Of a DNA stretch of 64,000 nt, positions 1 to 64,000 are shown piece after piece. Source of the stretch: Escherichia phage ph0021; sequence record OP557970.1, one strand, 5' to 3'. The notes under the pieces were generated by a model. It searched no databases, had not been told where the DNA came from, and saw nothing but the letters and a program-made list of their open reading frames with translations. Positions within the stretch are counted from its first letter, which is position 1; each line of letters opens with the position of its first letter. Made by a program: the position numbers and the translations under genes.

Positions 1-969
1 TTATTTCAGAAGAGTAACCTCAGCGATTTCTTCCCAACCGTTTTTGTCGGTCATAATAAAGTCAGCAAGATAAAGAGCAGTACGCAGTGAAACATTGCGT
101 AAACGATTAACATTGACTTTCATCCATGATAATGCTTTATAAGTTTCTTCATCAGAAAGACCGCGCTTTTGCATCATGTCGGTTGAAAGAATAACATCTT
201 CAACCCTGACCATAATTTCTTCATTAGTGTGAACACCCAAATCCAAATAAACTGAGCGGGACACTAATGCTTGTAAATGTGGAGCAAGTTTAGTACCACG
301 GTCTAATTCGCGGTCAATGTCAACGTTTGTGATAAAAACAATCGTTCCTTTAAATTCAAACTCACGCTCAATGCCTTTTTCTTCTAAGTAAGAAGATGCG
401 GTGCTCCAGCAGACTTTACGGGTCTCTCCAGTGTCCAGAGCAGCTTTCAGAAGATTAAGAATGTCCATATCAGAGAAAACATCCACATCATCAATCAAAA
501 GGACAGAATTCTCTTCACGATTATTCCAGAGCTGCTCATAAAGACCGATACCTGAGATTTTACCATTAATGCTTTTATATTCAATGTATCCAATATCATT
601 TGCTTTATTTAAAGCTTTATCTAAAGAATACGTTTTACCAATACCTGCTGCGCCAGAGATAATTAATGAACGAATGTTTCCGTTAATAATACCATTCGTC
701 ATCATTCCCATAACATTAAATCTTTTATTAATGCGGGTTTTCATATCTTCATATGATTCTTTAACTTCTTCAACTTTTACACCATCATATGAAATGTCTG
801 ATTTGTAAACCCAAACACCGCGACGCTTACCGTCAATTTCAACAAAAACTTTACCATCTCCTTGTGCATCTACTGGTGCATTATCTGGGAACCATTCGCC
901 TAAGAGCTCAAAAGTTCCAGAGATTTCTTTACCAAAGTAGATACCCTTATTGATAGTTACAGTTTTCAT
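1..969 (-). CDS. P-loop NTPase (AAA-like ATPase), early gene
   Basis: Minus ORF 1..981; Walker A GAAGIGKT and hhhhDD Walker B-like LLIDDVD; start moved to ATG at 969, 7 nt after GGAG; early promoter upstream. Confidence 0.6.
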   Translation of the reverse strand: MKTVTINKGIYFGKEISGTFELLGEWFPDNAPVDAQGDGKVFVEIDGKRRGVWVYKSDISYDGVKVEEVKESYEDMKTRINKRFNVMGMMTNGIINGNIRSLIISGAAGIGKTYSLDKALNKANDIGYIEYKSINGKISGIGLYEQLWNNREENSVLLIDDVDVFSDMDILNLLKAALDTGETRKVCWSTASSYLEEKGIEREFEFKGTIVFITNVDIDRELDRGTKLAPHLQALVSRSVYLDLGVHTNEEIMVRVEDVILSTDMMQKRGLSDEETYKALSWMKVNVNRLRNVSLRTALYLADFIMTDKNGWEEIAEVTLLK

Positions 970-1003
970 TTTATTCTCCAAATCTGTATCAGTTGATAGT
1001 TGT

Positions 1004-1055
1004 ATAGTACCATAAAGCTTTATGCTTGTAAACCGTTTTGTGAAAAAATTTTGAA
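1004..1055 (-). promoter_or_regulatory. T4-type early promoter (GTTTAC -35, 18-nt spacer, TACTAT -10, A/T-rich upstream tract)
   Basis: Minus strand reads TTTTTTCACAAAACGGTTTAC-18nt-TACTAT then leader ACAACTATCAACTGATACAG; same module recurs at 4600 and 15375. Confidence 0.5.
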
Positions 1056-1081
1056 ATAAAAAAGGGAGCCCGAAGGCTCCC
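1052..1081 (-). terminator. Rho-independent terminator (UUCG-tetraloop hairpin plus U-run)
   Basis: Minus strand GGGAGCC-UUCG-GGCUCCC followed by UUUUUUAUUU, directly after the stop of ORF 1084..2097. Confidence 0.55.
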
Positions 1082-1083
1082 TA

Positions 1084-2097
1084 TCATTTATAATAACTTC
1101 GGTGGTTTTCAAGATAGACCTTCTCAAGGAAGTCATCCCAGAAACCCATGTCTACTTTTTGCTGCATACCGTTCTTAGAAGCTTCAGTAGATGCTGCTTC
1201 TACTTGATCGACCACATCTTCCAAAAACTCTTGAACGGTTTTAAATGGATGTTTACCCAACTTCACGTCGAGAATAAATGGAGCGTCTTGAAGTGGATAG
1301 ACTAAGTCGCCAGTTTTGTAAATTTCCAATAGTTGGAGTCCACCACGGCAAGCATGACTCAAAGCTTTCCAGTCAATACCTTCATTGGCTTCGGCCTTAC
1401 GAGCACGTTCACCGTATTCAGCATCTAATTTATTCAGTGACTGCTTAAGCTCAATAAGAGAAAGCGTTGTCTGATATTTACGACCCAACACTGTGTAGAA
1501 CGTTTGTGGGCCTGTTTTCTCATGATTATGGAACACCCATTCACAGAATTCGTTTTCTGGAAGACGATGCTTAATATCTTCAACTTTAGTACGACGCTGC
1601 TTAATGGAACCGTCTTCTTGGTAATCAACCCATTGCTCAGGGATTTGATTAACTACTTTCAATACATCACGCAATGCGGCCAAACGAGAACCCTTAACAC
1701 CGTATTTAGAAGCTTGCTTGCGGACATATCCTAAATAGGATTTCATGTTAGTCGTATAAAAACGAGAACGATTGTCTTGAATAAACTTCCATACATCAGG
1801 CAAATCTGATTTAACCACTAGCTCAGGTGGAGTGTGAAGCATATCCAACGCTACAGTTTCACCGTCTGCTGCTAATTTAAAAAAATATTTAAGACTGTAT
1901 AGTTCATGGTCAATATCATCTTTAGTGTTTTTAGATGATGTGTTGTTAGTGTTTTTACTCATGTGCTCTTTGACATTTCCGATAAGAATATCGCGAGCAG
2001 GAGGAACAAAGATTTCTTTAAAATCGACATCAGATTCTGGTGTAGAAGTTCCATAAAGATGACTACCAAAATAGCTTTTCATTACTGTTTTCATCAT
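1084..2097 (-). CDS. Predicted nucleotidyltransferase (pol-beta-like NTase fold)
   Basis: 337 aa ORF; N-terminal GSHLYGTSTPESDVDF fits the hG[GS]x9-13Dh[DE]h NTase signature. Confidence 0.6.
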   Translation of the reverse strand: MMKTVMKSYFGSHLYGTSTPESDVDFKEIFVPPARDILIGNVKEHMSKNTNNTSSKNTKDDIDHELYSLKYFFKLAADGETVALDMLHTPPELVVKSDLPDVWKFIQDNRSRFYTTNMKSYLGYVRKQASKYGVKGSRLAALRDVLKVVNQIPEQWVDYQEDGSIKQRRTKVEDIKHRLPENEFCEWVFHNHEKTGPQTFYTVLGRKYQTTLSLIELKQSLNKLDAEYGERARKAEANEGIDWKALSHACRGGLQLLEIYKTGDLVYPLQDAPFILDVKLGKHPFKTVQEFLEDVVDQVEAASTEASKNGMQQKVDMGFWDDFLEKVYLENHRSYYK

Positions 2098-2555
2098 TCA
2101 GCCTTATATTCAATAACAGGACATACTTTAGCTTTACGAGCTTTTAAAAATTCAACGATAATCGATTTCTTGGGTTGAATAGGAGGTAAACCTTTATACG
2201 CTCTATCAATATTTTCTACGTGTAAAGCATAATCCTTTTTCCATTTATAATCTTTATATTTTTCACGCAAATGTGCAGGAATAACAAATGAACCGATAAC
2301 AAGTAAAACAACCAAAAGCGCAAGTATAAATGCCGATGGAAGAAGAGTCCATAAACTACCGAAAATAAGCCAACGTTGTAGGCTTTCTGCACAAATAATT
2401 GTTAACCCTACGAGTATAGCACACCCAAAAAAAGAAACGAAAAATGTAGGGATAACAATAGACCAAAAGTATGCACACAGTGTCTTAGGTCGTTTCCATT
2501 CGTCGTTAAACAGTTTGAATAATTTATAGTGCCAAGAGTTTTCATTAATAATCAT
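2094..2555 (-). CDS. Small membrane protein (two long hydrophobic segments)
   Basis: 153 aa ORF; hydrophobic stretches LCAYFWSIVIPTFFVSFFGCAILVGLTIICA and WLIFGSLWTLLPSAFILALLVVLLVIGSFVIPA; 4-nt overlap with downstream NTase. Confidence 0.5.
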   Translation of the reverse strand: MIINENSWHYKLFKLFNDEWKRPKTLCAYFWSIVIPTFFVSFFGCAILVGLTIICAESLQRWLIFGSLWTLLPSAFILALLVVLLVIGSFVIPAHLREKYKDYKWKKDYALHVENIDRAYKGLPPIQPKKSIIVEFLKARKAKVCPVIEYKAE

Positions 2556-2557
2556 AA

Positions 2558-3079
2558 TTATCCTTTCATTGAAGGTGTAACAGTTGTTAAATACTTAATC
2601 ATAGCTTCAGCTTCTGATTTTGATAATGAAATTTCTTCATTGTTTTGACGAATAGAAATAAAATCCGGATGACGGTCACCACCAGCTTTTAAAACACACA
2701 TATAAGTATCAGTTTCATCTTCAATATCTGAAATGATTGAAGCAGTTCCACATGAATGTGGTTTTTGATAAATCAATACAGCTTTTCTTCCGCCATTTGA
2801 CTGTTCATAAACTTTTAATACATCAAACAAATCACTTCTTTTATCAATAGCTAAAATGTTATTTTCATCTTCAATGTTAAATCCTTCGGATACTTCATAA
2901 AGTGTTACCCATAAATCACCGATGTCAATAACAGCATTTACGTTTCCACGGCTTTCAAGAGCATGACAAATTTTCTTGATTTCGTCATAACTCATTTTAA
3001 TAATATCATCTCCTTGAATAAGAAAGATGTCATTTTTAAATTCAACACGAATTAAACCACTTCCACTTGAAATAAACAT
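2558..3079 (-). CDS. Hypothetical protein, paralog of 3086..3652
   Basis: 173 aa ORF; C-terminal EAEAMIKYLTTVTPSM matches C-terminus of the adjacent ORF. Confidence 0.5.
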   Translation of the reverse strand: MFISSGSGLIRVEFKNDIFLIQGDDIIKMSYDEIKKICHALESRGNVNAVIDIGDLWVTLYEVSEGFNIEDENNILAIDKRSDLFDVLKVYEQSNGGRKAVLIYQKPHSCGTASIISDIEDETDTYMCVLKAGGDRHPDFISIRQNNEEISLSKSEAEAMIKYLTTVTPSMKG

Positions 3080-3085
3080 ATTTCC

Positions 3086-3652
3086 TCACTTTGAAATCAT
3101 AGTTGGAATGACAGAATCAAGATAAGTCTTTAGCGCAATAGCTTCGTCTTTGGTAAATGTAATGATATGTGATCGAAAATCATCAATTTGACGAATAGAT
3201 ACTACATCTCCCTCTTCATAGCATTTTGACACATTTAAAATAGTTTCATCATTCTGATCACACTGATCGCAAGCGTTAGTAATAATAGCATTGCAATTTT
3301 TGAGCCATTTTAAACTATGTTTTCTTTCATTAGAATAATAAAAATATTTAATGTAAGTTATAAAATTATCCCAATTATTAATTGATAAGCACATTGACTC
3401 GCTTTTAATATTAAATCCTGGGCATGAAGAATAAAAATGAATTTTATGCTCATCATTAATGCTTATAATTTTATCAGTGTAAGCATATTCAATTTGGGTT
3501 AAACGAACAATTTCGCTAGGCGTAAAATATAACATGTCATCTTCTTGCGTCAAACGATACATGTTATTTACTTTTTCTATAGCCAATTCACCAAAAAGTG
3601 GACTAACTTCTAATACTAATCGTTTCATATTGATTCTCTTCGACTCGCTCAC
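3086..3652 (-). CDS. Hypothetical Cys-containing protein, paralog of 2558..3079
   Basis: 188 aa ORF; CDQCDQ motif; C-terminal EAIALKTYLDSVIPTM; GTG or internal ATG start preceded by AGGAG. Confidence 0.5.
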   Translation of the reverse strand: MSESKRINMKRLVLEVSPLFGELAIEKVNNMYRLTQEDDMLYFTPSEIVRLTQIEYAYTDKIISINDEHKIHFYSSCPGFNIKSESMCLSINNWDNFITYIKYFYYSNERKHSLKWLKNCNAIITNACDQCDQNDETILNVSKCYEEGDVVSIRQIDDFRSHIITFTKDEAIALKTYLDSVIPTMISK

Positions 3653-3654
3653 AA

Positions 3655-3757
3655 TTACACACTCCTTTGAATAATATCAATAATGTTGTTCACCAGATTA
3701 TAAGTAAACATTGGATAATTATATTGAATCATCACATACACAACAAACAAAACTTTC
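3655..3757 (-). CDS. Small hydrophobic peptide (33 aa), candidate micro-ORF
   Basis: Hand-translated MKVLFVVYVMIQYNYPMFTYNLVNNIIDIIQRSV; preceded by AGGAGAAGAGA and an early-promoter-like GTTTAC-18-TATAGT. Confidence 0.25.
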
Positions 3758-3787
3758 ATTCTCTTCTCCTTGGCAGTTGACAAGATT

Positions 3788-3817
3788 ACTATATCATAAC
3801 CTTGCCAACTTGTAAAC
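3788..3817 (-). promoter_or_regulatory. Early-type promoter (GTTTAC -35, 18 nt, TATAGT -10)
   Basis: Minus strand GTTTACAAGTTGGCAAGGTTATGATATAGT upstream of the micro-ORF and ORF 3086..3652. Confidence 0.4.
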
Positions 3818-3819
3818 CA

Positions 3820-3993
3820 TTAAATGACGTTTTCAATAAAATTCTGAAGCTTTGTGTGAGCATCAACCATGATTTTCATTTCTTCCTTTGCGAAAGCTGT
3901 ACCTCTTTCTCGAGCAGAATACTCATAGTCAGAAACTGCATTAGCATATTCTTCAATTAGCTTCATTAAAAACATCTGCTTTTCAGTTTTCAT
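3820..3993 (-). CDS. Small hypothetical protein (57 aa) beginning MKTEKQ
   Basis: Hand-translated MKTEKQMFLMKLIEEYANAVSDYEYSARERGTAFAKEEMKIMVDAHTKLQNFIENVI; start region identical over 27 bp to that of gene 4180..4383. Confidence 0.4.
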   Translation of the reverse strand: MKTEKQMFLMKLIEEYANAVSDYEYSARERGTAFAKEEMKIMVDAHTKLQNFIENVI

Positions 3994-4177
3994 TATTCCA
4001 CCTAATCATTTCAAGATATTGGACTAACTTAGCTTTAGATTTATCCAAATCCTTTTTAGCTGCTTCTATACCGTCGTATGAATATCCTTCACAATGCTCA
4101 ACTGCTAATTGATATGAATCTATTTCAACATCACGTGCTAATTTAATGATTTTTTCAAACTGTTCGTGCGTTAGCAT
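3983..4177 (-). CDS. Hypothetical protein (64 aa)
   Basis: ORF track; tightly packed in minus-strand early gene array. Confidence 0.45.
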   Translation of the reverse strand: MLTHEQFEKIIKLARDVEIDSYQLAVEHCEGYSYDGIEAAKKDLDKSKAKLVQYLEMIRWNNEN

Positions 4178-4179
4178 AC

Positions 4180-4383
4180 TTAAACTCTCGTATTATGATC
4201 GATAATTTCATCAAGAAACATATCTAACGCTTCTATAGCATTATCCACTTTAGTTTCAAAGTCTTTAATGCCTTTATTCGAAATACCCGATGAATACCAA
4301 GCAAAGTCAATCAGCTCTTCATCTGCTTTGCGAATTGAAGCCACTAATTCCTTAATTTTATCCGCTTGCTTTTCAGTTTTCAT
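4180..4383 (-). CDS. Hypothetical protein (67 aa) beginning MKTEKQ
   Basis: Internal ATG of ORF 4180..4419 preceded by GGTGGAATA; same 27-bp initiation region as gene at 3993. Confidence 0.5.
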   Translation of the reverse strand: MKTEKQADKIKELVASIRKADEELIDFAWYSSGISNKGIKDFETKVDNAIEALDMFLDEIIDHNTRV

Positions 4384-4571
4384 TATTCCACCACATATGA
4401 CAGAGAGAATATTGCACACGCCATATGCGTTGCAGCTTCATCACACATATTATAACGTTTCTTAAGAAGTTCTACAAGTTCTTCACTAGTAACTTCATCC
4501 ATGTCGACGAAAAAATCACCATTAATGATGACGTAGATATTTCCTTCTTGATTAAGTGCTTCAATTTTCAT
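4383..4571 (-). CDS. Hypothetical protein (62 aa)
   Basis: ORF 4383..4616 trimmed to ATG at 4571, which follows AGGAG and the early promoter leader. Confidence 0.5.
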
Positions 4572-4599
4572 GATGTTCTCCTCTTTATCCGATAGTTGT

Positions 4600-4640
4600 A
4601 TAGTACCACAGCTCAAACGGAAAGTAAACCGGTAAAATGA
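4600..4640 (-). promoter_or_regulatory. T4-type early promoter (GTTTAC, 18 nt, TACTAT)
   Basis: -35 at 4624-4629 and -10 at 4600-4605 on minus strand; conserved leader ACAACTATC. Confidence 0.5.
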
Positions 4641-4661
4641 AAAAAGTCTCCCGAAGGAGAC
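4638..4661 (-). terminator. Rho-independent terminator (UUCG tetraloop)
   Basis: Minus strand GUCUCC-UUCG-GGAGAC followed by UUUUUU, directly after rI.-1 stop. Confidence 0.5.
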
Positions 4662-4666
4662 TAATG

Positions 4667-5053
4667 TTATTCGAGGGAAAGAAGATATTTACTCTGGTAA
4701 AACATTCCAGTAATATCATCTATCGTGCTTTGGATGGCTGGAGGCATTTCTTTATAAATGCTGTTAGATTGATCTAGTATGTGATCAATCATTTTAATTG
4801 TATCGGTAGGAAGTTTACTGGCATCTGGAATAGAAGGCGTGTATTTTCTACCAGAATACCCAAAATATTGCTCACCAAATTTATCAATCAAATCTGGCAA
4901 CTCAGAGAAAATAAAATCGTATGCTTTGTGTCTAGCATAACTTTTAGTTTCAAAATGCGCAGAATGAAAATAAGCTTGTGCAGCCATTAATAAACCTAAG
5001 TATTCATCTGCCTTTGAAGGTTTTCCACTTTGTGAAAAGTCGCTGAATTTCAT
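4667..5053 (-). CDS. rI.-1: RI.-1-like protein
   Basis: 128 aa ORF immediately downstream of rI with 4-nt overlap, as in T4. Confidence 0.55.
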
Positions 5054-5343
5054 TCAGTCTCCAATTTAATGTTCATAATTCTAGCGTATGATTGTGCCAT
5101 CTCCGCGCCTCGCTCTATACATTCAAAATCAGAAGAGCACGGGTCATTTTTATAGGTCGTTCTCATAAAACTATAGAATTGTTCAGACGATTCTACGCTT
5201 TTATTTTCAAAAAGCATATAAACGTGCCTAATACCAGATTCCATAAATTTATCAAAATGAGGATCGACATTCGCTTCAATCGGTGTAGATAAAGCAAACG
5301 CTAATCCTAGCATGGCAAATAGTGCCGTTGCTTTTAAGGCCAT
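5050..5343 (-). CDS. rI: RI lysis-inhibition regulator (periplasmic antiholin)
   Basis: 97 aa; signal peptide MALKATALFAMLGLAFALSTPIEA; matches T4 RI as recalled, same length. Confidence 0.85.
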   Translation of the reverse strand: MALKATALFAMLGLAFALSTPIEANVDPHFDKFMESGIRHVYMLFENKSVESSEQFYSFMRTTYKNDPCSSDFECIERGAEMAQSYARIMNIKLETE

Positions 5344-5355
5344 AAAGGCCTCCTA

Positions 5356-5568
5356 TCATTTTTGTCCTGTATTTACTTTATGCCGATGCACGGCCTTAAC
5401 TTTATCAAGGTATTTTTCAAAATTTCGCAATCTAGTATAGTCTGCCGGAGATTGGTTGAGTGATACTTCTCGACGCAAAGCTGAAATGATATTTCCAACT
5501 TCCCTACGAATTTCATCTAATTGAAGCACAGTAAGATTGCGAAGTTGCTTTTCAGTTAATTGTAGCAT
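5356..5568 (-). CDS. Hypothetical protein (rI.1 position)
   Basis: 70 aa ORF between rI and tk. Confidence 0.5.
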
Positions 5569-5610
5569 ATATACCCCTTTAGTTAGATAAACCTATTTAT
5601 AACTTTTGCA

Positions 5611-6192
5611 CTAACCGAGCTTTTTAGTTAATTCATTCCAATGTTTTCTACACAAAGAAACATAAATTTCATCACCAATACAGATTTGATTACCTTCTTT
5701 AACTGGTGTTCCATCTTCCGTTAATCGAGCTGTCATAATCGCTTTTTTACCACAATGACAAACTGCTTTTAGTTCAATAAGTTTATCTGCAATCGCCAAA
5801 AGTTCTTTAGAACCTTCAAATAATTTTCCAGCGAAATCAGTCCTTAGCCCATAAGCCATAACAGGAACATTATATGTATCAACAATTCGGCTTAATTGAT
5901 ACACTTGTTCAGTTTTTAAAAACTGAGCTTCATCTACAAATACGCAATGAATATCTTTTTGTGCTTCAGCCCATTTATAGAACTCAAAAATATCCATATC
6001 ATCCGTAATAATATTCGCTTCCTGTTTAATTCCAATGCGAGAAACGACTTCACAGACAGAATCGCGAGTATCAATAGCAGGCTTAAGAACTAATACACTC
6101 ATTCCACGTTCTTTATAATTATGTGCAGCAGTCAAAAGAGAAGCAGATTTTCCAGCATTCATTGCTGCGTAAGTAAAAATTAAACTCGCCAT
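5611..6192 (-). CDS. tk: Thymidine kinase
   Basis: 193 aa; P-loop NAGKSASLL, VDEAQF, C-terminal CxCG...C zinc motif; same length as T4 Tk. Confidence 0.95.
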   Translation of the reverse strand: MASLIFTYAAMNAGKSASLLTAAHNYKERGMSVLVLKPAIDTRDSVCEVVSRIGIKQEANIITDDMDIFEFYKWAEAQKDIHCVFVDEAQFLKTEQVYQLSRIVDTYNVPVMAYGLRTDFAGKLFEGSKELLAIADKLIELKAVCHCGKKAIMTARLTEDGTPVKEGNQICIGDEIYVSLCRKHWNELTKKLG

Positions 6193-6201
6193 ATCACCTT
6201 C

Positions 6202-6387
6202 TTAAAGCATATTCACATAAGCTATTAATTCGTTTTCTTTCTTATCAAACCGATCAGCAAATTCTTCTTGCTGTTCGGGAGATAGCGGGCCGTATTCATC
6301 ATAAAAGGTGTTTGCTTCTGTATGCTCATCTAGAAGTTCATGGATAAGCTCAAACAATTTATCTTTTTGTTCTTTACTCAGACTCAT
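6202..6387 (-). CDS. Hypothetical acidic small protein (tk.1 position)
   Basis: 61 aa ORF. Confidence 0.5.
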   Translation of the reverse strand: MSLSKEQKDKLFELIHELLDEHTEANTFYDEYGPLSPEQQEEFADRFDKKENELIAYVNML

Positions 6388-6553
6388 ATATTAATTTCCA
6401 GGAGTTTTAAAATAATTCGCTTTTGCTTAAATATTTCCATAGTTAAATGACCAGTATCTTTTTGACCGATTCCAATGGCAAAACCTTTATTGACAGCGAG
6501 TTCAATTAAATTATCAATCTCACGTAACACTTCATACTGTAACTCAAAACTAT

Positions 6554-6766
6554 TCATTTCGGTTTACCTTCTTTAACGAAATCTGGATAAGGATAAAATC
6601 CCGAATAAAATCCTTCACCTTTATGATTGATGCATCCTTTATTAGAACAATAGCACCAATAATCGAAATCACAAGCCATTTCATCGTTGCATAAAGCAAA
6701 AACAACTGGCCATTTACACTTTTCACAATGGGCATTTTTAAGAATACTAGTTTGGCTCATAACCAT
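6554..6766 (-). CDS. Cys-rich small protein (tk.2 position)
   Basis: 70 aa ORF with 9 Cys; preferred over overlapping ORF 6550..6735 in another frame. Confidence 0.45.
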   Translation of the reverse strand: MVMSQTSILKNAHCEKCKWPVVFALCNDEMACDFDYWCYCSNKGCINHKGEGFYSGFYPYPDFVKEGKPK

Positions 6767-6984
6767 GTAACCTTTAAGCAGTATTCTTCTACATGTTGTT
6801 TACGACCTTTCTTATCAATAAAGGTATATTCAACGAATGTTCCAATGTAGTCTTTATCTACATCATGCGGACTATTAATTGGACATTTAGTACGGCAAAT
6901 GCGTTCCCATTGACGAATAATTACTGCCTTATTCTTTGGGTCATATGGATGTGGATAATGTATATTCATAATAACGGTTCCCAA
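6757..6984 (-). CDS. Hypothetical protein (tk.3 position)
   Basis: 75 aa ORF. Confidence 0.45.
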   Translation of the reverse strand: MGTVIMNIHYPHPYDPKNKAVIIRQWERICRTKCPINSPHDVDKDYIGTFVEYTFIDKKGRKQHVEEYCLKVTWL

Positions 6985-7433
6985 TCAACAATCACAATTT
7001 CTAATTTAGAGGAATATGTATCTAAAATCCCCTCAATAATATCCCAGTTCCCTTTACCTATGCCTGCACCAATCCTAGGCATATAGATTGTAGGTTTAAT
7101 CAGTTTATTTTCACCAAACTCATTTAATTCTAACATACAATTCATTAAAGCGGAATACTCAAAATTTGGCCCTGGTTGAAATTGAGTATAAAGGTTGAAG
7201 CAATACGCTTTATGAGTCCTAAAGTATTTTTCATAGACTGAGTAAGAACCGAGTTTAGTTACATCACCCCATTCAGTCTGTAATTTATCAGCTTCCAAAA
7301 TTTTAGGGAAAGCTTTGGTTAATTGACCCGCTACGCCTGAACCCATAGTATGAAAACAATTGCATCCATGCGCAATATTTTTACCTTCAGCGAAAAGGGC
7401 GACAATATCGCCCTTGATATATTTTACAATCAT
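6966..7433 (-). CDS. Macro-domain protein (ADP-ribose binding/processing fold)
   Basis: 155 aa; GDIVALFAEGKNIAHGCNCFHTMGSGVAGQL and IGAGIGKG resemble macro-domain signatures. Confidence 0.6.
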   Translation of the reverse strand: MIVKYIKGDIVALFAEGKNIAHGCNCFHTMGSGVAGQLTKAFPKILEADKLQTEWGDVTKLGSYSVYEKYFRTHKAYCFNLYTQFQPGPNFEYSALMNCMLELNEFGENKLIKPTIYMPRIGAGIGKGNWDIIEGILDTYSSKLEIVIVDWEPLL

Positions 7434-7777
7434 CTAGTACTCAATCCTCGATTATAAGAATCTACCAAACGGTCAACCATTGAATGACAAGCGGCTTTAT
7501 CTTTCTCCTCCGCAACTGAACATTCTAAGGTATTCCACTTTTTAGCATATCGTTTTAATAATGTATCGTTTTTGTATCTGCTTGATTTATCTCTTTCTCC
7601 GTCTTTATATGCATATATTAATTTCTGTGCAAATTCAGCTTGGCATGCTTTATTTTTCCCACAATAATCCGCGGCAGTACGGTTTACATACTCTCTAATT
7701 TCAGTATATGATGTATCTGCTGACGCATAAGCAGAAAATGAAATTAATCCTATACATAAAACCAAAATTTTAGTCAT
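7430..7777 (-). CDS. Secreted small protein at the T4 vs position
   Basis: 115 aa ORF with N-terminal signal peptide; same length and position as T4 vs. Confidence 0.5.
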   Translation of the reverse strand: MTKILVLCIGLISFSAYASADTSYTEIREYVNRTAADYCGKNKACQAEFAQKLIYAYKDGERDKSSRYKNDTLLKRYAKKWNTLECSVAEEKDKAACHSMVDRLVDSYNRGLSTR

Positions 7778-8315
7778 TTACTATTTCCAAAAGTTTATTA
7801 TTTTTAAGGTAATTAGCCTTTTCTAGGACTTCAGAAGCATATTTAGAACCTGCTTTAACATTCCATCCCGAATTATAAGATGATATTGCTTTTCTTATAT
7901 CACCCTTATGTATATTTAACCAATAAGAAAGTTCAATGTACGCCCAGGAAGCTGAATTGGACCGTTTATTCAACATTCTTTTTATTTCAGCATCGGTCAT
8001 ATTATAACCAAGTTCCTTAACTCTTGCTCGCATAGTAGGTAAATAATTTTGGAACATTCCATAAGCGTGATGCTTTGGTTTAGATTTTAAATTAACTCCG
8101 CCAGAGCTTTCTTGCCATAAAATAGCAGCCATTATATGACCTAATCCGCTCTTGTGGATATTTTTGTGTGTTTTATATTTTCCATCCTTAGAAAATTGTT
8201 CCCCGAATTGATACGCGTAACGCATGTTATCGAGTTGGACATTACTGAAAGTATGCTCGGAGCTATGTGCCATCATTGAAATGGCCAATAGACCAGCGAG
8301 TAGTGCTTTTCTCAT
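7770..8315 (-). CDS. Periplasmic lytic-transglycosylase-like protein (SLT-like, vs.1 position)
   Basis: 181 aa; signal peptide; ILWQESSGG ... AYGMFQ ... SSYNSG resemble SLT motifs. Confidence 0.6.
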   Translation of the reverse strand: MRKALLAGLLAISMMAHSSEHTFSNVQLDNMRYAYQFGEQFSKDGKYKTHKNIHKSGLGHIMAAILWQESSGGVNLKSKPKHHAYGMFQNYLPTMRARVKELGYNMTDAEIKRMLNKRSNSASWAYIELSYWLNIHKGDIRKAISSYNSGWNVKAGSKYASEVLEKANYLKNNKLLEIVND

Positions 8316-8322
8316 GCTTACC

Positions 8323-8784
8323 TCATTGAGTTTTAATTACTGCTTTAGAAGCCTTTCCTGGTAAACGACGACTGTTAATAATTGCCATCCTGCATTGAAG
8401 CGACGGGTCTTTGAACTTCGCATTAGGTTTACAAACTGTAAATCCAAGCCAAAGATTTCCATCTGTGATTTCTAAACGTCCAGGACGATATTCAACCCCA
8501 TCAATAAAATCCTCGTCAATGTCAGGACGAAGAGGCATACTCAGGAATTCATTAACTTCTAAAACATGGTCTTTTATTTTATGGAATAATTCAAAAACGT
8601 ATGTCTCATCAATCTCCCGTTGAATTGCACGATCAAGAAGATGTTGAGAATATTTTAGATGAAACGATGAGACCCCTGCTGCTTTTGATGCCTCACGAAT
8701 CTCATTGTTAATTTGACGAAACTCCGACTCAAAGTGACGACGAAGCTTATTTCGACGGATAAAAACTTCTGTGTTGATAGTCAT
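8323..8784 (-). CDS. regB: RegB sequence-specific endoribonuclease
   Basis: 153 aa, same length and position as T4 RegB; sequence recognised. Confidence 0.9.
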   Translation of the reverse strand: MTINTEVFIRRNKLRRHFESEFRQINNEIREASKAAGVSSFHLKYSQHLLDRAIQREIDETYVFELFHKIKDHVLEVNEFLSMPLRPDIDEDFIDGVEYRPGRLEITDGNLWLGFTVCKPNAKFKDPSLQCRMAIINSRRLPGKASKAVIKTQ

Positions 8785-8811
8785 GTTATTCTCCTCTTAA
8801 CTGATAGAAAA

Positions 8812-8841
8812 ATTATACCACAGTCAAGAGGAAAAGTAAAC
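8812..8841 (-). promoter_or_regulatory. Early sigma70-type promoter for regB (GTTTAC, 18 nt, TATAAT)
   Basis: Minus strand GTTTACTTTTCCTCTTGACTGTGGTATAAT, then GAGGAG and ATG at 8784. Confidence 0.6.
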
Positions 8842-8843
8842 AG

Positions 8844-9122
8844 TTATTCTTTAAATCTAATCAATTTATTCATAGACTTTGAAACTTCTGCACGAACCTC
8901 ATGTAGATTTTTGAGCTGTTCAAGGCGCTGCGTATAGTAAGCAATTTCATCTTCTTCGAGGCAGTCCTGTGAATCTTCTTTAAGATAACGTGCATAGTCC
9001 TGGAAAGCTTTACGGACTACTTCCTGGAAATCATCAAGACTTTGAATTTTCTTAGGAGCAACAGATACACGACGAGGGGCAGTATAATACTCATAACCAA
9101 ACCCTGCGCTTAATTGAGCCAT
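8844..9122 (-). CDS. Hypothetical protein (vs.3 position)
   Basis: ORF 8844..9164 trimmed to ATG overlapping the upstream stop (TAATG). Confidence 0.5.
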
Positions 9123-9388
9123 TAATATTTTTCCTCTGGTTGGAACACAGCACGACAAGCCCACATACTAGCTTCTTTGAGTTTCGTTTTAGCAATAGTT
9201 AACTGATCTAGGCTTTCAGCATAATTCTTTGCGAATTCGTAGTCTTCACAATTATCTAGTGCTTCCCAGAATTCATCGTATAAAGCATCAAAGATAAGTC
9301 CTAAACGAACTTCAGCGTCTTTGATAGCATTCACTTTACCGATTTTCTCTTCAGTATGCGGCTTATAACCTTTAATGTCTTCAATCAT
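9122..9388 (-). CDS. Vs.4/Acb2-like protein (candidate cyclic-oligonucleotide sponge, anti-CBASS)
   Basis: 88 aa from ATG at 9388 preceded by GAGGAAG; fourth ORF after regB, the position of T4 vs.4; assignment by position and recall only. Confidence 0.5.
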
Positions 9389-9602
9389 ATTTGACTTCCT
9401 CACCAGTACATAAATCATATTCAACTAAACGAATAGGTTCATGAATGCCATATCCCTGAACAGAAATTTCTGTCGTAGGATAAATTCCATCAATATCACC
9501 CATATTCCACGCTTCGTTAAATTGCTGTTCGCCTGAATTACTAAACCACTCGGCGAAAGCATTTAGCACATCTTTAGAACCTTCAATAATTATCTTTGCC
9601 AT
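9381..9602 (-). CDS. Hypothetical protein (vs.5 position)
   Basis: 73 aa ORF. Confidence 0.5.
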   Translation of the reverse strand: MAKIIIEGSKDVLNAFAEWFSNSGEQQFNEAWNMGDIDGIYPTTEISVQGYGIHEPIRLVEYDLCTGEEVKYD

Positions 9603-9964
9603 TACAAACTCTCGGTGAAGGTACGAGCGATAACGTCGCGCTGCTGTTCCGGAGTCAGAGAGTTAAAGCGAACTGCATAACCGGATACACGGATGGTCAG
9701 TTGCGGATATTTGTCCGGATGCTTAACTGCATCTTCCAGAGTTTCACGACGCAGAACGTTAACGTTCAGATGTTGACCACCTTCAATTTTAACTGTAGGC
9801 TGTTGCTCAATTTCAATTTCACGGGCATGCAAACCATAGAAAATTTCTGGGTCTACAAAAGAGTCCTCTTTAAAGGTTTTAGAAACGATAATTCGTGCTT
9901 GAATACCATCTTCAAAATAAATAGTGCCTTTGTGTGTGCCTTCAAGAATTTGATATGCTTTCAT
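9602..9964 (-). CDS. GrcA/YfiD-like autonomous glycyl-radical cofactor
   Basis: 120 aa; C-terminal [59 protein letters not shown] carries the RVSGYAV glycyl-radical motif. Confidence 0.75.
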
Positions 9965-9971
9965 ATAAACC

Positions 9972-10352
9972 TCAATTAGAAAATAAATTTATCCAAGATT
10001 GTTCTTTAATTAAAAACGGCTCAGAATCATATGCCATTAAACTTTGCGTAATTAATCCTTTAAAAGGTCCATCAATAAATTCCATGGTAAAATACGGAAT
10101 TTTATTCATTAATCTTGCATTAGGAGCAGTGCACAAAACTCTGCATCCTTTAAATACACCTTTTTGTAATTTGTATTGCTTGGGATAAAATTCGCTCAAA
10201 ATGTTATTATTTGCTAAAATTTCAAAATGATTCACCAATTTATTTTTAATAGTTTTTGGCGAAAAATAAAGATATTCGAAAAGCTGAGTGTCTGTCATCA
10301 TTGCATTCCGATTACGAAAAACTGTGGACGAGTAATACCACCAATGCAACAT
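9972..10352 (-). CDS. Hypothetical protein, possibly 3-prime part of a split gene
   Basis: 126 aa ORF overlapping upstream ORF by 55 nt in a different frame. Confidence 0.4.
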
Positions 10353-10837
10353 TTACTATTGCAGCAGTATTGCACAGTTTCAATATGAATATCGTAAATT
10401 TTATCCATATCAGGAGATTTAACAGGCTCATCAATTATATACAAAATTCGTGAAAGCGATAAACCTCTGAACTTGCTACCTCTATTACCAACAAAACTAC
10501 GGACAGAATCAGTAAATAAACGAAAACGTATATCATCATTAGAATAACGCGAAAATTCCTTTTTAATGTTATTTGCAGAAATTTTAGCGTAAGCTGAAGT
10601 ATTAGAAAGAACAATAACTGTTCCGCCATCATACAACCAATTAGCAGCAAAGTTAGTCACAGCAATTGATTTACCGGATTGACGTCCACCATCTATACGA
10701 AGTGTGCAGTACTGTTTAAGTAATTCTTCAAATGGCAGGATATAATCGTTTTTACAGATTTCTTCTACTCTAGCATCAGAATGATGTGTAAAAGCATTCA
10801 TCAGGGATAGATAAGGACCAGTTAAAAATGTTCTCAT
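10298..10837 (-). CDS. P-loop protein (Walker A/B)
   Basis: ORF 10298..10888 trimmed to ATG at 10837 (MRTF...); GGRQSGKS Walker A and ILYIIDEP Walker B. Confidence 0.45.
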   Translation of the reverse strand: MRTFLTGPYLSLMNAFTHHSDARVEEICKNDYILPFEELLKQYCTLRIDGGRQSGKSIAVTNFAANWLYDGGTVIVLSNTSAYAKISANNIKKEFSRYSNDDIRFRLFTDSVRSFVGNRGSKFRGLSLSRILYIIDEPVKSPDMDKIYDIHIETVQYCCNSKCCIGGITRPQFFVIGMQ

Positions 10838-10993
10838 GTTATTTCTCTTAAGGTTTTTGGGCCATTCCGTGGCGCATGAATTGTCCATTTCTGTATTTAC
10901 CCATTACCGCACTCAGGCTCGACCTTATTACAGGTTGGCGGGAATCCCTCATAGAATCATGAGGTCCAGGTTGTTCCCATATTTCTTATTTGC

Positions 10994-11467
10994 TTATTTG
11001 AACGATTTAACGTACTGAATAGAACCTTTACTATTTACAAAGGCAATTTTACCATTTTTATTATACATGGTAGCAGTACGCTGATAGCCATAAGTTTGCT
11101 TACCAGATTGATAACCAACTAATGCAAAATTATCTTCACCCATTTTATTCTGTTTAGCGCGAATACGTTCATGGCCATGTGCCATAAGAACCTTAGCATC
11201 ACCAGTTGCAATGGATCGACGAGTTTTTTCATCTTCAACTGTATTAACAAAATCGTCAAATGAATCAAATTTAGCATGAGATTTATTATACAGTTTTCCA
11301 TCTACTGCATAATTATATCCTTGTACATCCATCTCAACTTCTGTACCATCATCCAATACAGCAGTGATTTTCTGACCTTTTTTAAATTTCAAAAGATCAG
11401 TAAAAGATTCAGCAATAATTTGAGAATTAATAGCTGCTTCAGTGATAAATTCTTGATATGTTTTCAT
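10994..11467 (-). CDS. Internal protein, IPIII-like, with capsid-targeting leader
   Basis: 157 aa; N-terminal MKTYQEFITE with LxE cleavage motif for the gp21 protease; lies just downstream of e as ipIII does in T4. Confidence 0.6.
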   Translation of the reverse strand: MKTYQEFITEAAINSQIIAESFTDLLKFKKGQKITAVLDDGTEVEMDVQGYNYAVDGKLYNKSHAKFDSFDDFVNTVEDEKTRRSIATGDAKVLMAHGHERIRAKQNKMGEDNFALVGYQSGKQTYGYQRTATMYNKNGKIAFVNSKGSIQYVKSFK

Positions 11468-11521
11468 ATGTTTCCTTTAAATATTTTAATTAGTAATTTG
11501 TCTCTTCGAGCAACTGTGAAT

Positions 11522-11551
11522 ATACTATCACAATTCTAGGAGAAAGTAAAC
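11522..11551 (-). promoter_or_regulatory. Early promoter for the IPIII-like gene (GTTTAC, 18 nt, TAGTAT)
   Basis: -35 at 11546-11551 and -10 at 11522-11527 on minus strand, overlapping the 3-prime end of e. Confidence 0.5.
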
Positions 11552-11555
11552 AACT

Positions 11556-12086
<531 letters not shown>

Positions 12087-12542
12087 TTAAAAGAGGCTGT
12101 TCATTATTCGGTAAAGTGAAGGACCCATCACATATTGCCACTGAGTACGAGGAATAAGAGCAAAAGCATCCATCTCTGGAATCATAACGCCATCTTTATT
12201 TTCAAAATAAGACTCGCAATGGCAATTTCTAAACATCTCATGCTCTACTGGAATCGTATAATAAAATAACTGTAAGTCTTTATTACTAGAATATTTAAAT
12301 ACACCTAGGTCTTCTAGAAGGTCTGGATTATAATTGCTAAAACCAGTCTCTTCTAAGCATTCTCTTTTTGCAGCTTCCAGTGCATTCAAATCAGAACTTT
12401 CTACACGCCCCTTTGGAATATCCCAGCGATGTGCCATCATTCCAGGCTTACGAGAACCAGTAACCCGACCCATAAATAAATCTTTATCTTCTGTCATAAA
12501 GATAATACCAGCTGATAGTGTTTTCATTTTAATTTCCTGCAT
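12087..12542 (-). CDS. nudE: Nudix hydrolase NudE (e.1)
   Basis: 151 aa; Nudix box GRVESSDLNALEAAKRECLEETG; position after e as in T4. Confidence 0.85.
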   Translation of the reverse strand: MQEIKMKTLSAGIIFMTEDKDLFMGRVTGSRKPGMMAHRWDIPKGRVESSDLNALEAAKRECLEETGFSNYNPDLLEDLGVFKYSSNKDLQLFYYTIPVEHEMFRNCHCESYFENKDGVMIPEMDAFALIPRTQWQYVMGPSLYRIMNSLF

Positions 12543-13012
12543 TCAGTGATAAAGTTATTTAAATTTTGAGTATATTTCTTTTCATCAAAAATCTTTTGTT
12601 GTCTGCGTAGCCGCCATGGCATTTCAATGAACGTGCACCATATCCCAGATAATATTGCTGCTGTCAAAATATTAACAAGTATGGTTAAAAGAATCCAATC
12701 TTCTATTCTGTCCATTGGATTTTTTATGAAAAAGTAAAATACGAATGATGTCACAGGAAGACTAATAATATACCACAGAATCATAATCTTATCTGTGAAC
12801 CAATCAGCGTTCGTTAACTTAGCGCGACCATTATAAATACACACGAATTTATCATCTGTTGCAGTAGATGACTTAACTGGTTGATATCCCATTCTAAACT
12901 CCCTAATCAACAAATTTTTCATATCTTCTGAACAGCCATTCCAGTCAACTCTATCAACTGGAATGCCATCATCCCCATCATCTAAATCATACCAGCGAGT
13001 TTTTAAAATCAT
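12524..13012 (-). CDS. Small membrane protein, member of a tandem paralog trio
   Basis: 162 aa; two hydrophobic segments; C-terminal FITECRKLK shared with the next two ORFs. Confidence 0.5.
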   Translation of the reverse strand: MILKTRWYDLDDGDDGIPVDRVDWNGCSEDMKNLLIREFRMGYQPVKSSTATDDKFVCIYNGRAKLTNADWFTDKIMILWYIISLPVTSFVFYFFIKNPMDRIEDWILLTILVNILTAAILSGIWCTFIEMPWRLRRQQKIFDEKKYTQNLNNFITECRKLK

Positions 13013-13371
13013 TTAATTTTCCTGCAATCGCTCACAAACTCTTTCATTGATTCATTTTCAATATAAGACATGTAGTTATTATATTCTTTTAACTGTATTT
13101 TGTAATCCTTTTTTCTTTGCCAATTTATTTTAAAATTATCATAATGAAAATATAACATGGTACCAAAGAATGAAAATAATGAAATAATTTTAGTATAGTG
13201 AAGTTCACTCCAAACTTCTGTTATATTTACTGTGCCGTCGATGTTTAAAATAAGACAGTCAATTAACAATCCAAAAAGACTACCCGCAAGAGCTGCAGCC
13301 AACGCCACAGCAAAAATTAAAAATGACTCAGGAAGCGAATATTTGACTTTATTTAGTTTTGGCTTTTGCAT
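13009..13371 (-). CDS. Small membrane protein, member of a tandem paralog trio
   Basis: 120 aa; hydrophobic segments; C-terminal FVSDCRKIK. Confidence 0.5.
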   Translation of the reverse strand: MQKPKLNKVKYSLPESFLIFAVALAAALAGSLFGLLIDCLILNIDGTVNITEVWSELHYTKIISLFSFFGTMLYFHYDNFKINWQRKKDYKIQLKEYNNYMSYIENESMKEFVSDCRKIK

Positions 13372-13766
13372 CGTGATTCCTTAACAAATTTCATAATTTC
13401 ATCAAATTCATATGCAGCAAGTTTAAGCTGGTGTTCCTTTTTAATCTTTTTACACTGCGCTTTCCAATCACGTACGCGTTTACGATAATGTCTTCCTTGA
13501 TACCAGTATCCTACCCAATTTACCGGTACTAATAAAAGTGGAACTACCAATGGAAGAATTAGCATTAACACAAGTATTTCGCCAGAATCAATATCAGTCA
13601 TAACATCTAAAACACCTCCAATAATCAATAGAATTACAAATGATATGAGTATAACAGGACCTATTAACGCATCAGTAGAAATTATCTGACGCTTTGATTC
13701 ATACTTCAACGGTTTACTTGGAAGGTATAGTGATGGTTTTGACATATTCTCTACATTCCTTAACAA
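13353..13766 (-). CDS. Small membrane protein, member of a tandem paralog trio
   Basis: 137 aa; hydrophobic segments; C-terminal FVKESRCKSQN. Confidence 0.5.
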   Translation of the reverse strand: MLRNVENMSKPSLYLPSKPLKYESKRQIISTDALIGPVILISFVILLIIGGVLDVMTDIDSGEILVLMLILPLVVPLLLVPVNWVGYWYQGRHYRKRVRDWKAQCKKIKKEHQLKLAAYEFDEIMKFVKESRCKSQN

Positions 13767-14328
13767 ATTTTTCTAATAATAAATCGCTTTCAAAATTTGG
13801 ATTTTCTACGAATTTATCAAAAAGATCATCAACAATAGTCAAGATATTCTTTTTACTAAGAATACGCTTATTTTCATATTTTGTTTCAGAGTCAACTATA
13901 AGAGTAAAGAAATATTTCTTTCCCTGAAATTTTACCGTAGTATCAATATAAAATAAATTTGATTTTTGTAAATTACGTTTAAACCATGCATCACTTAAAC
14001 TATAAACGCCAAGATAATCATAATCGTCGTTTAAATAACAAACCGTCCATTCAGGAGAAATGAAATCAGTAAATTCAACATCAAAATCACACGTCAATGA
14101 ATGAATTGATTCAATACTGTTAATGAGTATTCCAGGACGTATTAAAGACTTTTTACCTCTAGAAAATCTTCCGGAAAGGCTTTCATCGGTTTCATATGAA
14201 GACCCCCAATAGTAATTACGTCCTTCTGCCATGCGTTTAAGAGCATTTAGTAATTGGTCTGGAACATCAACCTGTCTTTGGAACTCTTCAAACATTGAAT
14301 TGAAATCACTTTGCATTTTCATTTTCAT
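13714..14328 (-). CDS. Hypothetical protein (204 aa)
   Basis: ORF with GGAG 9 nt upstream of the ATG at 14328. Confidence 0.5.
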   Translation of the reverse strand: MKMKMQSDFNSMFEEFQRQVDVPDQLLNALKRMAEGRNYYWGSSYETDESLSGRFSRGKKSLIRPGILINSIESIHSLTCDFDVEFTDFISPEWTVCYLNDDYDYLGVYSLSDAWFKRNLQKSNLFYIDTTVKFQGKKYFFTLIVDSETKYENKRILSKKNILTIVDDLFDKFVENPNFESDLLLEKFVKECREYVKTITIPSK

Positions 14329-14349
14329 TCCTATTTACTCCAAGTATAA

Positions 14350-14363
14350 GGGGCCGAAGCCCC
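14350..14363 (-). other. UUCG-tetraloop hairpin (RNA stability element or weak terminator)
   Basis: Minus strand GGGGC-UUCG-GCCCC, 6 nt after the stop of ORF 14370..14963; no U-run follows. Confidence 0.3.
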
Positions 14364-14369
14364 TTATCA

Positions 14370-14963
14370 TTATTTCAGAGAATTAATATATTCCTGAACA
14401 TCGGCAGAGGTAGTTTCAACCCCAGAAATATTACCGTTAAAGGTTTCAACTCGAGCAAGGGTATCTTCAATATCAACCTTAGTCAGTGCTGCAATTTCAA
14501 CTACATCATCGGCAGTACTAATTCCAAGGGCATTTGCTGCACGAGTTTCACGGATATATTCCAATTTAACAGCAAGTTCTTGACGAGCATCATCTAACTC
14601 AACTACTTTCTTGGCGATTTCAATTCGCATTTCAGCATAACCGTCAGCCTTAGTAGTCAACTGCTCAGCTGTTCGACGATATAGTAAACCGAGTTTAGCA
14701 TGCATTGTTACATCTTGGCCTTCGGAAAGAAGTTTACGAATTTCACGCTCTTTTGATTCAGCCTGTCGATTCTTTTCGACAATAAGTTCACGAATACGTT
14801 TTTCTTCATTAATAGATTTAACAGAAGCAGTTTTTAGGTCTTTAATTTTATCAAGTAGTTTTGCTGCTGCAGCAGTATACTGTTCTTCGACAGATAGATT
14901 TTTAGCCATAGCAGAGCCAAGTTTAGTGCGAATAAACTCAACAATTTTCTTCAGTGTGTTCAT
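14370..14963 (-). CDS. Coiled-coil protein (197 aa), possibly PspA/IM30-like
   Basis: ORF with heptad-rich Glu/Lys/Arg/Leu composition throughout; fold assignment is a guess. Confidence 0.45.
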
Positions 14964-15037
14964 AGTATTTCCTTAGGTTGATTAAGATTTAAAATCCGTA
15001 AAAGTAGTATTATACTCTATCATCAAGTTACAGGCTC

Positions 15038-15067
15038 ATAATATCTCAATCATGAGCCTATGTAAAC
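15038..15067 (-). promoter_or_regulatory. Early promoter (GTTTAC, 18 nt, TATTAT) with inverted repeat around the -10
   Basis: -35 at 15062-15067 abuts the stop of ORF 15068; 8-bp inverted repeat AGGCTCAT/ATGAGCCT at 15033-15040 and 15053-15060. Confidence 0.45.
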
Positions 15068-15331
15068 TTATTTCATATTATTGAAATATTCTTCTGCGAT
15101 TTCGTCGTTATCGTGGTAAACTTTAGAAGACAGTTTAACATAACCTTCTGCTGTGAACATGTTAATCACAACCTTTACAGTATACCACTGACCGTCTTCA
15201 TTACCCATTACTGCGTAAGTTTCAAACATCGGATGATCAGGACCGATAACTTTAATATCATTCACTGTACGACCGAAATCTTCTGAAACGCATTTCATAA
15301 AGAAGTTGAACAGTTCGCCGTAATTATCCAT
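15068..15331 (-). CDS. Hypothetical protein (87 aa)
   Basis: ORF 15068..15343 trimmed to ATG at 15331 after GGAG; same promoter and leader module as the gene at 969. Confidence 0.5.
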   Translation of the reverse strand: MDNYGELFNFFMKCVSEDFGRTVNDIKVIGPDHPMFETYAVMGNEDGQWYTVKVVINMFTAEGYVKLSSKVYHDNDEIAEEYFNNMK

Positions 15332-15374
15332 TTCATTCTCCAAGCTGTTTTCTGTATCAGTAGTTGATAGTTGT

Positions 15375-15420
15375 ATAGTACCATGGAAGAACAGAGATGT
15401 AAACAGTTTTGTGAAAAAAT
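15375..15420 (-). promoter_or_regulatory. T4-type early promoter (GTTTAC, 18 nt, TACTAT)
   Basis: -35 at 15399-15404 and -10 at 15375-15380 on minus strand, with A/T tract upstream. Confidence 0.5.
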
Positions 15421-15535
15421 TTTTTAAAAGTTTTAGGGAATTCTAGGGAGGGAAGGGGCAATTAAAGGATAGGATAATATATTATAAAGGGTAGAAACTA
15501 AATGATGCCTAGAGAGGCCCAGAAAGGTCTAGATG

Positions 15536-15564
15536 CCAAAAAGCCCTATCATTTAGATAGGGCT
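15536..15564 (-). terminator. Rho-independent terminator
   Basis: Minus strand AGCCCTATC-loop-GATAGGGCT followed by UUUUU, directly after the stop of ORF 15571..16137. Confidence 0.5.
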
Positions 15565-15570
15565 TTAAAA

Positions 15571-16137
15571 TTATTTGCTTAGTTTAGTTATTATAGCTTC
15601 TGCGGCAGCTTTTAGCTTAGATGCGGTGTTAATACGATTTTTAATTTCAGTATACGCATCGCCAAGAACATCAAGGCTATCGGAATAAACACTTACACTA
15701 TTGCGTTCGCTATTTGAAATAGAACCTTTAGTTTTGCGATCAAAATCGGTGTACACGTCTTGAAGATCACGGGCTGCCTTCTTTGCATCATCCAATGCAT
15801 CAAGAGCTTTATTCAAAGCATTAACATATTTTTTAGTGTCGAACATATTCTTAGAAATTTTGACAGGTGCACGTTCAGGAGTAGCTAAGGCAGATTTAGG
15901 AAGAACCTGTTTGCCAGATGCCAGTTTCTTAGAAATTTTGAAAAACGCTTTATTGAAATTATTTTCTTGACTCATCGTAAAAGAACTATTATCAATGTTA
16001 TACATTTCAATAGCTTTAGCTTTCCACTTAAGAAAATCGCCACGGTCTTTTGGGTCCAAGTGGAAGAATACTTTAGTAAGATCTGCTTCAGATGGTAATT
16101 TTGCTGCTTCGGTTAAAAATTCGGCGTAGGTTTTCAT
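15571..16137 (-). CDS. Internal-protein-like protein with capsid-targeting leader
   Basis: 188 aa; N-terminal MKTYAEFLTEA (LxE motif) as in T4 internal proteins. Confidence 0.55.
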   Translation of the reverse strand: MKTYAEFLTEAAKLPSEADLTKVFFHLDPKDRGDFLKWKAKAIEMYNIDNSSFTMSQENNFNKAFFKISKKLASGKQVLPKSALATPERAPVKISKNMFDTKKYVNALNKALDALDDAKKAARDLQDVYTDFDRKTKGSISNSERNSVSVYSDSLDVLGDAYTEIKNRINTASKLKAAAEAIITKLSK

Positions 16138-16218
16138 TTAAAATCCTTGAAATAATTTATTGGTTATTAATTATTTATCACGTTGTTATATGTAACAGCA
16201 TTCTCCGAGCGATTCAAA

Positions 16219-16247
16219 CTAAAAAGCCCCAACCTTTTGGTCGGGGC
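16219..16247 (-). terminator. Rho-independent terminator
   Basis: Minus strand GCCCCGACC-AAAA-GGUUGGGGC followed by UUUUU after the stop at 16256. Confidence 0.5.
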
Positions 16248-16255
16248 TAAGAATG

Positions 16256-16525
16256 TTATTTGATTTGTTTAGCAGACCAAATGCGGTCTTTGATGATTTT
16301 TTGGAGGTCTTCAACATACTCTAGGTCATGAGCATGTGGATTATCTTTGAAACTATGAGCTCGCGCAAGTTTCTGGCCTTCGGTTTTGATTACTAAAAGC
16401 TCTTTAAGGATAGCTTCATATTTAGCGATAATTCCTTTAACGATATTTTTTTTCTTGTGCAGCTTTAGGATCTGCTTTAGGAGCAGGTTTACCCGAAGCC
16501 TTTGCAAAAGCAGCGCCAGTAGCAA
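16256..16525 (-). CDS. Downstream reading frame of a split internal-protein-like gene
   Basis: ORF in the +1 frame relative to 16437..16730; continuous with it if the A8 run at 16446-16453 is read as A7. Confidence 0.35.
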   Translation of the reverse strand: MLLALLLQRLRVNLLLKQILKLHKKKNIVKGIIAKYEAILKELLVIKTEGQKLARAHSFKDNPHAHDLEYVEDLQKIIKDRIWSAKQIK

Positions 16526-16730
16526 CTAAACTTTTCCAGGCCATACTAACTGCATTTCCCGTAAATCCTTCTGCTTTCATGTCGCGAGCAAACTGGAATC
16601 GTGATTCGTCAGAAGCATCTTTATAGGAATATTTACCCGCTGCAATGGCTGCTTTTGCGACAGCTTGAATTTCGGTGCTAGATGCTTCATTTAACACCGC
16701 TTCATTTAAAAATTGAGCATATGATTTCAT
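16437..16730 (-). CDS. Internal-protein-like protein with capsid-targeting leader (possibly truncated by frameshift)
   Basis: 97 aa; N-terminal MKSYAQFLNEA; stops 3 codons after an A8 homopolymer; late promoter 30 nt upstream. Confidence 0.5.
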   Translation of the reverse strand: MKSYAQFLNEAVLNEASSTEIQAVAKAAIAAGKYSYKDASDESRFQFARDMKAEGFTGNAVSMAWKSLVATGAAFAKASGKPAPKADPKAAQEKKYR

Positions 16731-16760
16731 CTTATTTCCTGTTTTAATTCGTGGATTTAA

Positions 16761-16768
16761 TATACTAC
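16761..16768 (-). promoter_or_regulatory. Late promoter (TATAAATA)
   Basis: Minus strand TATAAATA about 30 nt upstream of the ATG at 16730. Confidence 0.5.
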
Positions 16769-16797
16769 TGTATTTATACTAAAAAGCCCCAACCTTT
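16769..16797 (-). terminator. Rho-independent terminator
   Basis: Minus strand GCCCCGACCGAAAGGUUGGGGC followed by UUUUU, at the 3-prime end of the noncoding RNA region. Confidence 0.5.
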
Positions 16798-17110
16798 CGG
16801 TCGGGGCTAAGCCTTGCGGCAACCTTGTCGTGGTTCCACCTGCTAAGGCAAGTGTTTGTACGAAACGCCGGGATTCGAACCCGGTTATTAAGTAGTTGAC
16901 GCTACTCAATATTTTTAAAAGGCCATATCTCGACCATATCCGAACGTTCCGTCAAAAACGCTACTCGGCTTACGGCAAAGATATTTCCTCGAATCGATAA
17001 TTCGGTGCGCCGTTTCTGCTGTGATAGTAAAGAGCCAGAACACAGTAAAACTGTGGGAGGAAACTATACTCCAGGGAACATCAGTCCGACGACTTACCGG
17101 TAGCGACCCG
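16798..17110 (-). ncRNA. Candidate stable structured RNA(s) downstream of tRNA-Arg (position of T4 species 1/2 RNAs, rnaC/rnaD)
   Basis: About 310 nt with no ORF; tRNA-like T-arm CCGGGTTCGAATCCCGG, several hairpins, terminator at 3-prime end. Confidence 0.35.
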
Positions 17111-17115
17111 GTTTC

Positions 17116-17466
17116 TTAATATTCTTTTAAAGAATCAATATATTCACGGCGTTTACGCCACAAATCAATTGCTTCATACGCGGATTCAGCATTTCGAATT
17201 AGCCGGCATTTATGTAAAGACTTATGATTTTGATATTGTGTAGATAACGGAATTGTATCTAAAAGGTCTTTACGATCAAAATATTCGTAACCATCTAAAC
17301 CAAATGAACGATTTTTGAGAAATTGCCAATGACCATATTCGTTTTCGACATAAACATAATCTGCATGCTGATAAAGCAAATTAATTACACGTTCAGAAAT
17401 AACAGTATCATTATGATTAAAATAGAATGTTAAATCATGAACTACTAAATAAACATTACCTTTCAT
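17116..17466 (-). CDS. Hypothetical protein (116 aa) within the tRNA region
   Basis: ORF between tRNA-Arg and the noncoding RNA region. Confidence 0.5.
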   Translation of the reverse strand: MKGNVYLVVHDLTFYFNHNDTVISERVINLLYQHADYVYVENEYGHWQFLKNRSFGLDGYEYFDRKDLLDTIPLSTQYQNHKSLHKCRLIRNAESAYEAIDLWRKRREYIDSLKEY

Positions 17467-17484
17467 ATTTTCCTCACTTATAAT

Positions 17485-17560
17485 TGGTCGAGGCAGTAGG
17501 GATCGAACCTACGACCTAGGACTTAGAAGGTCCTTGCTCTTCCTTCTGAGCTATGCCCCG
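17485..17560 (-). tRNA. tRNA-Arg (anticodon UCU), CCA encoded
   Basis: Hand-folded cloverleaf: 7-bp acceptor, GCUCAG D-arm, anticodon loop CUUCUAA, T-loop GGTTCGATC, discriminator A. Confidence 0.8.
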
Positions 17561-17564
17561 TAAT

Positions 17565-17640
17565 TGGGGTGACCGATGGGAGTCGAACCCATGACTACGA
17601 GAATCACAATCTCGAGTTCTACCAACTGAACTACGGCCAC
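17565..17640 (-). tRNA. tRNA-His (anticodon GUG), CCA encoded
   Basis: Hand-folded: anticodon loop UUGUGAU, discriminator C73; no G at -1 encoded (U at -1). Confidence 0.7.
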
Positions 17641-17754
17641 ATTAATACCTACTCCAACAATCAAGATGTCTTCACACGAAATTAAGAGAAGAGTGATCAG
17701 TTCAACCCCTATAATCGCGTCAAGTAGATATTAATGTGACAGTTGTCACAAATT

Positions 17755-17829
17755 TGGCGGACGTGATAGGATTCGAACCTATAACCAATCGCTTAACAGG
17801 CGATCGCTCTGCCATTGAGCTACACATCC
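17755..17829 (-). tRNA. tRNA-Asn (anticodon GUU), CCA encoded
   Basis: Hand-folded: anticodon loop CUGUUAA, discriminator G73, T-loop GGTTCGAAT. Confidence 0.75.
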
Positions 17830-17833
17830 AAAT

Positions 17834-17920
17834 TGGTGGGGAGTGATGGAGTCGAACCACCCGAGTCGCAATGACAATGGATTTACAGTCCACACCGCTA
17901 CCTCTACGGGATAACTCCCC
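17834..17920 (-). tRNA. tRNA-Tyr (anticodon GUA), type II, CCA encoded
   Basis: Hand-folded: anticodon loop CUGUAAA, long variable arm, discriminator A73. Confidence 0.75.
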
Positions 17921-17929
17921 AAATTAATT

Positions 17930-18004
17930 TGGTGGCCCTGGGTGGAATTGAACCACCATCTGGCGATTATGAGTCGCTTGCTTGAACCTTCCAGCTACAG
18001 GGCC
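17930..18004 (-). tRNA. tRNA with CAU anticodon (Ile by analogy to T4, or Met)
   Basis: Hand-folded: anticodon loop CUCAUAA; sits next to tRNA-Thr where T4 has tRNA-Ile. Confidence 0.7.
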
Positions 18005-18005
18005 T

Positions 18006-18081
18006 TGGTGCTGATTGACGGAATCGAACCGCCGACATCCTCATTACAAGTGAGGTGCTCTACCTACTGAGCTAAATCAGC
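18006..18081 (-). tRNA. tRNA-Thr (anticodon UGU), CCA encoded
   Basis: Hand-folded: anticodon loop CUUGUAA, 7-bp acceptor GCUGAUU/AAUCAGC. Confidence 0.8.
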
Positions 18082-18086
18082 AAAAC

Positions 18087-18176
18087 TGGCGGAGGCGATA
18101 GGATTTGAACCTATGAGTCGCCGGAGCGACTGCCGGTTTTCAAGACCGGTGCATTAAACCACTCTGCCACGCCTCC
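18087..18176 (-). tRNA. tRNA-Ser (anticodon UGA), type II, CCA encoded
   Basis: Hand-folded: anticodon loop CUUGAAA, long variable arm, discriminator G73. Confidence 0.8.
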
Positions 18177-18178
18177 AG

Positions 18179-18252
18179 TCTCCGTGGCAGGATTTGAACC
18201 TACGACATTCTGCTCCCAAAGCAGACGCTCTACCAAACTGAGCTACACGGAG
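18179..18252 (-). tRNA. tRNA-Pro (anticodon UGG), CCA not encoded
   Basis: Hand-folded: anticodon loop UUUGGGA; 3-prime end abuts tRNA-Ser 2 nt away (Pro-Ser dimer as in T4). Confidence 0.8.
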
Positions 18253-18262
18253 TAAATTGAAT

Positions 18263-18336
<74 letters not shown>

Positions 18337-18341
18337 AAATT

Positions 18342-18428
18342 TGGTGCGAGAAGTGGGACTCGAACCCACAAGGAAATCATTCCGCAGCATTTTAAGTGCT
18401 GTGCCTTTACCAATTTGACCATTCTCGC
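18342..18428 (-). tRNA. tRNA-Leu (anticodon UAA), type II, CCA encoded
   Basis: Sequence GCGAGAATGGTCAAATTGGTAAAGGCACAGCACTTAAAATGCTG... recognised as T4-like tRNA-Leu. Confidence 0.85.
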
Positions 18429-18429
18429 G

Positions 18430-18502
18430 CTGGGAATAAAGGACTCGAACCTTTGCATCTAGCAGTCAAAGTGCTATGCCTTACCAACTTGGCTAATTCC
18501 CA
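18430..18502 (-). tRNA. tRNA-Gln (anticodon UUG), CCA not encoded
   Basis: Hand-folded: anticodon loop CUUUGAC, U1-A72 pair, discriminator G73; 3-prime end abuts tRNA-Leu (Gln-Leu dimer as in T4). Confidence 0.8.
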
Positions 18503-18588
18503 ATTATTAACAAAGGCTCTTAAGCAAGAACCCTTGATGATAGAGGGTATTAATCAGTACGATATGAGTTAATAATAACAAATAATTC

Positions 18589-19104
18589 TTAAAGCAAATT
18601 AAACATTTTAACGGTCGGCAAAACAATTTCTTCTTCTATATAAGAGTATTTAACACTCTCAACTACACGCAAAAAATCATAATCATAATACTCAGAAGCA
18701 TTACCTAAAATATTAATAAGTCCTTCAAGCACTTTATTACCATTCACAAAAAATAAGTCAAATACACGTTCTTCATCTTCTTCAGATTTATTACCAAGAT
18801 CAACTTCTATGCGAAAGACCTTTTTAATGAATTCTGGATAAAGCTGGTCTGAGAACAGTCCTTCAACCAAGTATTCATAAATAAAAAGAGATTGCTCGCT
18901 GAACAAACCATTACCGCAATAGCGCTCAATTTTAGTACTAGAATATCTGCTTTTAAATTTCTTTAAAAGATACTGAAATTGTAAGATTTCATGCTCTTCT
19001 ACGCCAAACAGTGTTTTAGTTTTATAGTTGTCACCATCATTTTCCCAGGTAGTGACATCAATTACGTAACCCTGCGGAATTGTAGTACCTAAACAAATAT
19101 TCAT
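18589..19104 (-). CDS. Hypothetical protein (171 aa)
   Basis: ORF in the variable block between the tRNA cluster and the ipI-like gene. Confidence 0.5.
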   Translation of the reverse strand: MNICLGTTIPQGYVIDVTTWENDGDNYKTKTLFGVEEHEILQFQYLLKKFKSRYSSTKIERYCGNGLFSEQSLFIYEYLVEGLFSDQLYPEFIKKVFRIEVDLGNKSEEDEERVFDLFFVNGNKVLEGLINILGNASEYYDYDFLRVVESVKYSYIEEEIVLPTVKMFNLL

Positions 19105-19394
19105 TTGCTCACCATATTAATGTAAGTATATTTAATACATTCAAGACCCAAAGGATTCTTGAAAATATCATATTCAAGAGGACCTTTTTCCGTTTCAATA
19201 AAGAAATCAAAGTTAACTGTGTTAAATTTACGGTCTTCCTTCACTAATTTAACTTGAGAAGATGAACGGTCAATGTAAACCTTTTCAACTTCAAAACATG
19301 TTAAAATGCCATAATCATCAATCAAGGCTTTAGCTGCTTCTTGATCATATTTATATCCATTTTCAATGGATGATACTTTCGCATAAAGAATCAT
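19101..19394 (-). CDS. Hypothetical protein (97 aa)
   Basis: ORF with 4-nt overlap to the downstream ORF. Confidence 0.5.
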   Translation of the reverse strand: MILYAKVSSIENGYKYDQEAAKALIDDYGILTCFEVEKVYIDRSSSQVKLVKEDRKFNTVNFDFFIETEKGPLEYDIFKNPLGLECIKYTYINMVSK

Positions 19395-19396
19395 TA

Positions 19397-19795
19397 TCAG
19401 CCTTCATCAACAATAGTGTGAGTATTGGCATTTACGATTTGCCACCAGTCAAAGCGATTAGAACCCATCGGTTTGTTTTCATTTTCTTTGATAATGTCAC
19501 GGAGTTCATCTTCAGAGAATGCTTTAGCGATTAAATCGGTATACCCACCACGGGGATAATAATTATCACCTGCAAACAAAAGGAAATTTACCTTCCCGGA
19601 AGGAACATACGCTTCCTTAGGATACTTGTTTCCTGCGTGGTCAACCACTTCAATATAACGGTAAGGAATATCGGTTCTTTCAACCCATTGCCATGCCGCT
19701 GCAGGGGAATCGAAAGCATCTACACCTAAACGATTATCTTCATCTTTAGACGGATTATTTTCGTAATCCGCATATACATAATATTCAACGTTCAT
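19397..19795 (-). CDS. Hypothetical protein (132 aa)
   Basis: ORF; no motif recognised. Confidence 0.5.
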   Translation of the reverse strand: MNVEYYVYADYENNPSKDEDNRLGVDAFDSPAAAWQWVERTDIPYRYIEVVDHAGNKYPKEAYVPSGKVNFLLFAGDNYYPRGGYTDLIAKAFSEDELRDIIKENENKPMGSNRFDWWQIVNANTHTIVDEG

Positions 19796-19980
19796 TATTC
19801 ACCTTTAGAAATTTTATCCATAACGATAGCAATTAAACCAATTAAAAATGCTACTACAAGTGAAAAAACATTTTCTGCCGTAGTCAATAATCCGCATATA
19901 AATCCAACAAACATTGAAAAACTGAAAGCGGAAGCAGAAATTGCAATAGCAACATTTCGAATTAATTCACAACGTTTCAT
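19795..19980 (-). CDS. Small membrane protein (61 aa)
   Basis: ORF 19795..20121 trimmed to ATG at 19980 after GAGGAG; hydrophobic core AIAISASAFSFSMFVGFICGLL...LVVAFLIGLIAIV. Confidence 0.5.
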   Translation of the reverse strand: MKRCELIRNVAIAISASAFSFSMFVGFICGLLTTAENVFSLVVAFLIGLIAIVMDKISKGE

Positions 19981-20008
19981 TTTATTCTCCTCAGTAGTTG
20001 ATAGGGTA

Positions 20009-20038
20009 ATAGTATCACTACCCCATCTAAAAGTAAAC
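20009..20038 (-). promoter_or_regulatory. Early promoter (GTTTAC, 18 nt, TACTAT) with -10 inside an imperfect inverted repeat
   Basis: -35 at 20033-20038 abuts the ipI-like stop; inverted repeat GATAGGGTA/TACCCCATC flanks the -10. Confidence 0.45.
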
Positions 20039-20272
20039 TTATTTTTTACGAAAAATTGATTTATTTTCTGCTGCCCATTTTTCAATAACTGCAGCAGGAC
20101 CAGTAACAACAATTTTATCACCGTAATCTTCTGCGGCGAGTTGACCGAAATTATCTAATGCATCACGAAGAACTCCATGAGGCATTTCACCCATTTTATC
20201 TTTCTTGCCAGTGTAAATAAACTCAACTTTTACATCAGCAGTTTCAGCAATAAATTCTTGGTAAGTTTTCAT
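20039..20272 (-). CDS. Internal protein I-like (capsid-targeted, candidate injected anti-restriction protein)
   Basis: 77 aa from ATG at 20272; N-terminal MKTYQEFIAE, the canonical T4 internal-protein leader; ipI position upstream of 57B. Confidence 0.6.
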   Translation of the reverse strand: MKTYQEFIAETADVKVEFIYTGKKDKMGEMPHGVLRDALDNFGQLAAEDYGDKIVVTGPAAVIEKWAAENKSIFRKK

Positions 20273-20306
20273 TTTGATTTCCATTTGGTTTTGTTTTGAT
20301 AGGGTA

Positions 20307-20336
20307 ATAGTATCACAACTAAAACCCTATGTAAAC
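20307..20336 (-). promoter_or_regulatory. Early promoter (GTTTAC, 18 nt, TACTAT) with inverted repeat around the -10
   Basis: -35 at 20331-20336; 7-bp inverted repeat ATAGGGT/ACCCTAT flanks the -10. Confidence 0.45.
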
Positions 20337-20348
20337 AACTTTGTGAAA

Positions 20349-20606
20349 TTATTTTAAATCTTCTAATCGTTTCTTCATCTTAGAACCATTTTTAGCAATT
20401 TCTCCTGCATCGGAGCATAATGCTAAAAGTGCTTTAACTTTAGTTTGGTCTCCTTTAAAAGATGAAGGATCGACCGCAGCAGCAAGTTCTTTAATACGAG
20501 AGAAAAGACGCTCAGCTTCAGCTAAAGCCATTCCAAGCTTTACTTCCATACCGTGGGAAGATTCAGTGATAGTAGTTTTTGTAACAAACTCTTTGAAAGT
20601 TTTCAT
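20349..20606 (-). CDS. Internal-protein-like small protein
   Basis: 85 aa; N-terminal MKTFKEFVTKTTITE resembles the internal-protein leader. Confidence 0.5.
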   Translation of the reverse strand: MKTFKEFVTKTTITESSHGMEVKLGMALAEAERLFSRIKELAAAVDPSSFKGDQTKVKALLALCSDAGEIAKNGSKMKKRLEDLK

Positions 20607-20636
20607 TTTATTTTCCTAATTAATTTTGATGAGGTA

Positions 20637-20666
20637 ATAGTATCACTACCTCATCAGCACGTAAAC
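20637..20666 (-). promoter_or_regulatory. Early promoter (GTTTAC, 18 nt, TACTAT) with perfect 9-bp inverted repeat around the -10
   Basis: GATGAGGTA at 20628-20636 and TACCTCATC at 20646-20654 flank the -10 at 20637-20642. Confidence 0.45.
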
Positions 20667-20678
20667 AACTTTGTGAAA

Positions 20679-21363
<685 letters not shown>

Positions 21364-21364
<1 letters not shown>

Positions 21365-22089
21365 TATAGTACCTTTAGTGTATTTTTAATTTTAGAAAAA
21401 AGTTCTTCAAGAGAACCATCGTTTGTAATTACTAAATCGCCATCACGAATTGGCAATCCAGCTTCTGTAATATGTGTATCATTGGATTTTTGACCAGGAC
21501 GAACTACATGAATTACTGTAGCACCCATCGCCCTAGCCGCATCCATTTCATGATCTTGACGGGTATCAGGAACGATATAATAATCATAACCTGAGTTAAA
21601 TTTATCAAGATAATCTAAAGCAAATAATTTTACCCAGTACATGCGGTCGAAGTTATTAACAATCAAATCCGTACCTAGGGCTTGCATCAGACGACGGACT
21701 GACCATTGATCTTCAATATTATTTATAACGTCAATAATCTTGTTAAATGCTACGGAATTAACTGATTCTTGTCCTTCGTCATCAAAAACAAACACACTTT
21801 TAATTGGGCTTTTACCATTAAGATAGCAAAATGCTTGTTCCATAATCGTGATTACTTCTAATTTAGTTAGATTTAAATTAGTCTCACGATCATAGTCAAT
21901 TCCTTCAAACTCTTTACGAGTTAAGCAAGGATAGTCGGTATTTGCAGCAAATACTCCCCATGCATAAGCCAATGCATCCTTAATAGGACCAGCAAGTTGG
22001 TATTTAACTGCAGAATAATTGCTCATGATAAAATCAGCAGTAGTATCTTTTCCACTACGCTTTACACCGCTTAAAAAGATTAGTTTCAT
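21364..22089 (-). CDS. 1: Deoxynucleoside monophosphate kinase
   Basis: 241 aa; P-loop GVKRSGKDT; T4 gp1 length and position. Confidence 0.9.
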
Positions 22090-22138
22090 ATGTTTCTCCT
22101 CAAATTTAGTTAAGATTATAACACATGAAACTGAAGCA

Positions 22139-22669
22139 TTAAACTTCCGCTATAATTTTTCCATCTTTTTCTACTTGAAAATACGTATAAGGAATCGTTG
22201 CTGTACATACTAAAGCCGGGTCTGAATCTTCTGTGTAGCTAAATTCTACTTCAGATAGGTCAGAAACCCAAGGCTTATAAAAATTTATTGACATCACGAT
22301 TTCAGTTTTGCTATTATCTAAAATGTAAAGCGTAATGTATTCAGGACCTGTTTTTTGGGCAGTATTTTCACCTGTAAGATAGTTGCTAGTTCCTAGCATC
22401 CATTCATACATTCCTATCCATGACTTAAGTTCTTCATCAACTATAAATCTCACGATGAGTGGATCGTACTCAAATGTAGCACCTGGACGTTGTGCTCGGC
22501 CCAGTCCAAACGGCCCAGTCACGGTATCAGTAACAGGTATTCTAATTCCTGGAATAGGAACTGACTGAGCATTTAAAGTAAAAGCAGATGTAGTATTACT
22601 ATGTGGTATTGATACTACAAAGTTAGTTGTATTTGCTTGGTTAAAAATTTGTTGTAGTGCTTGCGACAT
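22139..22669 (-). CDS. 3: gp3 tail tube terminator (sheath stabiliser)
   Basis: ORF 22139..22750 trimmed to internal ATG giving 176 aa, the T4 gp3 length. Confidence 0.8.
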   Translation of the reverse strand: MSQALQQIFNQANTTNFVVSIPHSNTTSAFTLNAQSVPIPGIRIPVTDTVTGPFGLGRAQRPGATFEYDPLIVRFIVDEELKSWIGMYEWMLGTSNYLTGENTAQKTGPEYITLYILDNSKTEIVMSINFYKPWVSDLSEVEFSYTEDSDPALVCTATIPYTYFQVEKDGKIIAEV

Positions 22670-22775
22670 ATATTCCTCATAATGCTTTATAACTGTTGGT
22701 GGTATAATGGGTCTAAGTCCCTTCCATTCAATTCCATTTAGAACAAACAACAGAAAAGAATGGAAGATAATAGAA

Positions 22776-23600
22776 TTAGATATTTGACCAGACTTTGTTT
22801 GCAGAGAAACGTTTTCCTTTTGAAACGAACTGCTGAAGTGGCATTAACACAACGTTCGCCCAGTCTTTCGGGGCGATTTCAACAAGGCTACCCATAATAT
22901 TACCAGGTATATATGCCTTAATCATTTGGTCTGCACCCCTAAATCCTTTCACTTGACTCCAATCAATTTTTAATTTCGTTTTATTAGTAATAGTAGGTGT
23001 ATTTGCATATTGCTTTAAAAGCTCTTCTAGAAATTGCTGACGAGCTTTAGGTGGAATATAGTGCAGGTTTAATCCGTACATTAAATTATGCTTACCTAAA
23101 CCAAGATAAATTATCAAAGGAAATTTATCCCAGTAAGGAAGAGTTTCCTTGTGTTTAGCATCATAAGCAAAAGCATATATTCGTCCCGGCTGCGGGCGAA
23201 CAACTTTATGTCCTTTTACTTGCTTAATAGTTTCAGCAAACCACTTTCTGGTTTTATTATTAATTGCTGCACCTTCATTACGAATTTTATCGCGCAATGT
23301 TTGTCTGAATGAATTTATCATAAGCAGTTGTCTTTCTTGCTTATTGAGCTTATTCATTGGTTTTGATTCAAGCTTTTGAATCTTTTCAGCTGTTTTAATT
23401 CCTGAAGCATATTTTGACATTGCCGAAGTAAACGTAGAGTATTTGATTCCTCTTTCTTCAGCAAATTGTTTTCCTGTCATTCCTTTTGCTTTGGCCTTTT
23501 TATATTCAAGACCTATTTGAATCCATTTCTTTTCGTTTAATGATTGCTTAACCTTTGGAACTTGGGGAGTGCTTTCATTAATTATTTGAAAAATAGCCAT
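22776..23600 (-). CDS. 2: gp2 DNA-end protector protein
   Basis: 274 aa, T4 gp2 length and position. Confidence 0.85.
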
Positions 23601-24052
23601 TATGCCCCCTTAAAGCCAAGAGCTCGTAATCCATCTTCTGTTAAAATTCTAAATTTTATTCCACGCTTTTCAGCTAAAGCTTGCGCTGCTTTCCATTTGT
23701 CAGTGTTCACAGACCAGGTATAAATTTCATTCATAAATCTTTTCTTCGCTGCGGTTGTTAGATGTGCTGGTTTAACTGGTGGTTGTGTTTCTTTTTTAGG
23801 TTTTATTTCAATAAAAAATTCTTGTCCAGAAGAATCTTTCATCCAAATATCCATGAAGTATCTACGTTTTTTCCCTTCTGCATTACAAAAATAAGGAATT
23901 ACTGCTGTTTCACTACCCCATGCAATAATTTCTGGATTTTTATCTAACCATTCAAAAAAGAATTTTTCCCAATTTGATCTATACGTAATTTTTTTAGGGT
24001 CACCTCTATACTTTGATATATTTTTAGGAACCCATTTTCCAGAATATGCCAT
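23600..24052 (-). CDS. 4: gp4 head completion protein
   Basis: 150 aa, T4 gp4 length and position; overlaps gene 2 by 1 nt. Confidence 0.85.
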
Positions 24053-24063
24053 TGGATTCTCCT

Positions 24064-24086
24064 TATAAATAGATAATATATTTATA
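24064..24086. promoter_or_regulatory. Divergent pair of late promoters (TATAAATA on each strand)
   Basis: Plus TATAAATA at 24064-24071 for gene 53; minus TATAAATA at 24079-24086 for gene 4. Confidence 0.6.
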
Positions 24087-24099
24087 AACAGGAGGGCCC

Positions 24100-24690
24100 A
24101 TGCTCTTTACATTTTTTGATCCGATTGAATATGCGGCCAAAACGGTGAATAAAAACGCGCCGACTATTCCTATGACAGATATTTTTAGAAACTATAAAGA
24201 CTATTTTAAACGTGCTCTTGCGGGATACCGCTTACGTACTTATTATATTAAAGGTTCACCACGCCCGGAAGAATTAGCAAATACTATATATGGAAATCCA
24301 CAGTTGTATTGGGTTTTATTGATGTGTAATGATAATTATGACCCGTATTATGGATGGATTACTTCGCAAGAAGCTGCTTATCAAGCATCTATACAAAAAT
24401 ACAAAAACGTAGGTGGAGACCAAATAGTATATCATGTGAATGAGAACGGTGAAAAATTTTATAATTTAATATCATACGATGATAATCCATATGTTTGGTA
24501 TGACAAAGGCGATAAAGCTAGAAAATATCCTCAATATGAAGGAGCACTTGCTGCTGTTAATACGTATGAAGATGCTGTTCTTGAAAATGAAAAACTTCGT
24601 CAAATAAAAATAATAGCAAAATCAGACATCAATTCATTTATGAACGACCTTATACGTATAATGGAGAAATCTTATGGAAATGATAAGTAA
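24100..24690 (+). CDS. 53: gp53 baseplate wedge protein
   Basis: 196 aa, T4 gp53 length and position. Confidence 0.9.
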   Translation: MLFTFFDPIEYAAKTVNKNAPTIPMTDIFRNYKDYFKRALAGYRLRTYYIKGSPRPEELANTIYGNPQLYWVLLMCNDNYDPYYGWITSQEAAYQASIQKYKNVGGDQIVYHVNENGEKFYNLISYDDNPYVWYDKGDKARKYPQYEGALAAVNTYEDAVLENEKLRQIKIIAKSDINSFMNDLIRIMEKSYGNDK

Positions 24691-26401
24691 TAACCTTAAT
24701 TGGTTTGTTGGTGTTGTTGAAGATAGAATGGACCCATTAAAATTAGGTCGTGTTCGTGTTCGTGTGGTTGGTCTGCATCCACCTCAAAGAGCACAAGGCG
24801 ATGTAATGGGTATTCCAACTGAAAAATTACCATGGATGTCAGTTATTCAACCTATAACTTCTGCAGCAATGTCTGGAATTGGAGGTTCTGTTACTGGACC
24901 GGTAGAAGGAACTAGAGTTTATGGTCATTTTTTAGACAAATGGAAAACTAACGGAATTGTCCTTGGCACGTATGGTGGAATAGTTCGCGAAAAACCGAAT
25001 AGACTTGAAGGATTTTCTGACCCAACTGGGCAATATCCTAGACGTTTAGGAAATGATACTAATGTATTAAACCAAGGCGGAGAAGTAGGATATGATTCGT
25101 CTTCTAATATTATCCAAGATAGCAATCTAGACACTGCGATAAATCCTGATGATAGACCGCTATCAGAGATTCCAACTGATGATAATCCAAATATGTCAAT
25201 GGCTGAAATGCTTCGCCGTGATGAAGGATTAAGACTAAAAGTCTATTGGGATACAGAAGGATATCCGACAATTGGTATTGGTCATCTTATCATGAAGCAG
25301 CCAGTTCGTGATATGACTCAAATTAATAAAGTTTTATCGAAACAAGTTGGTCGTGAAATTACTGGAAACCCAGGTTCTATTACAATGGAAGAAGCGGTAA
25401 CTTTATTTGAACGTGATTTAGCTGATATGCAACGTGACATTAAATCACATTCTAAAGTTGGCCCAGTTTGGAAAGCAGTTAATCGTTCTCGTCAAATGGC
25501 GTTAGAAAATATGGCATTTCAGATGGGTGTTGGTGGTGTAGCTAAATTTAACACAATGTTAACTGCTATGTTAGCAGGAGATTGGGAAAAAGCATATAAA
25601 GCCGGTCGTGATTCATTGTGGTATCAACAAACAAAAGGCCGTGCATCCCGTGTTACCATGATTATTCTTACGGGAAATTTGGAATCATATGGTGTTGAAG
25701 TGAAAACCCCAGCTAGGTCTCTATCAGCAATGGCTGCTACTGTAGCTAAATCTTCTGACCCTGCTGACCCTCCTATTCCAAATGACTCGAGAATTTTATT
25801 CAAAGAACCAGTTTCTTCATATAAAGGCGAATATCCTTATGTGCATACAATGGAAACTGAAAGTGGACATATTCAGGAATTTGATGATACCCCTGGGCAA
25901 GAACGATACAGATTAGTTCATCCAACTGGAACTTATGAAGAAGTATCACCGTCAGGAAGAAGAACAAGAAAAACTGTTGATAATTTGTATGATATAACCA
26001 ACGCTGATGGTAATTTTTTGGTAGCCGGTGATAAAAAGACTAACGTCGGTGGATCAGAAATTTATTACAACATGGATAATCGTCTTCACCAAATAGATGG
26101 AAGCAATACAATATTTGTTCGAGGCGATGAAACTAAGACGGTTGAAGGTAATGGAACTATCCTAGTTAAAGGTAATGTTACTATTGTAGTTGAAGGTAAT
26201 GCTGACATTACAGTTAAAGGAGATGCTACCACTTTAGTTGAAGGAAATCAAACTAATACAGTAAATGGAAATCTTTCTTGGAAAGTTGCTGGAACAGTTG
26301 ATTGGGACGTTGGTGGTGATTGGACAGAAAAAATGGCATCTATGAGTTCTATTTCATCTGGTCAATACACAATTGATGGATCGAGGATTGACATTGGCTA
26401 A
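24674..26401 (+). CDS. 5: gp5 baseplate hub subunit with tail lysozyme domain
   Basis: 575 aa; internal lysozyme domain MAEMLRRDEGLRLKVYWDTEGYPTIGIGHL paralogous to e; C-terminal VxGxxxxx beta-helix repeats. Confidence 0.95.
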   Translation: MEMISNNLNWFVGVVEDRMDPLKLGRVRVRVVGLHPPQRAQGDVMGIPTEKLPWMSVIQPITSAAMSGIGGSVTGPVEGTRVYGHFLDKWKTNGIVLGTYGGIVREKPNRLEGFSDPTGQYPRRLGNDTNVLNQGGEVGYDSSSNIIQDSNLDTAINPDDRPLSEIPTDDNPNMSMAEMLRRDEGLRLKVYWDTEGYPTIGIGHLIMKQPVRDMTQINKVLSKQVGREITGNPGSITMEEAVTLFERDLADMQRDIKSHSKVGPVWKAVNRSRQMALENMAFQMGVGGVAKFNTMLTAMLAGDWEKAYKAGRDSLWYQQTKGRASRVTMIILTGNLESYGVEVKTPARSLSAMAATVAKSSDPADPPIPNDSRILFKEPVSSYKGEYPYVHTMETESGHIQEFDDTPGQERYRLVHPTGTYEEVSPSGRRTRKTVDNLYDITNADGNFLVAGDKKTNVGGSEIYYNMDNRLHQIDGSNTIFVRGDETKTVEGNGTILVKGNVTIVVEGNADITVKGDATTLVEGNQTNTVNGNLSWKVAGTVDWDVGGDWTEKMASMSSISSGQYTIDGSRIDIG

Positions 26402-26930
26402 TATACTTCCAATGAGCGCTGATTTAGGAGAATCCATGGAAGGTTCTTCTATCGACGTCACCTTTACCGCTCAATTAGAAACAGGTGAAACGTTAGTATC
26501 TATAAATATAACTAGTTACGAAGAAACTCCTGGGGTTTTAGTAGAAGAAAATCGCTTATATGGAACATATGAATCTGTATTTGGTTTCGGAAATGACGCG
26601 TTGAAATATCGTTTAGATGATGAATTTAAAACTGCTGCTTCATGGGAAGACCTTCCAACTGATTCTAATACTCAGTTATATTTATGGAAAGCTCCTCAAA
26701 ATCTCCAGAAGACATTCACTTACGAAGTAACATTAATATATGACTACCAAGAACAAAGTGAATCTGGAGGTTCTGGCAGTAATTCTAGGTCATCTTCTGA
26801 TACTACTGAACCGACTGATCCTCCTGCTCCAGTAAGAAAAACTCTCGTTAAAAATTATACTAAAACTATAGTTGGAAATTGGAGTCGTTGGGCTAATAAA
26901 TTGAGAAGCTATGTGTATGAGAGGTCATAG
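26373..26930 (+). CDS. Gene 5.1-like hypothetical protein
   Basis: 185 aa ORF between genes 5 and 5.4. Confidence 0.6.
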   Translation: MMDRGLTLANILPMSADLGESMEGSSIDVTFTAQLETGETLVSINITSYEETPGVLVEENRLYGTYESVFGFGNDALKYRLDDEFKTAASWEDLPTDSNTQLYLWKAPQNLQKTFTYEVTLIYDYQEQSESGGSGSNSRSSSDTTEPTDPPAPVRKTLVKNYTKTIVGNWSRWANKLRSYVYERS

Positions 26931-27224
26931 ATGTCAGGATTAAGTTATGATAAATGTGTTACTGCTGGTCATGAAGCATGGCCTCCAACAGTTGTGAATG
27001 CTACACAAAGTAAAGTATTCACTGGAGGAATTGCTGTTCTCGTAGCAGGTGATCCAATTACAGAACATACAGAAATTAAAAAGCAATATGAAACACATGG
27101 CGGAGTGACACAACCTAGAACTTCTAAGGTATATGTCACAGGAAAGAAAGCTGTTCAAATGGCTGATCCAATATCATGCGGTGATACTGTGGCTCAGGCA
27201 TCATCTAAAGTATTCATTAAATAG
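26931..27224 (+). CDS. 5.4: gp5.4 PAAR-repeat spike-tip protein
   Basis: 97 aa, T4 gp5.4 length and position. Confidence 0.85.
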
Positions 27225-27232
27225 GATTTAAA

Positions 27233-29215
27233 ATGGCAAATACCCCTGTAAATTATCAATTAACAAGAACAGCAAATGCTATTCCCGAGATATTCGTCGG
27301 GGGTACGTTTGCTGAAATAAAACAAAACCTCATTGAATGGCTTAATGGCCAAAATGAATTTTTGGATTATGATTTTGAAGGCTCAAGATTAAACGTTCTG
27401 TGCGACCTTTTAGCTTATAATACATTGTACATTCAGCAGTTTGGTAATGCTGCTGTGTATGAAAGCTTTATGCGTACTGCTAACTTACGAAGTTCAGTTG
27501 TTCAGGCTGCACAAGATAATGGATATTTACCTACTTCAAAATCCGCTGCACAGACCGAAATTATGTTAACATGCACCGACGCATTGAATAGAAATTACAT
27601 TACTATTCCTCGCGGTACTCGCTTTTTAGCATATGCAAAGGATACTTCTGTTAATCCATATAACTTCGTTTCTACCGAAGACGTTATTGCTATTCGTGAT
27701 AAAAATAACCAATATTTTCCACGTTTAAAATTGGCCCAGGGACGTATAGTAAGAACTGAAATCATTTATGATAAATTAACACCTATTATCATTTATGACA
27801 AAAATATAGATAGAAACCAAGTTAAGCTGTATGTTGATGGAGCAGAATGGATTAACTGGACAAGAAAGTCAATGGTTCATGCTGGTTCTACATCAACAAT
27901 TTACTACATGCGTGAAACTATTGATGGAAATACTGAATTTTATTTTGGTGAAGGTGAGATTTCCGTTAATGCGGCAGAAGGAGCATTGACTGCTAATTAT
28001 ATTGGAGGTCTTAAACCTACTCAGAACTCTACGATTGTTATTGAGTACATCAGTACTAACGGTGCAGATGCGAATGGCGCAGTCGGATTTTCATATGCAG
28101 ATACATTGACAAATATAACTGTCATCAACATTAATGAAAACCCAAATGATGACCCAGATTTTGTTGGAGCAGACGGCGGCGGTGACCCAGAAGATATTGA
28201 GCGTATTCGCGAATTGGGTACTATTAAACGCGAAACCCAGCAACGCTGCGTAACTGCGACTGACTATGATACATTCGTTTCAGAGAGATTTGGTTCTATT
28301 ATTCAGGCAGTTCAGACTTTCACTGATTCTACTAAACCTGGGTATGCATTTATTGCTGCTAAACCTAAATCAGGTCTGTATTTAACTACCGTACAGCGTG
28401 AAGATATTAAAAATTATCTCAAAGACTATAATTTAGCTCCTATTACACCATCAATTATTTCTCCTAATTACCTTTTTATTAAGACTAATTTAAAAGTCAC
28501 ATATGCTTTAAATAAGCTGCAAGAATCCGAACAGTGGCTCGAAGGTCAAATAATTGATAAAATTGATCGTTATTATACCGAAGATGTAGAAATTTTTAAC
28601 TCATCTTTCGCTAAATCTAAGATGTTGACATATGTAGATGATGCAGATCATTCTATCATTGGCTCATCAGCGACAATTCAAATTGTTCGTGAAGTACAAA
28701 ACTTCTATAAAACACCTGAAGCAGGTATTAAATACAATAATCAAATAAAAGACCGTTCTATGGAATCTAATACGTTTTCATTTAATTCTGGACGAAAGGT
28801 TGTAAATCCTGATACTGGTTTAGAAGAAGATGTATTATATGACGTTCGTATAGTATCAACAGACCGAGATTCTAAAGGAATTGGTAAAGTTATTATTGGT
28901 CCATTTGCTTCTGGCGATGTTACAGAAAATGAAAACATTCAGCCGTATACGGGCAACGATTTTAACAAATTAGCAAATTCTGATGGACGCGACAAATACT
29001 ATGTTATCGGTGAAATAAATTATCCAGCTGACATGATTTATTGGAATATCGCTAAAATTAATTTAACATCTGAAAAATTTGAAGTTCAGACTATTGAATT
29101 ATATTCTGACCCAACCGATGATGTTATCTTTACTCGCGATGGTTCACTGATTGTATTTGAAAATGACTTACGTCCACAATACTTAACTATCGATTTGGAG
29201 CCTATATCACAATGA
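27233..29215 (+). CDS. 6: gp6 baseplate wedge protein
   Basis: 660 aa, T4 gp6 length. Confidence 0.95.
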   Translation: MANTPVNYQLTRTANAIPEIFVGGTFAEIKQNLIEWLNGQNEFLDYDFEGSRLNVLCDLLAYNTLYIQQFGNAAVYESFMRTANLRSSVVQAAQDNGYLPTSKSAAQTEIMLTCTDALNRNYITIPRGTRFLAYAKDTSVNPYNFVSTEDVIAIRDKNNQYFPRLKLAQGRIVRTEIIYDKLTPIIIYDKNIDRNQVKLYVDGAEWINWTRKSMVHAGSTSTIYYMRETIDGNTEFYFGEGEISVNAAEGALTANYIGGLKPTQNSTIVIEYISTNGADANGAVGFSYADTLTNITVININENPNDDPDFVGADGGGDPEDIERIRELGTIKRETQQRCVTATDYDTFVSERFGSIIQAVQTFTDSTKPGYAFIAAKPKSGLYLTTVQREDIKNYLKDYNLAPITPSIISPNYLFIKTNLKVTYALNKLQESEQWLEGQIIDKIDRYYTEDVEIFNSSFAKSKMLTYVDDADHSIIGSSATIQIVREVQNFYKTPEAGIKYNNQIKDRSMESNTFSFNSGRKVVNPDTGLEEDVLYDVRIVSTDRDSKGIGKVIIGPFASGDVTENENIQPYTGNDFNKLANSDGRDKYYVIGEINYPADMIYWNIAKINLTSEKFEVQTIELYSDPTDDVIFTRDGSLIVFENDLRPQYLTIDLEPISQ

Positions 29216-32200
29216 CAGTAAAAGCACCTTCAGTCACTAGTCTCAGAATTTCCAAGTTATCCGCTAATCAGGTGCAAGTACGCTGGGATGACGTTGGTGC
29301 TAATTTCTACTATTTTGTAGAAATCGCTGAGACAAAAACAAACTCGGGGGAAAATCTCCCGAGTAATCAATATAGATGGATTAACTTAGGATATACTGCA
29401 AATAACAGCTTCTTTTTTGATGATGCTAATCCATTGACATCATACATTATCAGAGTAGCTACAGCTGCGCAAGATTTTGAGCAGTCTGATTGGATTTATA
29501 CCGAAGAGTTTGAAACTTTTGCTACAAATGCTTATACATTTCAAAACATGATTGAAATGCAATTAGCCAATAAATTCATTCAGGAAAAATTTACTCTTAA
29601 TAATTCTGATTATGTTAATTTTAATAATGACACTATAATGGCTGCATTGATGAATGAATCATTTCAATTCAGCCCATCGTATGTTGATGTTTCATCAATA
29701 AGTAATTTTATTATTGGTGAAAATGAGTATCATGAAATACAAGGTTCTATTCAGCAAGTATGTAAGGATATTAACCGAGTTTATTTGATGGAATCAGAAG
29801 GAATTCTATATCTTTTTGAGCGCTATCAACCTGTAGTTAAAGTATCCAATGATAAAGGTCAAACCTGGAAAGCTGTAAAGCTCTTCAATGATCGTGTAGG
29901 ATATCCTTTATCTAAGACTGTATATTACCAATCTGCGAGCACAACATACGTTCTAGGATACGACAAGATTTTCTATGGCCGCAAATCTACTGATGTTAAA
30001 TGGTCAGCTGATGATGTCAGATTTAGTTCGCAGGATATAACATTCGCTAAACTTGGTGATCAACTTCATTTAGGATTTGATGTTGAAATCTTTGGTACTT
30101 ATGCTACATTACCTGCAAATGTGTATCGTATAGCTGAAGCTATTACTTGCACCGATGATTACATTTACGTTGTCGCCAGAGACAAAGTTAGATACATAAA
30201 AACGAGTAATGCACCTATAGATTCTGATCCATTATCTCCAACATATTCGGAAAGACTTTTTGAACCTGATACAATGACTATAACCGGAAATCCTAAAGCA
30301 GTATGCTATAAAATGGATTCTATCGGTGATAAAGTTTTTGCTCTTATTATTGGTGAAGTTGAAACATTAAATGCTAATCCTAGAACATCAAAAATAATTG
30401 ATTCTGCTGATAAAGGAATATATGTTTTGAATCAAGACACGAAAACATGGAAAAGAGTTTTCGGTAATACCGAAGAAGAAAGAAGACGTATTCAACCTGG
30501 ATACGCAAACATGTCAACTGACGGTAAATTAGTTTCTCTGTCTTCGAGTAATTTTAAATTTTTAAGTGATAATGTTGTTAATGACCCTGAAACTGTGGTG
30601 AAATATCAGTTAATCGGTGCTGTTAAATATGAATTTCCTCGTGAATGGCTAGCCGATAAGCATTATCATATGATGGCATTTATAGCGGATGAAAAATCTG
30701 ATTGGGAAACTTTTACGCCTCAACCGATGAAATATTATGCAGAACCATTCTTTAACTGGTCTAAAAAATCTAACACACGTTGTTGGATAAACAACTCTGA
30801 CAGAGCTGTAGTAGTTTATGCTGATTTAAAATACACTAAAGTTATAGAAAATATTCCGGAAACATCGCCAGATAGATTAGTTCATGAATACTGGGATGAT
30901 GGTGATTGTACGATAGTAATGCCAAATGTTAAATTCACAGGATTTAAAAAATATGCGTCTGGGATGCTTTTTTATAAATCTTCTGGTGAAATAATTTCTT
31001 ACTATGATTTTAACTATCGAGTGAAAGACACAGTTGAAATAATTTGGAAGCCAACTGGAATATTTTTAAAAGCATTTTTACAAAACCAAGAGCGTGAAAC
31101 TCCTTGGTCACCAGAAGAAGAGCATGGATTAGCTGACCCTGATTTAAGACCATTGATTGGCACAATGATGCCTGATTCTTATTTACTACAAGATTCGAAT
31201 TTTGAGGCATTTTGCGAAGCATATATTCAATATCTTTCTGATGGATATGGAACTCAGTATAACAATTTACGAAATTTAATTCGTAACAAATATCCACGAG
31301 AAGAGCATGCATGGGAATATTTGTGGTCAGAGATATATAAAAGAAACATTTATTTAAATGCTGACAAACGTGATGCTGTTGCAAGATTTTTTGAATCACG
31401 TAGTTATGATTTTTATTCTACTAAAGGAATTGAAGCATCATACAAGTTTCTTTTTAAAGTTCTTTATAATGAAGAAGTTGAAATTGAAATTGAATCTGGG
31501 GCTGGTACTGAATATGACATAATCGTTCAATCTGATTCTTTGACTGAAGATTTAGTAGGACAAACGATTTATACAGCCACAGGAAGATGTAATGTTACTT
31601 ATATAGAAAGAAGTTATTCTAATGGTAAATTGCAATGGACCGTAACTATTCATAATCTTTTGGGAAGATTAATTGCTGGTCAAGAAGTTAAAGCAGAAAG
31701 ACTCCCTAGTTTTGAAGGCGAAATTATTCGTGGAGTTAAAGGAAAGGATTTGCTTCAAAACAATATAGACTATATTAATAGAAGTAGATCATACTATGTA
31801 ATGAAAATTAAATCCAATTTACCTTCTTCCCGCTGGAAATCTGACGTTATTCGTTTTGTTCATCCAGTAGGATTTGGATTTATAGCAATTACCCTTTTAA
31901 CGATGTTTATTAATGTTGGTTTAACTCTTAAACATACAGAGACTATAATTAATAAATACAAAAACTATAAATGGGATTCTGGATTGCCTACTGAATATGC
32001 TGATAGAGTAGCTAAATTAACTCCAACCGGTGAAATTGAGTATGATTCAGTAACAGGCGAAGCAATTTATGAACCTGGCCCAATGGCTGGTGTAAAATAT
32101 CCTCTTCCTGATGACTATAATGCTGAAAATAATAATTCAATATTTCAAGGTCAATTGCCATCTGAACGACGTAAATTAATGAGTCCTCTATTTGATGCAT

Positions 32201-32310
32201 CTGGAACAACATTTGCACAATTTAGGGATTTAGTTAATAAACGTCTAAAAGATAATATAGGAAATCCAAGAGACCCTGAAAATCCAACACAGGTTAAAAT
32301 AGATGAATGA
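29212..32310 (+). CDS. 7: gp7 baseplate wedge protein
   Basis: 1032 aa, T4 gp7 length. Confidence 0.95.
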   Translation: MTVKAPSVTSLRISKLSANQVQVRWDDVGANFYYFVEIAETKTNSGENLPSNQYRWINLGYTANNSFFFDDANPLTSYIIRVATAAQDFEQSDWIYTEEFETFATNAYTFQNMIEMQLANKFIQEKFTLNNSDYVNFNNDTIMAALMNESFQFSPSYVDVSSISNFIIGENEYHEIQGSIQQVCKDINRVYLMESEGILYLFERYQPVVKVSNDKGQTWKAVKLFNDRVGYPLSKTVYYQSASTTYVLGYDKIFYGRKSTDVKWSADDVRFSSQDITFAKLGDQLHLGFDVEIFGTYATLPANVYRIAEAITCTDDYIYVVARDKVRYIKTSNAPIDSDPLSPTYSERLFEPDTMTITGNPKAVCYKMDSIGDKVFALIIGEVETLNANPRTSKIIDSADKGIYVLNQDTKTWKRVFGNTEEERRRIQPGYANMSTDGKLVSLSSSNFKFLSDNVVNDPETVVKYQLIGAVKYEFPREWLADKHYHMMAFIADEKSDWETFTPQPMKYYAEPFFNWSKKSNTRCWINNSDRAVVVYADLKYTKVIENIPETSPDRLVHEYWDDGDCTIVMPNVKFTGFKKYASGMLFYKSSGEIISYYDFNYRVKDTVEIIWKPTGIFLKAFLQNQERETPWSPEEEHGLADPDLRPLIGTMMPDSYLLQDSNFEAFCEAYIQYLSDGYGTQYNNLRNLIRNKYPREEHAWEYLWSEIYKRNIYLNADKRDAVARFFESRSYDFYSTKGIEASYKFLFKVLYNEEVEIEIESGAGTEYDIIVQSDSLTEDLVGQTIYTATGRCNVTYIERSYSNGKLQWTVTIHNLLGRLIAGQEVKAERLPSFEGEIIRGVKGKDLLQNNIDYINRSRSYYVMKIKSNLPSSRWKSDVIRFVHPVGFGFIAITLLTMFINVGLTLKHTETIINKYKNYKWDSGLPTEYADRVAKLTPTGEIEYDSVTGEAIYEPGPMAGVKYPLPDDYNAENNNSIFQGQLPSERRKLMSPLFDASGTTFAQFRDLVNKRLKDNIGNPRDPENPTQVKIDE

Positions 32311-33307
32311 TTCAAGTGTTATCTATCGTGCGATAGTTACTTCAAAATTTAGAACAGAAAAAATGTTGAATTTTTATAATTCAATTGGAAGTGGTCCGGA
32401 TAAAAACACTATCTTTATTACATTTGGAAGATCAGAACCATGGTCATCAAACGAAAATGAGGTGGGATTTGCCCCACCTTATCCCACCGATTCTGTGTTA
32501 GGTGTAACTGACATGTGGACGCATATGATGGGAACAGTAAAGGTTCTTCCATCAATGCTTGATGCAGTTATTCCTCGTCGAGATTGGGGAGATACTAGAT
32601 ATCCGGATCCGTATACATTTAGAATTAACGATATTGTAGTGTGTAACTCAGCTCCTTACAACGCTACTGAATCAGGCGCAGGCTGGTTAGTATATCGTTG
32701 TTTAGATGTTCCTGATACCGGAATGTGTTCAATCGCATCTTTAACTGATAAGGATGAATGCCTTAAATTAGGCGGAAAATGGACACCTTCTGTTAGGTCA
32801 ATGACTCCTCCTGAAGGTCGAGGAGATGCTGAAGGAACAATTGAACCTGGGGACGGGTATGTATGGGAATATCTTTTTGAGATTCCACCCGATGTATCTA
32901 TAAATAGATGCACGAATGAATATATCGTGGTTCCTTGGCCTGAGGAATTAAAAGAAGACCCGACTAGATGGGGATATGAAGATAATCTCACTTGGCAGCA
33001 AGATGATTTTGGATTAATTTACCGGGTTAAGGCAAATACTATCCGTTTTAAAGCATATTTAGATTCAGTTTACTTTCCTGATGCTGCATTGCCAGGAAAT
33101 AAAGGATTTAGACAAATATCAATAATTACGAATCCTCTTGAAGCTAAAGCTCATCCAAATGACCCAAACGTTAAAGCTGAAAAGGATTATTATGATCCAG
33201 AAGATTTAATGAGGCATTCGGGCGAAATGATTTATATGGAAAATAGGCCACCTATTATCATGGCAATGGATCAAACAGAAGAAATCAATATTCTGTTTAC
33301 ATTTTAA
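32303..33307 (+). CDS. 8: gp8 baseplate wedge protein
   Basis: 334 aa, T4 gp8 length. Confidence 0.95.
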   Translation: MNDSSVIYRAIVTSKFRTEKMLNFYNSIGSGPDKNTIFITFGRSEPWSSNENEVGFAPPYPTDSVLGVTDMWTHMMGTVKVLPSMLDAVIPRRDWGDTRYPDPYTFRINDIVVCNSAPYNATESGAGWLVYRCLDVPDTGMCSIASLTDKDECLKLGGKWTPSVRSMTPPEGRGDAEGTIEPGDGYVWEYLFEIPPDVSINRCTNEYIVVPWPEELKEDPTRWGYEDNLTWQQDDFGLIYRVKANTIRFKAYLDSVYFPDAALPGNKGFRQISIITNPLEAKAHPNDPNVKAEKDYYDPEDLMRHSGEMIYMENRPPIIMAMDQTEEINILFTF

Positions 33308-33312
33308 ATTAA

Positions 33313-33337
33313 GGGAGCCCATGGGCTCCCTTTTTCT
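33313..33337 (+). terminator. Rho-independent terminator after gene 8
   Basis: GGGAGCCC-AU-GGGCUCCC followed by UUUUU. Confidence 0.55.
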
Positions 33338-33338
33338 T

Positions 33339-33346
33339 TATAAATA
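33339..33346 (+). promoter_or_regulatory. Late promoter (TATAAATA) for gene 9
   Basis: TATAAATA about 25 nt upstream of the gp9 ATG. Confidence 0.6.
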
Positions 33347-33370
33347 CTATAAACTCATAAGGAAACCGCT

Positions 33371-34237
33371 ATGTTCATTCAAGAACCAAAGAAATTGATT
33401 GATACCGGCGAAATTGGTAACGCTTCTACTGGTGATATCTTATTCGACGGTGGTAATAAAATTAATAGTGATTTTAACGCAATTTATAATGCGTTTGGCG
33501 ATCAGCGTAAAATGGCAGTAGCAAATGGCACTGGAGCAGATGGTCAAATTATCCATGCTACTGGGTATTATCAAAAACACTCTATTACAGAGTACGCAAC
33601 TCCAGTGAAAGTTGGCACTAGACATGATATTGATACCTCTACTGTAGGTGTTAAAGTTATTATTGAAAGAGGCGAACTCGGCGATTGTGTTGAATTCATT
33701 AACTCTAATGGATCAATATCAGTTACTAATCCTTTAACAATTCAAGCTATTGATTCAATTAAAGGTGTTTCAGGTAATTTAGTAGTAACTAGCCCATATA
33801 GTAAAGTAACTTTACGCTGTATTTCATCTGATAATTCTACATCGGTTTGGAATTATTCTATTGAAAGTATGTTTGGACAAAAGGAATCACCAGCTGAAGG
33901 TACATGGAATATTTCTACATCCGGATCAGTTGATATTCCACTATTTCATCGCACTGAATACAATATGGCTAAATTGTTAGTTACGTGCCAATCGGTAGAT
34001 GGAAGAAAAATTAAAACGGCAGAAATAAATATTCTTGTAGATGCTGTTAATTCAGAAGTCATTTCTTCTGAATATGCTGTCATGCGGGTTGGAAATGAAA
34101 CAGAAGAAGACGAAATCGCTAATATTGCATTTAGTATTAAAGAAAATTATGTAACGGCAACTATAAGTTCTTCAACTGTCGGTATGAGAGCAGCAGTTAA
34201 AGTTATCGCTACGCAGAAAATCGGGGTGGCTCAATAA
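33371..34237 (+). CDS. 9: gp9 baseplate protein (long tail fibre socket)
   Basis: 288 aa, T4 gp9 length. Confidence 0.95.
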   Translation: MFIQEPKKLIDTGEIGNASTGDILFDGGNKINSDFNAIYNAFGDQRKMAVANGTGADGQIIHATGYYQKHSITEYATPVKVGTRHDIDTSTVGVKVIIERGELGDCVEFINSNGSISVTNPLTIQAIDSIKGVSGNLVVTSPYSKVTLRCISSDNSTSVWNYSIESMFGQKESPAEGTWNISTSGSVDIPLFHRTEYNMAKLLVTCQSVDGRKIKTAEINILVDAVNSEVISSEYAVMRVGNETEEDEIANIAFSIKENYVTATISSSTVGMRAAVKVIATQKIGVAQ

Positions 34238-36042
34238 TGAAACAAAATATTAATATCGGTAATGTTGTAGATGATGGTACCGGTGACTACCTGCGTAAAG
34301 GTGGTATAAAAATAAATGAAAACTTTGATGAGCTTTATTATGAACTTGGTGACGGTGATGTTCCATATTCAGCTGGTGCCTGGAAAACTTATAATGCTTC
34401 ATCAGGACAAACACTAACAGCAGAATGGGGAAAATCATACGCTATTAATACTTCGTCTGGAAGAGTAACACTGCAACTTCCTAAAGGAACTGTTAATGAT
34501 TATAATAAAGTAATTAGAGCTAGGGATGTATTTGCAACATGGAATGTTAATCCAGTTACTTTAGTAGCCGCTTCTGGTGATACTATCAAAGGATCATCGT
34601 CATCGGTTGAAATTAACGTTCAATTTAGTGATTTAGAGCTAGTTTATTGCGCTCCGGGCCGTTGGGAATATGTCAAAAATAAACAAATTGACAAAATTAT
34701 TAGTTCAGACATTAGCAATGTAGCTCGTAAAGAATTTTTAGTCGAAGTTCAAGGACAAACAGACTTTTTAGATATTTTCCGTGGAACTAGTTATAATGTT
34801 AATAACATCCGAGTAAAACATCGTGGTAACGAATTGTATTACGGTGATGTATTTAGCGAAAACAGTGACTTTGGCTCTCCGGGCGAAAATGAAGGCGAAT
34901 TAGTTCCTCTTGATGGATTTAATATTCGATTAAGACAGCCTTGTAATATTGGTGACACCGTTCAAATTGAAACATTTATGGATGGTGTATCGCAATGGAG
35001 AAGTTCATATACAAGACGCCAAATAAAAGTACTGGATTCAAAACTAACATCAAAGACTTCTTTAGAAGGAAGCATTTATGTTACTGATTTATCGGCGATG
35101 AAATCAATTCCATTTTCTGCATTTGGATTAATTCCTGGTGAACCCATTAATCCTAACTCTCTTGAGGTTCGTTTTAATGGAATTTTACAGCAGCAGGCTG
35201 GAACAGCTGGATATCCTCTGTTTTTGTGTGAAGGCGCTAATTCAGATACGCAAGAAGGATGTATATCTCTTGGCGGCGAATGGAAAGAATCAAACACCGA
35301 TTATTCTATAGAATATGAAGACGGAAAACCTATCAGTCTTTTATTTGATAGAAAATTTGAATCCGGTGACATTATCGTTATAACATGGTTCAATAATGAT
35401 TTAGGAACTCTTTTAGAAAAAGATGACATTATTGAATTAACGGATGACCGTTATGTTAGCAAAGGATCATCTACCGAAGTTACTGGTGATGTAGCCTTAA
35501 CGGATTTTGATAAAATCGGTTGGCCAAATGTTGAAAAAGTTGATTCTTATACTAGAACGTATAATTCAATATCATCTATTTTCGATAGCATTTATCCTGT
35601 AGGTTCAATTTATGAAAATGCTATAAATCCAAATAATCCGGCGACTTATATGGGATTTGGTTCATGGAAATTATTTGGTAAAGGACAGGTTTTAGTAGGA
35701 TGGAATGATGATGTTACGGATCCAAACTTTGCTTTAAACAATAATGATTTAGATTCTAGCGGAAATCCTTCACATACTGCCGGTGGAACAGTTGGAACAA
35801 CAACAGTGACACTTGAGAATGCAAATCTTCCTGCAACTAAAACCGACGAAAGAGTTTTAATTGAAGACGAAAACGGATCAGTTATTATTGGAGGTTGCCA
35901 ATATGACCCAGATGAAACTGGTCCTATATATACAAAATATCGTGAAGACTACGCAACAACAAACTCTTCACATACTCCTCCTGCTAATATTAGTAATATT
36001 CAACCGTCTATTACTGTATACCGTTGGATAAGGATTGCATAA
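34237..36042 (+). CDS. 10: gp10 baseplate wedge / short tail fibre attachment protein
   Basis: 601 aa, close to T4 gp10 length. Confidence 0.95.
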
Positions 36043-36701
36043 TGAGTTTACTTAATAATAAAGCGGGAGTTATTTCCCGCTTAGCAGATTTTCTTGGTTT
36101 TAGAACTAAGAAAAATGATATTTCGGTTATGAATAATCAGCCAGTAGGCGCTGTAACAATTTCACAAATAGCAAAAGGTTTTTATGACCCAAATGTAGAA
36201 TCTGCTATCAATGATGTTAGAAATATGGCAGAGCAACAGGTTGGAGCTGTATTAGTTAATATAAGCGGCGTATCTCCTACTGGCGTGCAACAAACAGACT
36301 ATTGGTCATTTGAAGGAACCGTTACTGATACTTCAGCCAAACCAGGTGATCCAGTTATTGTTAACATGTTTGGTATTCCAGTTAAAGCTACTAATGGAAT
36401 GACTTCAATTGAATTTACTAGTGCTGTTAGAACAGCTCTACAGGAAATGGTTGTAAAATTTATTGCAATTGATTCATTTGAAGACCATCCTACTATAGGG
36501 AATAAAATACAAGTTAAGTATTTAGATAACCAAGAACATATCTTAGAGCAATACTCCGATAAAGGAATTACTTTCAAACAAGAAATAATTTCTCCTTCTA
36601 AACCCGGGTATGGAACTTGGCAATTATTAGGTGCGCAAACTGTTACGCTAGATAGTCACACACAACCTACAGTATTTTATTATTTTGAGAGAATAGCATG
36701 A
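36042..36701 (+). CDS. 11: gp11 baseplate wedge protein
   Basis: ORF 36024..36701 trimmed to [13 protein letters not shown] giving 219 aa (T4 gp11 length); ATGA overlap with gene 10 stop. Confidence 0.9.
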
Positions 36702-38248
36702 GTAACAATACATATCAGCACGTATCAAATGAATCAAAATATGTTAAATTCGATCCCACTGGATCGAATTTTCCTGGCACTGTTACGACAGTACAGTCTG
36801 CATTATCAAAAATAAGTAATATCGGCGTAAATGGTATTCCTGATGCAACTATGGAAGTTAAAGGAATAGCAATGATTGCATCAGAGCAAGAGGTTTTAGA
36901 TGGAACAAATAATTCTAAAATCGTTACACCAGCTACATTAGCAACAAGATTATTGTATCCAAATGCTACTGAAACTAAATATGGTTTAACGCGCTATTCA
37001 ACAAATGAAGAAACATTAGAAGGCTCAGATAATAATTCATCAATAACGCCGCAAAAACTGAAATACCATACTGATGATGTGTTCCAAAATAGATATTCGT
37101 CTGAGTCATCAAACGGGGTTATTAAAATATCATCTACGCCTGCGGCTTTGGCTGGTGTTGATGATACTACGGCGATGACTCCGCTAAAAACCCAAAAACT
37201 CGCAATAAAATTAATTTCACAAATAGCTCCTTCCGAAGATACTGCATCAGAATCTGTGAGAGGTGTGGTTCAATTATCAACTGTTGCGCAAACTCGTCAA
37301 GGAACTCTCCGCGAAGGATATGCAATTTCTCCGTATACCTTTATGAATTCTGTTGCAACACAAGAATATAAGGGTGTTATACGTTTAGGAACACAATCGG
37401 AAATTAACAGTAATTTAGGAGATGTTGCAGTAACAGGTGAAACACTAAATGGTCGAGGAGCTACTGGTTCTATGCGTGGAGTAGTTAAATTAACGACGCA
37501 AGCCGGTATTGCCCCTGAAGGTGATAGTTCTGGAGCATTAGCGTGGAACGCAGATGTAATTAATACGCGTGGTGGACAAACTATTAATGGTTCTTTAAAT
37601 TTAGACCATCTTACAGCAAATGGAATTTGGTCACGCGGTGGAATGTGGAAAAATGGCGATCAACCTGTTGCCACTGAAAGATATGCGTCCGAACGAGTTC
37701 CGGTTGGAACTATTATGATGTTTGCGGGTGATTCAGCACCTCCAGGTTGGATTATGTGTCATGGTGGAACCGTGTCAGGTGACCAATTTCCTGATTATAG
37801 AAACGTAGTTGGAACAAGATTTGGTGGCGATTGGAATAATCCTGGCGTTCCTGATATGCGGGGTCTTTTCGTCAGAGGAGCTGGCACAGGCGGTCATATT
37901 TTAAATCAACGAGGACAAGATGGTTATGGAAAGGATAGACTTGGCGTAGGATGTGACGGAATGCATGTTGGTGGTGTTCAAGCACAACAAATGTCATACC
38001 ATAAACACGCCGGTGGTTGGGGGGAATATAACAGAAGTGAAGGCCCATTTGGCGCGTCTGTTTATCAAGGATATCTTGGAACTAGAAAATATGCCGACTG
38101 GGATAATGCTTCATACTTCACTAATGATGGATTTGAATTAGGCGGACCGAGAGATGCCCTTGGTACACTTAATCGTGAAGGATTAATTGGTTATGAAACT
38201 AGACCATGGAATATATCATTAAACTATATTATTAAAGTTCATTACTAA
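36698..38248 (+). CDS. 12: gp12 short tail fibre
   Basis: 516 aa; T4 gp12 position; C-terminal receptor-binding region. Confidence 0.9.
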
Positions 38249-38257
38249 GGATTACAA

Positions 38258-39715
38258 ATGATTGAATTAAAAGATTTACCTTTTGTTGATAGCGTTCCTG
38301 ATGAAGGTCAGGAACGTATTTCATGGATTAAAAATGGTGAAGAAATACTAGGAGCTAGCACTAAGTATGGAAACGATGGATCAATGAATAGACCAATTGT
38401 TTCCGTGTTTAAAAATGTTGAGGTTCTTGACGAAAATATAGGAATTCTTAAAACTGCCATTGAAACATCGCAGAAAGATATTAAAACAATTCAAGGAGTT
38501 TTAGATGTATCAGGAGATATAGAAGCACTATCGCAGATCAGTGTTAATAAAAATGACATATCAAATTTAAAGACACTTACTAATGAACACACTGATATAT
38601 TAACTGGAACTAATAATACAGTTGACAAAATTATTGCTGATATAGGTCCATTTAATGATGAAGAAAACTCTGTTTATAGAACAATTAGAAATGATTTATT
38701 GTGGATTAAACAAGAACTAGGGCAATATTCTGGCCAAGACATTAACGGTCTTCCTGTTGTTGGTAATGCTAGCACAGGAATGAAACATAGAATAATAACA
38801 AATAGTACATTATTATCTTCACAAGGCATTCGTTTAAGTGAATTAGAAAATAAATTTACTGAATCTGACGTAGGATCATTGACGGTTGAAGTTGGTAAAT
38901 TACGCGATGAACTTGGTAATAAACCAGTAGATTTTGGACCAAATATTTATAATAGATTAAACACTATAGATGATAAACAAACTTTAATAAATTCTGATAT
39001 AGCAGAAATTAAATCTTCTATTGGATACCCAGAAAATGTTTCTATAATAACAGAAATTAATAATAACAAAAGTAGCATTGAATCTATTAATAATGAATTA
39101 AATCAGAGTGAAGGTGTTAAACAGCGCTTAACGGCTATTGAAACTTCTATAGGTTCAGATGATATTCCTTCTAGTATTAAAGGAAAAATTAAAAATCACA
39201 CAACTTCTATTGAGTCTTTAAACGGAATTGTTGGTGAAAACACTTCGTCTGGTTTAAGAGCGAATGTTTCGTGGTTAAATCAAATTGTTGGAACTGACTC
39301 CAGCGGAGGACAACCGTCTCCTTCTGGATCTCTATTAAATAAAGTTTCAGTGCTTGAAGGAGAAGTTTCAGTTTTAAACAATAATGTTCAAAATATACAA
39401 GTTGAAATAGGAAATAATAGAACAGGAATTAAAGGTCAAGTTATTGAACTTACTTCACTTATAAATGGAAATAATCCTGACGGATCAACTGTTGAAGAAC
39501 GAGGATTAACTAATTCTATAAAAACGAATGAAACTAACATTGCGGCAGTCACGCATGAAGTAAATACAGCTAAAGACAATATATCCTCTTTACAGAGCAG
39601 CGTTCAAGCTCTACAAGAAGCGGGTTATATTCCTGAAGCTCCAAAAGATGGCCAAGCTTACGTTCGTAAAGACGGCGAATGGGTACTACTTTCTACCTTT
39701 TTATCACCAGCATAA
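38258..39715 (+). CDS. wac: Fibritin (whisker antigen control) with C-terminal foldon
   Basis: 485 aa; C-terminal [27 protein letters not shown] foldon. Confidence 0.95.
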
Positions 39716-39746
39716 CATGGGGCCGCAAGGCCCCAAAGGATTTTAA

Positions 39747-41448
<1,702 letters not shown>

Positions 41449-41489
41449 TAAATATTATAAACTAATTAAAGCCCAGATTAGGAGAAATC

Positions 41490-44630
<3,141 letters not shown>

Positions 44631-44658
44631 TATTAAAGCATATTAAAGAGGATTAAAA

Positions 44659-46638
44659 ATGACTTTATTATCTCCGGGCATTGAGCTCAAAGAAACCACG
44701 GTTCAAAGCACCGTGGTTAATAACTCTACTGGTACAGCAGCTTTGGCCGGTAAATTCCAGTGGGGTCCTGCTTTTCAGATTAAACAGGTTACAAACGAAG
44801 TAGATTTAGTTAATACTTTTGGTCAACCTACAGCTGAAACTGCTGACTATTTTATGTCTGCGATGAATTTCTTGCAGTACGGAAATGACTTACGAGCAGT
44901 TCGTGCTGTTGATAGAGATACCGCTAAAAACTCATCGCCAATTGCTGGTAATATTGAATACACAATTTCTACCCCAGGTAGTAACTACGCGGTTGGAGAT
45001 AAAATCACGGTCAAATATGTTTCAGATGATATTGAAACTGAAGGTAAAATTACTGAAGTAGACGCAGATGGAAAAATTAAGAAAATTAATATTCCTACTG
45101 CAAAAATTATCGCTAAAGCGAAAGAAGTCGGTGAATATCCGGAATTAGGTTCTAACTGGACTGCGGAAATTTCTTCGTCTTCCTCTGGTTTAGCTGCAGT
45201 AATAACTCTTGGAAAAATTATTACTGATTCTGGTATTTTATTAGCTGAAATTGAAAATGCTGAAGCTGCTATGACAGCGGTTGACTTTCAAGCAAATCTT
45301 AAAAAATACGGAATTCCAGGAGTAGTAGCGCTTTATCCAGGCGAATTGGGCGATAAAATTGAAATTGAAATCGTATCTAAAGCTGACTATGCAAAAGGAG
45401 CTTCTGCATTACTCCCAATTTATCCGGGCGGTGGTACTCGCGCATCTACTGCTAAAGCAGTGTTTGGATATGGACCACAAACTGATTCACAGTACGCTAT
45501 TATAGTTCGTCGCAATGATGCTATTGTTCAAAGCGTTGTTCTTTCAACTAAGCGTGGTGAAAAAGATATTTACGATAGTAACATCTATATCGATGACTTT
45601 TTCGCAAAAGGCGGCTCAGAATATATTTTTGCAACTGCGCAAAACTGGCCAGAAGGCTTCTCTGGAATTTTAACTCTGTCTGGTGGATTATCATCAAATG
45701 CTGAAGTAACAGCAGGAGATTTGATGGAAGCTTGGGACTTCTTTGCTGACCGTGAATCCGTTGATGTTCAGCTGTTTATTGCGGGTTCTTGTGCCGGTGA
45801 ATCTTTAGAAACAGCATCTACTGTCCAAAAACACGTCGTTTCAATTGGGGATGCTCGCCAAGATTGCTTAGTATTGTGCTCTCCTCCGCGTGAAACTGTA
45901 GTTGGAATTCCTGTAACTCGTGCTGTTGACAACTTAGTCAACTGGAGAACCGCAACAGGTTCATACACTGATAATAACTTTAATATCAGTTCAACCTATG
46001 CAGCAATCGACGGCAACTACAAATATCAGTATGACAAATATAATGATGTGAATCGTTGGGTTCCATTAGCAGCTGATATTGCCGGTTTATGCGCAAGAAC
46101 TGATAACGTATCTCAGACTTGGATGTCTCCAGCTGGTTATAATCGTGGTCAGATTCTTAACGTTATTAAACTTGCTATTGAAACCCGCCAGGCTCAGCGC
46201 GACCGTTTATACCAAGAAGCTATCAACCCAGTAACTGGTACAGGTGGCGATGGTTACGTATTGTATGGTGATAAAACAGCTACTTCTGTTCCTTCTCCGT
46301 TTGATCGTATTAACGTTCGTCGTCTGTTTAATATGTTAAAAACGAATATCGGACGTAGTTCAAAATATCGTTTGTTCGAATTAAACAACGCGTTTACTCG
46401 TTCATCATTCCGCACAGAAACTGCCCAATACTTGCAGGGAATTAAAGCTCTCGGTGGAATTTATGAATATCGTGTAGTTTGCGATACAACAAATAATACT
46501 CCGTCAGTAATTGATAGAAATGAGTTTGTTGCAACATTCTACATTCAACCGGCTCGTAGTATAAATTATATCCAACTTAATTTCGTCGCAACTGCTACTG
46601 GTGCAGATTTTGATGAGTTAACTGGTCTTGCAGGTTAA
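44659..46638 (+). CDS. 18: gp18 tail sheath protein
   Basis: 659 aa, T4 gp18 length. Confidence 0.97.
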   Translation: MTLLSPGIELKETTVQSTVVNNSTGTAALAGKFQWGPAFQIKQVTNEVDLVNTFGQPTAETADYFMSAMNFLQYGNDLRAVRAVDRDTAKNSSPIAGNIEYTISTPGSNYAVGDKITVKYVSDDIETEGKITEVDADGKIKKINIPTAKIIAKAKEVGEYPELGSNWTAEISSSSSGLAAVITLGKIITDSGILLAEIENAEAAMTAVDFQANLKKYGIPGVVALYPGELGDKIEIEIVSKADYAKGASALLPIYPGGGTRASTAKAVFGYGPQTDSQYAIIVRRNDAIVQSVVLSTKRGEKDIYDSNIYIDDFFAKGGSEYIFATAQNWPEGFSGILTLSGGLSSNAEVTAGDLMEAWDFFADRESVDVQLFIAGSCAGESLETASTVQKHVVSIGDARQDCLVLCSPPRETVVGIPVTRAVDNLVNWRTATGSYTDNNFNISSTYAAIDGNYKYQYDKYNDVNRWVPLAADIAGLCARTDNVSQTWMSPAGYNRGQILNVIKLAIETRQAQRDRLYQEAINPVTGTGGDGYVLYGDKTATSVPSPFDRINVRRLFNMLKTNIGRSSKYRLFELNNAFTRSSFRTETAQYLQGIKALGGIYEYRVVCDTTNNTPSVIDRNEFVATFYIQPARSINYIQLNFVATATGADFDELTGLAG

Positions 46639-46644
46639 TTGATT

Positions 46645-47283
46645 ATGGGGCTTCGGCCCCTATTCTCGAGGAAACAAGTGATTATTTCTAAGTTTGTTAC
46701 AATAAAACCAAGAAATCATTCAAAAATGTGGTCGACAATTCTGGGATATAAAGTATCATATCATGATACAGTATCTGTTCCAATAGAATTAATGCCAAAG
46801 AATAGTAATAAAATAGTTGACGCTAAATGTGATTTGTGTGGTACTAAATTTAGTAGAAGCATTCAACTTTTAAATAGAACACCCACACATGCATGTAGAA
46901 AATGTAGCATTAAACAAGTTGCTATTAAAAATTCTGAAGTTCAATCTGGAATAAGCAGACCATGGCAAAGAGGTGATAAACATCCTCGATGGACTGGTAA
47001 AAGAAAAGAGTTTGCATTATATGCTAGTAGAGTTCATTCTATAACTAAGTCAGCTAAAATAAGAAAAATCTGGTCAAAATGGCCGAATGCTGATAAAATA
47101 GGAGTGTGTGGCGTAGAAGGTGCTTACCAACTCGATCATAAAGTATCTATCAAATATGGATTTGATAATTTAATTCCGCCGGAAATTATAGCAAGCGTAA
47201 AAAATTTAGAAATAATCACTTGGGAATCTAACCGAGAAAAGTCAAAAAGAAATAGCGTAGATCTTTGGGATTTACTAGAATGA
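46645..47283 (+). CDS. HNH-type endonuclease, probable freestanding homing endonuclease inserted between genes 18 and 19
   Basis: 212 aa from ATG at 46645; N-terminal CxxC...CxxC; C-terminal YQLDHKVSIKYGFDN...NLEIITWESNREKSKRN resembles HNH_3-type motif; T4 has no ORF here. Confidence 0.6.
   Translation: MGLRPLFSRKQVIISKFVTIKPRNHSKMWSTILGYKVSYHDTVSVPIELMPKNSNKIVDAKCDLCGTKFSRSIQLLNRTPTHACRKCSIKQVAIKNSEVQSGISRPWQRGDKHPRWTGKRKEFALYASRVHSITKSAKIRKIWSKWPNADKIGVCGVEGAYQLDHKVSIKYGFDNLIPPEIIASVKNLEIITWESNREKSKRNSVDLWDLLE
46648..46661 (+). other. UUCG-tetraloop hairpin overlapping the start of the HNH ORF
   Basis: GGGGC-UUCG-GCCCC begins 3 nt into the HNH reading frame, just after the gene 18 stop. 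Confidence 0.5.
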
Positions 47284-47289
47284 TTCTAA

Positions 47290-47316
47290 AGGCCTGTTTC
47301 GGCAGGCCATATAAAT
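47290..47316 (+). promoter_or_regulatory. Hairpin plus late promoter (TATAAATA), first of two upstream of gene 19
   Basis: GGCCTG-TTTCGG-CAGGCC at 47290-47307, then TATAAATA at 47309-47316. Confidence 0.5.
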
Positions 47317-47368
47317 ACACTATATCCTTAATTCTTTAATTCTATATGCCCTAGGTTAAACATAGGGA

Positions 47369-47376
47369 TATAAATA
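47369..47376 (+). promoter_or_regulatory. Late promoter (TATAAATA) for gene 19
   Basis: TATAAATA 15 nt upstream of the gp19 ATG, preceded by a short hairpin. Confidence 0.6.
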
Positions 47377-47390
47377 CTACAGAGGCTAAT

Positions 47391-47882
47391 ATGTTTGTAG
47401 ATGATGTAACACGAGCGTTTGAATCTGGTGATTTTGCTCGACCTAACTTATTCCAAGTAGAAATTTCTTATCTTGGACAAAATTTTACGTTTCAATGTAA
47501 AGCCACTGCTTTACCTGCTGGTATTGTAGAAAAAATTCCAGTCGGATTTATGAACCGTAAAATTAACGTAGCAGGCGATCGTACATTCGATGACTGGACT
47601 GTTACAGTAATGAACGATGAAGCTCATGATGCTCGCCAGAAGTTCGTTGATTGGCAAAGCATTGCTGCGGGGCAAGGAAACGAAATTACTGGTGGAAAAC
47701 CTGCAGAGTATAAAAAGAGCGCTATCGTTCGTCAATATGCTCGTGACGCTAAAACAGTAACAAAAGAAATTGAAATTAAAGGTCTGTGGCCTACTAACGT
47801 GGGTGAACTTCAGTTAGATTGGGATTCAAACAATGAAATCCAAACATTTGAAGTAACTCTTGCTCTCGATTATTGGGAATAA
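47391..47882 (+). CDS. 19: gp19 tail tube protein
   Basis: 163 aa, T4 gp19 length. Confidence 0.97.
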   Translation: MFVDDVTRAFESGDFARPNLFQVEISYLGQNFTFQCKATALPAGIVEKIPVGFMNRKINVAGDRTFDDWTVTVMNDEAHDARQKFVDWQSIAAGQGNEITGGKPAEYKKSAIVRQYARDAKTVTKEIEIKGLWPTNVGELQLDWDSNNEIQTFEVTLALDYWE

Positions 47883-47887
47883 AATGA

Positions 47888-49539
<1,652 letters not shown>

Positions 49540-49540
<1 letters not shown>

Positions 49541-49773
49541 TGGAAGGTTTAATTGAAGCTATTAAATCAAACGACCTCGTAGCCGCTCGTAAATTATTTG
49601 CTGAAGCCATGGCTGCAAGAACGATTGATTTAATTAAAGAAGAAAAAATCGCTATCGCTCGTAATTTCTTAATCGAAGGTGAAGAACCTGAAGACGAGGA
49701 TGATGACGAAGATGGTGATGATAAAGACGACAAAAAAGACAAAGACTCTGACGAAGACGAGGATGATGAATAA
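49540..49773 (+). CDS. 67: gp67 prohead core protein
   Basis: 77 aa with acidic C-terminal tail. Confidence 0.9.
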
Positions 49774-50198
49774 TGCTTCTGATCCCTGAAACTCATGAAT
49801 TAGTTCTCGAGAATGTCGAAGCACTTATTCCTGAAGCACAGAGTCGCTTTGACGAATTGTCTTCTGCTTTAAATAAAGACGATATAAATACAATTGTCGA
49901 GAATATGCTTGATGATGAAACTGATTTAGCGGTTGCATTAGCTTCTATTAATGAAAATATGCCGTTAAATGAATTTATCGTTAAACATGTTTCCGCCCGT
50001 GGTGAAATTACTCGCACTAAAGACCGCAAAACGCGTGAACGTAATGCATTTCAAACCACTGGGCTGTCTAAAGCAAAACGTAGACAAATTGCTCGTAAAG
50101 CTACCAAAACGAAGATTGCCAATCCAGCAGGTCAATCTCGTGCTCAGCGTAAGCGTAAAAAAGCTCTTAAACGCCGTAAAGCATTAGGATTAAGCTAA
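49773..50198 (+). CDS. 68: gp68 prohead core protein
   Basis: 141 aa, T4 gp68 length. Confidence 0.9.
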
Positions 50199-50836
50199 TG
50201 AATGAACCCCAATTACTAATTGAAACTTGGGGTCAACCTGGCGAAATTATTGATGGCGTACCAATGCTTGAATCTCATGATGGAAAAGACTTAGGTTTAA
50301 AACCGGGTTTATACATCGAAGGAATATTCATGCAAGCGGAAGTCGTCAATAGAAATAAACGTCTTTATCCAAAACGTATATTAGAAAAAGCGGTAAAAGA
50401 CTATATTAATGAGCAAGTTTTAACTAAACAAGCTCTCGGAGAATTAAATCATCCTCCACGCGCTAATGTTGACCCGATGCAAGCCGCTATCATTATAGAA
50501 GATATGTGGTGGAAAGGAAATGACGTATACGGACGAGCTCGTGTTATTGAAGGTGACCATGGTCCTGGAGATAAATTAGCAGCTAATATTCGTGCCGGAT
50601 GGATTCCAGGAGTTTCTTCTCGTGGATTAGGTTCATTGACTGACACGAATAAAGGTTATCGTATCGTAAACGAAGGATTCAAATTAACTGTAGGTGTTGA
50701 TGCAGTATGGGGTCCAAGTGCTCCAGATGCATGGGTAACTCCTAAGGAAATTACCGAATCACAGACGGCGGAAGCCGATACAAGTGCCGATGACGCCTAT
50801 ATGGCTCTCGCAGAGGCCATGAAAAAAGCGTTATAA
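50198..50836 (+). CDS. 21: gp21 prohead core protease
   Basis: 212 aa, T4 gp21 length. Confidence 0.95.
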   Translation: MNEPQLLIETWGQPGEIIDGVPMLESHDGKDLGLKPGLYIEGIFMQAEVVNRNKRLYPKRILEKAVKDYINEQVLTKQALGELNHPPRANVDPMQAAIIIEDMWWKGNDVYGRARVIEGDHGPGDKLAANIRAGWIPGVSSRGLGSLTDTNKGYRIVNEGFKLTVGVDAVWGPSAPDAWVTPKEITESQTAEADTSADDAYMALAEAMKKAL

Positions 50837-50839
50837 ATA
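50832..50839 (+). promoter_or_regulatory. Late promoter (TATAAATA) for gene 22
   Basis: TATAAATA overlapping the gene 21 stop, about 28 nt before the gp22 ATG. Confidence 0.55.
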
Positions 50840-50866
50840 TTATTATCTAAACAACAGGACTACAAA

Positions 50867-51676
50867 ATGCTTAAAGAACAACTGATTGCCGAAGCGCAGA
50901 AAATTGATGCTTCCGTTGCTCTTGATAGTATTTTCGAATCAGTTAATATTTCTCCGGAAGCAAAAGAAACTTTCGGCACTGTATTCGAAGCTACCGTCAA
51001 GCAGCACGCCGTTAAATTAGCTGAATCTCATATCGCTAAAATTGCTGAAAAAGCAGAAGAAGAAGTAGAAAAAAATAAAGAAGAAGCAGAAGAAAAAGCT
51101 GAGAAGAAAATCGCTGAGCAAGCTTCTAAATTCCTTGACCATCTTGCAAAAGAATGGCTCACTGAAAATAAATTAGCAGTTGATAAAGGCATCAAAGCCG
51201 AACTGTTTGAATCCATGCTTGGTGGATTAAAAGAGCTCTTTGTTGAACACAACGTTGTTGTTCCAGAAGAATCAGTTGATGTTGTAGCTGAAATGGAAGA
51301 AGAGCTGCAAGAACATAAAGAAGAATCAGCTCGTCTGTTCGAAGAACTCAATATGCGCGACGCATATATCAATTATGTGCAGCGTGAAGTGGCATTGAGC
51401 GAAAGTACTAAAGATCTGACTGAGTCTCAAAAAGAAAAAGTCTCTGCTCTGGTCGAAGGTATGGATTATTCAGATGAATTCTCAAATAAATTGAGTGCCA
51501 TCGTAGAAATGGTGAAGAAGTCTAATAAAGATGAAAGCACTATTACTGAGGGTATAAATACTCCTGATACTGAAGCAGCCGGACTGAATTTCGTCACTGA
51601 AGCTGTAGAAGATAAATCTGCACAAGGTGCAGAAGATATTGTAAGTGTATATGCGAAAGTCGCATCTCGTTTCTAA
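50867..51676 (+). CDS. 22: gp22 major prohead scaffolding core protein
   Basis: 269 aa, acidic coiled-coil, T4 gp22 length. Confidence 0.95.
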   Translation: MLKEQLIAEAQKIDASVALDSIFESVNISPEAKETFGTVFEATVKQHAVKLAESHIAKIAEKAEEEVEKNKEEAEEKAEKKIAEQASKFLDHLAKEWLTENKLAVDKGIKAELFESMLGGLKELFVEHNVVVPEESVDVVAEMEEELQEHKEESARLFEELNMRDAYINYVQREVALSESTKDLTESQKEKVSALVEGMDYSDEFSNKLSAIVEMVKKSNKDESTITEGINTPDTEAAGLNFVTEAVEDKSAQGAEDIVSVYAKVASRF

Positions 51677-51694
51677 TTTTAAAGGTTAACACAA

Positions 51695-53260
51695 ATGACT
51701 ATCAAAACTAAAGCTGAACTTTTGAACAAATGGAAGCCATTACTGGAAGGTGAAGGTTTACCGGAAATTGCTAATAGCAAACAAGCGATTATCGCTAAAA
51801 TCTTTGAAAACCAGGAAAAAGATTTCCAGACAGCTCCGGAATATAAAGACGAAAAAATTGCTCAGGCATTCGGTTCTTTCTTAACAGAAGCTGAAATCGG
51901 TGGTGACCACAGTTACAATGCTACCAACATCGCTGCAGGTCAGACTTCTGGAGCAGTAACTCAGATTGGCCCAGCTGTTATGGGTATGGTACGTCGTGCT
52001 ATTCCTAACCTGATTGCTTTCGATATTTGTGGTGTTCAGCCAATGAACAGCCCGACTGGCCAGGTATTTGCTCTCCGTGCAGTATATGGTAAAGACCCTA
52101 TCGCTGCTGGCGCTAAAGAAGCTTTCCATCCAATGTATGCCCCAGACGCGATGTTCTCTGGACAGGGTGCTGCTAAGAAATTCCCAGCTCTGGCTGCTGA
52201 CACTACTACTGTTGTAGGTGATATCTATACTCACTTCTTCCAAGAAACTGGTACTGTATATCTGCAAGCTTCTGCTATCGTAACACTTGATTCTAGTGCA
52301 ACTGATGCAGCTAAATTAGATGCAGAAGTTAAGAAACAAATGGAAGCTGGTGCACTGGTAGAAATCGCTGAAGGTATGGCTACTTCTATCGCTGAACTCC
52401 AGGAAGGTTTCAACGGTTCTACCGATAACCCATGGAATGAAATGGGCTTCCGTATCGATAAACAAGTTATCGAAGCTAAATCTCGCCAACTGAAAGCTGC
52501 TTACTCTATCGAATTAGCACAAGACCTCCGTGCTGTTCACGGTATGGATGCTGATGCTGAACTGTCTGGTATTCTGGCTACAGAAATCATGCTGGAAATC
52601 AACCGTGAAGTTGTTGATTGGATTAACTACTCAGCTCAGGTTGGTAAATCTGGTATGACCCTGACTCCGGGTTCTAAAGCTGGCGTATTTGACTTCCAGG
52701 ACCCAATCGATATTCGTGGTGCTCGCTGGGCAGGTGAATCCTTTAAAGCTCTGTTGTTCCAGATTGACAAAGAAGCAGTTGAAATTGCTCGTCAGACCGG
52801 TCGTGGTGAAGGTAACTTCATTATCGCTTCCCGTAACGTAGTTAACGTTCTGGCTTCAGTTGATACCGGCATTTCTTATGCTGCACAGGGTCTGGCTACC
52901 GGCTTTAACACTGATACTACCAAGTCAGTATTTGCTGGTGTTCTGGGTGGTAAATACCGTGTATATATCGACCAGTATGCTAAACAGGATTATTTCACTG
53001 TAGGTTATAAAGGTCCGAACGAAATGGATGCTGGTATTTACTACGCTCCATATGTAGCTCTGACTCCGCTGCGTGGTTCCGATCCGAAGAACTTCCAACC
53101 GGTAATGGGATTCAAAACTCGTTACGGTATCGGTATCAACCCATTTGCAGAATCCGCTGCTCAGGCTCCGGCTTCTCGCATCCAGAGCGGTATGCCTTCT
53201 ATTCTGAATAGCCTTGGTAAAAACGCTTACTTCCGCCGTGTATATGTTAAAGGTATCTAA
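51695..53260 (+). CDS. 23: gp23 major capsid protein precursor
   Basis: 521 aa, T4 gp23 length; uninterrupted. Confidence 0.98.
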   Translation: MTIKTKAELLNKWKPLLEGEGLPEIANSKQAIIAKIFENQEKDFQTAPEYKDEKIAQAFGSFLTEAEIGGDHSYNATNIAAGQTSGAVTQIGPAVMGMVRRAIPNLIAFDICGVQPMNSPTGQVFALRAVYGKDPIAAGAKEAFHPMYAPDAMFSGQGAAKKFPALAADTTTVVGDIYTHFFQETGTVYLQASAIVTLDSSATDAAKLDAEVKKQMEAGALVEIAEGMATSIAELQEGFNGSTDNPWNEMGFRIDKQVIEAKSRQLKAAYSIELAQDLRAVHGMDADAELSGILATEIMLEINREVVDWINYSAQVGKSGMTLTPGSKAGVFDFQDPIDIRGARWAGESFKALLFQIDKEAVEIARQTGRGEGNFIIASRNVVNVLASVDTGISYAAQGLATGFNTDTTKSVFAGVLGGKYRVYIDQYAKQDYFTVGYKGPNEMDAGIYYAPYVALTPLRGSDPKNFQPVMGFKTRYGIGINPFAESAAQAPASRIQSGMPSILNSLGKNAYFRRVYVKGI

Positions 53261-53275
53261 TCTTTGACGATTTAA

Positions 53276-53303
53276 GGGACCTTCGGGTCCCTTTAGTTGT
53301 TTT
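53276..53303 (+). terminator. Rho-independent terminator after gene 23
   Basis: GGGACC-UUCG-GGUCCC followed by UUUAGUUGUUUUU. Confidence 0.6.
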
Positions 53304-53308
53304 TATGG

Positions 53309-53316
53309 TATAAATA
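53309..53316 (+). promoter_or_regulatory. Late promoter (TATAAATA) for gene 24
   Basis: TATAAATA about 28 nt upstream of the gp24 ATG. Confidence 0.6.
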
Positions 53317-53343
53317 AATCATATAAACCAAAAGGAAAGCGCA

Positions 53344-54627
53344 ATGGCTAAAATCAACGAACTTCTGCGCGAATCAACCACAACGAATAGCAACTCAATC
53401 GGTCGCCCAAATCTCGTTGCTTTGACTCGCGCTACCACTAAATTAATATATTCTGACATTGTAGCAACGCAAAGAACTAATCAACCTGTTGCTGCTTTTT
53501 ATGGTATCAAATACCTTAACCCAGACAACGAATTTACATTTAAAACTGGTGCTACTTATGCTGGCGAAGCTGGATATGTAGACCGAGAACAAATCACAGA
53601 ATTAACAGAAGAGTCTAAATTAACTCTCAATAAAGGCGATTTATTCAAATATAATAATATCGTTTATAAAGTATTAGAAGATACACCATTTGCTGATATT
53701 GAAGAAAGCGATTTAGAATTAGCTCTTCAGATTGCAATCGTTCTTTTAAAGGTTCGTCTATTTTCTGATGCAGCGTCAACAAGCAAATTTGAAAGCTCTG
53801 ATAGCGAAATTGCTGATGCTAGATTCCAGATTAATAAATGGCAAACCGCAGTTAAATCTCGTAAACTTAAAACTGGTATCACAGTTGAATTAGCACAAGA
53901 TTTAGAAGCAAACGGATTCGATGCTCCTAATTTCTTGGAAGATTTGCTTGCAACCGAAATGGCAGATGAAATCAATAAAGATATTCTGCAGTCTTTGATT
54001 ACAGTATCAAAACGTTATAAAGTTACAGGAATTACTGATACTGGATTCATTGATTTGAGTTATGCATCTGCACCTGAAGCTGGTCGTTCATTATACCGAA
54101 TGGTGTGTGAAATGGTTTCACATATCCAGAAAGAATCAACTTATACTGCAACGTTCTGTGTTGCTTCAGCTCGTGCTGCTGCGATTCTTGCTGCATCAGG
54201 TTGGTTAAAACATAAACCAGAAGATGATAAATATCTTTCACAAAATGCCTACGGGTTCTTAGCTAATGGTTTACCGCTTTATTGCGATACTAACAGCCCA
54301 TTAGATTATGTAATCGTTGGTGTGGTAGAAAATATTGGCGAAAAAGAAATTGTTGGGTCAATTTTCTATGCTCCGTATACAGAAGGTCTTGACTTAGATG
54401 ACCCTGAACATGTAGGTGCATTTAAAGTTGTAGTTGATCCAGAAAGTTTGCAGCCATCTATCGGTTTATTAGTTAGATATGCTTTATCTGCAAATCCTTA
54501 TACTGTAGCAAAAGATGAAAAAGAAGCAAGAGTAATTGATGGTGGAGACATGGATAAAATGGCGGGTCGTTCAGATTTGTCTGTTTTATTAGGCGTTAAG
54601 CTACCAAAAATTATTGTTGATGAATAA
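53344..54627 (+). CDS. 24: gp24 capsid vertex protein
   Basis: 427 aa, T4 gp24 length; follows gene 23 after only 83 bp. Confidence 0.95.
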   Translation: MAKINELLRESTTTNSNSIGRPNLVALTRATTKLIYSDIVATQRTNQPVAAFYGIKYLNPDNEFTFKTGATYAGEAGYVDREQITELTEESKLTLNKGDLFKYNNIVYKVLEDTPFADIEESDLELALQIAIVLLKVRLFSDAASTSKFESSDSEIADARFQINKWQTAVKSRKLKTGITVELAQDLEANGFDAPNFLEDLLATEMADEINKDILQSLITVSKRYKVTGITDTGFIDLSYASAPEAGRSLYRMVCEMVSHIQKESTYTATFCVASARAAAILAASGWLKHKPEDDKYLSQNAYGFLANGLPLYCDTNSPLDYVIVGVVENIGEKEIVGSIFYAPYTEGLDLDDPEHVGAFKVVVDPESLQPSIGLLVRYALSANPYTVAKDEKEARVIDGGDMDKMAGRSDLSVLLGVKLPKIIVDE

Positions 54628-54633
54628 AACAAA

Positions 54634-54654
54634 GGGACCGAAAGGTCCCTTTTT
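54634..54654. terminator. Bidirectional rho-independent terminator between gene 24 and rnlB
   Basis: GGGACC-GAAA-GGUCCC flanked by A-run on one side and T-run on the other, between convergent genes. Confidence 0.6.
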
Positions 54655-54656
54655 AT

Positions 54657-55661
54657 TTAGCTCACCAACTCAATCCAAGCTGGACGAAGTACATCTTGTA
54701 CCATTTTAACTAATTCCTTTTTAATCAAAGAAGGATTATCTGCTTGAGTTAGAGTAATACCTTCACGAGAAGTTTCTTCCAAAATATCTTGAACAGTTAA
54801 TCCCATCACCTTTCCAAAATCTTTTGGACCAATTTCACCAATTTTAGAAATAACGTTATTTACTCGGTTCAGTGTAACGTAGCAAGCTAAAATTCCCAGC
54901 AATTTATTATCAGCTTCTGACAGCTCAACTTTAGCTTTAATAGGCTTATCAGACTTTTTCTTTTCACTAAATTTGGAATTCTTGCATTTAATAGCTACAC
55001 GATTGCCATTAGGCATCCAAGAAGGATAACAAGGTTTCAATACATATCCTTCAGCGGTAAATACTTCGCCTTTTGCTTCGGCATTCCAAACGCATTTATT
55101 TGCATCAACTAATCCAGCATGGTCTACTGTAAAATTATAATCTTGGACGACAGAATCTAAATCATTTGGCAATTTAATAAGCTCTTCAAATTTACCGCGA
55201 CCTAAAAGTGGAGCCATTTTAAATTTAAATGTATTGCAGAATGATTCCATCATATAATCGTCGACATAAGTCACATCACCACTTTCTGTAGTGACAATAA
55301 TGTCAAATACATAAAAATCTTTATCGCCATAATCAACATTCTTCTGAATGCCAGGTCCAGCGAATTCGCCAAAGACTTGATAAGATACAACAGCTGAGGT
55401 TTCCATAATATCTTGTACTGCTTTAATGGAATCAGCGTAATTCTTTAGAATAATTTCATACCCAAAGAAATCTTCAGCAGGAAGAATCGGTCCAGTACGT
55501 TTAGCGCAAGTTACTTTATCACGCTCAATAATCAATGAGAAATTTGTACCATGAATCTTTTCACGAGCTACCCACTCGCCGCCAGTCAATCCCAAGCTAT
55601 AAAGTTTTTCAATAAATTTAGAGTTGTAATGATTTTCAAGACTGCTATACTTTTTAAACAT
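54657..55661 (-). CDS. rnlB: RNA ligase 2
   Basis: 334 aa; ligase motif I KIHGTN; T4 Rnl2 length and position. Confidence 0.95.
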
Positions 55662-55670
55662 AATTAATCC

Positions 55671-55949
55671 TCAAAATGTAATTTCTAACCAATCACCATC
55701 ACGCTGATCACTATTGACTTTAAAGCTAAATCCTTCTTTTCTCAGCCAATCACCAATTTCTTCAGTAATCAATTTATCGCGAGCAGTACAATAATAATTA
55801 AAATGTGTTTTACCTTGTTCAGCTGCTTTATTAGCAAGTTCCGAAAAATCTTTAATAAAACACTCTAGCTTAAACTGTTTACTTTTGAATGCTTTTTCTC
55901 GTAATTGATTAGCAAAAGATTCATTTTCATAAAGATCATACTGTTCCAT
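55671..55949 (-). CDS. Hypothetical protein (92 aa) between rnlB and hoc
   Basis: ORF track; position of T4 24.x ORFs. Confidence 0.5.
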   Translation of the reverse strand: MEQYDLYENESFANQLREKAFKSKQFKLECFIKDFSELANKAAEQGKTHFNYYCTARDKLITEEIGDWLRKEGFSFKVNSDQRDGDWLEITF

Positions 55950-55952
55950 TTT

Positions 55953-56150
55953 TCACCTTTTATTAATATGTCTTTTTCTATAGACAACTTTTTCTCGAGT
56001 TTCAAATTTATTCTTAGCAGTCATAGCTCGAGCCCATAATACAGCCACTTCTTTTGCCTGTAAGTTTAATTCACGAGCAATTTCAATGAATGACTTTCCA
56101 GACTCATGAAGAGTAAACACCACAACCTCAGTTCTCATAATCAATCTCAT
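55953..56150 (-). CDS. Small basic protein, possible helix-turn-helix (65 aa)
   Basis: ORF with FIEIARELNLQAKEVAVLWARA helix-turn-helix-like segment. Confidence 0.45.
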   Translation of the reverse strand: MRLIMRTEVVVFTLHESGKSFIEIARELNLQAKEVAVLWARAMTAKNKFETREKVVYRKRHINKR

Positions 56151-56204
56151 GTTATCGAGTTGATGCCATTATATACATCATTTTCTGATTGTGTTTTGTG
56201 TGCT

Positions 56205-56233
56205 TTCAAAATGAAGAAAGGGGCCGAAGCCCC
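56205..56233 (-). terminator. Rho-independent terminator after hoc (UUCG tetraloop)
   Basis: Minus strand GGGGC-UUCG-GCCCC followed by UUUCUUCAUUUUG. Confidence 0.5.
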
Positions 56234-56239
56234 TTATGA

Positions 56240-57373
56240 TTATGGATAGGTATAGATGATACCAGTTTCTAAAGCAGTTTTGTGAATGATGTATCCATTA
56301 CGCGATTCTTGGACATCAACTTCTGGATAGTCTTTCATCATCTTCTGAAGAGTGTAACGATGCAGGTAGTATTTACTATCTGGATCTTCAGTTTTCCAAT
56401 CTTTACCTTCTTCGGTCATTTTTTGGATTTCATCCATAACCCACCAACCGCACCAAATGTAAGCTGAAGTACGATGTGGAAGAGGATGAACATAAGGTAG
56501 TTCACCTTCTGGTTCTGGAGCAACTTTATCAGTCACTTGAACTTGACCTTCTGCTGTAATAGTTTTGCTATCGTAATCAGTTGCAGTAATAGTTGCAGTA
56601 ACTTCAATAGTTTGACTTCCAATAGATGAGGTATCAACGGTATATACATTAGTTGACCCTTCTACAGGAAAAGAATCTTTCTTCCATGAATACGCAATTT
56701 GCGCTTCTTCTGGAGCATCAGTGACATTAGCAGTAAATGTAGCCGAAGCATCTTGTTGAACGTTAATAGAAGGAGGAGTCAATGTAACCTGTGGATTCAT
56801 TGTCTTCTTATTAACTGTTAATGATACTTCATTCGAAGTAACTTCCTTTTCATTGTAATTTTCAGCAGTTACTTGGGCTACGCATTTAATTCTTTTTACT
56901 CCACTTGTAGTTGGAGTATATCTAAATGTAGAGTTAGTTTCTCCACCAACTTGTGAATCATCTACATACCACTGATACGTAGCAGATGCTCCATCAGGTT
57001 GAGAAGCCAAAGCAGCAGTAAATTCAACAGCTGTTCCAATCACTCCAGCCGCAGGACTAGCAGGAGTTACGGCTAAGGTAGTTGTCTGTGTCTTATTTTG
57101 AACTGTGATAGTTGTAGTAGCTTCTGCTGTTTCAGCATCAGTATCTGGGACTGGGTTTGTTGCAACTACTTTAATAGTCTTTTGACCGGCAGGTCCTTTT
57201 AATACATAACTAAAAGTTGCTTCAGCTCCATCTTGTGGAACATCATCTACAGTCCAAGCATAGGTAATAGTTCCGTCTCCAGTTTGACCACTGGGTGTAG
57301 CAGTAAACTGCTTAGTTTCATCAATAACCCCCCCTGTCGGTGTTTTAGGAGTTATATCAACTGTAAAAGCCAT
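56240..57373 (-). CDS. hoc: Hoc highly immunogenic outer capsid protein (Ig-like domains)
   Basis: 377 aa; repeated Ig-like segments rich in T/V/A; T4 Hoc length and position. Confidence 0.9.
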   Translation of the reverse strand: MAFTVDITPKTPTGGVIDETKQFTATPSGQTGDGTITYAWTVDDVPQDGAEATFSYVLKGPAGQKTIKVVATNPVPDTDAETAEATTTITVQNKTQTTTLAVTPASPAAGVIGTAVEFTAALASQPDGASATYQWYVDDSQVGGETNSTFRYTPTTSGVKRIKCVAQVTAENYNEKEVTSNEVSLTVNKKTMNPQVTLTPPSINVQQDASATFTANVTDAPEEAQIAYSWKKDSFPVEGSTNVYTVDTSSIGSQTIEVTATITATDYDSKTITAEGQVQVTDKVAPEPEGELPYVHPLPHRTSAYIWCGWWVMDEIQKMTEEGKDWKTEDPDSKYYLHRYTLQKMMKDYPEVDVQESRNGYIIHKTALETGIIYTYP

Positions 57374-57382
57374 AAGTTATCC

Positions 57383-58063
57383 TTATTTTAATGTTACGAA
57401 AGAAGAATTGCGTGTTTCACGAATTAAAACTGATCCGTCACGGTTAATGTAATAAATTAAGCTAAATAAAGTTTGGTGTGCTGATGCATGCTCAAAACTA
57501 GTTGGGTGAGATTTCCAATCCGGAGTTTCAGCAATCCATTGATAAATCCACCAAGGAACAGTGCAGAATCCTGGATTTTTTCCAATCAGCTGAAGATTTG
57601 GGCTAAAGTTTTCCGGAAGAGTAAATACAGACGGCTTTTCAGATTCAATAATCTCAGCTATAGCCTGTTCAAATTTTTCTTCAACAAAAGGAGTATCTTC
57701 AATCAAAACTGAGGTATTTTCAGGAATTTTATCCGTTTCTACTACTTCAATTTTAATGTCAGATTTAACCGGAGAATCAATCAGAAGTGCTGCTTCTGGA
57801 TTGACTTCTTCATCGTCATATTTTAACCCCTCTGCAGCATCAGCAGCATCAATTAAGTCTTTAATAGATAACCCATCAGTCTCCGGCATAGGTTCACTAG
57901 CGAGCTTCTGGAGGGCTTCTTCAATATCAACAACGATATTATCAAAAGATTTATTCTTTTTGACCTTTATACCAAACTGTTCAGCATATTCAGCTAATTT
58001 AGCTTTAGCTTCTTTGTTATCATCAAGAGCCTTCAGCTCTGCAATATAATCTTTATCTATCAT
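57383..58063 (-). CDS. inh: Inh, inhibitor of prohead protease
   Basis: 226 aa ORF at the T4 inh position between hoc and uvsW. Confidence 0.6.
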   Translation of the reverse strand: MIDKDYIAELKALDDNKEAKAKLAEYAEQFGIKVKKNKSFDNIVVDIEEALQKLASEPMPETDGLSIKDLIDAADAAEGLKYDDEEVNPEAALLIDSPVKSDIKIEVVETDKIPENTSVLIEDTPFVEEKFEQAIAEIIESEKPSVFTLPENFSPNLQLIGKNPGFCTVPWWIYQWIAETPDWKSHPTSFEHASAHQTLFSLIYYINRDGSVLIRETRNSSFVTLK

Positions 58064-58076
58064 AATATTTCCTCAG

Positions 58077-58084
58077 TATAAATA
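58077..58084 (+). promoter_or_regulatory. Late promoter (TATAAATA) for uvsW
   Basis: TATAAATA about 30 nt upstream of the uvsW ATG. Confidence 0.55.
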
Positions 58085-58113
58085 TAGATATATTTATTAC
58101 ATGGTATTTAGAC

Positions 58114-59625
58114 ATGACTGACATTAAAGTACATTTTTATGATTTTAGTCACGTGAGAATTGATTGTGAAGAAAGTACATTTCATGAACTCCGTGATTTC
58201 TTTAGCTTTGAAGCTGATGGGTATCGTTTTAATCCGAAGTACAGATATGGCCACTGGGATGGACGAATCCGTCTGTTAGATTATAATCGTCTTCTTCCAT
58301 TCGGCTTAGTCGGGCAAATTAAAAAGTTCTGTGATAACTTTGGCTATAAAGCCTGGATTGACCCACAAATTAACGAAAAAGAAGAATTATCAAGAAAAGA
58401 TTTTGATGAATGGCTTTCTAAATTAGAAATCTATTCAGGAAATAAAAGAATTGAACCCCACTGGTATCAAAAAGATGCAGTGTTCGAAGGATTAGTTAAT
58501 CGTCGTAGAATTCTTAATCTTCCAACTTCGGCTGGTAAATCTTTAATTCAAGCTTTGCTTGCGCGATATTATTTTGAAAATTATGAAGGTAAAATTCTTA
58601 TCATTGTTCCAACAACTGCTCTGACAACTCAGATGGCTGATGACTTCGTCGACTATCGTCTATTCAGTCATGCAATGATAAAGAAAATTGGTGGCGGAGC
58701 ATCAAAAGATGATAAATATAAAAATGATGCGCCAGTCGTTGTTGGTACATGGCAAACTGTAGTAAAACAACCAAAAGAATGGTTCTCACAGTTTGGAATG
58801 ATGATGAATGATGAATGCCATCTTGCTACAGGAAAAAGTATTTCATCTATCATATCAGGATTAAATAACTGTATGTTTAAATTTGGTCTATCTGGTTCAT
58901 TACGTGATGGCAAAGCCAATATCATGCAGTATGTTGGAATGTTCGGTGAAATATTTAAGCCAGTAACGACTTCTAAGTTAATGGAAGATGGACAAGTAAC
59001 TGAGCTAAAAATTAATAGTATTTTTCTTCGTTATCCTGATGAGTTCACTACTAAATTAAAGGGAAAAACTTATCAAGAAGAAATAAAAATTATTACGGGG
59101 CTTAGTAAAAGAAATAAATGGATCGCTAAATTAGCTATTAAGCTTGCGCAGAAAGATGAAAACGCTTTTGTCATGTTTAAACATGTATCGCATGGTAAAG
59201 CTATTTTCGATTTAATTAAAAATGAATACGATAAAGTTTATTACGTATCAGGGGAAGTTGATACCGAAACCCGCAATATAATGAAAACCTTAGCTGAAAA
59301 TGGTAAAGGAATAATTATAGTAGCTAGTTATGGTGTATTTTCTACTGGTATTTCAGTTAAAAATCTGCATCATGTTGTTTTAGCGCACGGTGTTAAATCA
59401 AAAATCATTGTATTACAAACAATCGGTCGTGTATTACGTAAGCATGGTTCTAAAACAATTGCAACAGTCTGGGACCTCATAGATGACGCAGGCGTCAAGC
59501 CAAAATCTGCTAATACGAAAAAGAAATATGTTCATTTGAACTATCTTTTAAAACACGGCATTGATCGTATTCAGCGCTACGCAGATGAAAAATTTAATTA
59601 CGTAATGAAAACAGTTAATTTATAA
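58114..59625 (+). CDS. uvsW: UvsW RNA-DNA and DNA-DNA helicase
   Basis: 503 aa; SF2 helicase motifs (PTSAGKS, DECH); T4 UvsW recognised. Confidence 0.95.
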   Translation: MTDIKVHFYDFSHVRIDCEESTFHELRDFFSFEADGYRFNPKYRYGHWDGRIRLLDYNRLLPFGLVGQIKKFCDNFGYKAWIDPQINEKEELSRKDFDEWLSKLEIYSGNKRIEPHWYQKDAVFEGLVNRRRILNLPTSAGKSLIQALLARYYFENYEGKILIIVPTTALTTQMADDFVDYRLFSHAMIKKIGGGASKDDKYKNDAPVVVGTWQTVVKQPKEWFSQFGMMMNDECHLATGKSISSIISGLNNCMFKFGLSGSLRDGKANIMQYVGMFGEIFKPVTTSKLMEDGQVTELKINSIFLRYPDEFTTKLKGKTYQEEIKIITGLSKRNKWIAKLAIKLAQKDENAFVMFKHVSHGKAIFDLIKNEYDKVYYVSGEVDTETRNIMKTLAENGKGIIIVASYGVFSTGISVKNLHHVVLAHGVKSKIIVLQTIGRVLRKHGSKTIATVWDLIDDAGVKPKSANTKKKYVHLNYLLKHGIDRIQRYADEKFNYVMKTVNL

Positions 59626-59637
59626 GGGCTTCGGCCC
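59626..59637 (+). other. UUCG-tetraloop hairpin between uvsW and uvsW.1
   Basis: GGGC-UUCG-GCCC immediately after the uvsW stop and before the GGAG of uvsW.1. Confidence 0.45.
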
Positions 59638-59638
59638 T

Positions 59639-59881
59639 TTGGAGAAAAAGATGTTACTAGAATTTAAACAATTTCTTTATGAAGCTTCTATTGATGAATT
59701 TATGGGTAAAATTGCCTCTTGTCAAACATTAGAAGGTTTAGAAGAACTTGAAGCTTATTATAAGAAAAGAGTTAAAGAAACAGAACTCAAAGATACTGAT
59801 GATATCTCAGTCAGAGATGCTTTGGCAGGAAAAAGAGCTGAATTAGAAGATTCAGACGATGAAGTAGAAGAAAGCTTTTAA
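59639..59881 (+). CDS. uvsW.1: UvsW.1 small acidic protein
   Basis: 80 aa ORF directly after uvsW. Confidence 0.75.
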   Translation: MEKKMLLEFKQFLYEASIDEFMGKIASCQTLEGLEELEAYYKKRVKETELKDTDDISVRDALAGKRAELEDSDDEVEESF

Positions 59882-59937
59882 ATTAAAAAAGGCCCAACCA
59901 AAAAAGGAAGGGCCAAAACTATAGACTAAAGGTCACA

Positions 59938-60105
59938 CTATAGCAAAAGTTGTGTTTCATTTAATTGTTCTTCCGAACTTTCTGAAACTGGTAGTTCTTT
60001 AATGTAATTATAGCAAGGCCCAGGATGTACAGGACCTTTGTCTGTTTCAACAACCAATGCAGAATCGATTGGAGTTTTACAGACAACACAAATCTTATCT
60101 GACAT
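59938..60105 (-). CDS. UvsY.-2-like small Cys-containing protein (55 aa)
   Basis: Hand-translated MSDKICVVCKTPIDSALVVETDKGPVHPGPCYNYIKELPVSESSEEQLNETQLLL; below the 60-aa cutoff of the ORF track. Confidence 0.5.
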   Translation of the reverse strand: MSDKICVVCKTPIDSALVVETDKGPVHPGPCYNYIKELPVSESSEEQLNETQLLL

Positions 60106-60133
60106 GATTGTCTCCTCTGAATTATATATCTAT

Positions 60134-60358
60134 TTATACAACTCTCATATGCATATCAATGCCCATATCTTTAGAATAAAAATATTCATCAAGATATCCG
60201 GCAAATTTTCCTTTAATATAAAGGACATCTTCACCACACGGGTGATCGGCCAGGATACGAATATCCTGACGCTTGAGATTATACTTTTTCATTAAGAATT
60301 GAATTTCCGTTTCAAATTCTTCTTCATAATTAAAAGCATCATCAATGCTATATCTCAT
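60134..60358 (-). CDS. UvsY.-1-like protein
   Basis: 74 aa ORF immediately downstream of uvsY, 1-nt overlap. Confidence 0.6.
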   Translation of the reverse strand: MRYSIDDAFNYEEEFETEIQFLMKKYNLKRQDIRILADHPCGEDVLYIKGKFAGYLDEYFYSKDMGIDMHMRVV

Positions 60359-60771
60359 TATTTTCCAGCCTCAAATGCCCGCATGTCTTGAATATGCTTA
60401 ATAGCAAATCCACGTGATTTAATAGCATCAAGAGCTCCGCTACAGAAATCCAATAAAATCCCCCAATACTGTAACGAGGTATCAACCTTTAAAACATCCT
60501 TATCAGCTGATAAAACTGTCTTCATTTCTGATTTCTCATAGCGGTCCATACTAAATTCATCACCATCTCCTCGTCCCGAGTAATAGTCTAATTTAGCTTT
60601 AAGAGCAACTTTTTTCTGTGCATCAATTCTAAGCATTTCCTTTTTAATACTTGAATGCTTATTGAGCCATTTACTATATAACATCACATTATTAGCTGCT
60701 TCATACTGTAATTTAGACGAATCTATAAACACATCTTTCTTCAATTCTTCTTGAAGATCTTCTAATCTCAT
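60358..60771 (-). CDS. uvsY: UvsY recombination mediator protein
   Basis: 137 aa, T4 UvsY length and position. Confidence 0.9.
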   Translation of the reverse strand: MRLEDLQEELKKDVFIDSSKLQYEAANNVMLYSKWLNKHSSIKKEMLRIDAQKKVALKAKLDYYSGRGDGDEFSMDRYEKSEMKTVLSADKDVLKVDTSLQYWGILLDFCSGALDAIKSRGFAIKHIQDMRAFEAGK

Positions 60772-60811
60772 ATTGTTCTCTATTCAATTGTTATTGGATG
60801 GACTTAGATTC

Positions 60812-60837
60812 ATTATACCACGTTTATACGTGAAGCA
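60812..60837 (-). promoter_or_regulatory. MotA-dependent middle promoter for uvsY (MotA box plus -10)
   Basis: Minus strand AATGCTTCA, 13 nt, TATAAT, about 40 nt upstream of the uvsY ATG. Confidence 0.55.
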
Positions 60838-61236
60838 TTATACTCTATTACTGGAAGCCAGTTGCAGTTTTATCTGCTCAATATCATCAGGGTTATCGAT
60901 GACCGAAAAGCGTATTTCTACTATCAGAGTATAATCATCATAAACTGGTATTACATTAACTGCTAATTTATCAATACGTGGCTCGTAGTTTCTTACTGCG
61001 CTTTCGATATTGCGCTCAACCGTGTCAGCAGTAAGAGGAGTCATATTCTCAAAAAGTTGGTCAGATAAATCGCATCCAAATTCTGGGTCAAATGGCCTTG
61101 ACCCTTTCCTGGTTGTAATAATTCCCAAAAGGCTATTTTTAATTGACCTTAATCCAAGAGATCTAGAAACGTCTTTGTCCCAATCCATTTTCATCTCTGG
61201 GTCAATATCAGAATAAAGCTTATTAATATTTGCCAT
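60838..61236 (-). CDS. 25: gp25 baseplate wedge protein
   Basis: 132 aa, T4 gp25 length. Confidence 0.95.
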   Translation of the reverse strand: MANINKLYSDIDPEMKMDWDKDVSRSLGLRSIKNSLLGIITTRKGSRPFDPEFGCDLSDQLFENMTPLTADTVERNIESAVRNYEPRIDKLAVNVIPVYDDYTLIVEIRFSVIDNPDDIEQIKLQLASSNRV

Positions 61237-61862
61237 TACAATAGCTCAAAGAATTCTTTGAGTCCTCTTATTACATGAGCGTGAGTTTTTCCACACTCTG
61301 GACATTTAATTGGAACAGCCAAATAAACAGTAGGCTTTAAAAGCATATCTTTTATAGCTACAATATCTGACTCTGTGATGATAGAATATAAATCTTCCAG
61401 TTCTTTTTCATTTAAGTCTTCAACTGGAATGCTTTCACCGTTAGCGTGAATCGTTTCTATACATGATACTATCATGTGGGCTATATTTTTATCATCAAAA
61501 ATTTTAGGGTAATGGAATTTAATTTTAATGTCACCCAGTGTATACCAGAGGTCTTCTGGTGCATCTATTTGTGTATGTAATAGATTTATATGGGTTGGTA
61601 TTTCAGTTCCGCAGGTGCACTTCCAGGAGTTTTCGTGATTAACTTCGCCAAGAGAATGTGCCCATAAATGAATCAACAATAGTTCTGATTCTTGACGATT
61701 TAAATCTTTTGCATTTGTGCAGTCTTTGATTAGCTTTTTAACAATTACTTCTACGGAACCATTATTTTTGGCAGTAATAAGTTCTAGATATTCTTTAAGC
61801 GTGAATGCGCGACAGTTGATTATTTTAGAACCAACTCTCACATCAAATTTGTATTCATACAT
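61236..61862 (-). CDS. 26: gp26 baseplate hub protein
   Basis: 208 aa, T4 gp26 length. Confidence 0.9.
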
Positions 61863-61883
61863 ATTTAGCTCCTTTATTTATCA

Positions 61884-61895
61884 TATTTATAAATA
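61884..61895. promoter_or_regulatory. Overlapping divergent late promoters (TATAAATA on both strands)
   Basis: Plus-strand TATTTATAAATA: minus TATAAATA at 61884-61891 for gene 26, plus TATAAATA at 61888-61895 for gene 51. Confidence 0.55.
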
Positions 61896-61912
61896 GAATA
61901 AAAGGAGCATCT

Positions 61913-62665
61913 ATGGCAAACATTATTCGTTGTAAATTACCAGATGGTGTTCATCGTTTTAAACCATTTACGGTAGAAGATTATCGAGATTTTTTGTTAG
62001 TTCGAAACGATATAGAACATCGGTCACCACAAGAACAAAAAGAAGTAATTGCTGATTTAATTGCTGATTATTTTGGAGACTATCCAAAGACTTGGCAACC
62101 ATTTATATTTTTGCAGGTATTTGTAGGTTCAATAGGTAAAACTAAAGTACCAGTCACATTTGTATGTCCAAAATGTAAAAAAGAAAAGACAGTTCCATTT
62201 GAAATATATCAAAAAGAATTAAAGGAACCTATTTTTGATGTAGCTAATGTTAAAATTAAATTAAATTTTCCTTCTGAGTTTTATGAAAATAAAGCAAAGA
62301 TGATTACTGAAAATATTCATTCTGTTCAAGTAGATGAAATGTGGTATGATTGGAAGGAAATTAGTGAATCAAGTCAAATAGAACTTGTTGACGCCATCGA
62401 GATAGAAACATTAGAAAAAATTCTCGATGCAATGAATCCTATTAATTTAACATTGCACATGTCGTGTTGCGATAAGTACATTAAAAAATACACTGATATA
62501 GTAGATGTGTTTAAGCTATTAGTTAATCCAGATGAGATATTTACTTTTTATCAAATCAATCACACACTCGTAAAAAGTAATTATAGCTTAAATTCAATAA
62601 TGAAAATGATTCCTGCCGAGCGCGGATTCGTATTAAAACTGATTGAGAAGGATAAACATCAATGA
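61913..62665 (+). CDS. 51: gp51 baseplate hub assembly catalyst
   Basis: 250 aa, T4 gp51 position. Confidence 0.9.
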
Positions 62666-63834
62666 GTATGTTACAACGTCCTGGATATCCAAATCTCAGC
62701 GTTAAATTATTTGAGAGTTATGACGCTTGGAGTAATAATAGATTTGTTGAATTAGCTGCTACTATTACCACATTAACTATGCGTGACTCTCTTTATGGTC
62801 GAAATGAAGGAATGCTGCAGTTTTATGATTCTAAAAACATCCATACAAAAATGGATGGAAATGAAATAATTCAGATTTCTGTAGCTAATGCAAACGATAT
62901 TAATAATGTTAAAACACGAATTTATGGATGCAAGCATTTTTCCGTGTCAGTAGATTCAAAAGGCGATAACATCATTGCTATTGAATTGGGAACTATTCAT
63001 TCTATAGAAAATCTTAAATTTGGTAGACCATTTTTCCCTGATGCCGGTGAATCTATAAAGGAAATGCTTGGCGTAATTTATCAAGATCGTACATTATTAA
63101 CTCCAGCGATAAATGCTATTAATGCTTATGTTCCTGATATTCCATGGACTAGCACATTTGAAAACTATTTGTCATATGTAAGAGAAGTTGCTCTAGCGGT
63201 AGGAAGCGATAAGTTCGTATTTGTATGGCAAGACATCATGGGAGTTAACATGATGGACTATGATATGATGATAAATCAAGAACCATATCCAATGATTGTC
63301 GGTGAGCCAACTTTAATAGGTCAATTCGTCCAAGAATTGAAATATCCATTAGCATATGATTTTGTTTGGTTGACTAAATCAAATCCGCATAAACGCGATC
63401 CAATGAAAAATGCTACTATCTATGCTCATTCATTTTTAGATTCTTCATTACCAATGATTACTACAGGAAAGGGTGAAAACTCTATTGTAGTGTCAAGGTC
63501 AGGTGCTTATTCTGAAATGACTTATAGAAATGGATATGAAGAAGCTATTCGTCTTCAGACTATGGCGCAGTATGATGGTTACGCTAAATGTTCTACTGTC
63601 GGTAATTTTAACTTGACTCCTGGCGTTAAAATTATTTTTAATGATAGTAAAAACCAATTTAAAACAGAATTTTACGTTGATGAAGTTATTCACGAATTAT
63701 CAAATAATAATTCCGTAACTCATCTTTATATGTTCACTAATGCAACGAAACTGGAAACAATCGACCCAGTTAAGGTTAAAAATGAATTTAAAACTGATAC
63801 TACCACTGAAGAAAGTAGTTCTTCCGATAAGTAA
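62662..63834 (+). CDS. 27: gp27 baseplate hub subunit
   Basis: 390 aa; T4 gp27 sequence recognised. Confidence 0.95.
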
Positions 63835-64000
63835 TAAAGAAGTTTCTATTCCTAAGATGGGTCTTAAACATTATAACATTTTAAAAGATGTTAAAGGTCC
63901 TGATGAAAATTTAAAGCTTCTTATTGATTCTATTTGTCCAAATTTATCACCGGCAGAAGTTGATTTCGTTTCTATTCATTTGCTAGAATTTAATGGAAAG
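63782..64000 (+). CDS. 28: gp28 baseplate hub protein, 5-prime partial (runs off window)
   Basis: Hand-translated [73 protein letters not shown]; overlaps the gp27 3-prime end; no stop before window end. Confidence 0.7.

Follow-up and report, generated by a model that had tools for sequence, protein, structure and literature searches.

ORF19.1 of Escherichia phage ph0021, a probable free-standing HNH-type homing endonuclease gene between the tail sheath and tail tube genes

Escherichia phage ph0021 carries an open reading frame between its tail sheath gene (gene 18) and its tail tube gene (gene 19) that, judged by sequence and position, is the same gene at the same place as ORF19.1 of phage T6. 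We consider it probable that ORF19.1 belongs to the free-standing homing endonuclease genes, with a nuclease of the HNH (His-Me finger) kind; most likely, it encodes a selfish DNA-cutting enzyme of a sort that is ordinary for T4-like phages. All positions refer to the window, i.e., the whole stretch of 64,000 nucleotides that was analysed, in which no paralogue of ORF19.1 was found elsewhere. The main features of the locus are as follows:

44659-46638, plus strand: gene 18 (tail sheath), left flank of the insertion
46639-47282, plus strand: insert relative to T4, 644 bp; T4 has TACGGTGC here
46678-47283, plus strand: ORF19.1 coding sequence, GTG start, 201 aa, TGA stop at 47281-47283
46678-46947, plus strand: N-terminal CxxC...CxxC treble-clef-like zinc-finger domain (C51, C54, C73, C76), presumed DNA-binding/specificity module
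47101-47247, plus strand: C-terminal HNH-like beta-beta-alpha core (D153, H154, N176, N185)
47391-47882, plus strand: gene 19 (tail tube), right flank of the insertion

The predicted protein is identical to that of T6 ORF19.1 (MH550421), and the two coding sequences differ at three synonymous sites. Its assignment to the phrog_5104/T6 ORF19.1 family follows from a full-length profile match (E = 4e-82; residues 14-213 of the 214-aa version of the ORF, starting at the residue encoded by GTG 46678) together with its position between the sheath and tube genes. In existing records, the gene is annotated as 'ORF19.1' or 'hypothetical protein' and the PHROG as 'unknown function', and a few recent records name homologues 'HNH endonuclease'. 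A literature search on ORF19.1 (gp19.1) and the 18-19 junction returned nothing on ORF19.1, including no published cleavage, homing or expression data. Petrov et al. (2010) counted one 'other HNH' gene in T6, its position not being given.

Alignment of the 18-19 junction with T4 and other T-even phages revealed precise boundaries of the insert: 644 bp in ph0021 stand in place of TACGGTGC in T4, and the cassette starts right behind the gene 18 stop codon. In it, a UUCG hairpin and a ribosome-binding site precede the 201-aa ORF with its GTG start; the GC content is 33.2% vs 39-40% for genes 18 and 19. The T4 junction is a 116-bp spacer that harbours no gene and is identical in bases to window positions 47283-47390. 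The preliminary description of this DNA had stated that T4 has no gene between 18 and 19 and had taken the ORF for an optional insertion, and both views proved correct. Indeed, in a census of about 498 Tequatrovirus records, 382 junctions were empty, 69 carried a T6-type (type A) and 48 an RB3-type (type B) ORF; the ORF is absent from about 77% of the records, and the empty site is clean and uniform. The same presence/absence polymorphism can be found in another genus, where VR26 possesses the ORF and two close relatives lack it.

The history of the ORF differs from that of its neighbours. Phages with 90-100% identity in the gp18 and gp19 flanks have ORFs that are 39-57% identical, and the Spearman correlation is 0.40 for ORF vs flank identity and 0.77 for one flank vs the other; judged from these sequence comparisons, ORF19.1 is evolutionarily uncoupled from the flanking genes. 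T6-type and RB3-type alleles exceed 93% nucleotide identity in the leader and over the last ~240 bp, whereas the central ~370 bp are unalignable, the N-terminal zinc-finger part being replaced in the RB3-type allele. Among type-A copies, synonymous changes exceed non-synonymous ones (22 vs 4 in four of five comparisons) and the ORF is intact in all nine copies, which we count in favour of the homing reading. A precise presence/absence polymorphism between conserved genes and a history uncoupled from the flanks are among the features by which free-standing homing endonuclease genes are recognized, and both are found here.

Two positions upstream of the insertion vary with the presence of the insert:

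46581-46587, plus strand: two insert-linked synonymous positions in gene 18, 46581 T (-58) and 46587 C (-52)

The gene 18 codons at this site read AAT TTC GTC with the insert vs AAC TTC GTA or GTT in insert-free genomes. Both sites are perfectly linked to the insert in a comparison of 9 insert-bearing and 11 insert-free loci, a small and phylogenetically non-independent sample; the right flank is invariant in the loci compared. The linkage may reflect co-conversion or immunity and is also compatible with plain physical linkage; as a point against the homing view, it is perhaps mere tight physical linkage.

The leader of the ORF contains the following elements:

46645-46647, plus strand: in-frame ATG at the hairpin foot, not a functional start
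46647-46660, plus strand: GGGGC-UUCG-GCCCC hairpin, inside the insert, 8 nt past the gene 18 stop
46668-46671, plus strand: GAGG ribosome-binding site, 6 nt ahead of GTG 46678, present in 9 of 9 leaders

The hairpin after the gene 18 stop had been recognized in the preliminary description and is indeed present at 46647-46660 (-10.8 kcal/mol, with 4 of 200 shuffles equally stable). The start codon had been placed at its foot, which does not hold. Three ORF lengths are possible, i.e., 214 aa from TTG 46639, 212 aa from ATG 46645 and 201 aa from GTG 46678. ATG 46645 is missing in PP01, ECML-134 and ECO07P1 (3 of 9 leaders), and in vB_SsoM_113 it is replaced by GTG and out of frame through an extra C. 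As the ATG is absent or out of frame in these relatives, the hairpin does not hold the start codon. In contrast, the hairpin (with its UUCG loop and at least 5 G-C pairs, in both alleles), the GAGG and GTG 46678 are all kept in the nine leaders compared. Furthermore, the upstream extension is not conserved among homologues, those without it starting with MIISK or a similar sequence, and the T6 GenBank record bears the note 'likely begin by GTG'. On this comparative evidence, the real start of ORF19.1 is GTG 46678, with GAGG upstream.

The proposal that the hairpin limits translation from the gene 18 transcript, as in other T4 homing endonuclease genes, likewise found no support: the core stem ends 7 nt before GAGG, and there is no late promoter within or next to the hairpin. 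A weak outer stem could lengthen the hairpin to 46639-46669; this marginal stem (about 1 kcal/mol) reaches only the first two bases of GAGG. The hairpin was also considered as an intrinsic terminator and rejected, the T-run being absent and a terminator scan having returned no sites. Note that the hairpin of the cassette occupies the place after the gene 18 stop that is held by a native UUCG hairpin in T4. GCTTCGGC occurs 8 times in the window vs 0.57 expected (~14-fold enrichment).

The late-promoter motifs around the ORF are distributed as follows:

44623-44630, plus strand: TATAAATA late-promoter motif upstream of gene 18, the nearest upstream of the ORF on either strand
47291-47317, plus strand: native hairpin GGCCUGU-UUCG-GCAGGCC (47291-47308), then TATAAATA (47310-47317); identical in insert-free T4
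47347-47376, plus strand: second native hairpin CCCUA/UAGGG, weak (47347-47365), then TATAAATA (47369-47376), just 5' of gene 19; identical in T4

A motif scan of both strands found no TATAAATA between 44631 and 47309, and ORF19.1 therefore has no late promoter of its own. Downstream of the ORF, the two hairpin and TATAAATA modules that had been reported before are present, with TATAAATA at 47310 and 47369. They had been interpreted as a promoter duplication left by a mobile cassette. This interpretation fails, since both modules are native and identical in insert-free T4 and the insertion thus did not duplicate promoters. In fact, the two modules have only the ATATAAATAC motif in common; the first hairpin folds with -12.8 kcal/mol (z = -3.7), and the second (-7 kcal/mol, z = -1.5) is indistinguishable from chance.

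The N-terminal part of the protein contains the CxxC...CxxC pair that had been noticed before, C51/C54 (46828-46839) and C73/C76 (46894-46905; numbering from GTG 46678). These cysteines are invariant or nearly invariant among homologues. The domain is modelled by AlphaFold with a pLDDT of 93-96, and DUF4379 (Pfam) is weakly matched by 14 of 42 family members.

In the C-terminal part, D153-H154 (47134-47139), N176 (47203-47205) and N185 (47230-47232) are invariant in three family alignments (42, 31 and 48 sequences), distant metagenomic members included, and D, H, N and N account for four of only six invariant positions in the 48-sequence alignment of the C-terminal domain. The AlphaFold model (pLDDT 88.9) has a strand at 150-154, a strand at 177-181 and a helix at 182-190, i.e., a predicted beta-hairpin followed by an alpha-helix with the conserved D-H, Asn and helix Asn that characterize HNH/His-Me finger domains. 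Matches in a viral structure library were named 'HNH endonuclease', 'Endonuclease-like' and 'Homing endonuclease' (E 2.5e-5 to 4e-3). Furthermore, the endonuclease VII PHROG was matched by 10 of the 48 C-terminal domains (best E = 3e-7) and HNH PHROGs by 4 (together 14 of 48, E 3e-7 to 5e-4), with the catalytic region covered in the members examined; the C-terminal domain of ORF19.1 itself gave no match to these PHROGs. Of ten short relatives, four showed sub-threshold matches of Pfam HNH or HNH_4 (E 0.02-0.7) at the expected region, and four relatives were named McrA by JGI.

No significant match to a curated HNH profile (Pfam PF01844, PF13392, PF13395, PF02945; NCBIfam) was obtained for ORF19.1 or the relatives scanned, and three of the four classical HNH core zinc cysteines are absent. 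Pfam searches with ORF19.1 and sets of 42 and 31 relatives revealed no HNH match and only weak zinc-finger families, NCBIfam gave nothing meaningful for the C-terminal domains, a PDB sequence search with the full-length profile returned zinc fingers only, and Foldseek found nothing below E = 0.3 for the full model in the PDB. With hhalign, the family profile scored non-significant probabilities of 0.6% against GVE2 ORF43, possibly the wrong GVE2 protein, and of 3.4% against an approximate sequence of the Cas9 HNH segment, in which Y-x-[LV]-D-H was aligned. Leucine-rich-repeat matches of the C-terminal profile in the PDB ('IPPEIIGxIxNLQ') were judged spurious (short and recurring, no single stretch significant), and DUF7487, found in two distant relatives, was rejected as the nuclease-domain family, for it maps to the N-terminal part. 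The link to HNH is drawn from the fold comparison and from weak or transitive profile matches, without a Pfam match; from sequence and model, the HNH identity of ORF19.1 is supported, though not by Pfam. The C-terminal HNH-like motif of the preliminary description thus stands as far as DH...N...N is concerned, but the Pfam HNH match expected for an endonuclease is absent. Of the two findings named there as refuting the idea, the presence of the ORF in T4 was not observed, whereas the lack of a Pfam HNH match was.

Relatives that share the C-terminal domain carry NUMOD3, helix-turn-helix or other zinc-finger modules. Three of their loci lie just 3' of a gp23 homologue and one 3' of a DnaB-type helicase (gp41 homologue); another relative is located between Mre11-like and Rad50-like genes (gp46/47 homologues), and one relative is then followed by a second ORF, of the HNH_3 type. 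Such core-gene neighbours and swappable modules are typical of free-standing homing endonucleases.

Late in infection, transcripts that start at the late promoter of gene 18 and read through the hairpin would include the gene, and translation would begin at GTG 46678. In a cell co-infected by an insert-free phage, the zinc-finger domain would then bind at the empty 18/19 junction of that phage or close to it, and the HNH domain would nick or cut at the bound site. Recombination-dependent repair, as used by T-even phages, could copy the cassette, together with flanking bases in close linkage, from the genome that carries it. The carrier genome would be protected by the splitting of the site through the insertion, by the -58/-52 changes, or by both. 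The cassette hairpin probably replaces the stable stem-loop that is normally present 3' of gene 18 and may damp read-through into the ORF, without hiding the start codon.

Alternatively, ORF19.1 could be an accessory gene long resident in the T4 superfamily and passed on vertically with many losses (including that in T4), whose nuclease serves the phage by excluding competitors, attacking host or rival DNA late or processing DNA rather than propagating itself by homing. The gene order 17-18-ORF-19-20 is indeed found in about 40 of 80 metagenomic viral loci, as well as in phiM7, AS-zj and Bp7. Against the homing view, the ORF keeps its place between genes 18 and 19 down to gp18 identities of only 34-50%; at such distances, a fixed DNA target cannot be conserved, and therefore long vertical residence with repeated loss could explain part of the distribution. 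In several marine relatives, the gene 18 stop and the start of the ORF overlap, which resembles an integrated gene and also speaks against homing, and the excess of synonymous changes would suit a resident gene as well. However, a resident gene agrees poorly with its absence from some three quarters of Tequatrovirus records at a uniform, clean site, with alleles so divergent inside nearly identical flanks, with the swap of the N-terminal half between alleles, and with relatives that possess DNA-binding modules of the homing endonuclease type and sit at other core-gene junctions. Moreover, exclusion of competitors through site-specific cutting is, mechanistically, homing. We therefore regard a purely resident gene as unlikely.

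Loss of activity has to be considered as well: the gene may once have spread by homing and now be non-cutting, drifting or hitch-hiking, like the defunct I-TevIII of T4. The loss of the classical zinc cysteines, the missing Pfam HNH match, the GTG start and the absence of an own promoter would fit such decay, as would the relatives L049 and L061, which are pseudogenised with in-frame stops, and a perhaps truncated 106-aa relative in Salmonella phage S16. But the ORF is intact in all nine copies examined, D-H...N...N is invariant in all three alignments up to distant metagenomic members, synonymous changes predominate, and the T6 protein is identical in spite of the three synonymous differences, so that we rate an inactive gene as quite improbable. 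Finally, the protein could be no nuclease at all, i.e., a zinc-finger nucleic-acid-binding protein such as a late regulator of 18/19 transcripts, with D-H...N...N being coincidental or structural. The profile matches of ORF19.1 itself (weak, and to zinc-finger families only), the Foldseek search of the PDB without an HNH match and the non-significant hhalign comparisons with two single HNH sequences are in line with this. Yet four of the six invariant C-terminal residues are exactly the HNH catalytic set, the N-to-N spacing is that of Cas9-type HNH domains, the endonuclease VII and HNH PHROG matches cover the D-H...N...N region, and a constant C-terminal domain combined with variable DNA-binding modules corresponds to a nuclease whose targeting domains can be exchanged. 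A non-nuclease is in our opinion highly improbable, and a free-standing homing endonuclease gene is the reading that we prefer.

A broader scenario is put forward tentatively, with somewhat less than even confidence. ORF19.1 could belong to a large, experimentally uncharacterised HNH-type clade that lacks the classical core cysteines, has no Pfam model for its catalytic domain and combines a constant C-terminal catalytic domain with interchangeable N-terminal DNA-binding modules. Its treble-clef branch would have been kept at the sheath/tube junction throughout the T4 superfamily, in phages of Sinorhizobium and Aeromonas and in marine phages as well as in coliphages, by repeated allele replacement. 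The two Tequatrovirus alleles, which agree in the catalytic half and differ in the binding half, would on this view compete at a single site as endonucleases that prefer different targets.

The main value of these results lies in the correct annotation of ORF19.1. In hundreds of T4-like records this gene is called 'hypothetical protein' or, worse, 'holin' or 'type II restriction endonuclease', and its start codon is wrong in many of them. If the protein truly cuts DNA, its domain order (zinc finger ahead of HNH) and its target in the tail-gene cluster would both be new among homing endonucleases, and its action would help to account for the mosaicism and marker exclusion seen near genes 18-19 when T-even phages are crossed. 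The T6/RB3 allele pair would then represent a natural experiment in which a swapped binding domain retargets a fixed nuclease domain. Nevertheless, ORF19.1 is an uncharacterised example of a known gene type and opens no new category of systems.

Like the seg (GIY-YIG) and mob (HNH, e.g., mobE) genes of T-even phages, ORF19.1 is an optional ORF between conserved essential genes with a sporadic distribution among close relatives, and it shares with them a (putative) nuclease combined with a DNA-binding module, (presumed) late expression and linked flanking polymorphisms. T4 segD is located just 3' of gene 23, as is one member of the ORF19.1 family. Unlike seg and mob products, ORF19.1 has no match to GIY-YIG or to Pfam HNH_3, the family covering the Mob and I-HmuI type, and its cleavage and homing are putative. 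In the Mob and I-HmuI type the nuclease domain is N-terminal, whereas in ORF19.1 the zinc finger comes first and the nuclease-like domain last. We thus rejected ORF19.1 as a mob-family member, for lack of an HNH_3 match and in view of this domain order.

The active-site arrangement resembles that of the HNH nicking endonuclease Gme of Geobacter (4h9d), the HNH protein of phage GVE2 (5h0o), Cas9 HNH and McrA, in which strand 1 ends with D-H, strand 2 is preceded by an Asn and the helix contains another. The 9-residue spacing between N176 and N185 is the same as that between N854 and N863 of SpCas9. In contrast to these small HNH nucleases, ORF19.1 gives no significant profile match, is without three of the four core zinc cysteines, has a longer insert (~22 residues) between H and the first N, and combines the HNH-like domain with a treble-clef zinc finger.

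C(UUCG)G intercistronic hairpins of T4 were reportedly described by Tuerk and co-workers in 1988. The leader hairpin of ORF19.1 has the same tetraloop and closing pair but, unlike them, travels with the cassette. Among hairpin-controlled endonuclease genes, Edgell et al. (2010; PMC2988022) listed I-TevI, I-TevII, I-TevIII, segB and Aeh1 mobE. ORF19.1 resembles these genes in the very stable hairpin just 5' of it. In the classical cases, however, the ribosome-binding site is inside the hairpin and is freed by an internal late promoter, whereas GAGG of ORF19.1 lies beyond the core stem and a late promoter is absent nearby. Control of the I-TevI, Aeh1 mobE or segB type was rejected for ORF19.1, as its ribosome-binding site and start lie outside the core stem (46647-46660). 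The layout matches instead that of seg43(25) of Aeromonas phage 25, the exception among these genes, in which the hairpin is located directly 5' of the ribosome-binding site and does not sequester it (Edgell et al., 2010; PMC2988022).

ORF19.1, the optional reading frame between the tail sheath gene 18 and the tail tube gene 19, is named after its counterpart in phage T6 and has long been deposited under that name. The window is a T4-type phage genome; over 46300-47700 it shows 100% identity to the record 'Pseudomonas phage PsgM02F', and T6, PST, PP01 and many further Tequatrovirus genomes match it at 98-99%. The features of the locus are as follows.

44627: end of gene 17
44659-46638: gene 18, tail sheath
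46647-46660: hairpin GGGGC-UUCG-GCCCC, -10.8 kcal/mol
46668-46671: GAGG box, present in 9 of 9 insert-bearing genomes
46678: GTG start of ORF19.1, present in 9 of 9 insert-bearing genomes
47281-47283: TGA stop of ORF19.1, between genes 18 and 19
47391-47882: gene 19, tail tube, followed by gene 20

As the preliminary description stated, T4 has no gene here, only a 116-bp spacer. Alignment of the junction to T4 set the edges of the insert: the common sequence runs through the gene 18 stop codon and resumes at ATTCTAAAGG, and 46639-47282 (644 bp) replace the 8 bp TACGGTGC of T4. The insertion itself and the HNH-like nature of its product are supported. The two hairpin plus TATAAATA modules downstream of the ORF are present as well, but they had been read as a promoter duplication left by the insertion, and they are native to insert-free T4. 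Every base of 47283-47390 is as in the T4 spacer, and ten other insert-free genomes examined are identical or differ by one or two substitutions; furthermore, only the ATATAAATAC motif is common to both modules, their hairpins being unrelated. These two observations rule out a duplication or insertion relic.

PsgM02F (OR584013.1) is listed with Pseudomonas coronafaciens as host, yet its sequence is typical for Tequatrovirus. T4-type sequence of this region is also found in 'Pseudomonas phage vB_PSGBLB0006' (PV654520.1) and in the 32-kb record 'Staphylococcus phage SAJK-IND' (MG010123.1); these host labels look like contamination or mislabelling. Note also that the gene 20 frame is open for 75 nt (47888-47962) upstream of the T4-type start (MKFNVLSLF at 47963). 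A TATAAATA motif (47930-47937) falls inside this extension, so translation probably does not begin at the mechanically called start, 47888.

The protein contains the two CxxC pairs and the HNH-like motif DHKVS...NLEIITWESNREK noticed earlier. However, the Pfam search proposed as a check gave no HNH match for ORF19.1 or for any of the 42 close and 31 distant relatives scanned; it gave only weak matches to a treble-clef zinc finger (DUF4379). NCBIfam returned nothing, PDB sequence searches returned zinc fingers and a spurious leucine-rich-repeat likeness with no HNH, and Foldseek found no match in the PDB. Sequence profiles alone therefore do not make ORF19.1 an HNH nuclease. The residues D153, H154, N176 and N185 are invariant in the alignments of the 42 close relatives, the 31 distant relatives and 48 C-terminal domains, and they represent four of the six invariant positions in the last of these. 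In the structure model, a confident one (pLDDT 88.9), D-H ends the strand 150-154, N176 opens the next strand (177-181) and N185 lies within the following helix (182-190), so that the C-terminal core is predicted to have the beta-beta-alpha metal topology. In a viral structure library, the best matches are members of the family itself, along with a few entries that are unnamed or unrelated; behind these come proteins carrying the names 'Endonuclease-like', 'HNH endonuclease' and 'Homing endonuclease', with E values of 2.5e-5 to 4e-3. A PHROG named endonuclease VII is matched by 10 of the 48 C-terminal domains (best E = 3e-7) and HNH PHROGs by four further ones, the matches covering the catalytic region in the members examined; T4 endonuclease VII belongs to the His-Me finger enzymes. 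In 4 of 10 short relatives, this region also has sub-threshold Pfam HNH or HNH_4 matches, and McrA is the JGI name for four relatives.

One short homologue, M1HDJ8 of Salmonella phage S16 in BFVD (106 aa, 62% identity to part of ORF19.1), superposes well on the ORF19.1 model (TM-score 0.88 over its own length). A length of only 85-120 aa is also seen in several metagenomic relatives. Such proteins may represent truncated copies or domains that stand alone.

Among about 498 Tequatrovirus records, the 18/19 junction is empty in 382, whereas 69 carry the allele of the window (T6-type) and 48 a second, RB3-type allele. The two alleles share >93% nucleotide identity in the leader and the last ~240 bp, but their central ~370 bp, encoding the N-terminal domain and the zinc finger, cannot be aligned, and the proteins are 49% identical (tblastn). 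The same presence/absence pattern recurs in another genus, in which VR26 has an ORF cassette and two close relatives have a ~200-bp spacer; the VR26 cassette differs in its edges from that in Tequatrovirus and lies downstream of a shared late promoter. Homologues occupy the sheath/tube junction in RB3, Bp7, Aeromonas phage AS-zj and Sinorhizobium phage phiM7, as well as in about 40 of 80 metagenomic viral loci, with gp18 identity down to 34-50%. ORF identity hardly follows flank identity (Spearman 0.40, versus 0.77 for gp18 against gp19), and in some pairs the ORFs are just 39-57% identical between flanks of 90-100% identity, which argues for allele turnover at this site rather than simple vertical descent.

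Bp7 (4269-6481) has, besides its ORF19.1 homologue, an annotated HNH endonuclease gene between genes 19 and 20, and the annotation splits its portal gene into gp20' and gp20, pointing to another endonuclease insertion within this structural cluster. In phiM7 (4639-6750), the gene following the homologue is labelled 'tail protein' and measures 2112 bp (about 704 aa), compared with 163 aa for the tail tube protein of T4. The phiM7 product might have arisen by fusion or insertion, or it might be another protein.

In distant relatives, the C-terminal domain is joined to NUMOD3, helix-turn-helix, sigma-70 region 4-like or other zinc-finger modules. Such module-swapped genes lie directly downstream of a gp23 (major capsid) homologue in three loci (L080, L100 and L094, 3024-4239); in L094 a second, HNH_3-type endonuclease ORF comes next, so that endonuclease genes are stacked at one junction. 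Another lies downstream of a DnaB-type helicase gene, and one between Mre11-like and Rad50-like genes. These sites and modules are the usual ones of free-standing homing endonuclease genes in T4-like phages. At the right flank, insert-bearing and insert-free genomes are alike and essentially invariant. On the left, gene 18 has two synonymous sites (46581 and 46587; -58 and -52 counted from its end) that follow the insert without exception in 9 insert-bearing and 11 insert-free loci, reading AAT TTC GTC with it and AAC TTC GTA/GTT without it; the loci are not independent of each other. This association fits co-conversion or target immunity, and simple linkage could also produce it.

The cassette is compact, optional and uncoupled from its flanks. 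It has a hairpin and a ribosome-binding site ahead of an ORF that starts with GTG and encodes a two-domain protein with conserved HNH catalytic residues. We consider it likely that the cassette works by homing. ORF19.1 would be transcribed late by read-through from the gene 18 promoter; its zinc-finger domain would bind at the empty junction, or close to it, in a co-infecting insert-free phage, the HNH domain would nick or cut, and recombinational repair would copy the cassette and nearby bases. The carrier would be protected by the splitting of the site or by the two linked changes.

A vertically inherited accessory nuclease with a role serving the phage would agree with the deep synteny and with the overlap of ORF start and gene 18 stop in marine relatives; given the turnover of alleles, we regard it as unlikely. 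Still less probable is an inactive remnant. Copies of the family that are likely decaying do exist among metagenomic homologues, as in-frame stop codons indicate (two in L049, 3387-4124; one in L061, 1686-2600, with L062 giving the same match), whereas ORF19.1 is intact in all nine copies examined, and type-A copies differ by 22 synonymous versus 4 non-synonymous changes in four of five comparisons (6 versus 4 in the fifth). That the protein is a zinc-finger protein without nuclease function, as the Pfam and PDB matches taken by themselves might imply, appears least probable of all beside the invariant catalytic residues.

ORF19.1 is an uncharacterised member of a familiar kind: it falls in phrog_5104 (function field: unknown), and our literature search found no paper characterising it. 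Almost all database names read 'hypothetical protein'; 'HNH endonuclease' is used for a few homologues, and 'holin' and 'type II restriction endonuclease' each appear in single records. At the level of the family, the picture adds modestly to what is known and is no surprise: a clade outside the Pfam models with a constant nuclease domain and swappable binding modules, one branch of which keeps to the sheath/tube junction across the T4 superfamily.

The hairpin reported after the gene 18 stop exists, but the ATG at its foot, formerly taken as the start codon, is not kept among the nine insert-bearing genomes: it is absent from PP01, ECML-134 and ECO07P1, and vB_SsoM_113 has GTG instead, out of frame through an extra C. 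Hairpin, GAGG and GTG 46678 are all retained in the nine leaders. Homologues without an upstream extension start with MIISK or close variants, the extensions added by gene callers show no conservation, the PHROG profile match starts at the GTG residue, and the T6 GenBank entry carries the remark 'likely begin by GTG'; the protein therefore has 201 aa.

The insert hairpin is of the C(UUCG)G type, which is abundant between T4 genes; accordingly, its core GCTTCGGC occurs 8 times in the window (1388, 14353, 46650, 50888, 55075, 56223, 56742, 59628) versus 0.57 expected by chance. A UUCG loop is also present in the native hairpin that follows gene 18 in T4. The cassette probably brings its own substitute for this stem-loop, and the substitute may in addition limit read-through into ORF19.1. 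The expression set-up of homologues varies between lineages: in some enterobacterial relatives (L038 and L040, just upstream of 3501), the ORF is directly preceded by a TATAAATA of its own and gene 18 is followed by a strong hairpin, and in several marine ones (L025, L026, L027, L045) the stop codon of gene 18 and the start of the ORF overlap.

Hairpin-based translational control, as first proposed, is not supported. In I-TevI, segB and Aeh1 mobE, a hairpin encloses the binding site, and a late promoter inside the hairpin releases it. This classical arrangement is absent here, because the ribosome-binding site lies 7 nt past the core stem (a marginal outer stem UUGA/UCGA of about 1 kcal/mol reaches only its first two bases) and the motif scan found no TATAAATA between the gene 18 promoter motif (44623) and 47310. 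An exception among known systems is seg43(25) of Aeromonas phage 25, with a strong hairpin just upstream of an unhidden binding site (Edgell et al., PMC2988022), and the layout of ORF19.1 agrees with it: a strong hairpin stands right before a binding site left exposed.
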